A stretch of DNA of 61,544 nt, the filler included, from Asterionella formosa (Eukaryota), in NCBI GenBank assembly GCA_002256025.1. It is 5 parts of 5 records of this genome, joined end to end, with 100 filler letters (N's around TTAATTAATTAA, not from the genome) between each part and the next. Parts side by side here need not be neighbours in the genome. Positions count along the whole stretch, not along the records: positions 12,349 to 24,596 come from NKIB01007691.1; 4 more parts are not named here. The stretch is one strand, 5' to 3'. Shown one piece after another: positions 1-61,544 of the stretch (position 1 is the first letter of the stretch; each line of letters opens with the position of its first letter). Below the pieces are notes generated by a model. It was not told the origin of the DNA and searched no databases. It saw only the letters and a program-made list of their open reading frames with translations. Position numbers and translations under genes: made by a program.

Positions 1-167
1 TGACCATCACCATACGACGTACCAGGTACATTCTCCAACATCATGGGCGCAAGAAATTTTCTTTTTGCTTGTTTGGTCTCTCTTTCGATGGTGGCTCTTT
101 CTTTTGAAGCCAATCATCATCGCGCGTACTACCGGTAGATGTACAAGTAATCAAGTTATTGCTTCAC

Positions 168-1787
168 ATGATTCAAACGTTGAATCGGCAGAAAGAAAGG
201 AATCATTCTCTCCTTCTCTCTGTCATTGTCCTGTCGTTCACCATCATGTCGACTCTTGCACTGAATTCTGCAGGTCGGGCGAGGTCGAGGATTGCTTCTT
301 CCGTTACAAGGACCAAATCGCCTCGTCTTTACAGTGCCAAGCCAACAAACCAAGACATACACGACGCCAAACATAAGGAACTGATTGCCGCTTCCAAGCT
401 GTCACTCGCACCCATGATGGAATACACAGATCGCCATTTTCGACATGTCGTTCGGTTGATTTCGAAACGGACATTAGTGTACACGGAAATGGTGGCGGGT
501 AACACTCTTTCATTTGAGCGAGAAAAAATCAAGCATGTCTATCGAAGTGAGCACCCAACTGCCGATGAAGACCAGGTCCAGAAGAACTATTATGATGCAT
601 ACATTCGGCGTTGTGTTGGGCAAGGTGTCATTGAACCATTCGAGGGGCCATCCGTTCTGCAGCTCGGGGGAGCGGATCCTGGGATGCTATTCGACGCTGT
701 ACAGACAGTCATGGACATGACCGACCGAGGCTACTGCGACTATACAGCCTTGAATCTCAATTGTGGATGTCCATCTCCAAAGGTGTCTGGCAAGGGTGGA
801 TTCGGAGCTTCGTTAATGGAAGATGCCAAGCTGGTGTCGGAGCTCACAAAAGCCATGTATGATGGTGCTGATGGTAAGCTTCCCATATCGGTCAAGTGTC
901 GGATTGGAACTGACATTGGTATGGAGGAATCTTTCACTGCCAAGAGGTATGAGACTATAGATACGGACGAAGAGTATAGGAAATTGTATCGCTTTATTGA
1001 AACAGTGGCTTCCAACGGAGTAGTGACTGATTTTTCAGTACATGCTCGGATTGCAGTTTTGGAGAAATCATTTTCGCCAGCTGACAATCGGAAGATCCCG
1101 CCCTTGAAGTACGATTTCGTAAGGCGACTCGTCCAGGACTTTCCCGATTTTACCTTTTCGCTGAATGGAGGCATAGAAAGCATTTCTCAAGCTCAAGCTC
1201 AATTTGATGCCAGCCCCAATCTCGCCGGAGTGATGATTGGCCGAGCATGGGCGGCAGACCCCTGGAGTTTTGCCATGGCAGACCGATTACTTTACGGCGA
1301 TTGTGAATCAAATATGCCTATGAATCGACTGGAACTTTTGGAGGCCTACGGAAAGCACGCCGATGCCGAAGAGGAAATGTGGGATCCTGTCAAGATTCGC
1401 CGCTTCATCGTTAAGGCTGTGATGCCGTTGTTCGCAGGTGAAGCCAAGGGCAAGCGATATCGGGTTGCACTTGACGAAATTGCTGGTTTGCCAAAGAAGC
1501 TTCTAATCCAGGGGAAGACCTTGGAAGGCTATCCACCTCTATCGGAACTCATTCTAAATGCAGCGTTAGAAACCCTGAGCGAGACTGCGTTATTGCGATC
1601 GCCCGAAGAATCTTATGATCGAGTTTTATGGGAAGAAGCCAAGCGTAGTGGTGAAACTCGATCTATTCATGTCGCTGAGTGGCAAGAACGACGGAAACAA
1701 GATGATACAGACTCTGGGACGGATTACCTGACCCGATCAGCGGCTGCTCACTTTGAGGATTCGTCGTCCGTATCGGGATTGGCCTGA
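168..1787 (+). CDS. dusA: tRNA-dihydrouridine synthase, DusA-like (possibly organelle-targeted)
   Basis: Motifs LSLAPMMEYTDRHFR, YTEMV, LQLGG, NLNCGCPS (catalytic Cys), SVKCRIG, VHARIA, NRKIPPLKY, LNGGI, GVMIGR. First ATG at 168, alternative at 246. Confidence 0.9.
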   Translation: MIQTLNRQKERNHSLLLSVIVLSFTIMSTLALNSAGRARSRIASSVTRTKSPRLYSAKPTNQDIHDAKHKELIAASKLSLAPMMEYTDRHFRHVVRLISKRTLVYTEMVAGNTLSFEREKIKHVYRSEHPTADEDQVQKNYYDAYIRRCVGQGVIEPFEGPSVLQLGGADPGMLFDAVQTVMDMTDRGYCDYTALNLNCGCPSPKVSGKGGFGASLMEDAKLVSELTKAMYDGADGKLPISVKCRIGTDIGMEESFTAKRYETIDTDEEYRKLYRFIETVASNGVVTDFSVHARIAVLEKSFSPADNRKIPPLKYDFVRRLVQDFPDFTFSLNGGIESISQAQAQFDASPNLAGVMIGRAWAADPWSFAMADRLLYGDCESNMPMNRLELLEAYGKHADAEEEMWDPVKIRRFIVKAVMPLFAGEAKGKRYRVALDEIAGLPKKLLIQGKTLEGYPPLSELILNAALETLSETALLRSPEESYDRVLWEEAKRSGETRSIHVAEWQERRKQDDTDSGTDYLTRSAAAHFEDSSSVSGLA

Positions 1788-1971
1788 CAGCCACTACTAG
1801 TTCAAAATTCTTGGCCGGTTGGTCACCACTTCGAGTAATTTCAACGATTTTGTATTTTCTTTACCCTCCTCCTACTTGTAACCTAGCTTTTTTTGCACAG
1901 GTGACATGCAACAGTTCATACTTCATCTAGTAGGTGAAATTATTCTACTCAAGCTTGTGGCAGAAAATTGC

Positions 1972-3033
1972 TTACACAAAGTCATCGGCAGTTCCCTGAA
2001 GCGAGGACGTAACATTAATTTCCGACAAATTGTAGTTGCAGAGGGGACAACGAGTGTGATTGGATGTCCACGAGGAGATGCAATCGACGTGATAGATATG
2101 TTTGCAAGGAAGTTTAACGAGTTGCTCTCCGTCTTCATATTCTCCTAAACAAATAGTGCACACCTCCTCACTTTCGTCGCCCTTCTCTAAATCATCGTGC
2201 TGCGCAACACTTCCATATTTTCCTTTTCCCTTCTTGACCTCATATTGAAAATCTTCCCATTGCGATCTCGCCTGATCACTCACACCTTGATGCCCAACTT
2301 GTCCATCTGGATGTCCGTAACCCCCTTCCATCATATTTCGCTGTGACTCCATGATAGCCAGGGCCAACTGAGCTTGGAAGGACAACATCCGCAAATCACT
2401 TCGGTTCACTTCCGTCGTTCCCTCTTCGGCAGTCTCCACATACGCTTGGATCCTGCGATCCAACTCGTCCTCCCTATCTCTATTATAACTTACCCAACGA
2501 GCTGTCCAGGACGTTCCCACCAAACACAACATGAGTAGTCCAAAGTCTGCATGAGCAATAGCTTCGATCCACAACCGAAACAGCACAAAGACAGCGAGAA
2601 GGACACATGCGCTGGTCCTTCGTCGAGCTAATTCCCGCTCCTCTTCCAATTCTTGTAGAGATACTCTACCGTCGGTGCGGGCGAGTCCATCGCCGTTCCG
2701 CATGGCCTGGCGCACAGTAAGGCTAGTCCGGGTTGTTGCCGCCGTAGTGACTGGCACGACTGCTGCCTCGTCCTCTGGGACTATCGTTTCAACTTCGATA
2801 GTCGAAGTATCAGAAGGTACGAGTTCTGGTGGATCCGAAAGATCTGTATTTGTTGCATGTGTTGGTATTTCAGGTTCAGGGGATGTGACCGAGGTGGGAG
2901 CAGCTGTCGAAGTGCGAGACACCGCCGCTGCATCGTCAGCGTCGTCAAGAACTTCCAAAGGATGATGATCCCTGCGAGCTAGGTGCCGCTCCTGCCAGTT
3001 CAGAAAACTTCCTACCATTGTTGACATCGACAT
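1972..3033 (-). CDS. Transmembrane RING-H2 E3 ubiquitin ligase
   Basis: C-terminal CTICLGEY...LPCKHIYHVDCISSW...CPLC RING-H2 and two hydrophobic segments. First ATG at 3033. Confidence 0.85.
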   Translation of the reverse strand: MSMSTMVGSFLNWQERHLARRDHHPLEVLDDADDAAAVSRTSTAAPTSVTSPEPEIPTHATNTDLSDPPELVPSDTSTIEVETIVPEDEAAVVPVTTAATTRTSLTVRQAMRNGDGLARTDGRVSLQELEEERELARRRTSACVLLAVFVLFRLWIEAIAHADFGLLMLCLVGTSWTARWVSYNRDREDELDRRIQAYVETAEEGTTEVNRSDLRMLSFQAQLALAIMESQRNMMEGGYGHPDGQVGHQGVSDQARSQWEDFQYEVKKGKGKYGSVAQHDDLEKGDESEEVCTICLGEYEDGEQLVKLPCKHIYHVDCISSWTSNHTRCPLCNYNLSEINVTSSLQGTADDFV

Positions 3034-4114
3034 GGTGAACGAGGTATTGATGCTTGGTTGTCGCGAAGCGAACGCAAGGGCGAGTCCTCGACTCAAAGAA
3101 ACCCACAAGACTTGATGAAAAGCTCACGATTGTCTTCGATATGATTATGTGCCAGGCGGTACATGTAAATACGTGTACTGGTATGTATGTACAAGCACTG
3201 TAAAAAGATCAACATGTTTATACATATGACAACAACGTAATCACACTCTTTGGATGAATATGTATATAGACCTATGTACAGCTGCATTATACAGACATCC
3301 GTACCGGTAGATCCCTACATTTCTAAGTTGCTATGGAACTTACGATTATGCATATGAATGAAGCTGTACGTACATTTGAACGTATATTCAGACATTGCTC
3401 TATTCTTGCTTTACATGCGTAGATTTTATGTACTTGGGGTACCTGGTACCTGCCGGTATATTGTGCTCCGCCCCCTGAGCAGTCTAGTGAGCGAGTCTGA
3501 TGACGAGTCGATGTCATGAACGAATATTGCTCCTTTGTTCTCTTGCATTCGTTTGAAGGTACCAGGGGTACCAGGTACCAGGTACCTGGTACCCTGGTGC
3601 CGGTACCAGCAACTTGCGGTAATTTTGCTGAGAATTAAGACTTATGTAGCTATCTTTATCCGAGATAAAAATGTTGTTAGTTTAAGCAAAATGACCGCAA
3701 CCTGCAGGTACTTGGTATCTAGTACCTGGTTCTATGTAGCAGGTTTTCCGAGTACCTGGCACCAGGTGCTCCACATAAGAATAATACCCATTTGAAGGGC
3801 AGTACATGGTAGTATGATACCAAAGAACAGTACCAGGTATCATTCGAAAACATATAATAAGCAAGTGGTAAATCTTCTCTGAAATATCAATTACGACCAA
3901 ATTGCTGCTAGAACAAGCAGGAGGCGAGGAAATCATGATGCAGCCCACCTGGTACCGGGTGCCTAAAATAGATACCAGTATAATTGAATGATGTGATTCT
4001 AGGAGTCATGATGGCATCCTGAAGCGTTGCCCAGCGAGCATCAGAGATGAGAGGGAAGAAGCGTTTGTTGAAATCAGGAGCCAACCACAAAGAAATATAA
4101 ACACGACGATTGCC

Positions 4115-5029
4115 ATGGCGACGATTCGTTTCTCATCACTCGCACTATTAGTTGCTCAACTGGGAACTGGCAGTCAATGCTTCGTGCTTCGTCTTCCATC
4201 TTTCCAGCAGCATCAGAAACATAATAATGGCGCGGTGTTGTTGTTCTCCGAACAAGCACCGTCAACTGGTCTTTATCGACCCTTTATCAATCATGCTTGG
4301 AACAAACTTGAATCCTTGTCGTCTTTGTCTCCTGTCACTGTGCAAGAAGAATTGGCAACCAATTCGGCACTCACCAAGGGAAACATGCCAGAAGGAACCA
4401 TGGTCAAAGTAACCACTGCTGCGTTGCAAGGAACGAAACATCAAAGTCCCATCAAGTATGCCAGATACGCTCTATTGGAAACCCTAGTACCAGGTCTTGC
4501 AGAAACAACTTCTGGCATACAAGTGATGAATGTTGTTATTTTACCCCATGGAAATGCAGTACCAGTATGGGGAGTTGATTTGGTTAGTTTACCAGGTGAC
4601 AAACATTTGTTGGCCATGGACGTTCAACCTATGGGTCCACTGATCCTGCCACATGCTGAAGAATGGAAAGCATGGCATACCAAACATGTTGATGGGACCT
4701 TTGAATGGGGAGGGGATCTTCCAGAAGAAGTAGCTCAATACTTTTCTCCATTCGGGCTTTGGACTCGCTTGACAGGTTCTCCAAGTATATATCAAATCCA
4801 AACTTTGGTAATGGAAGCCTTTCAAGATCATTTGAACTTGTATCTTGATATGATCCATGATGATAATGAAACTGGTCGAGATGCCGATATCAATGGGGAA
4901 AATAATCAAGAAAAGTATCTAAACTATCGGCGAGCGAATGATCCGGCAAGGCCGATGTTAAAATCACTCTATGGCCCTGAATGGACAGAGCAAGTATTGA
5001 ATGAAGTACTATTTCCAACCCAATTCTAA
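4115..5029 (+). CDS. Ferredoxin-dependent bilin reductase (PebB/HY2-like), plastid-targeted
   Basis: Motifs VPVWGVDLVSLPG, AMDVQP, YFSPFGLWTRL, YLNYRRANDPARPMLKSLYGPEWTEQVLNEVLF. Signal peptide followed by SQC|FV (ASAFAP-like). Confidence 0.85.
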   Translation: MATIRFSSLALLVAQLGTGSQCFVLRLPSFQQHQKHNNGAVLLFSEQAPSTGLYRPFINHAWNKLESLSSLSPVTVQEELATNSALTKGNMPEGTMVKVTTAALQGTKHQSPIKYARYALLETLVPGLAETTSGIQVMNVVILPHGNAVPVWGVDLVSLPGDKHLLAMDVQPMGPLILPHAEEWKAWHTKHVDGTFEWGGDLPEEVAQYFSPFGLWTRLTGSPSIYQIQTLVMEAFQDHLNLYLDMIHDDNETGRDADINGENNQEKYLNYRRANDPARPMLKSLYGPEWTEQVLNEVLFPTQF

Positions 5030-5556
5030 TCCATAATTCAGAGACGAGTTCAACTGTCGGAAAAGTTCCAACTGCAATAGACAAATTAACGAATATCAAA
5101 CAAACAAAGCTAGAAATGGTGATCATATAGCGATATAATTCCACCTTTAGGTGCATTGCCTTGCCTTAATCTCAGGATGACATCAAGTATTGATTGTGTA
5201 CTTTAAATTGTTTCAAGAGCTCGTCTTTGGTAAACACTGATGCAGTCCCACAGTTCAAAGTGAACATTCATAGATACACAGTGCTCCCTTTTGACACTAT
5301 TGCGCTCGATTGCTGACGTTAAACTCTCTTTATCAAGGAGGTGTAAAAATAGTCTTGCTGAAAGTCGCGAGACCATAACTATTAGTCGACTTCAAACAAG
5401 AGCTACTATCCTCATCAGTTGGTACAACGAAAAAAATGCATGACTATGATATGAAATCCATTGCAATATGACTCGTTCAATATCGGCAGTTCCGTAACGT
5501 CGGAATACACTGAATGAACACAACCTGGTACCTCACATTCCACATTCAAAATTGCA

Positions 5557-7743
<2,187 letters not shown>

Positions 7744-8067
7744 TTAGGTTGCTTATTGTGGTCGCAGTCGTTGCTGCAGCAATGATTATTAATATCGGTA
7801 TACAGATTCTATGCCGGTGCACGAGCAATGGATATGATTACCGGTATGGTAATAAAGAAACAGATACCGGTATATGATATTCCGGCATGTTGATAATAAA
7901 TAATATCGCTCACAGTCTATTGGTTTAGCATAGGCTTCGTCTGTCTGCCCTACGCTTTCCCACAATCTGGTTCTTTGCTACCGCCTTCTTAAAAATAAAT
8001 ATCCAAAACGCATCACAAAAGAACAAAGGAGTTTTTCCTGTTGTTGTTTCCTCGCCCCACATCGACC

Positions 8068-10167
8068 ATGATGAGTGACCCCAAATGCCCCTGCTGCAGC
8101 AACCCGTGGGGCGCCGCCACCGGAGAGTTTTTCGCCAAGCTTTGTGGCGAGTGTGAAGGGAAAAAGACGGAAGGCTCTGCCTTGTCCCGAGCCAACATGG
8201 ACTTGACCATTTCTCCCGGCGACAACTTTTACCAGTACGCCTCGGGAACTTGGATGAAAGAAAACCCGATCCCCGCGGGTTACCCGTCATGGAATACCTT
8301 CACCGCCCTGCATGTCAAGTCTCAAGAAGATCTCAAGAATCTCCTACTGGGACTGGCACAGAAGGAGCTCCTCACGCCGGACGAAACCAAAGTCAAGGCC
8401 TTCTACGATGCTGCCATGGACGAAGCGACCATTGATGCTAAAGGAGTAGCTCCAATTCAACCCTTGCTGGATTTATGCGTTATAGCCACTGACGCACGAA
8501 AGAACCAGGATGCAAAAGGCTTGGCGGAAGCCATTGGCATTTTTGAATCGCAGTTCGGACTTAGTCGCTTCTTCTGCATCGGAGCGAGTCCTGACAACAA
8601 AAACTCGGAGCATTCCATCTGTCAGATAAGTCAGGGTGGTATCGGCCTTCCTGATAGAGATTACTACTTCGACGACGACAAGGCCGACAAGCGGGAGGCC
8701 TACAAAACACACGTGGCCAAAATGCTGACTCTCCTCGTCGACCCTTCTGCTGACGAAGCTACTGAAGAAGCCACCGCTTCTGCTATTGCAGTTTTCGATT
8801 TGGAGCTTGCTCTGGCAGAAAAGCACATGACTAAGACTGAAAATCGGGATCCTCATGCGACGTATAACAAAATGACTGTCGCCACACTCACTGAAACATG
8901 CAAGGGAGCGTTTGATTTTGAATCGTACTTTCGTGGTTCTACCGGCAAGTCAGTGGAAGAACTGGGGGACATCAATGTTCGCAATGTTGCCGCTATTGAA
9001 TGCATGGCCGAAGTTATATCCACTGTTGATCCAAACGTTCTCTCCGACTACCTTCGTTGGGGAGCCATCAAGAGCTGCGCTCCTTATATGTCAAAGGCCT
9101 TTGTCGATGAGAATTTCCGCTTTTTTGAAACCGTTCTTATGGGAACAGCAGAGATCAAGCCTCGTTGGAAGCGTGCCATGGCCTTCACGGAATCAGCCTT
9201 AGGAGAAGCCCTGGGTCAAATGTATTGCGCTGCATTTTTTGATGAATCTGCCAAAGGACGTGCATTGACCATTGTCGAACATATTCGCAAAGCACTGGAG
9301 GGACGCCTCAAGGAAGTCGACTGGATGAAGTCAGACTCGACCCGTGAGGCGGCATTGGCCAAAATGTCGCGTTTCAAGGTCAAGATTGGATATCCCGATG
9401 AATGGATTGATTACACTCCTCTGGAAATCTCAACTGGCGAAGATTTCCTTGGTATGGTGCTCAAAGCTCGGGCGTTTGAACATTCGCGTCAAGTCAAGGA
9501 AATGAACTCTCCAACAAATCCTAAGAAATGGTTCATGACGCCCCAAACAGTCAATGCCTACTATCACCCAATGCTCAATGAGATAGTCTTCCCCGCTGCC
9601 ATTCTTCGGCCACCGTTTTTTGACAAGGATGCGGATGATGCTGTCAACTACGGAGCTATGGGGGCAGTTGTTGGTCACGAAATGACTCACGGTTTTGACG
9701 ACAAGGGGCGTAAATTCAACGCGGATGGCAACATGATTGACTGGTGGACAGAGGAGGATGCCAAGGAGTATGAACAGCGAGTTGAAGTCATGGTGCAGCA
9801 GGCAAATGAGTTCAAGGTCTACGGTCAATCTGTCCAGGGAAAACTTACATGCGGTGAAAATATCGCCGACCTCGGTGGTCTTCGTTTGGCGTACCGTGCG
9901 CTAAAAGCAAAAGAGGGGTTTGAGTCGACGCCGTTGATTGATGGATTCACACCCACTCAACGTTTTTTCCTTGCATGGGCTCAGGTATGGAGGCAAAACA
10001 TTACCAAAGAGCGATCTTTGCAATTGATTACGCTTGATCCACATGGACCCAACGAGATGAGGGCGAACGGCCCACTCTCCAATATGGAAGAGTTCCTCCA
10101 AGAGTTCCAAATCTCGGAAGATTCTCCAATGTACAGACCAGTGGAGACCCGTGTTGATATCTGGTAA
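8068..10167 (+). CDS. M13 family zinc metalloendopeptidase (PepO/neprilysin-like), no signal peptide
   Basis: PGDNFYQYASGTW, VNAYY, NEIVFPAAIL, GHEMTHGFD (HExxH), GENIADLGG, DPHGP, C-terminal IW. Confidence 0.93.
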   Translation: MMSDPKCPCCSNPWGAATGEFFAKLCGECEGKKTEGSALSRANMDLTISPGDNFYQYASGTWMKENPIPAGYPSWNTFTALHVKSQEDLKNLLLGLAQKELLTPDETKVKAFYDAAMDEATIDAKGVAPIQPLLDLCVIATDARKNQDAKGLAEAIGIFESQFGLSRFFCIGASPDNKNSEHSICQISQGGIGLPDRDYYFDDDKADKREAYKTHVAKMLTLLVDPSADEATEEATASAIAVFDLELALAEKHMTKTENRDPHATYNKMTVATLTETCKGAFDFESYFRGSTGKSVEELGDINVRNVAAIECMAEVISTVDPNVLSDYLRWGAIKSCAPYMSKAFVDENFRFFETVLMGTAEIKPRWKRAMAFTESALGEALGQMYCAAFFDESAKGRALTIVEHIRKALEGRLKEVDWMKSDSTREAALAKMSRFKVKIGYPDEWIDYTPLEISTGEDFLGMVLKARAFEHSRQVKEMNSPTNPKKWFMTPQTVNAYYHPMLNEIVFPAAILRPPFFDKDADDAVNYGAMGAVVGHEMTHGFDDKGRKFNADGNMIDWWTEEDAKEYEQRVEVMVQQANEFKVYGQSVQGKLTCGENIADLGGLRLAYRALKAKEGFESTPLIDGFTPTQRFFLAWAQVWRQNITKERSLQLITLDPHGPNEMRANGPLSNMEEFLQEFQISEDSPMYRPVETRVDIW

Positions 10168-10563
10168 TTGCGCTTGGTATGATGGTTTTGCTCGACTTTT
10201 TTAGGCTTGACTACCGGTAAAGAATTTCTTCTTACCGGTAATTGAATTCTCCGTTCTCTTGACCATTTTTGGGTGAAAGAAGGAAGAAATTCCTCTGCTA
10301 GCAGCTATATAGGTGTAGGCTTTTTCTATTTATACAAAAATACAAAATACATTATTTTGTATAAATAGTCTACCGAAATCATGTGCACTGTTTCCTTGTT
10401 CTTTTATTGAGAACGATGCAACTTTTCTTATTTAGTGCGCGCATGCTGATTTTCATTGTGCAACGTCCTTACCTGGCATCGGTAATCGATTATTTGATAT
10501 TGTCATGCTGAGGATGTTGACAGCACATCATTGGCCATCATTGATAGTGCTTATTTCGTTACC

Positions 10564-12204
10564 ATGGCAATCGCAGAACTCCTAGTACGATGCACTCGAC
10601 CCAGGCCTGCTACATCGTGTAAACGATTGCTGAGCTCATCGTTTCGGTCTCAAACTGTTGTGGCATTTCGATCCTTCAACGGAGTTGGATCGTTGGGTGG
10701 CCGTTTGTGTTCTGGTCACAGCGAAAGCCCCCTACTTCCCTATTGCGAAGAGCAAAACGTGCTGGCATGTAGCGCCGCTTTGGGATACGGGGATCGTGAT
10801 ATATTGACAGCAATTGCTGTAAGACTTCAGTCGTGGCTCGAACGCGTCTACGAAGCATTGGTTGTCATCGGCCGAGCGGCAGAGATTGCACTCCGACTCG
10901 TTCCCCTCGCCATACTCACTCCCAGTGCCATGATTGCAAAGGACCTGCTAGACTACGACACTCCAGCCAACATCGCTTGGTGGTATGCCTTGCACACCCT
11001 CCAACAACTTGGCCCTGCGTTTGTCAAGTTGGCACAATGGGTAGCAACGCGACGCGACATGTTTCCTCAGCATATTTGTGATCGATTTTCCAAGCTACAT
11101 GACGATGGACTGCCCCATACTTGGACATATACGGACGGCGTTTTAAGAGAAGCTTTTGGAGACAATTATGGTCTACAACTCGAAGTACAGAGTCATGACG
11201 TTATTGGATGTGGATCTGCAGCTCAAGTCTATAGAGGATTCTGGAAAGATGACAATGGGATCATGAAGCCAGTCGCCATCAAGGTATTGCATCCTAACTT
11301 TAGACACCTGGTTGAACGAGATTTGAGATTCATGTCGAGCGTGGCCAATCTCATTCATTCGTTGCCATCGGAAACGATCCGCATGGTTAACCTTCCTCGC
11401 GTGGCGCACAATTTTAGTGAAATTTTGCAGCGACAAGCAGATTTAAGATTGGAAGGCTCTAATCTTACTCGATTCAGAGTCAATTTTTATGGACAGGCTG
11501 AAAAGAAGATTGGGGCTGTCTTCTTTCCGAAGCCGCTCTACAGCGATGAAATGATCTTAATCGAAGATTTGGTACAGAATGCAAAACCTATTGCAAGCTT
11601 TTTACAGGACGAATCTAACGAAGGAAGGAGGATTCGTAGAGAATTGGCAGGCCCTCTACTACAGGCTTTTTTGAAAATGGTGTTTCTTGATAACTTTGTG
11701 CACTGTGACTTGCATCCAGGTAATGTACTGGTACGGGCTACTCAGGAACCAAACAACAGGGTAAAGCGGTCAATTGTATTTTTGGATGCTGGCATTGCTG
11801 TTTCGCTTTGTCCCCAAGACCAACAAAATCTGAAGGACCTCTTTCGGGCTGTCATATTGAATGACGGCAAAAATGCCGGGCGCCTCATGGTCGAGCGTGC
11901 CAAATATGAACGGTGTTCACAAACACCAGGTGGAATCGATGCCTTTGCAGCTGGAGTAGAAGCCATTGTTTCGGAGTTTCATGACAATCGCAAACATGGT
12001 CTCACATTGGGAGCCGTACGAATAGGGTCCTTGCTAGGACAAGTCCTGGAACTGTGCCGTGTTCATGGCGTGGAAATTGACCCAGCCATGGCGAGTATTG
12101 TACTAAGTACCTTGGTGTTAGAAGGATTGGGGCGTTCGCTGGAACCTGACCTGAATTTGATAGATTTTGCTATTCCTTTCGTGCTCGGGCGTGCCATGGT
12201 CTAG
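10564..12204 (+). CDS. ABC1/UbiB atypical kinase (ADCK2-like)
   Basis: LGPAFVKLAQW, IGCGSAAQVY, VAIKVLHP, FVHCDLHPGN, FLDAG, LEGLGRSL. Confidence 0.9.
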   Translation: MAIAELLVRCTRPRPATSCKRLLSSSFRSQTVVAFRSFNGVGSLGGRLCSGHSESPLLPYCEEQNVLACSAALGYGDRDILTAIAVRLQSWLERVYEALVVIGRAAEIALRLVPLAILTPSAMIAKDLLDYDTPANIAWWYALHTLQQLGPAFVKLAQWVATRRDMFPQHICDRFSKLHDDGLPHTWTYTDGVLREAFGDNYGLQLEVQSHDVIGCGSAAQVYRGFWKDDNGIMKPVAIKVLHPNFRHLVERDLRFMSSVANLIHSLPSETIRMVNLPRVAHNFSEILQRQADLRLEGSNLTRFRVNFYGQAEKKIGAVFFPKPLYSDEMILIEDLVQNAKPIASFLQDESNEGRRIRRELAGPLLQAFLKMVFLDNFVHCDLHPGNVLVRATQEPNNRVKRSIVFLDAGIAVSLCPQDQQNLKDLFRAVILNDGKNAGRLMVERAKYERCSQTPGGIDAFAAGVEAIVSEFHDNRKHGLTLGAVRIGSLLGQVLELCRVHGVEIDPAMASIVLSTLVLEGLGRSLEPDLNLIDFAIPFVLGRAMV

Positions 12205-12248
12205 TCTCAACACTATGACCGGGCTGCTGAGGCTTTACAAATATTTCT

Positions 12249-12348
12249 NNNNNNNNNNNNNNNNNNNNNNNNNNNNNNNNNNNNNNNNNNNNTTAATTAA
12301 TTAANNNNNNNNNNNNNNNNNNNNNNNNNNNNNNNNNNNNNNNNNNNN
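12249..12348. other. Artificial scaffold-joining spacer (N44-TTAATTAATTAA-N44)
   Basis: Exactly 100 nt with a six-frame stop linker; the same design recurs four times. Confidence 0.95.
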
Positions 12349-13721
12349 CCTTTCAATTCGTTGAGGCTGATTGTTGTCATGCCCTCGACGACTGTAACAA
12401 CCTCGCTGTACTCCACTGGAAGCTTGTCGATTACGTTCGCAATCACTTCCATTTCTTTCTTCTCAAATGACGGGTCGATCGCCATCATCTTGCTTTGTAT
12501 TAGATCGAGCTCGATGAACCATTCGTCTGGATCAGAGGAGCTATCGTTCAGCTTGCATTTGTTGAAATCGCTTGCCAGCTGGATCAGGTCCGACACAGAA
12601 CGTTTTCGTTTTGGCTTGGTTTACGAGTCCGAAGGCGATTCCGGTGCAGCTCATGATGAGCAACTGGTACGCCTTGTCGTTGGCCTCGTAGATAGCCCTG
12701 ACTCCTTTGTCTGTCTCCAATTCGTACTCTTCGTCAGAACACGGGTTATGGTTCTTGGAGTACATCGTTCGGAATCCTCTTGCCTTCGCCAGAGCGAGCG
12801 TTTTAACGCTCCACTGGTACCAGTTCGTTTCGTTGCCATCAAACTTGATGAGCCTCATGCTCTCTTCAGACATTTCTGTAGACATGTTAAAACACTTAAG
12901 TCCGTTTATAAACGTGTTAAAGCATTACCTTTTGTATAGATCTATATCGTTAGACAAAGAAGACTATAGATAGAGACGTTCGTTTCTCTTTCCGTTTCTA
13001 TGTTCTTATTGTGAGTTTACTAATCTAGTTTAGGTTGTTCTGTTTGAACAAAACAAACGAACTATTCTCCAAATGCTGTTTGCATTTCTAGGAACATACA
13101 ATCATGGATAGACCCATGTCTATCTCACACTTACTGATCATAGGTATTTAACCATGATCATTCATTTCAAACTATCGGTCTTCCCAAATAGCTTATGTTG
13201 TCCGGCTCATTATAGTCGGAGTAGCAAAGTATAATGTGTGGTTGATGAGAGCTTGGTACATCAAAGTGGACTCATTCGAATCGTTTGACTCGTTTTACTC
13301 CGAGTCCTAACTACGTAGATGAGCTCACTTTAACATACCGGTACTGGAACCATTGAAAAACTGCTGTGACGAGTTATCTGTTCGGTTGATTAGTTCGACT
13401 AAACCATTCCATCCTTGTAGTCAAGACCCAACTATTATGTCTTAGCACCAGTTAGGCACAGATAAGACTGGTCATGAAATGACTATCACTCCCATACATT
13501 TCCTTTCATTCACACATTCACCAGTGTGAATTCCCTTGCTTGAAGTGGTTCATTTAGGTTGTGATCTCGTTCAACCACATTGGATATGGAGAGCTACATT
13601 CCGGTTGCATAGACTCTACTCTCCCAATTCAAGTTGCAAGTACTACTCTACTCTGTTTCTACCATTTCAGAGTCCTTTACAACAAGGTTCCCCCTTTTGT
13701 CTCAACTTAGTTTAAATATCA
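12349..13721 (-). mobile_element. 5' part of a Ty1/Copia (CoDi-like) LTR retrotransposon: disrupted gag plus 5' UTR/LTR region, truncated by scaffold end
   Basis: gag-like peptides IKFDGNETNWYQWSVKTLALAKARG...AYQLLIMSC..IAFGLV (12885-12600) and, after a frameshift, FNKCKLNDSSSDPDEWFIELD...VIDKLPVEYSEVV. Candidate LTR start TGATATTT (minus strand) near 13721; LTR/PBS boundary not resolved. Confidence 0.75.
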
Positions 13722-14090
13722 TCACAGATTACCGGTAACCCCATTTGGTTTTCGCAAAAAAAATTAAGAATTTTCGCATCCAGATTTAATGTGAGAAGCT
13801 ATATATATCACAATTACACCCAAATCTAATACTGGGATGCATATTGTGAGCTAAAACTTGTATACCAGCAAGTTGCAGTAATTTTGCTTATTTGTGTACT
13901 CATTCACAAAAACAACAAATATTCCCTGACTCAGCAGCCATTGAGAAATCAAAGTATCAAACTTCTAACAGCTTGCGCCTGCAGGCCATATAAAGGACAA
14001 CAACTGGACAAAATTCGATAAATTCAGATAATTCGGGACAAATCATGTTCTGACAAATTGTAATTTTGGGTTGAATTATTTAGGGACTAT

Positions 14091-14655
14091 GTTAGTTTCA
14101 GCAAATTGACTCTTCTTTAAGCAAAATTTTGCTTAAACTAAACAAACCTACCAGTACCTGTTCTTCCTTAGTAATTCATTTGAACATGCTGCCGACGTCA
14201 TCACTGAAGGAAATTGAGTTACCAGGTACCACTGGTACCCTGGTACCAGGACACTCCTGTTGGCACACCATGCCACAGCTTGCCAAGTAGAATCAACCCT
14301 CTATTGCCCTGGTCATTGTTGTGTTTTTCCTGTTTTGAAGATATCATTGAAGGTCAAGGCGCTGAGATACTAACCCTTCTAGGAGGACATGATAATTTGC
14401 TGGTAATGGGTCACAGCAGCACTTTAATTTTTATAATAATTATACATACTACCATTATGATCACAGATTACCGGTACTCCATTTGGTTTTCGCGATGTTA
14501 GTTTAAGCAAATTGACACTACTTTAAGCAAAATTCGCTAAAAAAACAAAAATACCGGTACCCGTTATTCCTTAATTCATTTGAACATGCTGTCTACGTCA
14601 TTACGGAAACAAATTGTGTTACCAGGTACCACTGGTACCCTGGTACCATGACATA
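14091..14655 (+). repeat. Diverged direct repeat of about 160 bp (14091-14253 vs 14498-14655); also 13722-13755 matches 14461-14493
   Basis: Both copies read gttagttt(c/a)agcaaattgac...aattcatttgaacatgctg...ttaccaggtaccactggtaccctggtacca. Confidence 0.85.
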
Positions 14656-17600
14656 CGGAAAACGTGCTTGTACACATTGAAGTGAATTTTAGACACACGT
14701 TTCAACATTCGCCGCCAAAACTAATTATGTTAACGTCCTTTGGGATGGGCTGGCGGGGTAAAACGCATGCACACCGGCCTTCCCATCGAGGAAACTTTTA
14801 ACTTAAGGTTGCTGCATTTGAACCCCTAGCTCGAGGTAGGGTTATTAAAATAAAATTGAGTCAGACTAATCAAACACATACTTTCCAAATATAAATTAAA
14901 TATGTGTAACGCTCAATGGAGCTTTCACCAATAGACACCCTTTCCATATGTTAAAATACAGTCTTCGGAAAAAGTAGGGGTGTTGGTCCACTCAATACAT
15001 CGTCAGTATATCATAGGATCTGGTCAGAAACTGCAGAAAGGAATTTCGGTTTTTTAACTATGCTAAAAAGACTCGAAAATTCGGGGGAAATCTGTTTAAT
15101 TGGCATAGAAAAAAAGCGAAGTTCCTTTCCACAGTGTCTCACCAGAAGTCATATACTGATGCTATTTGAAAGTTACCTATGTATCTAAATCGCTGTCAGA
15201 CCCAGCCAACGTTTAGTTATCGTCGTCCAAAAACTCGACAAAATCGGCCTTTTCTACGGCCGTCAAAATATCGGAATCAGAATTATTAAGTGCCGAAACG
15301 TCATCATCGGAGTGGTAGTCGTGTGCCGGAATTTTAGTCCTAAAAGTGGTCGATCGGAGTATAGATTGTAGTACTGGGATATGCACAGCAAGCGATGTAG
15401 AATCTAAATATATGAAGTGATTTGAATATGTCTAACGGATTCAATGCATAACATATGAAATCGTTAATCGGAGTATAGAGTGTCCATGCATATATGTTGA
15501 TCGTATTTTTAGGGTATATATACATACAGCGACTCAGAGTGTTTATATATATATATATATTTAGCGGTCTCGACAAGGAATCTATGTACGTATTCGCAAA
15601 TTTCCACTGATTTAAATATTTCAAATGGAATCAAGTCATTCAAAAATAGCTAATTAAATTCTTAAATTTAGTTAATTTTTATAACAATTGTGGACTCAAT
15701 CGAAAAGTACTCTGAGTAAGGTGACTTGGTGGTGGAAACAACGATATGACGATGACGATCACATGATACAACTGTTCTAAACAGATAAAAAGTGAATTAT
15801 AAGTCAATTTTTGTTTTGGGCCTGATCTCTTGTAGACAATGGAGCATTGTACGTCTGCAAATAAAAAGTATCGTGCATATAGGATCAAGGGTATGGTACG
15901 CTAAGTGGCACAGGATTTTCGTATGTATGACAATTTTTGGATCAAAACTATGATCAAGGTATCCTATAACTATGATGATTTATTAATATTCTACCAACCT
16001 TGAATTATGACGAGAATGAGAAATTTATGATCACACAATGTATATCAACTGATCAACAACATTTCTCATCAATATCATAAACCTTCTCAAATTAATTTCA
16101 ATTCTCGTGATCGCCAGATGTAAATTATTACTACAATGCATCCTAAAATCAGCTCAACTCTTTGCTATCATGTGAATTGTTTCATCGTAAATCTATCTTA
16201 AACATGATCATACTTCTAATCACAAGCATTGTTCAAAATGGATTGGAATGGATTGAAATTGAATTAAAAAATTTAACAATGATATTTCTGTTTTGACAGC
16301 TACCCGAGGAATGTTTCTCTCCTCTCCACTCGTCTCAATGTATATTCCTGTCTCGCCCATTTCTTCCTCTTTTCTGAATCTTGTGCCAAGCAATACCTTA
16401 CTAATGTTGCTTCTCTCTCCATGCTGTTAGTGTCACTCTGAACTCGCCGACTATTCCGTTGTTTGATCGGTTTTATTGTCCTATGTAGTTACAGTGACAA
16501 TGAGAAGGAATGACTTGTTAGCTAGTCATTTTACACTGACACAACATCACGCCATTCCATCGTATCCACTTGCTTGCTTCACTTACCGCAAGTCAAAGGA
16601 AGCGATGCATAAGTCTGTAATAGTAAATTGTCAGTAAATTCTTGAATAAGTAAGTTTGAGGTTTCCAATGTTGTCGAATAAAACTTACTGATTCATTTTC
16701 GTAAGCTTAACTTTGAGAGAAGGTAAACATGGCGTGTCCGTCAGTTATGTTCCATTAGAATTGAATAGGTCCAATGACAAGAGCACTTACCAATTTTTTT
16801 TGTTTTACATTGGTGCTCCCCAACAAGCGAAACGAGCTGTTGAATCAACTGAGAAAAAAGGAAATGTGCGTTTTGCTTACAATTTGTTGTTGTCCTGCCT
16901 CCCAGTGATTGTCATCCAAGTACCACATTGATGGCTTCATTACTATGAAAAACATGAGAGGGATGAAAGAATCATTGGGTTGAATGCAGAAAGAATACAT
17001 TTTTGCATAAAAGTGTCGGAAAATGCATAAACCGTCAGTCAGGGGAGTTCGTGATCATTTCCGCGATGCGAAATTTTGATTCGCGTAAAGAACAAGCAGA
17101 CTATTGTTGAATGGCTGAAAGTATGTCTATAGTAAGCTGTCAAATGACCTTATCAAGATTCCATAGAAATATGTACCACGACAATTAGTGCCTACACGAA
17201 ACTCACTACAAAATTGAAGTAGAGGAATTTGTTGCATCTTGAAATGATGTACCTTCTCCAAGAATACTGTCGCTCAGGTTTTCTCATCGATTTCTACAAA
17301 ACGTAGGAAGCCTTATCTAGTCAAAGTTATCAAGCTAATCACCGCGGACTCAACACTGTCGCTACTTTAGTCATATCTTTAAAACTGAGCAAATGACGAC
17401 TGCCGATTTCAAATTTTTGTTGTCAATACTAGGGCAAAAAATTTTTGTATTGAACGATAATCTCGTCTATGTTAGTCTGTATACACGTGCGAAATAGGAA
17501 TTGTTCATTGTCAATATTCGTGAAGATATTCAACTCCATAATTTCGTCATGGTCAAGATGGAGTTGCTGTCTCATTGACCCCATACCACAGGCAGCTGTA

Positions 17601-17874
17601 CAAACACACATGGAAGTACTGCCTGATGGTATCTGGTACCCAGTATTAAGCATGCCAAGCATATTCATTATGCATGCCAAGCATATTTAATATACATCAC
17701 TATATACATATGTTGTGGTACCAGCAGTTGGAATTAACATGTAATCCTGTAGGTCTGTCATTACTAGCTACTTGGCAGTAAAAGTCCACATCATATATCA
17801 TATTGGCATTATACTTGGAATTGTTGTGTGTTTCCATGAATTACTTTTGTCAAAAGTCGCTCCACAAATACGAA

Positions 17875-19380
17875 ATGTCTAGTTCTTCCAACTCATCTCA
17901 CAATTAATCCTCCTCTGAGGAGGGTGATAGCATCTTGCAGAGTTCAGGAGATAGTTCGTCAGATGATAGTGCTTCCTCTTCTCGGAAAAAGGGGTAGATC
18001 CCATTAGCTTTTCCATCCTGCCATTGTCACCTGCAGGCGACACTCCAGCACGCACTGACAATTTTCCTCTTCCCCATGGCGACACTCCTTGGTGCTGGGA
18101 ACCGGACTCACCAGACTTTATCATATAGACAATGACTGATTATACTTTAGCTTGTCGCAAGGCTGTCAAGAAGATTTGGCCAAATGCCGAATTTACATTT
18201 GGTATGTGCTCTTATCATGCCTGGAATGCATGAGTAAAGAAGCATAGAGGAAAGTTCAAGAAATACAAAAAAAACAAAAAGAGAATGGGTGAAGACTTCG
18301 AGGCATATGAAAGAAGTCCCTGGATACAGCTAGTCCCAATCCTCCGCGATTTGATGATTTTCAAGTGGATCAACACATACAAGGAAAAGAAAGTTGCAAC
18401 TGCATGGTTGAAACAATGGGGTCCCACCATTCACACCAGAATTGAATTGAACCGTTCCAATCTACTTCGTGGTGGTTTGCCTGCACACAACAACACTTCA
18501 GAGGGCATCAACAGTGGTGATAAATCATTCTTTGACCACAGGAAGCCTTTAACAGCTAACTTCATTCATGACATGTCTTACATGTTAGAAGATCATTCCA
18601 AAGGGGATCTATCATTTTGCTCCACTTTACACTCATCGGTACACTCGATAAATTTCTACAAGTCTATTTATAAGCTTCTTGAGAAAAGCCAAAATGGGGA
18701 AGCTACATTTCTCACAGTGACATTTGATTTCAAGTGTGATTCAATTAGAATCGGAGGGGGTTCATTGTTAATTACGACATCGTCATTTGTGGACCTAAAT
18801 ATTATGTCCTCTATGCAAACAATGCAGTCCCAGAATACTGCAGCTGCATTGTCACAGCACAGTCAACTATCCCAATCTCGAAAGAGATATCTTTATATCG
18901 GGAACACAGAATCAGTTACTGCACTAACGGTTGTGCAATTGATAAAGAAGAACAAAATTCATGATGAATACAAGTGCCTTCTCCGAAATCCTGAACAGTA
19001 TTCTGCTAACCACACATTTGATGATGTCCTTTCCCTCACCCGCAGGTTTCACCTTATTGAACCTATTGTTTCCAAGAGTGAAAACGATGATGTTGCTCTA
19101 ACTAACTTTTTAGTAATTTTGGGAGCGTGTGGATTGGAACCCATTTCGATTAATAGCTTGAAAGCAATGGGCAATGAAGGCCTCGTATCTTGCCATTGTC
19201 AGTCACGCGTATTTAGCAAACGCGTGGTGTAAACATGCATGTGCTTTTGCATTTGACTGTGGAATTATTTCTACCTTTCCAAAGACAATGCATCCAAAGC
19301 CTAGTATTAAGAATAAAGGTTCTGGATGAATCAAAAATGCGATATGTGGAGGTAACTTAGATATTAAAGAATGATAACGT
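17875..19380 (+). pseudogene. MULE/Mutator-like transposase, C-terminal half (second D, CxxH, E, SWIM), degenerate
   Basis: In frame from 18132: MTDYTLACRKAVKKIWP...GMCSYHAW, then a stop, then the 18285 ORF with HNNTSEGIN. SWIM CHC...(frameshift)...WCKH at about 19190-19240. Ser/acidic leader from ATG 17875. Confidence 0.7.
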
Positions 19381-19456
19381 GGAGGTTACTTAGATATTAA
19401 AGGATGATAAATTTAGAAAAGCACTGGTAGTAGTGATGATATAAAAGTTATCATTA

Positions 19457-20678
19457 TTAGAAAGGAATATCATTAGTTTTCCTATACCTAACAAGCTCTT
19501 CCAAGGCAGACTTAATCGACGCGAATATGAATCTTTGTGCTTTGTGGTGTTCATGGCTTATCACTCCATATGCAATTGTTTTTGTTTGTTGAGCCAAGTT
19601 GGTTGTAATAACTGGAAAAACGCCGTTTCCTTCTTGTGTCAGTCTGTAAGATGCATCAGCAGCAAAGAAGATTGGATCGCCCCAGAATTGCTGTCTGCAC
19701 GCATTCAGCAACAAATTCTCGGTTGTTAGTACAGCTACCAAAGAGTCGTCTTCTGGTCGACAGTCTATGCCAAGTAGGTACATCGAATGTTGCATGAAAT
19801 TAAAGATATTCTCCTTCTTATATGATTCAAGGACAGCAGCGATTCCTCCCCATTTTTTGTCTTGACCATTTATTAGCCCAACCGATTTATTGCATAAGCG
19901 AGTGAGTTGTCGTTTCATGCACTTTTTCAATTATTCATCAACAGGAATTCCTTTGCCCTAGCCTCAGCAATGTAACGTGCTGGTTTCATGTTCAATTTAT
20001 TCGTGGAAGTAATTAACACAGACTGATAGTATTTGTGAATACGTTTTCTTATGCCATCTTTGACAACATTATGTTGTGTGTGTTTTAAGTCACCAATCTC
20101 AATTGTGGTCAAATTTGTTTTGGTATTGAATAATTCCCGAATTACAAAGGGACATTTACAGGAATGGAAAAATGTGCATCTTTTCTTTGTAACTCTAATG
20201 CCATCAGCTCTAAGGTATGGATGATCTTTTGATAACCACATCAGACTCCCGCCACCTCCAAAATTCCGTTTTTCCAAATCGCAAAGAATACCTTCAACCT
20301 CCCCAATCTTGACATCCATAGCAAAATAATTATTCACCCACACCTCGACTTTTTTCATTTGGTGGAGTGACAAGAACACCGTCATCAAGTGCTAAAAGAA
20401 CCTCGCTTTCCAAGATACCAGGCTCTTGCTTCTGTGACAGTTCCCATTAAACCTTCGATTTCTTCGATATCACAGTTGTTGAAGTCATCCTTGTTACCCT
20501 CTTCAAATTTAGGCTGTTTTTCGATACCAGAACTGTCAGTACTATCACTGTCGCTATGACTGTTACTGTGACTGTGACTGTCATCTTCGTCAGCCACTTC
20601 TTCGCTTTCATCTGAGATATCTTCCATCCCAGTGGTTTTCAAACCACCGGGTTGGGATGTAAACATTTGTCTCAACAT
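19457..20678 (-). pseudogene. MULE/Mutator-like transposase, N-terminal half (acidic leader, Cys/His DNA-binding domain, first catalytic D), degenerate
   Basis: Three frame-shifted ORFs: acidic leader; RCTFFHSCKCPF...KHTQH; LTTENLL...FAADASYRL...FPVITT...TIAYGVISHE. Ends KTNDIPF-stop. Confidence 0.7.
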
Positions 20679-21129
20679 GGAGGAGCGTCTATAATTTAAA
20701 TTAATATATAGTTTTCTCCTCTATATCAACCCAAAAATTCCTTGCTTGGCGGTATATCAATGTGGGTACCGGTACATCACAAGTAAAATAATTCATACAG
20801 TAACACGCCTTCTTTTTTTTGCTATTGTTTTATGTCGCTGCATGCATCTAAGCCGCGTATTAGTGGTAGAAAATGATCTTTAGCATTTCCACGTAATGAA
20901 CCCACAACAATCAATCTCAACTTGGGTACCGGTATCGAAACCCATAACAGGACATCCTTTGTGCTGTTTGAACATACCTACAGTCATGGCGACTGATGGA
21001 GTCGCTTTGTACGAAAACGAACGTCATAGACTGGTGTCGTTGTTCAAATCGTTTTTACGTACCGGTACTGCGTAAAAACGGCATGTGCTCAAATTTTCGG
21101 CTAGTTTGAGCGGCGTCGCGGCGAAAATT

Positions 21130-21300
21130 GATGTACCAAAGAATTCAATTGATGTTGTCGGCGCCAAGGCAATTGTAGAGGCTGTCAAGGTCAATATTGA
21201 ATTGACTACAGTTGGTTTCGATTTTAATTCTATTGGTCTTGATGGCGCTGAGACCATCAACACAGGTCTTCAAGGTCGATACTCAGCAGAAAGGAGTTGA
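21130..21300 (+). pseudogene. Fragment of an RNI/NLRC3-like leucine-rich-repeat gene
   Basis: NSIDVVGAKAIVEAVKVNIELTTVGFDFNSIGLDGAETI fits the 28-aa LRR consensus NxIGxxGAxAIAxALxxNxxLTxL. Confidence 0.55.
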
Positions 21301-22004
21301 TTTCGAGTAATAATAATCATGTAGAAATATTGGGTTGCCTACTACTAGTAGTAGCTAGTAGCTTGTAGTTAGCTAGGACTAGTAGTACAGTTACCTAGCT
21401 AGTACCAGTAGTAACCTACATTACATGAAAACTGGGATGAGTGAGCTTTTTACCGGAAAAGCGTGAGTTCTTTATATGATGTGTACAACCGTAACACTTT
21501 GATCTCAGATGCATGACATTAGATACCACAAATATCCTTACTATTTCACTAAGTAAAATGCGTGTTGTGAATGAATTATCCTCAAGAGCAGGATCTTAGT
21601 TGAACTTTCAAATGAATTATTTGAAACATCAACTAATTCAGTCTCACGTTCAAAATTCATTATGAAAACTTTACATGAAACATTTAAAATTTCACATGAA
21701 ACCATTAAAAGTAATCTTTTTTACGTGAAGACTGGCATTGATGCATGTGAAGTACCACATAATTAACACTCCTCATATGCAGACGAAATTTCGAAAAGTG
21801 GCGTATTTCACGGCTGAGATGCAGGTGCCTCTGTGTTACTCCCAATAGTATGATTGTAGGAGGCATCATTTTTAGTATCCCAACAACGAAAAGATGCATT
21901 TCCATTGTTATTCAAATATGAAAATTTAACACGATTCGTACACCGGTAATGGTAGTTGGTCTCTTCCTCCTGTGTACAAAGTAGGTTACTTGACGTCAAC
22001 ATGG

Positions 22005-22153
22005 TGAAGTTAGCAGTTAGTGACTGCATGTCAGTACCGGTAGTCAGCAAATGAAGTCAGCAGTCAGCGAATTTATCAAATTTTCAGCACATTAAGTCAG
22101 CAGTTAGCAAAAAGAAGTCCACAGTCAGCAAGTTGAAGTTGGTAGTCAGCGAT
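22005..22153 (+). repeat. Cluster of short GTCAGCA/GTTAGCA motifs
   Basis: About 10 irregularly spaced copies of gt(c/t)agc in about 150 bp. Confidence 0.7.
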
Positions 22154-22910
22154 TCTGCTGTGAAAGGGGGCAGCGCTTTTCCATTTGAAACTTTATAATG
22201 GTTACAGGTAATATAAATACATGGAAATACTGTGAGATTTTTCATCATTTCGGAATTGGTGAGCCGGTCAGACTTCCAATGAAGTGGGTTGAAACCGCTA
22301 TGTGGAGTTTTTAGCATAAAGTGTGCCCAATTTTCTGATTACTGGACCTTCCAGGGTATATGCCAGTATATTAGTACACGTATGCAACATACCAGCATAC
22401 TGACTTGAAGTTGAGCAGAATAACGTTGTCATAATTGGGTTAGTGCTTGATACATTCTAAGTACCAGTAGTCAACACGGAATCCTACCATTTCTTTGTGT
22501 AGGTAACCACTTTGGTAAAAGTTACATAAACCACGTCGTAATCATGCATTTAGGTAAAACATATTTGGATGCATTTAGGCACAGAATCTCCTACCAGGTA
22601 CCAGTAATGCAAAGAACAACGCGTTTGAGTTGGGATTTTCACTCCCATTAGCATCGCATTTTAGGGTTACAGAAACCAAAACACTGTGTGGTTGGCATTT
22701 TTGTCCATGGTTAGCAGTGGCCTTCAGCCTTAAGTACCAAATGCTTACCAGTATTCCCTCAAATCGTAAGGAGCACAAGCCAAGCCTCCATGGAAGCGTG
22801 CCAGCACTTGGATAACGCACTCTTTCTATATATATCAAGTTCTGGATAATTAGCTGATAATCAACATTATTGCTCTTCACAATTTCAAGCACAATTTCCT
22901 TATGTCCCAG

Positions 22911-23015
22911 GTACCGGACACTCCTTTCGGCACATGCCAAGGCTTGCCAAGTAGAATCAACCCTTTATTGCCCTGGTCATTGTTGTGTTTGCTTAACGTT
23001 TCCCTGTTTTGAAGA
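22911..23015 (+). repeat. Dispersed direct repeat, second copy (first copy at about 14243-14341)
   Basis: Shared ggacactcct...gcttgccaagtagaatcaaccct(c/t)tattgccctggtcattgttgtgttt...cctgttttgaaga. Confidence 0.85.
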
Positions 23016-23586
23016 ATAAAATTAGCATAACCTATTATACTACAAGTGGTTTTCATACCATCAATGACTTTATAGAGTGAATTGATGACGTCTTCTATAT
23101 ATTTTGAATGCCTGTCCTGCGTTACGTTATCACAACTAGCAGATCTACACGTCTTCGTAGTTGTGGATTTGGTTTTGTAAGTAATAGGCACAACTGAGCT
23201 AATCAAAACTGACAAAATGTTGTGTTACTTACCATTTAGATCCAATCAAGTTTATGCATTAGGTGTTGCAATGAACAAAGATATCAGGTTGAACTCATCT
23301 TAGTTGGGCATCGTTGGTAATGATAAAACTGTAAAAAATACATGAATTGTCAAGAGATGATTCTTATCCCCATCTTAGTTCAGAGGGGCATCAATATAAT
23401 AATAATATAACTGTGGTCATTGTTATTAATCGTGATAAATATACATATAATTGAAGAGCTATCCTCTGCTCGAATCTAGAATAGAAGCTGCGATTCTGCC
23501 CACATTGCAGAAACCACAGATCGAAAGTTGATGTCGTAATCAAATCAACTGTCAGAAATGCATCCGAGATTCATGGCTTTACTTTT

Positions 23587-24596
23587 TCACTCTTCAACGG
23601 CGACAGCCTCATCCACTTTTTCAACATCAACCTCCTCGGCAGCAGCAACTCGCTCCTCCGAGGTGCCAATATAAACCTCATCAGGTTGGTACCCAGCGAT
23701 TTGCTTGTGGACCAAAGCTAATAACCAAGCACCAGAGCACAGACCAGTGGCTTCAAGGAGAAGGCACAATCTAATAATCAGGTATATGAGAGGATTGGAA
23801 AGGAAGGCAAGTGGAAATGAAGATGCAATAATACGCCATGCCAAAGACCCAACAATGGTCGTGATAATGGCTCCCATGAGGCCAGTGTTGAAAAAGTTCT
23901 GGAGCCCATCAGATACGCCAAAAATGTTGTTCTCGCCAGTTGTGTAGTCAAGAGACGTGATGCGCGCAACAACGAACATGCAAACAGTGACACAGATTTG
24001 GCGACCAACCAAGAAAGCTTGCAAGTTTTGCCCAGTGAAAGTCAACTCGCAACTCTTGTGGGCCATGGTGTGCTTCTTCAGTTCTTCCTCGGGCATGTTG
24101 ATAACGGCGAAAAGGGCAATTTGCATACCCTCCATCATACCGACAAAGCCCATGAGGACAAACAAGAGGATCACGGAGACATATGGTGGGATTGCTCCCC
24201 ACATCTTTGTTTTTCCAGCAAACAAGGCTGTCAAGGTGACAGCAAATGCAAATCCAAGGACTGTAACAGACAACACGACACGGGCCCAAAAGAAAACATT
24301 CTGGCCAGCATTACGAGAGGGCTCCTTCGAGTCGATAGGAGTCTTGGTGATCTTGGAGAAGAAGATTTGAACAAGATATACCGAATGCAGAAGGCCAGAG
24401 AATTCAATTCCAAGGGACACATAAGTAGTGAAGAGCATGAAGTATGAATTGATAAAATCAAGCAAACAATTGGCGGCGTTGATCTGAGCAGTGAGCTGTC
24501 CAATCATAATGGTAGACAAAATCATTGCAATGCCGTTCGTAAGGAATACGTCGTTCAATGTAGAGCTCAATCCAAGCACAGTTGCGTCGGCAATGG
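23587..24596 (-). CDS. SIT: Silicon (silicic acid) transporter, 5'-truncated by scaffold end
   Basis: GQLTAQINAANCLLDFIN, IEFSGLLHSVYL, MMEGMQIALFAV (EGXQ), FLVGRQICV (GRQ), GSLAWRIIASSFPLAFLSNP, DEVYIGT. Frame is open to the gap. Confidence 0.95.
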
Positions 24597-24696
24597 NNNN
24601 NNNNNNNNNNNNNNNNNNNNNNNNNNNNNNNNNNNNNNNNTTAATTAATTAANNNNNNNNNNNNNNNNNNNNNNNNNNNNNNNNNNNNNNNNNNNN
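24597..24696. other. Artificial scaffold-joining spacer
   Basis: 100 nt of N with TTAATTAATTAA at 24641-24652. Confidence 0.95.
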
Positions 24697-25155
24697 GGGG
24701 GAGTACTCGACTTTGCAGGACCTCGTGGGTTCGTTCAAGAAACTTCCGGTACGAGTGGTACCTGTGCCTTCCAAACCTTGGCCGAACGCAAGGATAAATG
24801 AAGGCAGTCTCAAACCTCGGTTGTGCCTTGAACAGTGCCTTACCTCCGTCAGTATTTCTGGTATAGCTGTAGCCTTGGCTGTTCGTCGTTGTGTTGGATC
24901 CAAAATATTTATTACCAGCCACCTCTGGTCCTTCCAGAGGCTATCTTACAATTCTGCATTCCTCTACCACTACCACGAACTTACATACCGGTACCGGTAA
25001 TCGTTTGTTATTGTGACTTGTTCTCACACATCTATATAACTGGTAGCAAGTCTGCTCTACATCGTACGACTGGCAAATCAGGTGATCCTCCCTGCGACCA
25101 GCGGTAGTCTACAAATAGCCAGCCTCCTTGTCATCGTCAGAGATCTGAGCGAAAA

Positions 25156-26676
25156 ATGACAACGAACATGATTCTTGTGACGCGCCGTCCAGTCCATCAG
25201 TGGGCTTCGAGAACCACAGCGCGAATGGCTATAGCATTAGCCCCATCCGTTTCTTCGGCCGCTCGATTCTACACGGCCACCCCGTGCCTCGAGAAGGATT
25301 ATCCCCCCCACACTGTTTTTCCAATGCCTGCCCTCAGCCCCACCATGGAGACTGGCACTATCGCCAGTTGGGCCATTGGAGTGGGAGATTCCTTCACGGC
25401 AGGTGACGCCATTTGCAGCATTGAAACTGACAAGGCCTCCATGGATTTTGAAGCGCAGGACGATGGCATCTTGGCGAAAATTTTGGTGCAAGGTGTAGAT
25501 GCTGTTGATTTGCCTGTGGGCACTCCCATTTGTGTTGTGGTGGACGATGCTGCTGACATTCCTGCATTTCAGGACTTTGTCGGAGCTCTTGTACCAACCT
25601 CGGTCCCGTCGTTAGCCGCCACGCCGTTGGCTGCTACACCTGCGTCAATTGCTCCTCCGGGACGCACGGTGGCTCATGAATTTGTCCTGCTGCCGTCAGC
25701 CCGACACTTATCACAATCCAAGGGATTGGATGCCACAGGATTGACTGGAACCGCCAAGGGTGGACGTGTCACCAAGGGTGATGTATTGGCAGCCATTGCC
25801 AATGGAACCCTCATGCCACCTCTTGCTGCCAGTTCTGCAAAAGGAGTTTCGGCAACTCCTACTGCTGCCACAATCACAAAGGATCCTGTGACACCTATGC
25901 AGCAGCCTCATCCAGTCGCCCTGGCAACTATCGCGGAGCTGGTACCTCCACAAGCATGCACCCTAGGAGGATTTGAAGATACCAAAAACAGCAAAATGCG
26001 CACAATCATCGCTAGTCGGTTGACTCAGTCCAAAAGAGAAGTTCCACATTTTTACACCTCGGTCGAAGTGGAATTGGACAATATTCTGGCCCTTCGAAAG
26101 ACACTTGTCAAGAAGCACGATATTAAGGTCTCTGTCAATGACATGATTATCAGATGTTCTGCCATGGCTCTCCGTGATGTTCCAGAAGTCAATGCATCCT
26201 ACAACCCAAAGACAAAGGCAGTTGAACGTCAACACTCCATTGATATCAGCGTCGCAGTTGCTACTCCCACTGGACTGATTACCCCTATTGTACCTCATAC
26301 CGACAAGTTGGGATTGTCGGATATTGCAGATGTTGTTAAAGATTTGGCAGGACGTGCTCGAGACGGAAAGTTACAGCCTCATGAGTACCAAGGTGGTACC
26401 TTTTGCATTAGCAATCTGGGGATGTTTGGCATCGATGAGTTTAGCGCCGTGATTAATCCACCTCAGGCGGCAATTTTAGCCGTTGGTGGTGGATCGCCTC
26501 GTATTGTACCGACACCATACATCGATGGGGCAGAACATCAGGTCAAGCCTAGTATCAAGACAGTCATGACGGCTCGCTTGAGTGCAGATCGTCGTGTTGT
26601 GGATGAAGCGACTGCAGCACTCTTTTTATCCTCATTCAAGCACTATATGACAAAGCCTGAGCTTCTAATGTTGTAA
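25156..26676 (+). CDS. PDHX: Mitochondrial pyruvate dehydrogenase E2-like protein, probably E3-binding protein (PDHX)
   Basis: Transit peptide; lipoyl domain MPALSPTM...IETDKA; PSBD GTAKGGRVTKGDV; catalytic-domain fold with DRRVVDE in place of DHRVVDG. Confidence 0.8.
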   Translation: MTTNMILVTRRPVHQWASRTTARMAIALAPSVSSAARFYTATPCLEKDYPPHTVFPMPALSPTMETGTIASWAIGVGDSFTAGDAICSIETDKASMDFEAQDDGILAKILVQGVDAVDLPVGTPICVVVDDAADIPAFQDFVGALVPTSVPSLAATPLAATPASIAPPGRTVAHEFVLLPSARHLSQSKGLDATGLTGTAKGGRVTKGDVLAAIANGTLMPPLAASSAKGVSATPTAATITKDPVTPMQQPHPVALATIAELVPPQACTLGGFEDTKNSKMRTIIASRLTQSKREVPHFYTSVEVELDNILALRKTLVKKHDIKVSVNDMIIRCSAMALRDVPEVNASYNPKTKAVERQHSIDISVAVATPTGLITPIVPHTDKLGLSDIADVVKDLAGRARDGKLQPHEYQGGTFCISNLGMFGIDEFSAVINPPQAAILAVGGGSPRIVPTPYIDGAEHQVKPSIKTVMTARLSADRRVVDEATAALFLSSFKHYMTKPELLML

Positions 26677-26737
26677 AGAAAAAGAATTTTTTAAGCGCCT
26701 AGTACAAGTGATCGACTTCGATTTTCACTATTAATAG

Positions 26738-29700
26738 CTATGCTCCAAAATTGTATCGACCTTCACTCCTTGCAGCAAGACACAATCCTTCTTCTGAAGA
26801 AAAGGGACTGTCTGGGTTGATTGGAACATGACTCTGTAGGAACCCTTCAGATTTACGGAAACTCCAACCAGAGTAAGGGGAACTGCAGTCTGTACTCAAA
26901 TAGACTTGTGTTCGAAGCTGGCTGGAATCAACAGAGGAAGTTGTCAGGCAAAGCCAGCCTGCCTCTAGTGGGCTAATGCGAGAATCAAGAAACGACCACA
27001 CCTGACTCCACTTCTCCTCGATGCATTTGCCAAGCGAGACTTCATGTAGGGTGGCATCGTGTTGCAGACACATTCCAGATGCAATATGCTGGATCCGTCC
27101 TTGATCATCTAAAACAGTTACCCACTCCCATTGCTTATAAGCCAACAAGAATGGTTCGGTATGTCGCACAATATCACTAATGCCTTCCACACAAGCATCG
27201 ACAGTAACCCCCTGATCATCTACCCAAGGGCTTGGAAACGATGATATTAGTTTCTCTCCCTTTCCTTTGATTTCAACATTTACTTTTAGTGTTTCGCCAT
27301 ATCCTCGAGTAAATGTGACAAGGTACATGCCTGAACGAAACAAACGATCGCCGGCTTCATTTACAGATGCAATCGTGTTTGCGTCAACCGGTAAATGAAA
27401 ATGGAGCATGACACTCGCGCCTGGATCAAGGACTGCGGATTGAAACCCAAAGAGTTGCCTCTTCAGCTGGCTATCAACTTCTATTGATGGTGACCAGTAC
27501 GCCTGGACCACTTCTTTCCCACTCCTACTTCCAGTATTGGTTACTTTGACATGAAAGGCCACCTTTGGGAGTTGCGTCTCTACATGATCAAGATCAATGA
27601 CTATAGCTGTGGGATGTGCGTGGGGCCAAGAAATGGAAAATGTGGTGTAGGAAAGTCCAAAACCGAAAGGAAACAAAGGCGTACCATTGTAAAACATATG
27701 CGAACGCCCCTCGCCTTGGCCACTGGGGCGGATTCGCGAGTCCATCCAAGGCGTACCTCTCATCGGACTAGAAGTTGCATATGTTGATGGATACATCGTC
27801 GTACTCAGCTTACCAGAAGGATTCACACGGCCGAAAATCACCTCAGCGATGGCGCGGCCACCATATGGACCAGGAAATCCCACCTGCAAAACAGCGACTT
27901 TCTCGATCCCTTTGAGATCATCAATTGAATATGTCCCTCCACCAATGATGAAAACCACAATAGGCTTCCCAAGCTCGCAAACATTTTTGAACAAGGCGAG
28001 TTGAGAGCCAGGGAGTTGGAGAAAGCCTCGGTCGATCCCTTCGCGTTCATGGCAAGTCCCCCCAAGACCAAGGATAATGACATCCGCAAACTGAGCTTGA
28101 TGAATAACCCATGGTATGTCACTTTCGTCCTCTGTGCAACCGTCTGGTACACCGCGCATCATGAATCTCACGCTGTTATTCGAAAGCTTGTCTATCCATT
28201 GGGAAGGAGAAGTAATGCATTCACCACCTCCACCATCACAAACGGGTCCATTGTAATTTCCAAGCATATCAACGGTTGCATTGTACATGGGTCCCGCCAC
28301 AAGAATGACTTGGCTTGAGTTTGTTGAAAGCGGCAACACATTTGAGTTCACTCCATTTTGAAGAAGTACAATGCCTTGACGCGATCCTTCTAAAGAGAGC
28401 TCCTTGTGTTTGTCAGTATTGACATGCTCCCAACCAAGATGGCCGTATGGGTCTTGATCAGGTGAATCAAACAAACCCAGTCGAAACAGCGGACGCAAGA
28501 GTCGTCGTACCGAAGTATCAAGTTCCTCTTTTGAAATTAGACCCATTTCCAACGCTTTCCTTCCAAAATCAAAATATATCTTTCCACAATTGCTATCACA
28601 CCCTGCTTTTACTCCATCTTGGACTGCCATTTCCCCGGTCAACGAATATCCATGATATCCAAGACGCATACTATCAATTGCGTCGCAGTCAGACACAACA
28701 AAGCCGTCCCATTTCCATGTGTCTCGTAATACTCGATTTAACAAGAATCCATTCGCACACATAGGTACACCGTTCACGCTCTGATAAGCACACATTACTG
28801 ACTCTGCATCACGTAGGGCTGCTCGAAAGGGAGGCAGATAATACTGCTCCAAATCCTGAAGGGAATATATCGTATCATTCGCATAGCGTAGCACCTGAGT
28901 TCCGTTTCCCCATGGATCTGATCCCTCGCCTTCAAAGAAATGGCCAACAAAGTGCTTAGGTGTCGCGATTGTCTTTAGAATTTCATGGCTTCCTTGCAAT
29001 CCATTCACAAAATCAAGGGCGTACATACTTGTCAAGAAGGGATCTTCTCCTGGCGTCTCCATGTTTCTACCCCACAATGGATTAGATGCCAGGTTAATTT
29101 GAGGTGCATACAAGGTCAATCCTTCCATAACGTGCTGATTATAATACGCCCTAACTTCTGTCGCAATAGCGGATGCAGTCAATTTCCACAAGGACCTATT
29201 CCACGCCTGTGATAGGGCATTGGCTTCAGCAAATTGTGTCGGACAGACCAATCCACAAGTAGCATTTGGAGGATCATGATGAGGCTCCACCCCATGAAGG
29301 GCTTCGTTCCACCAGCGATAATCGCGTGCAACCAAGGGTGTGCCATCGTGATAGTTGCCCGAGACAGATTTCTGGGCCATGGTTTGAATCTTGTCTTGCT
29401 GCGACATGTATGACAGTAAAAACTCAATGCGCTCGTTGATGGAATAGGAAGAATTGCAATATGTTCGATTATAATCGGGGCATAAATTGTGGAAAAGTTT
29501 TGGAATCGCTTCATTGGAATTGCAGGAAATAGCAAATGCTTTATGGCGACAACATTTCGTTTCGTTGGAGTCAGCAACGAGCAGATGCCGATGATCACTC
29601 GAGGTAGTACAGAAACATTCTCCATCATGGAAGATAGCACTGAGGTGGTCCAGCGTGTGACAGTTGAGAGCACAAGATCCTTGATCATGGTTCCCTGGTA

Positions 29701-29830
29701 CACGGTGAAGCTCACTTGGTATCAGTGGCTCAATACAGCCGACTTGCTCGGCAAAATGGCATTTGGTGATGGTCGTTGACTCTGATGCGCCCAATATCAC
29801 CAGCGCCACTAGCAGCACCTTCTCCTTCAT
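26738..29830 (-). CDS. Secreted GH3 beta-xylosidase/arabinofuranosidase with N-terminal Cys-rich (WSC-like), FnIII-like and C-terminal ricin-like modules
   Basis: Signal peptide; WWNEALHGV, WGRNMETPGEDP, KHF, VMCAYQSVNGVP, VVSDCDAI (nucleophile D), VNPSGKL, FPFGFGLSYTTF, GKEVVQAY. Confidence 0.9.
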   Translation of the reverse strand: MKEKVLLVALVILGASESTTITKCHFAEQVGCIEPLIPSELHRVPGNHDQGSCALNCHTLDHLSAIFHDGECFCTTSSDHRHLLVADSNETKCCRHKAFAISCNSNEAIPKLFHNLCPDYNRTYCNSSYSINERIEFLLSYMSQQDKIQTMAQKSVSGNYHDGTPLVARDYRWWNEALHGVEPHHDPPNATCGLVCPTQFAEANALSQAWNRSLWKLTASAIATEVRAYYNQHVMEGLTLYAPQINLASNPLWGRNMETPGEDPFLTSMYALDFVNGLQGSHEILKTIATPKHFVGHFFEGEGSDPWGNGTQVLRYANDTIYSLQDLEQYYLPPFRAALRDAESVMCAYQSVNGVPMCANGFLLNRVLRDTWKWDGFVVSDCDAIDSMRLGYHGYSLTGEMAVQDGVKAGCDSNCGKIYFDFGRKALEMGLISKEELDTSVRRLLRPLFRLGLFDSPDQDPYGHLGWEHVNTDKHKELSLEGSRQGIVLLQNGVNSNVLPLSTNSSQVILVAGPMYNATVDMLGNYNGPVCDGGGGECITSPSQWIDKLSNNSVRFMMRGVPDGCTEDESDIPWVIHQAQFADVIILGLGGTCHEREGIDRGFLQLPGSQLALFKNVCELGKPIVVFIIGGGTYSIDDLKGIEKVAVLQVGFPGPYGGRAIAEVIFGRVNPSGKLSTTMYPSTYATSSPMRGTPWMDSRIRPSGQGEGRSHMFYNGTPLFPFGFGLSYTTFSISWPHAHPTAIVIDLDHVETQLPKVAFHVKVTNTGSRSGKEVVQAYWSPSIEVDSQLKRQLFGFQSAVLDPGASVMLHFHLPVDANTIASVNEAGDRLFRSGMYLVTFTRGYGETLKVNVEIKGKGEKLISSFPSPWVDDQGVTVDACVEGISDIVRHTEPFLLAYKQWEWVTVLDDQGRIQHIASGMCLQHDATLHEVSLGKCIEEKWSQVWSFLDSRISPLEAGWLCLTTSSVDSSQLRTQVYLSTDCSSPYSGWSFRKSEGFLQSHVPINPDSPFSSEEGLCLAARSEGRYNFGA

Positions 29831-29946
29831 GCTCCAGGTAGGAAAAGAGACTGAACACTTTTGAAAGGCACATCACATCTTGATATTGTGGCATCAGCGA
29901 ACCTTGATGTGGTATCCGTGTGTGTTGTCAACTTTCGAGAATTTCC

Positions 29947-30382
29947 NNNNNNNNNNNNNNNNNNNNNNNNNNNNNNNNNNNNNNNNNNNNNNNNNNNNNN
30001 NNNNNNNNNNNNNNNNNNNNNNNNNNNNNNNNNNNNNNNNNNNNNNNNNNNNNNNNNNNNNNNNNNNNNNNNNNNNNNNNNNNNNNNNNNNNNNNNNNNN
30101 NNNNNNNNNNNNNNNNNNNNNNNNNNNNNNNNNNNNNNNNNNNNNNNNNNNNNNNNNNNNNNNNNNNNNNNNNNNNNNNNNNNNNNNNNNNNNNNNNNNN
30201 NNNNNNNNNNNNNNNNNNNNNNNNNNNNNNNNNNNNNNNNNNNNNNNNNNNNNNNNNNNNNNNNNNNNNNNNNNNNNNNNNNNNNNNNNNNNNNNNNNNN
30301 NNNNNNNNNNNNNNNNNNNNNNNNNNNNNNNNNNNNNNNNNNNNNNNNNNNNNNNNNNNNNNNNNNNNNNNNNNNNNNNNNN
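29947..30382. other. Intra-scaffold sequence gap
   Basis: Run of N without the linker. Confidence 0.95.
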
Positions 30383-30712
30383 AAATCTCCATTATGGAAG
30401 AGTGTGCTACGGCAGTACCCTTTGCTTTCGTCTCTCCCTCCCTCTAATTTCTCTTTTGTAGGTATGTATCGATGAAAGAAGGACTCAAAAGGATGATTCG
30501 GAGCACCTAGTTGTCCATGACTGTACCTGGTTTGAAACGACGGAGCCAATAGCGTCGAGTCGTGCTCTGCCCGGGGCTGTCATTCCATAGATTTGTTGCG
30601 ATTACATGGTATTCCAGTAGTGGTCAGTGTCTTTATTTTGTGTGCTCACCCGCACCGTTGCAACATTGATAGATTTATTCGTGCTGATTCTCGTCCCTGT
30701 GTGTCAATAATC

Positions 30713-31711
30713 ATGGCTCTTTCCATCCCTGCGGACCTCAAAAAGATTACTCCGTACATCCGAAGGGCAGAAGAACTTGACAAGGACAAGGCAAATGCAG
30801 AATCCAGATTGGTGGCGTATTATTGCCGACAATTCGCAGTACACACTGGAATACCATTGGCATCTACTTCCTCGGCATGCAAAGAATGTCTCGGTACCAT
30901 TTTGAATGATTTAGAACAGGAAAAGGTCGCCATGGGAAACTTTACTCGCGATGAAAGCAAATTTCTCTGTAGGGCTTTTGTCGACAAGATTTTCGAAAAG
31001 GCGGATGCAGAAGATCGAGCGGGAAGGGCCACCAAGACGACCGCCAAGACCTTTTATGCAGCAGCTACATTTTTTGAGATTTTACAGCAATTTTACGAGG
31101 AAGCGGACGACTCGGACGAGCGAGATGACGAACGAAAGAAAACGTTGTACTGCAAATGGAAGGCGACGGACATTTTAAAAGCATTTAAGGAGGGACGGCA
31201 ACCGACTCCAGGGGGATATGGAGAGCAGGAAGAGGAGGAACAGTTAGGGCTACCTGTGGAAACGGGAGACGCTGGATTTCCTGACATTCCACTTGCTCCC
31301 GTGCCAGTCCCAGTGATGGCCCCTCCTCCAATAGAGTCTGTCGACGAGGAAGAAGAAGATGGTACCGAAGTGGAGCTGGGACTGCCGCCGCCGATGTATC
31401 CTGGTCCATCGGATGTCCAGATATTTGTGCCAAAACCACCCATGCCTGTTCAAAAGCCACCAATGCCTACTCTTGCCGCTCGGCCACCGATCAAGACAGT
31501 GGCACCTGTAGTTGCTGAACCAACCAAGAAGAAGGTTGGATTCATGAATAATTTCAAGAAGAAGCCGCCAACAAATAGTGGCAAGGCTACAAAAGAGCAG
31601 ATAGATGATGCTAAGGAATTGACCAAGTTCGCACTGGCGGCTCTTGACAGTAAGGATAGTGATTTGGCAGCGCAAAGATTGCAACAAGCGTTGGAAGCTC
31701 TGGGCCGATAG
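30713..31711 (+). CDS. VTA1: ESCRT/Vps4 cofactor Vta1 (LIP5)
   Basis: N-terminal IPADLKKITPYIRRAEEL...VAYYCR, AKTFYAAATF, YCKWKA; Pro-rich linker; C-terminal VSL domain DAKELTKFALAAL...LQQALE. Confidence 0.9.
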   Translation: MALSIPADLKKITPYIRRAEELDKDKANAESRLVAYYCRQFAVHTGIPLASTSSACKECLGTILNDLEQEKVAMGNFTRDESKFLCRAFVDKIFEKADAEDRAGRATKTTAKTFYAAATFFEILQQFYEEADDSDERDDERKKTLYCKWKATDILKAFKEGRQPTPGGYGEQEEEEQLGLPVETGDAGFPDIPLAPVPVPVMAPPPIESVDEEEEDGTEVELGLPPPMYPGPSDVQIFVPKPPMPVQKPPMPTLAARPPIKTVAPVVAEPTKKKVGFMNNFKKKPPTNSGKATKEQIDDAKELTKFALAALDSKDSDLAAQRLQQALEALGR

Positions 31712-31845
31712 AACTAGAATAGTGAATACCATTGGTTCTTGTTTAGTCTCTAGTAAATTCGCGTCCTGGGAATTTATTTACAGATAATTGGTCCGTATCA
31801 TGGAATGCGACTTGGCCTATGACTTTGACTTCTCGTCTTGAACTT

Positions 31846-32376
31846 TTAATCATCCAAATACGGCATATTGCCACCAAACAACGTGATAGCACGGACTGGA
31901 AAGCCACAAACAACAAAGTCATCAATGTCACCCTTCATTAGACACTTGACTTTCGGCGTATGCTGCTGATGAGTAGTGCGAAATCCTCTCCGGTCTTGCT
32001 TCACATTTGTCCAATCTCCGCAATTCATTCCATCCACGCTCATTGAAGTACCGCAGTCAGAAAGCGAACTCACGCTCTGTGAGTCATCTCCATAATTTGT
32101 TTCGGACCAATACACCCACGATTGTGGTGGACTGCAGCCCTTATCTTGCGACTGGGTAGATAAATCGAACTCTGCCACGGCGACCGGACTTCTTATGCTG
32201 CGTTGATGGGTTGACAGGATTGTGACTGGGGTAACATCAACATCCAATGGTTGACGCTCCAATCTACCGTTAGTTCCAGACATTGGGTGAGAGTTTGGCG
32301 ATTCCAGCTGCTTTTCGGATCGTTTAACCTCGTTGTTCGCCATGAATTGGGATGCGGCTTTGGATTTCCAAGGCAA
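31846..32376 (-). CDS. Hypothetical protein
   Basis: 176 aa ATG-initiated Ser-rich ORF convergent with VTA1; no recognisable motif. Confidence 0.4.
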   Translation of the reverse strand: MPWKSKAASQFMANNEVKRSEKQLESPNSHPMSGTNGRLERQPLDVDVTPVTILSTHQRSIRSPVAVAEFDLSTQSQDKGCSPPQSWVYWSETNYGDDSQSVSSLSDCGTSMSVDGMNCGDWTNVKQDRRGFRTTHQQHTPKVKCLMKGDIDDFVVCGFPVRAITLFGGNMPYLDD

Positions 32377-32626
32377 GCGAAGCCTGTGACGAAGAGGAAA
32401 GGGTCAGTGCATTGCATGCAACAAAAGGGATCCATCAATATACCAGATCAATGCGACGTACCTGCTCTCATTTCCTCGAATCATTCAAATTTCGTAAAGT
32501 TGAGTGAATACAAGTGTAGGCGAAGTGTCTCTGCCTTCTGCTTGCCAATTGCAAGCGAAAGGTGCACTGTCAGAAAATGATGCAACGTGATGTAGCGGTA
32601 TTTGCCTATTTCCCTACCGGGTACTT

Positions 32627-33159
32627 NNNNNNNNNNNNNNNNNNNNNNNNNNNNNNNNNNNNNNNNNNNNNNNNNNNNNNNNNNNNNNNNNNNNNNNNNN
32701 NNNNNNNNNNNNNNNNNNNNNNNNNNNNNNNNNNNNNNNNNNNNNNNNNNNNNNNNNNNNNNNNNNNNNNNNNNNNNNNNNNNNNNNNNNNNNNNNNNNN
32801 NNNNNNNNNNNNNNNNNNNNNNNNNNNNNNNNNNNNNNNNNNNNNNNNNNNNNNNNNNNNNNNNNNNNNNNNNNNNNNNNNNNNNNNNNNNNNNNNNNNN
32901 NNNNNNNNNNNNNNNNNNNNNNNNNNNNNNNNNNNNNNNNNNNNNNNNNNNNNNNNNNNNNNNNNNNNNNNNNNNNNNNNNNNNNNNNNNNNNNNNNNNN
33001 NNNNNNNNNNNNNNNNNNNNNNNNNNNNNNNNNNNNNNNNNNNNNNNNNNNNNNNNNNNNNNNNNNNNNNNNNNNNNNNNNNNNNNNNNNNNNNNNNNNN
33101 NNNNNNNNNNNNNNNNNNNNNNNNNNNNNNNNNNNNNNNNNNNNNNNNNNNNNNNNNNG
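32627..33159. other. Intra-scaffold sequence gap
   Basis: Run of N flanked by GGTAC-rich sequence. Confidence 0.95.
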
Positions 33160-33805
33160 GTACCAGGTACCAGGAACTACAGTTGGTTCGAGATTCATAA
33201 CGAGGTACTGGTACGCTGTCCAGGCACTGTACTAAAGAGTGCGGTACATAAACCTCACATATGTATACATATACATTAAATAAAGGTAAAACCATGCCGG
33301 TCGTTGGCTGAGACGACATCAATCATTTGAATTTCGCTTGAGTGTCAAATGCTTACATCCAATCTCGAGTATATTCATGTTGAGTCTAAGTATGTGATTA
33401 GAACCCATGTCATGTCGAGTTAGCAGGATGCATTCAAATCATGTATGAAAGATTTAGTTAGATACATCCTCCAGATTTCGTAACGGGCCGGTGAAAAATT
33501 TGGCACTCCGATTCACTATCCTGTTAAAATCCGTGTTTCCCGGGAAACCAAACGAAATCGCCAGCCAAAAACGATGGAAAATATGGAGGACTCATATTTT
33601 GATAGCCTTGCTTTCTTTAATTTGGCTCCCTTCGGTTTTCCTCATTCATTGATGCATTGGAATTAATAACAGGGGTTCGTCTTCATGTTATCCAGGACTA
33701 GAGTACTTACCCATTAGGATAAGCCAGATTAGATTCTCAATTATAGTATTGAATTGAGTTTGAGGACTCTCAAATATCCATACACAAAAGGAAGCTTGCT
33801 GTCCG

Positions 33806-34528
33806 TTGAACGCACTGATGGCCCGAGCTCACGTACCCAAGGCGTGCCAAGGTCTGCCACAAAGTGATCCAGTAAGTATATACCAAATAATCTTTGGTTC
33901 GTGTGGCGCTGTCGTGGAATCTGCTTCCTGTTTCATGATGGCAAGACGGGTAAGCCAAGATGACTTGAACCAAGACAACGCAACGGTGCAAAACTTTTGC
34001 AGCAGAACTACTACCCCCAACAATAGGGCTACCCCTCAAATAATCCCAACAAGCAAGTCATCCCAAGAAGTAATGCATTATTTGAAACGGTCTAAGGAAG
34101 TGATGGAAATTCCTGAATACCTAGAACCGGAATTTCTTGAACACAAGGTGAATTGCGACGAGATATCGGCCTTGTCTGCTCTAACGTTGGACGAAATGGC
34201 AAGGAACCCTCGGTCCTGTTTGCCCCGGAACGGCACAAAGCGACGCAAGGTCAAAAGTCGTATGTGTTACTTGCCACCGTCGCCTGCTAGAACAATTGGC
34301 AGCTCGTCGTCTGAAGGAGTTGATAAGTATGATACCTTCGTGGTGCATGACCAATTCTTACTACCACCACCAAAAATCAAGAAAATCACAAGCAGCCTTA
34401 CTCATGATTCTTTATATTTCAGTTCCTCCTGTACCGTGGATTCGACAAATTGCAGCTCCGACAAATTGCAACTAGAAGGGAACCAAAGCATTTTCCGCAT
34501 CGACCTGCGTGGGGAAAACAGAAGATAA
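33806..34528 (+). CDS. Hypothetical protein
   Basis: 240 aa ORF containing DEISALSALTLDEMA; start uncertain (ATG at 33818 or about 33935). Confidence 0.45.
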   Translation: MNALMARAHVPKACQGLPQSDPVSIYQIIFGSCGAVVESASCFMMARRVSQDDLNQDNATVQNFCSRTTTPNNRATPQIIPTSKSSQEVMHYLKRSKEVMEIPEYLEPEFLEHKVNCDEISALSALTLDEMARNPRSCLPRNGTKRRKVKSRMCYLPPSPARTIGSSSSEGVDKYDTFVVHDQFLLPPPKIKKITSSLTHDSLYFSSSCTVDSTNCSSDKLQLEGNQSIFRIDLRGENRR

Positions 34529-34987
34529 TGCATGGCTTCGTGGATGTTACATTTCTGGGAATAACTGATAATAAGTTTTCAATCAATTTTCATAGAGGAA
34601 AGCGCCATCGTTGGTCTACAGGATGAGGGCAGTGGGTTGCCTAACAATGAACACCTTTGACTCACAAATGATCGTTTCGAGCACAAATACTAAAAGAAAT
34701 ATTGTAGCCAACATTTTGTGAGATTGCTTTAGACTTCTGTTTTTCATGGCGCAAGCAATGCTGTAGCTAATAGTCATGTGAAGTACGATAAAATCTAACT
34801 CTGGTATCATTAGATTCTTAAATGATGTCACTGGTTAGTATGCATATGGTTCTATGATGAATATGAATATTTTTTGTTGTGCCCCTCTCGAAATGAAACG
34901 CGAGGATCGCTTGAAGGGGGACAGATGAACATCTGCGGTCAGCAGATGCCATCTTGAAGCCCACCACACCTTGAAATTGCATAATTA

Positions 34988-36103
34988 TTACAATACAGGT
35001 GCTTGTGGCGTTCCTACGAACGAAGGACCGCTGACATTGCGTGGTGGAATCACTGATGAGATGATAGCCATAGATGACAAGGGAGATTCCCAATATCGAG
35101 GACAAAGAGGTAATCCATTGGTATTGTACTCGTAGACAATCTCATTACGGACATCATGAAATCGTGGAGACGAGAGAACAGATCCCTCACTCCCCCAGCT
35201 CATGGTTCGCTTTCGAAATCGGTCACCCCGCTCTCCAGCAGGGTGGCAAACATCATAATAGTCGCTTTCTTCCAAGTGTAAGTTGATCTTTTCAATAATG
35301 AACTTCCCCTCTTTGTATTTTTGACTGGATTCGTATGCTTTCGCGTAGGTCCATCCAACCATGCCTTTGCATCGTTGGCAAAAAATGTCGGAAACGCTGT
35401 GCATGCCAGTCATGAGTAGTCTGTCTTCAGCAGGACCGATCGCGACGTTGACACATTGATCAAAGAGGTAAGCACGGCCTGGAAAGTAAGTATGATGGGA
35501 CCAAAATTCAAACATGAGAAAAATCACCGCACAAAGATTATCGAGATGATAGAATGTATCAAAAGACGTACCGTGGCGTCCATGAAAACTTTTGGAGATA
35601 ATGTCATCGTGACTCGTGAGATGGGTTCGACATTGACTGCACGTGTATACTTGTGGTCCGTCGAGATAAACCATGGAGTCATTGGTTTGCTGAGCACAAC
35701 GAGATTGGGCCTTTGCAATGACAATGGAAGTCGAGGAAATCAACTTTCGGGACGATAGGCTGCTTGGAGTTCCTGGGAACACAGCGAAAACATTAATACC
35801 TGCACTAGGGGATATCGATGTATCAGACCAGGAGTGCATGGACGCCTCCTCACGGGATATGGCTCGAGGGCGACGATTCTTCATTGATGAAGCTCGCTCC
35901 ATGGGACTGTGAGAAGTGTAAGTCGAATTCGGAGTTCGTGGCCTACCATGCTGGAGAGGGGCAAAAACAGGAGATGGTGGCCCCAGAATGTTGTTGACAG
36001 GAGCAGAAGTTCCACCGTGTCGAGGAGATTGTGGTGCAATATCTCTCCCAAGATTATTAATCCTAGGTCCAGAGGAAATAGCATCGACCGCCATGATTGA
36101 CAT
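34988..36103 (-). CDS. Yippee-like (YPEL) zinc-binding protein; 93-nt intron at 35479-35571
   Basis: YTCSQCRTHLTSHDDIISKSFHGRHG|RAYLF...LMTGMHSVSDIFCQRC...GWTY..AYESSQKYKEGKFIIEK. Removing GTACGT...TTCCAG restores the canonical FHGRHGRAYLF. Confidence 0.9.
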   Translation of the reverse strand: MSIMAVDAISSGPRINNLGRDIAPQSPRHGGTSAPVNNILGPPSPVFAPLQHGRPRTPNSTYTSHSPMERASSMKNRRPRAISREEASMHSWSDTSISPSAGINVFAVFPGTPSSLSSRKLISSTSIVIAKAQSRCAQQTNDSMVYLDGPQVYTCSQCRTHLTSHDDIISKSFHGRHGTSFDTFYHLDNLCAVIFLMFEFWSHHTYFPGRAYLFDQCVNVAIGPAEDRLLMTGMHSVSDIFCQRCKGMVGWTYAKAYESSQKYKEGKFIIEKINLHLEESDYYDVCHPAGERGDRFRKRTMSWGSEGSVLSSPRFHDVRNEIVYEYNTNGLPLCPRYWESPLSSMAIISSVIPPRNVSGPSFVGTPQAPVL

Positions 36104-36919
36104 ATCCGTCTGAGCACGATTTCTACGGCCAATACTTCCAGCGGTGACACGTAGCGCTTTTATGTTCAGGAAGGCTACGTTCTTTTGCCTATTCTTGAGA
36201 ATTAAGGACAGAATGTAGTTGGAGGGGTAAACAACGAGTGATGTTATCAGCAGTCTGAGTGATCTAAAGAAAGGCTAGGGTAAGATAATGCGTCCTTACG
36301 ACAAGAATTTCGTCGTAGGACTGGTTGTTCTGTCAAAGAACAATATACCGGTAGCTAGGAATGCATGACAGAAAATCGAGAGACTAATAATTTCTTTATG
36401 CTCTACCACAATCACATATGCTTCACGTACACTGTTTAGGTTCTTCGGTGATAGTCTGAAACGAGTGATAGTGACGAATATACAACAACAGAGTTGATTC
36501 AGATGTGCTGCCTGACTGTTGTCTACATGAAAGGTGTGAAGCTTCTTTGATCGATTTTTGTGAGAAGCATGAAATTCTTATACTGACGACTATTTTTACA
36601 CGGGTGAGGGAAGGGATTTTGACTGTCCGTCAGCCTACAAAATAAATAGCAATCAAGTTAGAAAAGATACTTTTTAGCATTAAAAAGCTACGAACACGAG
36701 GAAGTGCATTCAAGGGTGTATTCGTGCCCGAAACGATTGGGATGATGTTGGCGTTCGAAAATGATCCAAGGATCAGAACTGGAAAAGAGATTTTCATTAT
36801 CGATCCTTGATAGACCACCGAATTAATATACATTGTGTGCGTATTCTGTTGGGATTGACGGACGTGTCGTTGCAATCAGGGAATGGTGGTCAAAGGGTTG
36901 ACGAAGTTTTCTCGAAATA

Positions 36920-37019
36920 NNNNNNNNNNNNNNNNNNNNNNNNNNNNNNNNNNNNNNNNNNNNTTAATTAATTAANNNNNNNNNNNNNNNNNNNNNNNNN
37001 NNNNNNNNNNNNNNNNNNN
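36920..37019. other. Artificial scaffold-joining spacer
   Basis: 100 nt of N with TTAATTAATTAA at 36964-36975. Confidence 0.95.
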
Positions 37020-38609
37020 GCTTTCGTCAAACAAAACGGTGCACATGTATCACCGTCGGATTTAAATTTCCCGGAAGATTGGTGGCTCCCTAGTGATGAT
37101 GGTTTCTCTCATGCTGAACTCTGCAAAAGCTCCTGTATTGAGATCGGTGTACAAGGCATTATAAAGATTGCTAAGACGGGCGACGAGGCTGATTCCGATG
37201 CGAATGTCGAACGCAACCCACATAATGCAGCAAAATCATCAAAACGAGAGAAGAATATCAAAAGTGCCGATCGTAGTTGCGAAAGCACCCATGGTGCGAC
37301 AGGATTACAAGGCAAAATGGCAAATGGGGCTGACAAAGGAATGTCAGTCCGAAGGAACCCAATCGATGCAGAACAATTGTCAAAACTTGGGAAGAATATC
37401 AAAAATGCAGATCGCAATTATGAAAGCACCACAGTTGCGATAGGAGTACAAGGGAAAAAGGGGAAAGGGACCGATCCTAGCAAGACAGTCCAACTCAAGC
37501 CAAGTCAGGGAGAAATGTTGTCAAAGCATTGGAAGAATATCCAAAAAAAGGCAGTCCAACTCACGGAAAGGCAGCCAGCAAAGTTGTCAAAATATTGGAA
37601 GAATGTCAAAAATATTGTTCGCAATTATGAAAGCGCCCATGTTGAGATAGGAGTACAAGGCACAAAGGGGAAAGGGGCTGATCCCTGCAGGACAGTCCAA
37701 CTCAAGCTAAGTCATGGAGCAAACAAATCGTTCAAACTTGGGACTCAGAGCACTGATTGCAATGGCACTGATATTGAGATAGCAGCACAAGGGAGTAAAG
37801 GGGATGTGGTTGGTTCTGACCTCAGTCATGCAGCAAAATCGTCAATACTTGGGACAAAAATCAAAAATGGCGATCGCAATTGTGGAAGCGCCAAAGTTGA
37901 AATAGGAGTACAAGACAAAACAGGGGATGCGGCTGATTCCAGAAAGGGAAACCGACGCGACCCAAGTCATGCTGCAAAATCGTTAAAACTTGGGAAAATT
38001 AGCGAAAGTATGGCAACCAATGATGCGAATCCTGTTTTGTTTGCTGCAGTAGAACAAGAATCGCATGTGGATAGAAACGTCTCTCCAGTGGTTGTGGATT
38101 ATCTTCGCCGCTACAAGGCGATTATATCGGCTTATCTTTCCAGGCGAAAAGAAAGGTGGGTTGATCTCCTTGACAGAGCTCGTAAGGAGAATAGTGTTGC
38201 CATCACGACGAATAGCGAAGGAGAAGTTCAAGTCTTGTTGGCGAGGTGGCGTTACCGATGGTTCTCGTTTGTCAAGGATGAAAGAACTCGTCATGAAGAA
38301 AACTTGAGAGAAATTCAAGAGTTGTGGATGTGTGACGGCATAAAGGGAAAGTTTGGTCCGTTCGCACTTCAACGTGCCGTCTCCAAAATTCATCGGATTG
38401 AGGCCCGACGACGTGAGCAATGGGATCTCCTCGAAAGTGGCATGGAAAAGGAAACCCGTGAATTCATTCATCAAGCGTGGGAGGTACAATTGATCGAATG
38501 GGAAGGCTTTATTTTGGATGGAATTGAGGAAAGGTGGAACTTGTTCTGCAGTGTCGAGGCAGCACTGCTTGAATTTCACCTAGAAAGCGTTGGTGCTGAT
38601 CTCAATTGA
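37020..38609 (+). CDS. Hypothetical tandem-repeat protein, 5'-truncated
   Basis: Frame is open from the spacer (AFVKQNGAHVSPSDLNFPEDWW...) through the 37317 ORF. Degenerate repeats of about 44 aa containing IGVQG, followed by a Trp-rich helical C-terminus. Confidence 0.6.
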   Translation, partial: AFVKQNGAHVSPSDLNFPEDWWLPSDDGFSHAELCKSSCIEIGVQGIIKIAKTGDEADSDANVERNPHNAAKSSKREKNIKSADRSCESTHGATGLQGKMANGADKGMSVRRNPIDAEQLSKLGKNIKNADRNYESTTVAIGVQGKKGKGTDPSKTVQLKPSQGEMLSKHWKNIQKKAVQLTERQPAKLSKYWKNVKNIVRNYESAHVEIGVQGTKGKGADPCRTVQLKLSHGANKSFKLGTQSTDCNGTDIEIAAQGSKGDVVGSDLSHAAKSSILGTKIKNGDRNCGSAKVEIGVQDKTGDAADSRKGNRRDPSHAAKSLKLGKISESMATNDANPVLFAAVEQESHVDRNVSPVVVDYLRRYKAIISAYLSRRKERWVDLLDRARKENSVAITTNSEGEVQVLLARWRYRWFSFVKDERTRHEENLREIQELWMCDGIKGKFGPFALQRAVSKIHRIEARRREQWDLLESGMEKETREFIHQAWEVQLIEWEGFILDGIEERWNLFCSVEAALLEFHLESVGADLN

Positions 38610-38872
38610 ATATGTATACCAGTTTTATACTATAACATCTATTAGTTACTCTAAACATGTTGATAGATAATAAACCCATTCAAAAAAGCATAGAATCAGA
38701 TTACACTTTTGATGTCGGTGTAGAAAGGCAAAGGGCGTAGATATCATCTCGTTGGACGATCGCAAGCTTCATGGGAACATCTTGGTTGGGATTAAATTAA
38801 GAAGTGAAGAGTAAATTACATATATATCCGTCGACTGCTGGCTTGGAAACACATCGTTCTAAGGATAATAGT

Positions 38873-40439
38873 TCAGAGAATTATCTCTCCATTCAAAACT
38901 TGACTTTTTCCCTCAACCGAAAAACGATGCTTACCCCCATGATGTGACTGCGAGAGAGCTGGATAGCATTGTTCACAAAGATCATAGTCAAAGCATTGAA
39001 TACATTTTCGGATTCTTCCAAGGATCTTATCAGCACATCCGTCGCAATGAGCAATCTCGTTGTATGTCGCTTCAGTGACATCGAACCCCGATGTGGCTCC
39101 AGGGAAGAGCAAGATCCTGTCTGGTGGAATTTCGATCGATTCCCAGTCCTCAATGTTGTGAGCTTTATCGTCCTCCCTTAGATTTGCTAGCAGTCGACCA
39201 TCTATATCTTTACGTTTTTGTGTCGAGGGGTACATTTCCTTTGCTAGCGCCCTTGTCACGTCGTCACAGAACCCAAGTAAATAGGCGTCAAAGGCATAGT
39301 GTTCCCGGAACTCCAAATCCTCGTCTTCATCATCGTCTTCGTCGTCTTGTTTTATTGGAGGATGCACTAGCGTCCGATTGATCAGTATTCTAGGTATACT
39401 GGTTGGCAGGTACCGTAGCACCTTGGACATTGGTGCGCTGTTGATTGGCAAGATAGATGAGTGCCCTGAATGTGGCTCACCGGCGAAGGCAGTTGAACTT
39501 ACACTGAGAGAGACGTTCCAATCACAATCAAACAATCTGCTTTTCCCCTATCAGATTCCAAGCTCCTTCTTACTTTGTCATGCAAGGTCTCGCCGAAAAA
39601 TGTAACTCCCGGCTTGAGCACACCACCACAAACTCCTTCATTGGCGGACTGTTGGTGTCGTTTCAATCTCGGATACTCTGATCTAGTCGCGGATTTGACT
39701 GCTTTGCTATTTGTTTTTACACTTGCTGTACATAAAGGCACTTTTCCTTCGAGAATATAGGGCTCGATGGCCGACGCGTCAACTCTTTGTTTACATTTTG
39801 AGCATGATGCCCATTGCAATGAACCATGTGCATAGACCATCCTCTTACTAGGAACGCCAGCAATTTCTTCCAAGCCGTCAATATTTTGTGTGTACACTCT
39901 CAGAAGCTGTTTTTTGGTTTCCAGTAACGCTAGAAAACGGTGCGAATCGCTGGGTTCCACTCGAATGCCGTCTCCGAGAGGAAAGTACAGACTTTTGGAG
40001 AATTTGTAAAACGGTCTCGGATCGTCTTGAAAGAAATCAAAGTCAAACAAATCCTCTGGACATGAAAGTCCAAGTTCCTGAGCACAAAAGCGAAAAGTGG
40101 AAAACATTTGTGAGCCAACACGAACGCCAATGCCGCGAATCACTTCGTTGTCGCGGTGGGTACTGTACTCGTTCTTCTGTTCTATATATAGGTATATAGG
40201 TTACGCACTTGAAAATCCAGAGTTGAATACAAGCCCTTGTCCTTGCTGCGAAAGTCTGGAATACCACAACTAACGCTGATACCAGCACCGGCAAGCACCA
40301 ACACCTTTTTCCTTCCTTCCAGTATCTTGGCAACTGACTCGAAGGCTTCGTCGAACGAAGGCTCCGTTTTCCTGCATAGTCGGAACGGGGCGCAGGTTGG
40401 ATCCAAACGAGCCTTTTTATTTTTCCGTGCAGGCGCCAT
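38873..40439 (-). CDS. Sir2-family NAD-dependent deacetylase with C-terminal ZZ zinc finger; introns 40078-40208 and 39438-39502
   Basis: GAGISVSCGIPDFRS, YTQNIDGLE, AHGS, CSKC...C...C, LKPGVTFFGE, IGTSLSV|APMS. ZZ domain CDGC...KCIQCFDYDLCEQC...H..H. GT-AG sites join the frames. Confidence 0.9.
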
Positions 40440-40811
40440 GTAGGAGTAGTCGCAAATGACACAGGGCACTCGTTGCACCACTATCCGTGGGATGGATTTG
40501 ATTCGGATACAGTTGTACTCCTACTCTGTTACAGTAGCTAATAAGCGAGGCAGCACACAACTTGTAGCAGTCGTTGTCGAAGGATTATCCATTACGATTT
40601 TTAAAGTTATCAAGGAGACGATGCTGCGTCGCCATGATACGTGCCCGCCTGGTACCAGGTACCTGCCTGTATCTTAGCTATGATATGACCTACCGGTACT
40701 ACCAATGCCAGGTAGCATTTGTGGGGAAGATACCGGTGTATACCGGGTATGCTCATACATAAAATATCATATATTATTGGCAATCTCATTGACCACTACA
40801 TACATATAACC

Positions 40812-41834
40812 ATGATGTTCACCGCAGCACTGCTCCGCCGCGAAATGCTCCATCGCTCATCCAGGTGCACTTTTGTCGCTCGGAGCTTTTCGAAAGGACC
40901 CATTCGTCGCAGGAAACCAGATGCCTCATCGGCACTCTTGTATTCTCCCCTGCTTGACAACGGCGCTTGGCCTACTGACGAGACAGGAGGTTCCTCATGG
41001 AAGCTTGAGCCATTCAATCCATCGGAAGACTACGTAAAGAAGGTTTCCATGAGTCCTTGGGTGCCCTGTCCGGATCCAGTGGTTAGAAAAATGTTGGAGC
41101 TGGCAAACGCAGGTGAAGATGATGTTCATGTTGATCTAGGATGTGGGGATGGGCGCGTCAACTTTCAGGCAATCGATGCGCCGTTTGGGGTGAAACGGTC
41201 GATTGGAATCGACGTGGATCCTGACATTCTTCAAAAGGCTAAAGATAGACTGGCGAGACGCTTTCCTGTGCCTGATATCGATTTCTTCATTGCCGATTTG
41301 AAGGATTTCAAGCATAGGGCATGGGATCACGTCAAGTCAGCAACCATCATCACCATGTATTTTGTGGAGAAGGCGCTGGAGGATATACGCCCAACGTTGG
41401 AAAGGGTTCTAGAAGGAAAGCAGGCAATTATCGTAACTTGTGGATATCCCATAACACAATGGGACCCTTCGCATGTTGAGTATCTTCTCGGTTTGCCCGT
41501 CCATGTCTACAAATGGGGATATCCCAACGAACCGGAATACAAGCCATTCAAGGGGATGTCCGACGAGGAAGTTGAACGAATTATGACGGAACATAGGAAA
41601 TCCGTGGAGGTGAACCGAAAATTACTCTTTGAAGAAAACGATGACACGCTTCAGCCGGTAAGGAACGAGAACGAAGTAATTAAACTGGAACCTGAGGTCC
41701 CCTGGAAGAACTACGAAGAGTTTTATGAAGACTACTCGAGAGATGACTTCGACTCGGAGGAACGACGAGCTGATTTTATTCGAAATACTGGTTTGCCTCC
41801 TGAGCAGTATGCACCAAAGAAAGATGAAGAATAG
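40812..41834 (+). CDS. SAM-dependent methyltransferase (FAM173/ATPSCKMT-like), probably mitochondrial
   Basis: PWVPCPDPVVRKMLELA...VDLGCGDGR...GIDVD...ATIITMY; Arg-rich transit-like N-terminus. Confidence 0.75.
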   Translation: MMFTAALLRREMLHRSSRCTFVARSFSKGPIRRRKPDASSALLYSPLLDNGAWPTDETGGSSWKLEPFNPSEDYVKKVSMSPWVPCPDPVVRKMLELANAGEDDVHVDLGCGDGRVNFQAIDAPFGVKRSIGIDVDPDILQKAKDRLARRFPVPDIDFFIADLKDFKHRAWDHVKSATIITMYFVEKALEDIRPTLERVLEGKQAIIVTCGYPITQWDPSHVEYLLGLPVHVYKWGYPNEPEYKPFKGMSDEEVERIMTEHRKSVEVNRKLLFEENDDTLQPVRNENEVIKLEPEVPWKNYEEFYEDYSRDDFDSEERRADFIRNTGLPPEQYAPKKDEE

Positions 41835-42295
41835 ATTTCTTCACACTCATATGTTTATACCGGTAGTTGCATAATTGATCAGGTATCTTGACTTTTTTAT
41901 CTAGGCGGGATCAGGTCGATGAAGTTGGTGGTTTTGACGAGACAAAAATATACGCGTCAGTCAAAATAGGAAAATGCATAGCGATTTCACACCAACGTCA
42001 CCTACCGAATACAAGATAGAAACATCAGTGTCAACAAAACGCTGGCGGCTGATAGAGCCAGCTCCATAACTTTGGCTACAGAAATAAAAGAAAGATATGT
42101 TCCTGTTTCTGATCCAAAAAATCTTCATGACGAAAGTACCGATCTTTAACCTTTGCCTTACTGATGTTGTCAATGTGAGGACTTGGATCATTCGTTTTAT
42201 TCTTTTGTGATTCGACATTCATTTATCGAGTCAGAACATTCAGAATGACAACAAGATCTGCAGATCATACTTTGACTCTTCCACAATGAAAAATG

Positions 42296-44124
42296 TCACC
42301 AAAAGGATTCTCCGCCAAACAGGCTAGGTTTTTGACTTTCTTTGCATGCTCTTATGCTCGGCATATCGCTGAAATGGCAGGAAATTAGGGGCTTTGCTGC
42401 ACAACAGGGAGATATCAAAGAACCAGGCATAAATGTCGTCGAAAAATTGAGAATTGACCTAGCACTATTTTCAATGCACTTTTTCTTTACGAACCACTCC
42501 CCCATTTGTCGAAAAAAAAAAAATCTTCTCCATTTTTGACTGCGTCCAACTCATGTGAAACATGAATGGTGTCACTTTTCCTTCTAATATATCTTTCATT
42601 GCCTCCTTGTTCTCATGATACACAACACCAGTGGGGAAATCACTTTTGTGTAAGACCTTTATCTTCATTCCGTACATTGAGGAATATTCGGACATGAGTT
42701 GGTTGAGTTGTTGCTGCTCGTTTCCTCCTGGGAATGTTAAAAACAATGAATTGAAAAGGTGCCTGGATTTTTCATTGTTTCGTATGTAGAAGAAGCCAGC
42801 ATTTCCCATGTATGGTCGACTTGCGAATATGTTTAGGGATACATACGAAACCTGCATTAGTATTTCATGTCACAAATGTCGGGAAAAGCGAGACCTTGCC
42901 AGAATCCAGCACTTACTAACGGGGCGACGTGCTGCCATCGTCGGCCAACAAAATATCGAACGACGAGAGTGACTCGTTGTGAAAGAAAGGCAAAGGATCT
43001 TTGAACCATACAATGTCAGCATCCTGAAAGAGTATGTCATATCCTAACATTATTGCCGTTTGTATACAAAATACCTTGGCCAGCATCATAGTACTAAAGG
43101 TCTCATCACCAAAATCTTTTGCGGCGTCCGAGGGTAGTCGTTCGAAGTTGCGCTTATCGTACAAGACAGTCAGACCAAGACCATCTAGTAACTCTTTGGT
43201 TTCGATATCTGTTGCAAATACCAATACAGCGGACAGATCTAAGCTTCTGGCGCGGGCGCTGCAGCAGAAGTTAATGATCAGTTCCGATTGACCATGATTG
43301 GAAAACATTACAACTAGAGTATTGTTTCGAACTGCTCTTTCAGCCAGAGGTCGTAACTCCTCCAATACTGAGTCAATGCTTGCAAGGTAGTGCTGTAGGA
43401 CGATCCAATGGTGTTGTGCTTGCTTGGGTGAAGGTATCTCAACACGGTCGCGACCAGTCTGATCAATAAATCTCCCAACTAACCGAAGCGGCAACGACGA
43501 GTTAAGTGCTCCAATTGTAGGAATTCGCATCCACCTTTGAACGTGATAAGATTCGTGTTGCCCCATGAGTGCTATACATTGCTTCCTCTCGTGGCCCACA
43601 TCGGTAAGAATCACGTTTAGATAATCGCAGTTGGCGGTTGCGTCATTTACGTTGGTGATCAGCGGTATTTCTCCATGAGCTTTTGTTTTCTTTCCCCGGG
43701 GCTGAGCATCAACATGACTATATAAAATCAAGACTTGTTCATTGCCCGTTAAAGACTTTTGTAACGGGACGCCCATCTCAAAACTGCGGACAAAGTCCTC
43801 ACGTGGTACCCGACTCATACCTACGGCAAACTTGCTAATCGATGGGGAAAACGTTGAATTTAGTGCCTTTTCGTCTCCTTCCTTGTCACCGCAGGCAGGA
43901 GAAATAGGGCATGGCTTCTCATTCATAAAGGGATGGGAATTTTCTGCTAGCTGGTTTTGGCCACCATCGCATACGTGCTGGCACGACAAGAGACCGACAT
44001 AATACCCAACACTTCCAGAAATGTTTGCACATAAAATAAAAATGGCTATTGATAGGGTTGAAAATGGCATCCGCTGCTTTGGTATTCCCATCAAGCCGAC
44101 ATCATTGCCCGACAAAAATGCCAT
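42296..44124 (-). CDS. Nucleotide-diphospho-sugar (GT77-like) glycosyltransferase, type II membrane; intron 42820-42916 and apparent homopolymer frameshift at about 42512
   Basis: N-terminal TM segment; LLDGLGL; YDILFQDADIVW (DxD); spliced PRYRPYMGNAGFFYIR; FHMSWT; C-terminal CCAAKPLISCH...SFW in the shifted frame. Confidence 0.75.
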
Positions 44125-45889
44125 GATGGGCAGGTGAATTCGCACAGCAAAGATGTCAATGAAGGAACTACTTCTTGAGAGGTCAAACTGGTCCTACTTG
44201 TGATGCTCCAGGTATCTAAGTACTTTCTTAAGTAATTTTTATTTAGAGGCTATATGGGGCACATCGAATTTTTCGGCATTAAAATTGCCGATTTTAGCAT
44301 GACAGCCAGAATAACGGTAAAATACATAAAAAGGGTAAAACAATCGTAAAACACACGAGAATGATTGTAAATGCGCCATCAATGAAAATTTAACATGATG
44401 TTTGGAGCAACCAAAGTATGAAATGCAATGTAATAAGTAGCATCAAATGAGAAATAGAAAAAATTGTTTTGGGTTAGAAATGAAGAAAAAATAGGAGTTT
44501 CAATGGAGATGTATGCATTGTAGCACTTACACAGGCAACAATGCATGACTTTCCATCACAACATTGAAGAGTGAAATGAAACAGATAAGAAGAAAAAACT
44601 CAACCCAATTGAAATCTGCAACATGATGTAGTGTAGATGATCTGGTTGCTGCAACCATGAACATCACTGTAGTAGCCTGACCCAAGTTGCTTGCAGTCCT
44701 TCCGCCCACTGTTGTTCCTGCCATCAAACAGCAGCCCTGGTGGCATCAGCAGGCAGCCAGGCGGATAGAGTGAGAATCATAATTTTGAGGACGAAATTGG
44801 GCATTCGGTACATAAAATCAATCAATATGTGAACGATACAATTTAACATTCTGGTCTTGTAAAAATAATACTGAGTCTACAGCGATTATATTAGAAGCAT
44901 TAAAGTTTAGCTTAAACCATGCATGGTTGTTTTTAGTACCATGTACATATGTAGGCTAGATGACTACCAGCACTGGTAGAATATCCGTTAAGCATCATCA
45001 CATGCATGGCTGGAGCAAAAACTTGCCACCAACATCAGATGTATTGATATCATTGTTTGTCCGACGAAATATGGACGATGCAACTACATGAATCCCTCGA
45101 TAAGACAAGCAATCCAATAACCAACCGCATCCATTAGACAACGAGTCGCCACTGGCATCATCACTGAACTGATTTCGATTCAATCCAGTCATGATGGATG
45201 ACGATCGGCATGGTGAAAGGTGAATTGCCAGAGTCCACTTTTCAGGAGACGAACAAAAACGAGGTGAATTCTGGATGTTTTTTCCTTAAGTAGACCCTTG
45301 CCAATTTCGGCAATCCTAGGGCTGGAAAACTGAGGGGCAATTGGCGTCTGTTGTCTTGCCAAAATGCGAACATACGAATTATTCAAATTTTATTTTAATG
45401 ATGGACAATATCAGACCTTTGGCAATTTTCGAGGTGAAGATAGGAAATATACGAAATATACTTTGTATGATGGGCAATAGTAGGCTAAAATTGACATTTA
45501 TGCTTTATTTGTGGGCAGTAGGTAAGCGAATGACGCGACGATTGCTAGAGCGGGAATTGCCTCAACAATACCCTTCTCGGCGGCTACTTGCCTTCTCGGA
45601 CACATGTGCACTCGCAGACATGAGACCACCTCGGGCGTGTATTGCCTTCAGCAAACGGGCGTGAGTGAATGCGAATTCGTGGATGGAGTACCTACTGGTA
45701 TTTTGGCTCGTGGTGTACAGGTAATTCCAGCGGAATATTCTCCCGACGTCGTTCTGATATCAAATAGTACTCGGTACAATTATTTGCAATACAGTTGACT
45801 GAAAAATAATTCGACAACTGATAATTAAAGGGCCCTCCCGATTCCATCTTCCTTTTGGGGCATCAAGATTAAGTAATACCGATGCTTCA

Positions 45890-47072
45890 ATGAATGCACC
45901 TGCTTGCACAGACGAGGACTTTCTCGATACTGTGGAAGGCCAAGAGGTTCTTGCGTCGAAGCCCATGCCTTCACTCTCAAACCCTTTCTTGGACAGTGAT
46001 CGGCTTGAGAAATGTGGGCGCTGGCTACAGAGCATGCCACGAGCTGATTTAGTTGTGTTGAGGCAAACGAGTGAATTTGATGATTTTCTTCTGGCTTACG
46101 AACGACTAGTTGAAGCTCACAGAAACTTGACTATTTGCAGATCCGTTATAGATGTCAATCACGAGTTTAATGGGTCTTCCTTCCAGCAATGGATTATGGA
46201 TGACATTGTGCTTCGAGTGTTCGAATATCTTGAATGTTTCTCCCTCATACAGGCATCCCTTACGTGCTCTCGCTTCAGAGATCTCGCAATCCAGAGCGCC
46301 ACTCAACGAACGGTTGATACCGCAAAGTCAAGGAACCTTGAACATATCATGCAACTTTTGCGAGCCCAGGAAGAAATTGATGGTACAGGAAATAACATGA
46401 TCTCGGATCGGCCTGTTCGAGTACCAATCCTTGGTCTTCGTCGGCGAGTCTTGGTCACTGGCGCGGGTGATCCAGATTACAACGGAATATATCACTGTAC
46501 TGGTAGCAACGGTAATGGCTTCGTCTTCACCAAGCCAATATCTTGCATGACACGAGTTAGCGCGAATGTGAGATCACTATTAGATATCAGCCCGGAGTTA
46601 CTAGGTGAAGTGGATGCACAAGCGGCACAACAACGACTCCAGGACCGCGTGTTAAACTGGGACGATGAACAAGTTCGAAGAAGTGGTGATTGTCTACGTT
46701 GCATCATTACAAAACGATTCTCAAATGAGGTATGGCAAAAAAGCTTGTTTAAACCAAATGTTACGTTCCCATTCCAGTAGTCGCTCATCAGTGCGAAAAT
46801 ATCTTTTTTTGCAACAGACTATTTTGTGGTATATGAGTAAAGAAATTGAGGAAACCAGCTTTGAATCAACCACGAGATTGCCGACATCTCAAGTCTCACA
46901 AGTTTATTCCTTTTGGGCCACACTTATGAGCACTGGTGAGGCTTCTTCTGACTTGTGTCAATACCCTTCTCAAAGTTCCATACTTTCTCGCAACGGTGAT
47001 CCTGCCTGGCAGCCCCTCGTCTTGAACAGAACAATTGAGCCTCCAGTAGTTGAACTCCTAGATGGTGCTTAG
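45890..47072 (+). CDS. F-box-like domain protein; intron 46730-46817
   Basis: DDIVLRVFEYLECFSLIQASLTCSRFRDLA; VTGAGDPDYNGIY. GTATGG...CAACAG joins KRFSNE|TILWYMSKE. Confidence 0.7.
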
Positions 47073-47152
47073 TATTCAAGCCAGCCTATTTGGCGCTGTC
47101 ATTTGATTTCACGGCTTAGTTGTCTTACTACATCCTACTGTACTCCCTTGAA

Positions 47153-48670
47153 TTACTGAGTCATGTTTTCCTTTGCAATCAAATGCGTCGTAGTCTCCAC
47201 TAAACCCAGTAGCTTATCAATATCGATAGCCCAGTCGGATAGGACTGCCTCTGGTGTCTTTGGCTGACTGAATCGAATAATGTCCTTTGGGCGATCTATC
47301 TTAGCATAAACGGTGCCATCGCTGACCATCGTGCTGATTTCTTGTTCCAAGCGCTCGGGAGTGAGACCAATAAGCTCCGCGAGACGGGCTCCATGGATTC
47401 GTTTATAGTAACCCGAAACGATACGAACGTTGTGCTGGATCATGCGGCGATGAAACATTTCTTTCCAGAATTCAGCGAGGCCACCTTGTGAAAATGCGGG
47501 CGCTGCTTCTATTTCTCCCTGATGAGGCAAAGGGTATTGTATGATTTCCTTCTTCAGCAGCAGCTGAATGGTGGCACTAAATGATGGGTTCGAATTGGGT
47601 TAGCAACATTTTCAACGGACCTGTCAAAAAACAGAGGCTCTAAGAAATACTTACTAAGACGCTGGCAATTTCTTGATATTGCTATCAGCGCGAATGAGAT
47701 GTAACATTTGCTGCTGGTCCATTCCGTAGGGGGAAAGCGAAAGAAACAAAACTGCGTTCGTTAACGCTGATCGCCACTTTTCATTGTCATTTAAAACCTC
47801 TGGTGTACTGTAAATCGCATGGTAGTCTTTGGCAAGGTCAAAAGGCTCTTTCTCATGCCGATGATAGTCAGCCATAAGCTCGTAGTAACGGACCTTAAAC
47901 GCCTGCATGTTTTCTTCCGCAAGCTGTTTCTTGGAAATCTTATTCGCGACAATATAGGCACGGACGTAGTCTTGCTTTCCCAGTGTGAGGCGGATCTGCT
48001 CGAGAATAAACTCAATTTTGTCCTTCTTTGAGATCGAGCCATAAGTTTCCACGTGGACTTCTTGCAAAATATCAGCAGCCGCAGCAATGTCCCCAGCCTC
48101 TTCCTGTAGGATTAATCAAGTGTGAGAACGAGTTTTAGACCAAAGATGACCATCAAATTTTTACACAACGCAACGTGCCTTGATGATAGCTAAGGCTCTG
48201 GTCAATTTTGCACGTTCAGCCTCTAAAAAGATCTTTCCGTCAGTGATGTCTCGCAATGCTACCACAAGCTTGTCGCGGTTCTCCTTTTCTGCGTCATTTG
48301 CCACTTTAAGAGGCATGTACCCGTCCTCAAGACACCAAGGCATTGCCAACTCCACCAACGATCTGACAGCCTGAGTCTTTTGTGACCTTCTCGTGCACAG
48401 GGTCTGGAGAGTCGTTAGCAAGACTTCGATGTCGCCCGCATTCTTGCAATGTTGCAAACTCGCTACGCAAACTTTGACAAGCGAAGGTGTATCATTTCCA
48501 GTACGGCATTTCTTTTCAAGAGCAAACAACAAAGCGAGGGCGTCCTTGAGTAGTCCCTGATCAACGAGCGTCGAAGCCTGCGGTATCTTAAGCTCGACTT
48601 CCTTACTTAAATCGAGCTTTTCTTCCAGCTGACCGCCAGACGCAGCTCCAGAAAAACCTTCAGTCGCCAT
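47153..48670 (-). CDS. RPN5: 26S proteasome lid subunit RPN5/PSMD12; introns 48104-48178 (GC-AG) and 47577-47654
   Basis: LEKKCRTGND, ITDGKIFLEAERAKLT, QEVHVETYGS, QHNVRIVSGYY, YAKIDRP, TTHLIAKE. Confidence 0.95.
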
Positions 48671-49234
48671 TTTTCGTGTGTAAAAGAAGGTGATTGTAAA
48701 TGAAGAAAAAGTTCGACACTAAACACTTCAGTATTCTAACCAGAAATAATCGTTCTGCGATGGGAGATTGGTTTGAGAATATGATGCAGAAGCCGACGAT
48801 GGGCGAAATCAGCGGCAAGCAGGACAACAAAAAGAATGTGTCGAAATGCTTCCACGGTAATCGATATGTTTCAGTCGGACGGATCAATCTTTTTCAATTT
48901 TCCGGGTGCATTAAAATTGTGGCCCTTAGCTAAATACGAAAACGGCAGTCCGCACAGTGTATTCATACAATAATTAAGGTTGCGGCCCCGCAGTTACAAA
49001 TTGCGAGATACTGGTACCTCAATCCACACATCACGTACAAGGTATACCAGTATGTGCCTTTGCGTGTAGATTAATTTGCCTTTTGGGGGATACCAGGTAG
49101 AGGAGTGTTAAGGTTCCTGCTTTTGAACCCCTAGGCAAAAATTAAAATATTGCTTAGGGTTGCCGAAATTCCCTGGAACTAAGAACTTTTATGTGCTAAT
49201 TTGAATATCAATGATTCCGTTTGAAAAATTCAAA

Positions 49235-49334
49235 NNNNNNNNNNNNNNNNNNNNNNNNNNNNNNNNNNNNNNNNNNNNTTAATTAATTAANNNNNNNNNN
49301 NNNNNNNNNNNNNNNNNNNNNNNNNNNNNNNNNN
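49235..49334. other. Artificial scaffold-joining spacer
   Basis: 100 nt of N with TTAATTAATTAA at 49279-49290. Confidence 0.95.
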
Positions 49335-49370
49335 ATTCTACAATGCATACAGGATACTACAGATCCTAGC

Positions 49371-50282
49371 ATGCTGCCAAGAGTCGTCTCACTACCGGTA
49401 GTACTCTCTCGTCTGCTTGGATGCTTCCATGATTGTACTCCTTTGAGAAACATTCGCCATGGTCCATATCAATTTAGCAACAAGAGCAACTCCAACTGCA
49501 GGATCCATACAACTACTTCGACTACTACTGTCGCGACCGAGGACCATCGAATAACGTCCACGAGACGTTGGTTAGAGCGCATCGTTATTGGTGAAAAGCA
49601 ATGTCCATTTGCTCCTCCCTTTTTGCTACATTCCCATTTGTTACGAATGGTTGTTGCTGCTCCAACATTTTCATTAGTTGCATCAGTAGACAAAAATAAT
49701 AGTAATAATAATGGTAGTATTGACACTACCAAACCAGACGAAGACCATGTACTCCAATTGGTGGCACAAGAAGTACAACTCTTGGTTCAACAAACAAGTG
49801 AGCAGATAACAACAACAACAACAACGGGGAATCAGGCAAGTGCTCATGAAACGACATTGGTGATTTTAGACTATCCATTCCTCAAAGATTTTAGAGACTT
49901 TGTTCGGTTTTCTTGGATTCTTCAAGACGAAGCCATTGTTCGTACTAAATACTTGCACAAATTGCAAATTGTTTTATTTCATCCACAAGCAACTCATCAA
50001 ACCTATGGGATGGACGCCAATGATGATAATGGTGATAATGATAATCCTGGTAACTACACCATTCGATCACCATATCCAACCATACATTTGTTACGACAAC
50101 AAGATGTGTTGAAAGCTGTGACAAGTGGATATCCAAATTTAGAAACATTACCAAGTCGGAACAAGGCAAGAATGATTGCACAAGGATTAGATGTTTGTCG
50201 TGAGAGATTGGCTAGCTGTTATGTACAAAGCAAGGAAGCAAATATACAGAAGAAAAATGATTGTTTTCCAATTGAAAAATAA
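49371..50282 (+). CDS. DUF1415-like protein
   Basis: TRRWLERIVIG...CPFA, ETTLVI, LQIVLFHP, NYTIRSPYPTIHLLR, RN motif; Asn/Thr-rich low-complexity insertions. Confidence 0.75.
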   Translation: MLPRVVSLPVVLSRLLGCFHDCTPLRNIRHGPYQFSNKSNSNCRIHTTTSTTTVATEDHRITSTRRWLERIVIGEKQCPFAPPFLLHSHLLRMVVAAPTFSLVASVDKNNSNNNGSIDTTKPDEDHVLQLVAQEVQLLVQQTSEQITTTTTTGNQASAHETTLVILDYPFLKDFRDFVRFSWILQDEAIVRTKYLHKLQIVLFHPQATHQTYGMDANDDNGDNDNPGNYTIRSPYPTIHLLRQQDVLKAVTSGYPNLETLPSRNKARMIAQGLDVCRERLASCYVQSKEANIQKKNDCFPIEK

Positions 50283-50858
50283 CGAGCATTTGCATTGATA
50301 TTGAATCAATGTAACATAATGTGGAGAACAGCAGTGGCAATGGTCCCTTGCCTTTTGTAATAGCATAGTATTGACGTGTGTAAAGTACTGTTCAAATGTT
50401 AAACGTTGTAACTCACTCGCTCTGGGCGAATATAATGGGGGCTTTAGATGAGTATCTATTCCTGTTCACTTAACCAAAATTGGTCTTGGCAGCAACTGCA
50501 ACCGGATGCAATGTATCAATACTTGTAAACAGGCGGAACGTGCATGTCTTGTAGTGTTCCAAAAGAATCCGTGTGAACAGAGAAAATGAGTGTTTGACCA
50601 GTTTTGACAACAAATCAACGTCCTGCCACGGACTCAAAGTAGCATTGGCTTGTGTGTAATGATACAGACACTCCTGCAGCAGCAGGAAAACAGTAATCTG
50701 TCCAATTGAGATAGAAATCCCAGTCATTCCATGTGAGCAACTAAAGTAGCCTCATAACTTAGGCATCAATCATACTGCGCTTGCACAGCCTTGGTAGATC
50801 AAGGCGGTGAGTGTCAAAGGATTCAACGGTCCATCGATTGGACCCATAAGAAAGTGGC

Positions 50859-52475
50859 TTATGTATGGCTTGCATTCTGCAAAGACTTATGTGCAATCCG
50901 TTCCTTTTTCATTCTCTTTTTGTGATGATTACCTTTTCTCCTCTTCGTGGCATGATGTGGCACATATTGAAGAACAGGGCGAGCTATTGGTTGTGTTGCA
51001 TCAGTTACTGTAGCGTTGTGTTGAAGTAAACTATGAATGTTCAGCCATGACTTTCGCCATTTACCGTGCATAATAGGCGGTGCTTTTCTTCTTTTTCCCC
51101 CTGTTGGAGGATTTTGCTTGGTTGGATCTCGATATGTCAATGCGTATCCTCCCCGGTAGTCTTCGGGACAGAACATGCCTTTCCACTCTCGATCGTTGGC
51201 AGGTTTGGTAATATTATTGGCCAATATCTGTAGCTTCAACAATCCTCTCAGCCGTGCCGACAGAATGACAGTGATGTTTCTATTTAAATAAGAGTGCATC
51301 AAGAAAGTTTCCGGGTTTCGAGTCTCTTTCGGGACAAGGTTGGATGTCATGGAGGCGAGGGGTGTTGTAAAGTAATCCCTCGCTGCTCCTGGCGACACCC
51401 AGGCAAAGCGGTCATTGATACCATCATAAGTGCGGCAGTCCGTGGATAGAATGGTCCGTGGTGTGCGGTACAAATCGGCCAATACGAGGGTTAAATTGGT
51501 GGTTGTGGCGTTCCACAATGGCAACCGAAAGCCCAAGTCGTCTCTTGCTCTCAGGACAAATGAGTAGTTCGTTTGCGCTGCTTGATACAAGACCCCGCAT
51601 TGGCGCAGACTTTCGTATTGTCGATAATGATTCTGAGCTCGTGTCTTCTTTTGCTCCGGGAGAAAATTGAATGATGTGTTGCCCATTTTATTCGTGTATA
51701 GCTCCGACACTGGCGGGTCCTCCGATTGTTTGAATGCCGAGGTGGAGAGTACCGTGTACCCCATGGATTTGAGATATTCGCTTGCGTGCGCGTACGATGG
51801 ATAAATCTGTCCTCCGACGAATCCATCATTGGTGAATCTCGGCACGCCTGCATCCGTCAGGACCAATGCCACTTCCGGGATCAACCCAGCTAGTCGAAGC
51901 GGATTCAAGAGATGCAGCACCTTGTCCTCCAGCTCCAGTCGCTCCATCTGCCCCGTGATGCACACAAAGCACTTCCTGGAGAGGCTTTGTCGCCCCAGCA
52001 TGCCGTCGATTTGCTCCAAATCGTCAGCACTGAATTGGTACTCTGATCGGTAGGAAATAACCGGTCCGTCTCTCCCCATCGTTTTCGTGAGCACCAGCGT
52101 CTTGGTGGGTTTTGCCTCCATGGGCAGCTCTTGCAGCTGCTCCATCTCCGACAGGTGCCGAGCGGACAACGTGAGCAGACTCAGCTGTCGCAGCACAAAG
52201 AAGGCAATGGTAACGAGCAGAACTGAGCACGGCGCGATTCGAATGCGAATGCGCTTGTCTCTGTTTGGCAACATGGTGCGCTTGGGGCTGATCTTCTTGG
52301 GCGTTATTCGTAGCTGCTGGCTCAGGAGGGAAAGGAGGAATACTACTCGCGGTACGGCATTTGCCATAGTCAGCCAAGACTCCTCGAAGACTCCCCTTAT
52401 TGTTTTGCTCCCTTCCTCTTCTTCTAACACGACAAGAGGAAGGGGTTGCAGCTTACTCGTATGCGTTTGATCCAT
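50859..52475 (-). CDS. Hypothetical type II membrane protein, putative glycosyltransferase
   Basis: 538 aa ORF; TM segment; VCITGQMERLE, RARDDL, GINDRFA, NPETFL resemble algal glycosyltransferase-like proteins. True start may be near 52274. Confidence 0.55.
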   Translation of the reverse strand: MDQTHTSKLQPLPLVVLEEEEGSKTIRGVFEESWLTMANAVPRVVFLLSLLSQQLRITPKKISPKRTMLPNRDKRIRIRIAPCSVLLVTIAFFVLRQLSLLTLSARHLSEMEQLQELPMEAKPTKTLVLTKTMGRDGPVISYRSEYQFSADDLEQIDGMLGRQSLSRKCFVCITGQMERLELEDKVLHLLNPLRLAGLIPEVALVLTDAGVPRFTNDGFVGGQIYPSYAHASEYLKSMGYTVLSTSAFKQSEDPPVSELYTNKMGNTSFNFLPEQKKTRAQNHYRQYESLRQCGVLYQAAQTNYSFVLRARDDLGFRLPLWNATTTNLTLVLADLYRTPRTILSTDCRTYDGINDRFAWVSPGAARDYFTTPLASMTSNLVPKETRNPETFLMHSYLNRNITVILSARLRGLLKLQILANNITKPANDREWKGMFCPEDYRGGYALTYRDPTKQNPPTGGKRRKAPPIMHGKWRKSWLNIHSLLQHNATVTDATQPIARPVLQYVPHHATKRRKGNHHKKRMKKERIAHKSLQNASHT

Positions 52476-53399
52476 GCTGTGCCTATGATGAATATGAGAA
52501 TTTTTATGTGATCATGTCCGTATGAACCATGTACGACCCAGTACATGGGTACCTGGTAGGGTTGTACTCTACTTTTTTATATGTAAAAATTCAGAATTAA
52601 TTTATCATCCACGGCTGATATCATTCCAAATGATTCTCGTACAGTATACCGGTAGGGAAGCAGCGATGTTCATCGCGCATGACTACCAGTAGACTACCTG
52701 GTGGTACCTTGCTGGTACCAGGTAGACTACCAAGTACCGTATGTAGGAATGGATTGCCATTCAGAACGACATCCGGGCATATCCCAGGACTTACTTACCG
52801 GTACTCCAGCAAATTATTACTGAGTACAAAGAAAGAAAATTCCGGCCCGTTGAGCGTTTCGTTATTTTCAAATCGCTGGAATTCGCTGGCCAGCTGCACC
52901 ACTAACCAGCATCCCGGAAAATACAGTACCAGGTACCGATAACGGCATAGGGCGCAGCAAACGATGAAATTTATTTAACGGTACTATAACAGGTACCCCG
53001 GGAATATTCGGAGTATCGCTCACACGCACATGTGCGTATCGGTATACCTGTACCGGTACCTGAATTTGCGCCTGTTTGATGGGTGCAGAAAAACAAAGTC
53101 CCACCAATGTCAAATGCAGAAACCAAACTTTCTGATTTTAAGAAGTTTCTCGAAATATGACCGGGTGCACGAAGACTAAAGTTTGGGCAGCCATAATAAA
53201 GCTGGTGTTTTATTTTTTTAGCTTTCAGTTGGATGCAGATCCTATCATATCATTACACTTGCACAATTTGCTTTTGAAGTACCGGTATCTATTTTGCACA
53301 TGCAATGAAGAATTTTGTGGAAAATGTTACAGGCCACATTGAAATTCAGTCAACATGGAAGCAGTCACTGATAAATGCAATATAACACATGAATGACAT

Positions 53400-54620
53400 G
53401 GGAATTGAGATTTACTCTAACTCTGAGACTTTGTCCTGATGGCATTGTAAATTTGCATTGAATAAAAAAAATTCTGCAAGCCACCAGAGCCAACAAAGGA
53501 GGCTAGGCTGTGTCATTTCTTTATTGACAACCCAGATGCAGTCACATGGCACCCAGAATATTCAAAGATTTGCAGGTTGAATTAATGCATGAGTTGGTTG
53601 TGGATCAACTTGTCCCAGAATCAGGTTCAAGGCTTAAAATTGAAGTTGATGATGGAGTAACTACAACTTTGACAAATGAAGGTGTAGCTGCTTTTTAATC
53701 ATCATATGGTCTAACAACTTGTAGCATTACTGCTATATCTAGATGGATGCATGCTGTTGGATTTAGATACAAAAACATGAGAATCATAACTTTGTGGGTG
53801 GTCATGAGAGAGCTGAAAACTAGCATACAGGCCTATCTTTACAAACAAATACCTTTCCTTTGCTTGGGTTGTGCACAAACAGATGGATTCCAATTAAAAA
53901 GGTAGATTCTAATCTATTAGAATGCTATTGTGATATTGCAATGACATTGTGGCTTTTACTATAACACTGATGATGGATTTTCGATGGTTCTTGAGTACAA
54001 GGTGGATGGATGAGCTCCCATTTGGAGACCACCTAAGTGAGAGGAAAGATTCAGAATCTAGACCTGTAATGTTGATTGGACAAGATGAGGCTATATATAA
54101 ACAGTTTCTATTATTTTTCAAGATCGGGTTGGTCCTAATGGAGAGCGGCCACTACTCCCAAAGGATGACAAAGGTACAGGCTCAATCATTTCTGCATTTG
54201 TATGTCATGAGCATGGGCTACTCCAACACCAGATACCGATAAATATCCTTGCTGAAATAAACTTCCATTGCTTTCTTGGGAAGAACTATGCAGACAAGGA
54301 AGCTGCAATTGAAGTGGATCGTGGTGGATGACAAAAGAAACCATTGACAACAGAACAAACTCAATTTGTTGTTGAATTCGGATATGGAGAAAACCAAGCG
54401 GGATACTGAAACTACGCACACATGGTGCTCCAGTTTGAAGATGCTGCTGTGGATGAGCTGCAGGTGCGCTACCCCACATTAGTTCTGGTCATTCCAAGCA
54501 ACAAATTGATGGCCTCAATAAGCTCCATATGAATATATTTTTTGGTGGGAGGTACTCTGCAATGAGAGAAATGGTCATTGAAAGGGAGCAAGGATTTTCT
54601 TGTTGTCTCACTCCTTGGAA
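53400..54620 (+). mobile_element. Degenerate DDE transposase remnant (tentatively IS630/Tc1-mariner-related)
   Basis: Frame-broken peptides FGDHLSER..RPVMLIGQDEAIYKQF, VGPNGERPLLPKDDKGTGSIISAF, NYADKEAAIEV, EFGYGE...GY..YAHMVLQFED. Confidence 0.6.
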
Positions 54621-55690
54621 GTCCATTGCCATGCTGGCAACCTGTTTAACCCTGCCATGGGAATCAGATAGCAACAGTGACTCCCAAAAAATCTTTGGAG
54701 ATGATACTGGTCAATGAATAGTTTGGTTTCTTTAAGAAATAGGAGCACCATACTTTTAATTGTTTTGATGGAAAGGTGGGCTTGCACTTAGAAGAAAAAT
54801 CAATTTGATGGTGCCTTGAGATGGGATCTCAATCGTAAACCAATTCAAAAGATCTAGTTCAATTGGTGATGATTGCATACAAATCAATGTTCTTATCATT
54901 GTTGGAGTCCATGAGGATTAGGCATACAGTAGAATTGATGGCAAAAAACCATTTTAGCACTTCATAAATATTTGTCAAGAGTTCTTCTTCGTGAATCTTG
55001 AATGCTTTGCTGGTTGCCTTTACTACTTTTCTTTTGATCTTAAGTTTCAATGCAGCACCATTCGAATCTTTCATGTGTTTCTGGAATAAGCACCAGATGT
55101 ATTTTCTATTCTTGGTATCTAATGGATTAGAGATCCTTCGTCATGTGTTGACCTCGTCAGTATTGAATCTCTCGGGCTGCCCTCTGGCCGGCTGCATTGG
55201 CCTCACACCCTGAAACCCTAGGGAATCAACATCAACTGAGATGTGCATCATGTACAACCAGCAAGCCATCCACCAGATAAAGAGTAGAAAATATCAGACT
55301 AGCTACTTGAACCGAGGTACCATGATAGCGCGCTTCTTGTGTACTTTTGGAACCATGGTCTCAATGGTGATGGGCTTGAACAACAAGAAGGATTGAATCT
55401 TTATCTTAAGAATCAATGAATGATACAAATGATGGAAGGAAGCTCTGCTTTTCTTGCAACTTCATTCCCCTATTATCATGATCCATGCATTGAGTTAACC
55501 CAATACCTCTACCTGAAGCTTGATCCTCATTTTGCAATCATTCCAATTTGAGGACCATAATTGAAAAAAACAGGCATTTTAGTCGATTCTGTTGTATTAC
55601 CCACATGTCCCCTTGATAAAGACCCGCACACCTTTTTGTTTTGTCAAAGCGTTTTACTCAAAGTAGAGGTAAGTTTGACTCCTTGTGTCT

Positions 55691-55770
55691 ACTATTCACT
55701 ATAAATTTATTATGGCAAGAAACAGAAATGGCTACTATTCACTATACATTTATTATTGCAAGAAACAGAG
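55691..55770 (+). repeat. Tandem duplication of about 43 bp
   Basis: actattcactata(a/c)atttattat(g/t)gcaagaaacaga occurs twice. Confidence 0.8.
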
Positions 55771-55909
55771 ACAAAAACGCTAGACTGCATTGATGAAGGA
55801 ACAGCCATACATGAAACCTTGTTAGTGATTGGTTCAGCAGGGCAAATCATCAGAGATCACCTTTTCCTTTCCAGAAGTATTGTCATTGTCATCAGAGTTC
55901 CTACTGGTA

Positions 55910-56677
55910 CTATCCCTGGTTTAAGTTACCACTGTTTACAGAACTACGTTCTGATGTTAATTTCCATCCAACAATCAATGCATACAATACCCCTTCGGCA
56001 ACATAGGCTGGTATCCATGAGTCCAAATCAGAGAGATGGTATACGTCATACCCCACATAAAATAATCCAAAGGTTCCAAAATTGTAATAAATGTGTACAA
56101 AACTCCAAACTCTGGATAGCAAGTACGTTGAACCAATCATGGGCCAAGTAAGCAAGGTGTTCCAGGTGCCACCATTTTGCAAGTGCTTGCGAATAAAGTA
56201 ATAGGACAGTAGGGGATGACCAATTGCATCCAATACATGAGACGCAATCATCATGACAATGCCCATGGGAGTATATAAAAGGTTACCGCCTTTATTGCTT
56301 GTCGACACCACCATGTGCTGCGCCATGATTTCTGGCATGTTGTGATACAAGATGCGTCCAAAGGGACCATTACTGCAGTAGCAATCATAGAGGAGCGCGA
56401 CATACCATCCCACTGTTACACTCGTTCCCTGGAGTGCCAAAAATTGTACCAACCATGGGGATTGCGTCAATATCCAAGCCAATACTAGTTTGTGAAACCA
56501 TTGAGTGTACCCTCGATTGATCCACGGAAGTAGTGGAGCCAGCAATAGAACTGCCAGGGGTGGTAGCGGCCAAACGAAAAGTTGTTGGCTGCTATTACCT
56601 TTTCGTGGGGCGAGTACACCAACAGCAGCTGGGGAGGTGATGCAACGTTCCGGCGATGCCTTTGTAGGGCCACACAT
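55910..56677 (-). CDS. Hypothetical multi-pass membrane protein
   Basis: 255 aa ORF with 5-6 hydrophobic segments and motifs SHVLDAIGHP, SRVWS, GYDVY. Confidence 0.65.
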   Translation of the reverse strand: MCGPTKASPERCITSPAAVGVLAPRKGNSSQQLFVWPLPPLAVLLLAPLLPWINRGYTQWFHKLVLAWILTQSPWLVQFLALQGTSVTVGWYVALLYDCYCSNGPFGRILYHNMPEIMAQHMVVSTSNKGGNLLYTPMGIVMMIASHVLDAIGHPLLSYYFIRKHLQNGGTWNTLLTWPMIGSTYLLSRVWSFVHIYYNFGTFGLFYVGYDVYHLSDLDSWIPAYVAEGVLYALIVGWKLTSERSSVNSGNLNQG

Positions 56678-57172
56678 GAAGATGAAGTTGTTGCTTCAGT
56701 TGCACAATAAAATACAACTGATCGTTCGGTTGTACGATCCTCATGTCGTCGCTTTTCTGCTTTATATATATATATTCATTCCGTAGATGGTATTGCATGG
56801 TCCTCCAGCCGAGGCCTCAGCATATATACGGGTTGTACCCCCAGTACAGAATTATATTTATGTACCAGATATCCACCATCATGGTCGGCTTCTGTATCCG
56901 ATAATTAGTACGTGATACGACAGTATTCTTGGCAAGCAAAGAATTCCGTATGATCCTGCTCTGCAGCATCCTGAAATTGTTCTTCTGTTTACAATCGGAC
57001 GCATGGACGAATAAAATTGAAAAACGGTAATATAACGCCATACATAGCATTATATGATACCATCACATGTTATAGGCGGAGTGTCGCAAGAACGATGGAC
57101 ACTGACCATCAAATCATCATATCGATTTCAAAAGAATCCTCAAATCACTCCTTTCCTCGTCCCCATCATCCA

Positions 57173-58318
57173 ATGATGAGGAAACAGGGAGCGCACGTCC
57201 GAATGCTGTTGATCTTGTTTTTTGCTTTGCTTCAATCTTCAACGACGCGATCCTTTGCATTCGTTGGAACTCCAATTATCACTCCTAAAACTGCTTTAAT
57301 TGGATCGACGCCAAGACGAAACAGCTTTACTACTCGTGTTACACCTTTTGGGCGTTTATTCCATTCTACTAATACTAATGATTCGCCTTTATCGTCGAAT
57401 GCTACTTGTAGCACCTACTATGGTTCCTTGGCCATTCGCAGTCAACTTCCCACACCTACAAATGAAACGGCGTTGCAATTGCTTTCATTTTACCACTTTA
57501 CCAGTCCTGTTTTGGCAGATCCACAAGTACTTCGTGATGAACTTTTCGATTCCCTACGTCAACACATTCCTGGAATACGAGGAACTATTTATGTGGCCAA
57601 TGAAGGGATGAATGGACAACTTGCCATTCCAACAAGCAACATCATCAACAATAATGGGGTGGAGAAATTACTTTGGAATTGCATTCAACAAAGTAGCAGT
57701 AATAGTGCCATTGACTGGACGAACATGTCCATGACGGTTGGGACTATTGTGCCGATACATCATGCTACCTTTGATAAATTCATTGTTAGAACTAGAGATG
57801 CTATATTAAGGGATGGATTGGAAGAAACTGATGACCTTGATGAGGTATCCTTGGATTGGACCCAAAATATAGGAGTGGAGATCTCTCCTGACTCATGGCA
57901 TGAGCAACTACTCATTCATAACAAACAAAAACAACAAAAAGAGCACCCATTACATGATTCCAGTTCAATGGTTGTTTTGGATTGTCGCAATGGGTATGAA
58001 TCGAATTTAGGGAGATTTCGCAATGCGACATGTTTGGATACCAATGTTTTTTCAGAAAGCTGGAATCGATTGCATCATCTTACTGCAAATGTTACAAAAA
58101 CTACACCCATTCTCATTTATTGCACCGGTGGAATACGTTGTGTCAAAGTTGGAGCATACCTGACACAACGATTGGGATTTGAGAATATACAACGACTTCA
58201 ACATGGAATTATTGGTTATGAACAGTGGGCCAACAAACACAAAGAAATCGTTGGCTCGGGTGGTGGAGTGTGGGAAGGTGAAAATTTTCTTTTTGATAAA
58301 CGACGACTATTAAAGTAG
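57173..58318 (+). CDS. TrhO/YceA (UPF0176)-like rhodanese-domain protein, plastid-targeted
   Basis: LSFYHF, RGTIYVANEGMNGQL, VLDCRNGYESNLGRF, YCTGGIRCVK, LQHGIIGY, WEGENFLFDKR. Signal peptide followed by SFA|FV. Confidence 0.85.
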   Translation: MMRKQGAHVRMLLILFFALLQSSTTRSFAFVGTPIITPKTALIGSTPRRNSFTTRVTPFGRLFHSTNTNDSPLSSNATCSTYYGSLAIRSQLPTPTNETALQLLSFYHFTSPVLADPQVLRDELFDSLRQHIPGIRGTIYVANEGMNGQLAIPTSNIINNNGVEKLLWNCIQQSSSNSAIDWTNMSMTVGTIVPIHHATFDKFIVRTRDAILRDGLEETDDLDEVSLDWTQNIGVEISPDSWHEQLLIHNKQKQQKEHPLHDSSSMVVLDCRNGYESNLGRFRNATCLDTNVFSESWNRLHHLTANVTKTTPILIYCTGGIRCVKVGAYLTQRLGFENIQRLQHGIIGYEQWANKHKEIVGSGGGVWEGENFLFDKRRLLK

Positions 58319-61300
58319 TTGGGATCCCAATTATGAGATATACATACATTAACTTATTTCAAATCTTCATTTAACATTAAAATTGGTTTATTTTTTTGAT
58401 CATAAACCATGCCTAGACAAACATGTATGGCCTATAGATAGTACATACTTAACCCTTTGATTTATCTTTTACACCAAGCAGTAACTATTATTTTTACTGC
58501 AAATAAAAAGGGAAGTAATACAAATGCATTCATTGAATAGTAGTCGAAGACATTAGAAACAGATATTGGAATATGGGCAATGATGAATGACTTCCAGAGT
58601 TCCATTCTTCTACATAATGCTAGAATGACTAATGCAGACTCTATAGGCAGTGGGAACGCAACATTAGGTTTGTCAATATGTAAAAATCTCAAATGTAGCT
58701 ATTTGGAAGACGATATGTATATATCGACCTCCTCTATGAATGTATGACAGGACTCATTGTTAACCGAATTTCTTAAGCGCTTTAAGACTACTTTATATTT
58801 GGTAAAGGAGGCCGCTGAGCGCTTCCTGGAAAAGTAAGCCCGAATTTTGAAGAATCAAAACTCTCCCTGTATCAACCCAACACAAGTGGTGACTTTGGGT
58901 GCTAGTCTGCGGTGATATCATATGACAGGACTCAATAATAGATTTGCCTTGACTTTTCCTGGTCCATTGCCCACATGATGATCCGACCATGGATCGCACC
59001 ATTGGGTAATTTTCCTGTGAGTGTATTAAAATAAAGGGATCCAACTGAGGGAAATGGTTCCTGGGAAACGATTGGAGTGACATAATCATTCGTGACAGTA
59101 GCCTTGCTAGTGTACTATAAGATATAATTATTACTTTCATGATTCCATAACAATGGTTTGCGAGCAAGCAAGGGTCGCCCAGACAAAACTAAGTCTTGTA
59201 TTCTTCTTTAACCAGTAACCCATAAGTGATATTTACTGAGTCCCAAAGTGAAGATTAAACCTGACATACAGTTAAAATGATTTACAATCGCCAATGCCTT
59301 CTACATTGGCATTCATAAGCTAAATGACCAGAAAGCGTTGCTCATGATGGACCTTAAGGGCTCATGTCATCACCTTTGACCTTTCCAAGAAGATCAACTC
59401 AGCCATCCAAGCGAGCAAATATAGATTAACTACTCTGTTGATATACTCTGAACTTCCTTACGAATGATCGCCTAGATAGCAGTGTAGGAGGGAGGGGGGG
59501 GGGGGGGGGCAGCGCTTTGGCATTTTTGAATACCCCGCCAATCAAGGGCAAGGGAAAATCATTGACTATCAGCCGTAGCTGTACTGCCTATTATTGGCAT
59601 CTGACTACTACTAACGTATCAGTATTTTGTGCAAAAGCAAGCAAGCTACTAGGAGGCTCTACAGCTTGTTTTTAGATTTCTCTAAAAACTCAGATTTTGA
59701 GCTCCTAGTGCGAGGAGATTTCGGTTTGCTTTTATCATCAATATGAGAAAAGTTACTTGCATGGTGCTATTTGCTGGACGAAAAACAAGATCTTCATTTT
59801 GTGGCGAAGAGGAACATTGCTAGGTAAAAGGACGAGCTATATTACCACAAGCAAAGGAGAATTTTGAGTCCCAGTTTTTTGCAATGTACGATGCTACACA
59901 ACAACACCAAGTGTATAATAGGGTATTATATGCCGCCATACTGGCACGCCAAGGTAGGCTGTATAAAGATATTATGTTTTATAGCCCATTCATACTTCCC
60001 TATTTCTAGGCAAGTATTTCATTGTGCTACCACCTACTGACAAAACCTGTGCTTCCCTAGTTTTGTTAACAATGTAGGTGAGTTTCCAACCACCTTTCGC
60101 GAAAGGTGATCATCTTGCTTAGCCGAAGCATTAGGGGAAACTGTGACCGCCTAGGAAGGCGGCAAAAGCTGCTTGTAGGGGGCAACCCACTATTTCTTGC
60201 ACACCAGGCAAAGCCGTGCGGGACGGTACCTGGTAAGGAGTGTGGGAGTCGAGCACAACAGTGGCCATTGCTTCTCAAAATAATTGCAGGAATCGAACCT
60301 CACAAAATTCAGATCAAAGGCAACGTGCTAAACCACTTAGCCATCATTACCTCAAAGTAGGCTGTATAAATTGAATTTACAAAATAAAATGTTCACGAAT
60401 ATTATGGATTTATGGACGTTTTGTTGCTATTATTCGGATTTGTTTCTAATTCTTTTGCTCATATAGTACTAGTACGGTAATGAGGTAAGATGTAGAAGCA
60501 GAATTTATGCAGGTAACAAAATCTGCTTTCATGGGAGCAAAGGGTGAAGTACCATTAGCTATTAGCTTCCCAAAACTCAGTCTCGCTTTGCTTAGTTGCT
60601 GCAATATTCTTGAGCGAAATCAAGGGCGACAGCTTAAGCTTTGTGTTTGGTTTATACAATAATTTAATTACTGCTATCCATGACATAATGCTAATATAAC
60701 AATAATACTGTAGCTCCCTTTTAGCTTGCATTTGCAGCTATGCTTACAATGATACTGAAGGTTTTTGATCCCTACTATAATCATGTAAGTAGTGTACAGA
60801 GTAGACTAGACTACCGTTATTTCATAGGCATGATGAATAAAAATTATCAAATGCATAATAATTAATAATTCAATGTGAATATCATATAAGGCATATTTAT
60901 GCGCTGTCTATGCATATTCAGCCTTAAATGGAATTTCATTTATTCATGATTTAGTGGATTCAATGACGTCCGCAAATTGATACACATACGAGTTTATACC
61001 GCTGCATGTGTATATACAAAGTATATCAATGCAGTACGCAATGTATAAGTATGACACATGAATCGCTCACGGGTCTACAGCGACCGTTATTCACTGTCAA
61101 CTGCTAGTCCATGAATATATATTCTTCTGACTTTCGTCCATGTGATGTTCGTGATTATCTATGTAAATGTTCTATGCTTGACTAGGAATTTTTTTCATTT
61201 AAAACTCTGTGTTTTGTGAGACGGCGACCAAAAGTACCATGTGCATTTAATAATTGTTATTCATCATCATGCCTTTGAAATAACGGAAGTCTAGTGTACT

Positions 61301-61544
61301 CTGTACACTACTTACATGATTATAGTAGGGATCAAAAACAATATTTTCTGTTTGTCACAAATCTGGGACCAAAGCTACATGCCGCTTCTCCGTTGTATAC
61401 ACCAATTTATACTTGCATCTATCTTATAGATATTACTCAGCAAACCGGTTTACATAAACATCATGCCGATGACAATTTTCGTACTGCAATGATAACTGAT
61501 CATCTCCGGCATCACAAGCAAATCTGGGACCATAGATGAATTTT

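Follow-up and report, generated by a model that had tools for sequence, protein, structure and literature searches.

We identified in Asterionella formosa a Mutator-type transposase that is divided between two convergent genes. Relatives share this split-gene architecture and its split point, and each half retains invariant catalytic residues. The copy described here is probably a dead member of a Mutator-superfamily (MULE/IS256-like) lineage in which an ancient inversion broke the transposase into two independently expressed genes. It lies in a window (the whole stretch of DNA analysed, 61,544 nt, assembly GCA_002256025.1) whose positions 12,349-24,596 come from NKIB01007691.1. The minus strand carries the N half (20678->19457) and the plus strand the C half (17875->19374), with the following features:

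17875..18011, plus strand: C-half start ATG and Ser/acidic low-complexity leader (MSSSSNSS...), by frame reading
18012..19374, plus strand: conserved body of the C half (pseudogene), by motifs and the AlphaFold2 model of relative P0007
18138-18140, plus strand: codon of the second Asp (D2) in TMTDY, by motif
18207-18218, plus strand: CxxH in MCSYH (C 18207-18209, H 18216-18218), by motif
18501-18503, plus strand: Glu codon in HNNTSEGIN, by motif
19191-19236, plus strand: SWIM CxC...CxH (C 19191, C 19197, C 19228, H 19234), by motif across a frame change
19372-19374, plus strand: C-half stop TGA, by frame reading
19375..19456, no strand: spacer of 82 nt between the convergent stops, measured stop to stop
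19457..20678, minus strand: N-half gene (pseudogene), by frame reading, Pfam MULE and the AlphaFold2 model of relative P0001
19459-19457, minus strand: TAA closing the N half (KTNDIPF-TAA), by frame reading
19930-19457, minus strand: segment with the first Asp (D1), FFAADASYRL, D1 codon 19657-19655
20391-19927, minus strand: N-half Cys/His domain, by three-frame reading
20720-20385, minus strand: N-half acidic leader, by three-frame reading

The N half encodes, in order, an acidic leader, a WRKY/GCM1-like Cys2His2 domain, a predicted HTH-like three-helix domain and strands beta1-beta3 with helix alpha1 of an RNase H fold. One Met codon lies at 20678, and the Met at 20627 ('MEDISDESEE') aligns with the start of P0001. 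The C-half body carries the motif ...PARTDNFPLP..WCWEP ahead of the second Asp and a helical insertion domain between CxxH and the Glu motif. A 33-nt tandem duplication (19346-19377, 19379-19410) repeats the last C-half codons with their stop and overlaps the spacer. Two frame changes interrupt the N half (near 20388 and at 19930), and the C half contains in-frame stops at 17905, 17995, 18126 (Q in P0007), 18231 (W in P0007) and 19327 as well as frame changes near 18000 and near 19205. Three-frame reading confirmed both the split into two convergent halves and the decay by stops and frameshifts that an earlier sequence-only reading of this DNA had proposed. That reading placed the C-half start correctly and its end at 19380 instead of 19374, and its N-half Cys spacing of C-x4-C-x-C had to be corrected to C-x5-C-x-C, the conserved ligands of relatives being C-x7-C...H-x2-H.

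The surroundings of the copy are gene-poor, AT-rich and repeat-rich. Self-BLAST and repeat searches recovered this one decayed copy of the split element in the window, and in both of its flanks found no terminal inverted repeats (TIRs) or target site duplications (TSDs); the best inverted repeat linking the flanks comprises 11 exact bases (E 0.13), and the copy is old. None of the 56 metagenome loci described below includes both flanks, and the loose-end letters of sequencing-run contigs, sought in the window as marks of the element ends, had no match there. Run contigs were placed on the window at 85% likeness, and their depth, starts and strands are uninformative. Contigs from RNA libraries (X17, X16) match both halves, with X17 examples at 18775-19374 and 19472-20104; as such libraries can contain DNA, this is only a hint of transcription of both halves. 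Positions 19375-19471 are devoid of run-contig cover, which carries no evidential weight.

The window layout is more than chance, because the same layout recurs in 14 unrelated metagenome loci. All five relatives recovered with the window N-half piece are proteins of 328-377 aa that end about 65 aa past ADASYRL. Among the 56 metagenome loci with an N half, its end is present in 51 and uncut by the contig end in 49, and in all 49 the stop falls within -1 to +3 codons of the profile end. This stop is TAG in 22 loci, TGA in 20 and TAA in 7, and follows a conserved ...R....(I/V) tail. Locus L054 was considered as a fused form and rejected: its N-half ORF continues for 60 codons to the contig end, and the extension, which has no similarity to the C half, is probably the start of an intron or a diverged tail. 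GT-AG introns occur at one conserved N-half position in two sequence groups, by which the split-element loci appear to be eukaryotic genomic DNA; an N-half alignment scan found no relatives in viral contigs among 112 pattern matches.

The C half is likewise a gene of its own. HMMER searches of 1.84 billion representatives gave 170 C-half matches, and the full-length relatives are separate proteins of 427-552 aa, each starting at its own Met with a variable leader, and match from about residue 100-200 on. The leaders measure 60-130 aa and are predicted to be disordered (pLDDT <50 for P0007 residues 1-99). In 14 of 56 loci, representing 10 of 39 groups (85% nt) with GC from 0.44 to 0.68, a C half follows the N half downstream in the opposite orientation; the colinear order, N then C, was found in 0 of 56. 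Stop-to-stop spacers in relatives span 39-821 nt, with 126 nt in four loci. Locus L012 is an exception, carrying both genes intact in tandem C-then-N order, not convergent, and in locus L018 an internal deletion has cost the C half its Glu region. Twenty loci extend at least 700 nt past the N-half stop, and 9 of them (6 groups) have no C half there. Identities of neighbouring halves co-vary (Mantel r 0.88, 2 of 5000 permutations as high), in a test built on rough segments and including some loci that are kin.

The sequence-only reading had named a unique inversion, or a nesting of two truncated elements, as the event that would explain the window away. Such a local accident, or an assembly artefact, would fit a single decayed copy, and is contradicted by independent assemblies, in which 14 loci from 10 groups repeat both the layout and the split point; a lone contig of an independent DNA run (side 37, 85% likeness) also bridges the junction from 19369 to 19468, which is weak evidence in the same direction. 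We give this explanation next to no credence. The expectation that relatives keep the two-ORF layout and the split point was borne out by the position of the N-half stop, the separate C-half starts and the convergent loci.

Catalytic residues are conserved in both sets of proteins. D1 (D278 in P0001) shows no variation across 27 N halves, and D2, CxxH and Glu (D132, C155, H158 and E253 in P0007) show none across 26 C halves, with spacings of 23 from D2 to C and 98 from C to E. The SWIM ligands C466, C468, C477 and H479 are kept in 90% or more of the 26 C halves, and all 5 close N halves share the zinc-finger ligands C102, C110, H134 and H137. Known domain models reach these proteins faintly. 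Pfam MULE matches the window N-half piece at E 0.0076 (profile positions 4-61 of 99), and MULE or ZSWIM1-3_RNaseH-like matches 12 of 23 N-half ORFs (E 0.003-0.08; MULE in 9 of 23), the MULE matches spanning only profile positions 1-60 of 99. MULE also matches 3 of 4 fused relatives (E 0.012-0.13) and 2 of 26 C halves. The Pfam SWIM family model matches 7 of 26 C halves at E <=0.1. No Pfam model exceeded its curated cut-off in scans of N halves, C halves and fused relatives, and no scan of the halves gave a Myb or Harbinger match. For the domains named in the earlier reading, MULE peaked at 18.3 bits against a cut-off of 27.6 and SWIM reached E 6.9e-4 at best in C halves. The lines of evidence for the Mutator superfamily are weak and agree with one another; the element is a variant of it rather than a standard member, as its transposase is not one polypeptide.

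The N half is under purifying selection. We compared 29 N-half pairs (55-97% aa identity). For 10 of them dS could be estimated, giving dN/dS of 0.14-0.28 in 9 and 0.60 in one; in the remaining 19 pairs dS was saturated, with dN of 0.19-0.48. Selection of this strength and the conserved introns could also describe a domesticated pair, that is, host genes derived from a Mutator-like transposase that form a heteromeric nuclease or DNA-binding complex and are no longer mobile. The lack of a TIR or TSD at the window copy would agree with domestication, as would the occurrence of the pair across hosts of very different GC and the non-adjacent partner in 9 of the 20 loci with enough sequence. Host genes would not be expected, however, to appear as a copy full of stops and frame changes in a gene-poor, AT-rich, repeat-rich stretch, and 3975 contigs of one DNA run match this DNA at 85-100% likeness, consistent with the presence of many diverged copies. 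The deletion derivative L018 and the retention of every catalytic residue likewise speak against domestication, which we regard as unlikely.

AlphaFold2 models place the break inside the catalytic fold. The N-half model (P0001) ends in strands 274-277 (with D278), 289-296 and 302-310 and helix 315-339, and the C-half model (P0007) begins with strand 126-131 (with D132), helix 135-144, strand 149-154 and helix 156-166. The break is thus predicted to fall between alpha1 and beta4 of an RNase H-like fold, with beta1-beta3 and alpha1 confined to the N-half model and beta4 onward confined to the C-half model. Secondary-structure order in both models agrees with a D, D, CxxH, E core whose residues sit on two chains. 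Residues 50-138 of the N-half model align with AFT2 (VIA-align Z 6.1, rmsd 3.2, 75 aligned), and the model also aligns with WRKY33 (Z 5.1) and AtWRKY1 (Z 4.8) within a listed range of Z 6.1-4.1; at Z below 8, these matches lend moderate support to a WRKY/GCM1-type zinc finger. The RNase H part of the N half lies outside the reach of the structural matches listed. Sequence searches of the PDB with both profiles returned nothing meaningful, and Foldseek found nothing in the PDB at E <=0.001 for either half.

Modelled together with ESMFold2, the two halves form a complex with an ipSAE of 0.76, compared with 0.25 for the best control. Of 78 solved complexes 51 attain that mark, as do 2 of 108 mismatched pairs; in a eukaryotic calibration it is attained by 39 of 65 solved pairs without a like complex and 2 of 126 unrelated pairs. 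Runs share at least 84% of contacts, with a partner pLDDT of at least 77 and a C-half chain pLDDT of only 50-54. The predicted interface joins C-half residues 125-132, 155 and 244-252 to N-half residues 272-279. Solved structures include many RNase H-like transposase folds, and the high score may reflect this even where no solved relative exists by sequence. Of the two-component design put forward in the sequence-only reading, the two-gene layout stands as observed, and the putative assembly of the DDE site in trans is supported only by structure prediction.

Four relatives (P0118, P0156, P0157 and P0158; 782-865 aa, 38-68% mutual identity) are fused. P0118 matches both N parts and C parts of split loci in tblastn, its N part extending to residue 415 and its C part starting at 425, so that the parts abut within about 10 residues; the fused junction has no stop, second Met or leader and forms one ORF. 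The earlier claim that the halves are non-redundant and complementary holds on both counts, neither AlphaFold2 model having a full DDE and the halves matching consecutive parts of P0118. The nearest named ESM Atlas clusters of a fused relative are MULE/SWIM (0.95, 196 of 256 features). Relatives encoded as one continuous protein, which that reading had set against its own interpretation, therefore exist as these four distant forms, whereas the transposase is split in 49 of 49 N-half loci with a complete end. A protein search with alignment over the range of 897-2560 aa, which lies beyond the 782-865 aa of the fused forms, found no relatives. In the unrooted C-region tree the fused clade has an SH-aLRT of 100 and adjoins three forms called split by length only; the tree fits either splitting or re-fusion, and the fused state is putatively the ancestral one.

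The fused clade raises the possibility that the split copies are non-autonomous, their halves not complementing each other, and that any mobility stems from the one-piece transposase of the fused relatives, whose clade is near some split forms in the tree. Dead weight would not, however, hold D1, D2, CxxH and E invariant across 25-50% aa identity, nor keep the stop in one place in all 49 loci while dN/dS stays near 0.2, and fused forms are scarce (4, against 170 C-half matches and 56 N-half loci). We consider non-autonomy quite improbable. The close abutment of the parts in fused relatives also means that one inversion links both states, and the halves could conceivably be rejoined before translation by site-specific DNA inversion or RNA-level joining, the active protein being one chain. 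Against this, neither half is flanked by inverted repeats in the window, the N half ends in a conserved tail and a stop, the C half begins with a Met of its own and a variable disordered leader of 60-130 aa that is absent from fused forms, and both genes are intact in the C-then-N tandem of L012; rejoining is very improbable. The preferred reading remains that of two genes whose products act together.

Canonical MULE transposases (MURA, Jittery, Hop, Muta1) combine a WRKY/GCM1-type finger, an RNase H-like core (D...D...CxxH...E) and SWIM, and to our knowledge all known MULE transposases are one polypeptide. We likewise know of no DDE transposase, retroviral integrase or RAG1 whose RNase H-like catalytic fold is not on a single chain. 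The split element has the parts in the same order as canonical MULEs, with weak MULE or ZSWIM1-3_RNaseH-like Pfam matches at the first Asp, but differs in that its core is cut between alpha1 and beta4 and encoded by two genes, and in the long D1-D2 spacer of the lineage, which is found even in the fused relatives. In maize, mudrA and mudrB are transcribed towards each other. MuDR is a Mutator element with two genes, mudrA encoding the whole transposase and mudrB an unrelated helper, as outlined in PMC6446971. The second gene of the split element, in contrast, is the missing part of the catalytic core, and the alignment of both genes to consecutive parts of the one-piece P0118 argues against a MuDR-type helper arrangement.

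PIF/Harbinger elements are two-ORF transposons with the complete DDE core in one protein and DNA binding on the other, a Myb-like protein. Two element-encoded products are needed in both systems, but the split element places DNA binding and one Asp on one protein and the remaining two catalytic residues on the other, and neither ORF contains a complete core in the AlphaFold2 models, which differs from a PIF/Harbinger-type arrangement. In Tn7, TnsA and TnsB are two polypeptides, each with a full active site and each cutting a different strand; transposase activity likewise requires two polypeptides, but TnsA and TnsB are not halves of one fold. Among the matches listed, the papers on heteromeric transposases that identify a system in the abstract deal with Tn7-like elements.

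The top structural matches of the C half include a single transposase, ISCth4 (IS256 family, PDB 6xg8/6xgx), a bacterial, single-chain, copy-out/paste-in enzyme with D241, C262/H265, an insertion domain and E348 in the account given in PMC7780238. VIA-align superposes model residues 118-294 on chain residues 225-389 (Z 5.7, rmsd 4.9, 157 aligned), a Z tied with unrelated rows, and Foldseek gives a probability of 0.75 at E 1.3; the resemblance is a lead rather than proof. The C-half spacings resemble the D-C 21 and C-E 86 of ISCth4 derived from the residues listed there (D241, C262, E348; PMC7780238). In Phaeodactylum tricornutum, a mobile 3.7-kb two-ORF MULE has been seen to transpose and, as summarised in the preprint, consists of a MULE+SWIM ORF and a diatom-specific zinc-finger ORF read as a UBR-type E3 ligase (bioRxiv 10.1101/2023.01.02.522487). 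It resembles the split unit in size and in having two ORFs but, by that summary, holds MULE and SWIM in a single ORF; it may nevertheless be a member, its 'E3 ligase-like' ORF being the N half. No paper on a split DDE or MULE transposase was found among the matches listed in the literature searched, which covered few subscription journals and excluded Repbase. Within that literature, a split-gene catalytic centre is a design without earlier description for Mutator-like transposases.

In the proposed mechanism, an ancient inversion would have split the transposase gene into two, each expressed independently. The product of gene 1 (N half, ~330-380 aa) would open with a disordered acidic leader, bind DNA through a WRKY/GCM1-type zinc finger and an HTH-like domain, and close with the initial third of the RNase H-like core (beta1-beta3 and alpha1), which holds the first Asp. 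Gene 2 (C half, ~430-550 aa), mostly tail-to-tail with gene 1, would begin with its own Met and disordered leader and contribute beta4 with the second Asp, beta5, the CxxH helical insertion domain, Glu and the SWIM finger. The two polypeptides would associate through beta1-beta4 strand pairing and surrounding helices, and only the heteromer would possess a full DDE site together with the DNA-binding module and thereby be able to cut and paste the element. We see an even chance that this amounts to an obligate two-subunit DDE transposase in a widespread Mutator-like lineage of diatoms and other aquatic protists, the core forming only once the products of two convergent genes pair beta1 with beta4, so that transposition is gated by co-expression; antisense overlap of the 3' ends is perhaps a further gate.

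The split element represents a family that is widespread in diatom-like algae. With no Pfam model reaching its cut-off, both halves escape gene callers and domain libraries. The number of split elements in the genomes of diatoms and other protists is therefore probably underestimated, and the halves may carry labels of unrelated zinc-finger proteins in annotation. If the proposed assembly is true, this family would be evidence that an RNase H-like core divided between two genes, and kept so by purifying selection, can come together in trans; transposition in it would be under a built-in two-key control, and split, inducible transposase tools could take the pair as a natural template.

Both halves of the transposase were found in the window as the two convergent, complementary genes described by the sequence-only reading, with minor corrections to spacing and end points. 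The parts of this copy are as follows.

20720-20385, minus strand: acidic leader of the N half, with Mets at 20678 and 20627
20391-19927, minus strand: Cys/His domain of the N half, read in another frame
19930-19457, minus strand: FFAADASYRL segment of the N half, ending in KTNDIPF and then TAA
17875, plus strand: ATG, the C half's own start codon, opening its Ser/acidic leader
18138-18140, plus strand: codon of the second Asp of the C half, in TMTDY
18234-19232, plus strand: open stretch of 332 codons with HNNTSEGIN (Glu codon 18501-18503)
19372-19374, plus strand: stop of the C half, facing the N-half stop

The N half is spread over three minus-strand reading frames, and its Met at 20627 ('MED..') is the counterpart of the start of P0001, the relative used for N-half numbering. 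On the plus strand, the leader of the C half is followed by a PARTDNFPLP..WCWEP motif, TMTDY is followed by MCSYH, and a SWIM-like CxC...CxH lies near the end. The opposed stop codons are separated by 82 nt, and a 33-nt tandem duplication (19346-19410) has copied the last codons and stop of the C half into this spacer. Comparison with relatives by tblastn showed that the reading frame changes twice in each half and that the C half also has five in-frame stops, two of which stand in place of Q and W of P0007 (the C-half numbering reference); the same searches found no second copy of the element elsewhere in the window.

The surroundings of the copy (about 13-24 kb) have a GC content of 35-41%, with M13 peptidase and ABC1 kinase genes on one side and genes for a silicon transporter (23587-24648, minus strand, PF03842, E 3.5e-134, interrupted by the filler at 24597-24696), a 2-oxoacid dehydrogenase E2 and a GH3 hydrolase on the other. 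The presence of a silicon transporter is suggestive of a diatom-like nuclear genome. Contigs from public DNA runs match the stretch in large numbers (85-100% likeness) and far more densely on the flanks at 16.4-17.1 kb and 21.4-21.9 kb, which fits a repeat-rich region, summed contig depth not being equivalent to copy number. DNA- and RNA-library contigs are much more numerous at 16434-17084 and 21425-21858 than on the element; these two segments are probably different repeats of higher abundance on either side of the copy. Directly outside the element, a short ORF (21076-21300, plus strand) has, by eye, a leucine-rich-repeat-like pattern, and RNA-library contigs match 20919-21116. Pairs of 44-N blocks return at intervals of about 12.3 kb, at the filler positions 12249-12348, 24597-24696, 36920-37019 and 49235-49334. 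These blocks, and two further long runs of N at 29947-30382 and 32627-33158, have the appearance of masking or scaffolding, not of biology.

The 157-aa N-half piece of the window retrieved five proteins of 328-377 aa, all with the same end point as the window's N half, and a scan of metagenome contigs with the alignment of these five yielded 56 loci, whose six-frame ORFs were searched with purpose-built N-half and C-half HMMs. The N-half end is present in 51 loci, two of them cut by the contig end; in all 49 uncut loci a stop codon (TAG 22, TGA 20, TAA 7), preceded by a conserved ...R....(I/V) tail, lies at -1 to +3 codons from the profile end. The C-half piece had 170 matches in a HMMER search of 1.84 billion representative proteins, and the full-length ones (427-552 aa) have a Met start and a leader of variable sequence, acidic or rich in Ser, and align from about residue 100-200 onward. 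Because the N-half stop is constant and the C-half proteins have their own Met and leader, both halves are widespread as separate genes with one break point. That the split is a local accident of the window is ruled out by the N-half end in 49 of 49 loci together with the free-standing C-half proteins. Some variants were also seen: locus L043 (1213-2952, plus strand) encodes a ubiquitin C-terminal hydrolase domain (PF00443, E 2.2e-11) and the N half in one open frame, Cys-rich, zinc-finger-like stretches replace the acidic/Ser-rich leader in some C halves (L025:3127-3646, minus strand; proteins P0061, P0074, P0077 and P0093), and a long stretch of unrelated sequence is added at the N-terminus of P0153 (944 aa).

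The convergent layout likewise recurs outside the window, with an opposite-strand C half downstream of the N half in 14 of the 56 loci (L003, L006, L007, L008, L014, L018, L019, L020, L023, L025, L037, L042, L044 and L047), representing 10 of 39 sequence groups and a GC content of 0.44-0.68. Twenty loci extend at least 700 nt beyond the N stop; 11 have a convergent C half, and in the other nine (6 groups), most with almost no upstream sequence, tblastn with every C-type protein found no C half beyond the N stop. N-then-C order on one strand occurs in none of the 56 loci. Stop-to-stop spacers in relatives measure 39-821 nt (126 nt in four loci). Locus L012 (1-2824) has intact C and N ORFs in tandem on one strand, C first. 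In the tree, its C half groups as sister to the one from L025, a convergent locus (SH-aLRT 100); evidently the two genes can be rearranged yet stay open. The same C-first order is possible in L035 (weak match, iE 7e-3). The C-half ORF beside the N half in L018 (1468-2550, minus strand, 361 aa) has an internal deletion at profile 106-331, the catalytic Glu region, and may be a deletion derivative. The loci are eukaryotic genomic sequence, since GT-AG introns of about 100-140 nt occupy one conserved N-half position (profile about 300-305) in two sequence groups (L017 and L024-L027, e.g. L025:1152-1254; L046 and L049); the window copy is without this intron.

No variation occurs at D278 (P0001 numbering) or in the S.ENLLLNAYRQ motif across 27 N halves, nor at D132, C155, H158, N250, E253, N256 and K260 across 26 C halves, at least 90% of which have the four SWIM ligands. 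Among N-half pairs at 55-97% amino acid identity, dS could be estimated for ten, of which nine have a dN/dS of 0.14-0.28 and the tenth 0.60; dS is saturated in the remaining 19 pairs (dN 0.19-0.48) and in all three DNA pairs that made up the C-half test. In a set of 10 elements, the identities of neighbouring halves co-vary (Mantel r 0.88, 2 of 5000 permutations), which is minor support given that several of the loci are related to one another and segment boundaries were rough.

Confident AlphaFold2 models built on two alignments, with a mean pLDDT of 80.5 (N half) and 77.7 (C half), share the triad between the two chains, so that, as anticipated, neither half has a complete DDE of its own. 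The N-half model opens with a disordered leader; a beta-rich domain spans 50-138 and three helices span 148-208. Its last part has strands 274-277, leading to D278, 289-296 and 302-310 and a long helix (315-339) at the chain end. In the C-half model, 99 disordered residues precede strand 126-131, leading to D132, helix 135-144, strand 149-154 and helix 156-166, which carries C155 and H158 and precedes a helical domain; a short helix bearing E253, further helices and the SWIM region make up the remainder. In these models the break lies between alpha1 and beta4 of the RNase H-like core (beta1-beta2-beta3-alpha1 / beta4-alpha-beta5-alpha).

The complex of P0007 residues 95-522 and P0001 residues 195-343 was predicted with ESMFold2 without alignments, in three runs and with three controls. 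The ipSAE mark obtained, 0.76, is attained for 51 of 78 solved complexes versus 2 of 108 mismatched pairs and, among eukaryotes, for 39 of 65 solved pairs without a like complex versus 2 of 126 unrelated pairs. Contact agreement between runs was at least 84% and partner pLDDT at least 77, with a C-half chain pLDDT of only 50-54. The confident interface involves 125-132 (beta4, D132), 155 and 244-252 of the C half and 272-279 (beta1, D278) of the N half, and would resemble a re-formed catalytic core; it also places the N-half tail (333-343) against the C-half FPLP..WxW segment (105-121). Of the earlier proposal of a core formed in trans from two genes, the conserved architecture under selection stands, and assembly of the active site in trans is a plausible prediction from an ipSAE of 0.76 in the three runs versus 0.25 for the best control. 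Both halves belong to one fold, and the high score may instead reflect the model's familiarity with such folds.

Both parts occur in a single chain in P0118 (859 aa), whose N-terminus is also Cys-rich and zinc-finger-like, and a search with it retrieved three further fused proteins (862, 865 and 782 aa; 38-68% identity). Their N part extends to about 415 and their C part starts at about 425, with no stop, leader or second Met at the junction. In an unrooted tree of the C region the fused proteins are one clade (SH-aLRT 100), adjoining P0085 (99) and P0030/P0053 (95), which are classed as split solely by length and Met starts. With the root on the fused stem, a single origin of the split is possible; alternatively, the fused proteins may result from re-fusion. 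That canonical MULEs are one-piece favours the first of these readings.

No model reached the Pfam curated cut-off. MULE or ZSWIM1-3_RNaseH-like matches (E 0.003-0.08) were obtained for 12 of 23 N-half ORFs (MULE in 9), the MULE matches, like that of the window piece, being confined to profile positions 1-60 of 99, before the break; SWIM was matched by 7 of 26 C halves (best E 6.9e-4). In the ESM Atlas, P0118 adjoins MULE/SWIM clusters (0.95, 196 of 256 features) and the N half adjoins unnamed clusters and, with lower scores, MULE/FLYWCH/ZSWIM clusters. Structural likeness to WRKY/GCM1-type domains (AFT2 Z 6.1, WRKY33 Z 5.1, AtWRKY1 Z 4.8) covers N-half residues 50-138, and likeness to transposase HTH domains (IstA Z 5.2) covers residues 148-208. 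C-half residues 118-294 match ISCth4 (IS256 family) 225-389 (Z 5.7, rmsd 4.9, 157 aligned; Foldseek probability 0.75, E 1.3), a segment that, in the available text on ISCth4, includes D241, C262/H265, the insertion domain and E348 and excludes D175 (PMC7780238). The structure matches are weak, yet point in the same direction as the sequence evidence, and the element very probably represents a divergent Mutator-superfamily lineage.

Whereas the canonical MULE has a one-piece transposase, the core is here divided between two genes. A 2019 MULE survey, in the text available, catalogues additional ORFs (mudrB, MutB and unknown ORFs), gives diatom MULEs a single ORF with SWIM and contains no description of a split catalytic core (PMC6446971). 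Full-text literature searches, with most subscription journals and Repbase outside their scope, returned no DDE or MULE transposase that is split. According to a preprint, a MULE of 3.7 kb moved in cultured Phaeodactylum; it has a MULE+SWIM ORF and a diatom-specific zinc-finger ORF, the latter read as an E3 ligase (10.1101/2023.01.02.522487). Its size and two-ORF plan invite comparison with the split element. The split architecture is real, conserved and under selection, and transposon mobility and catalysis are putative.
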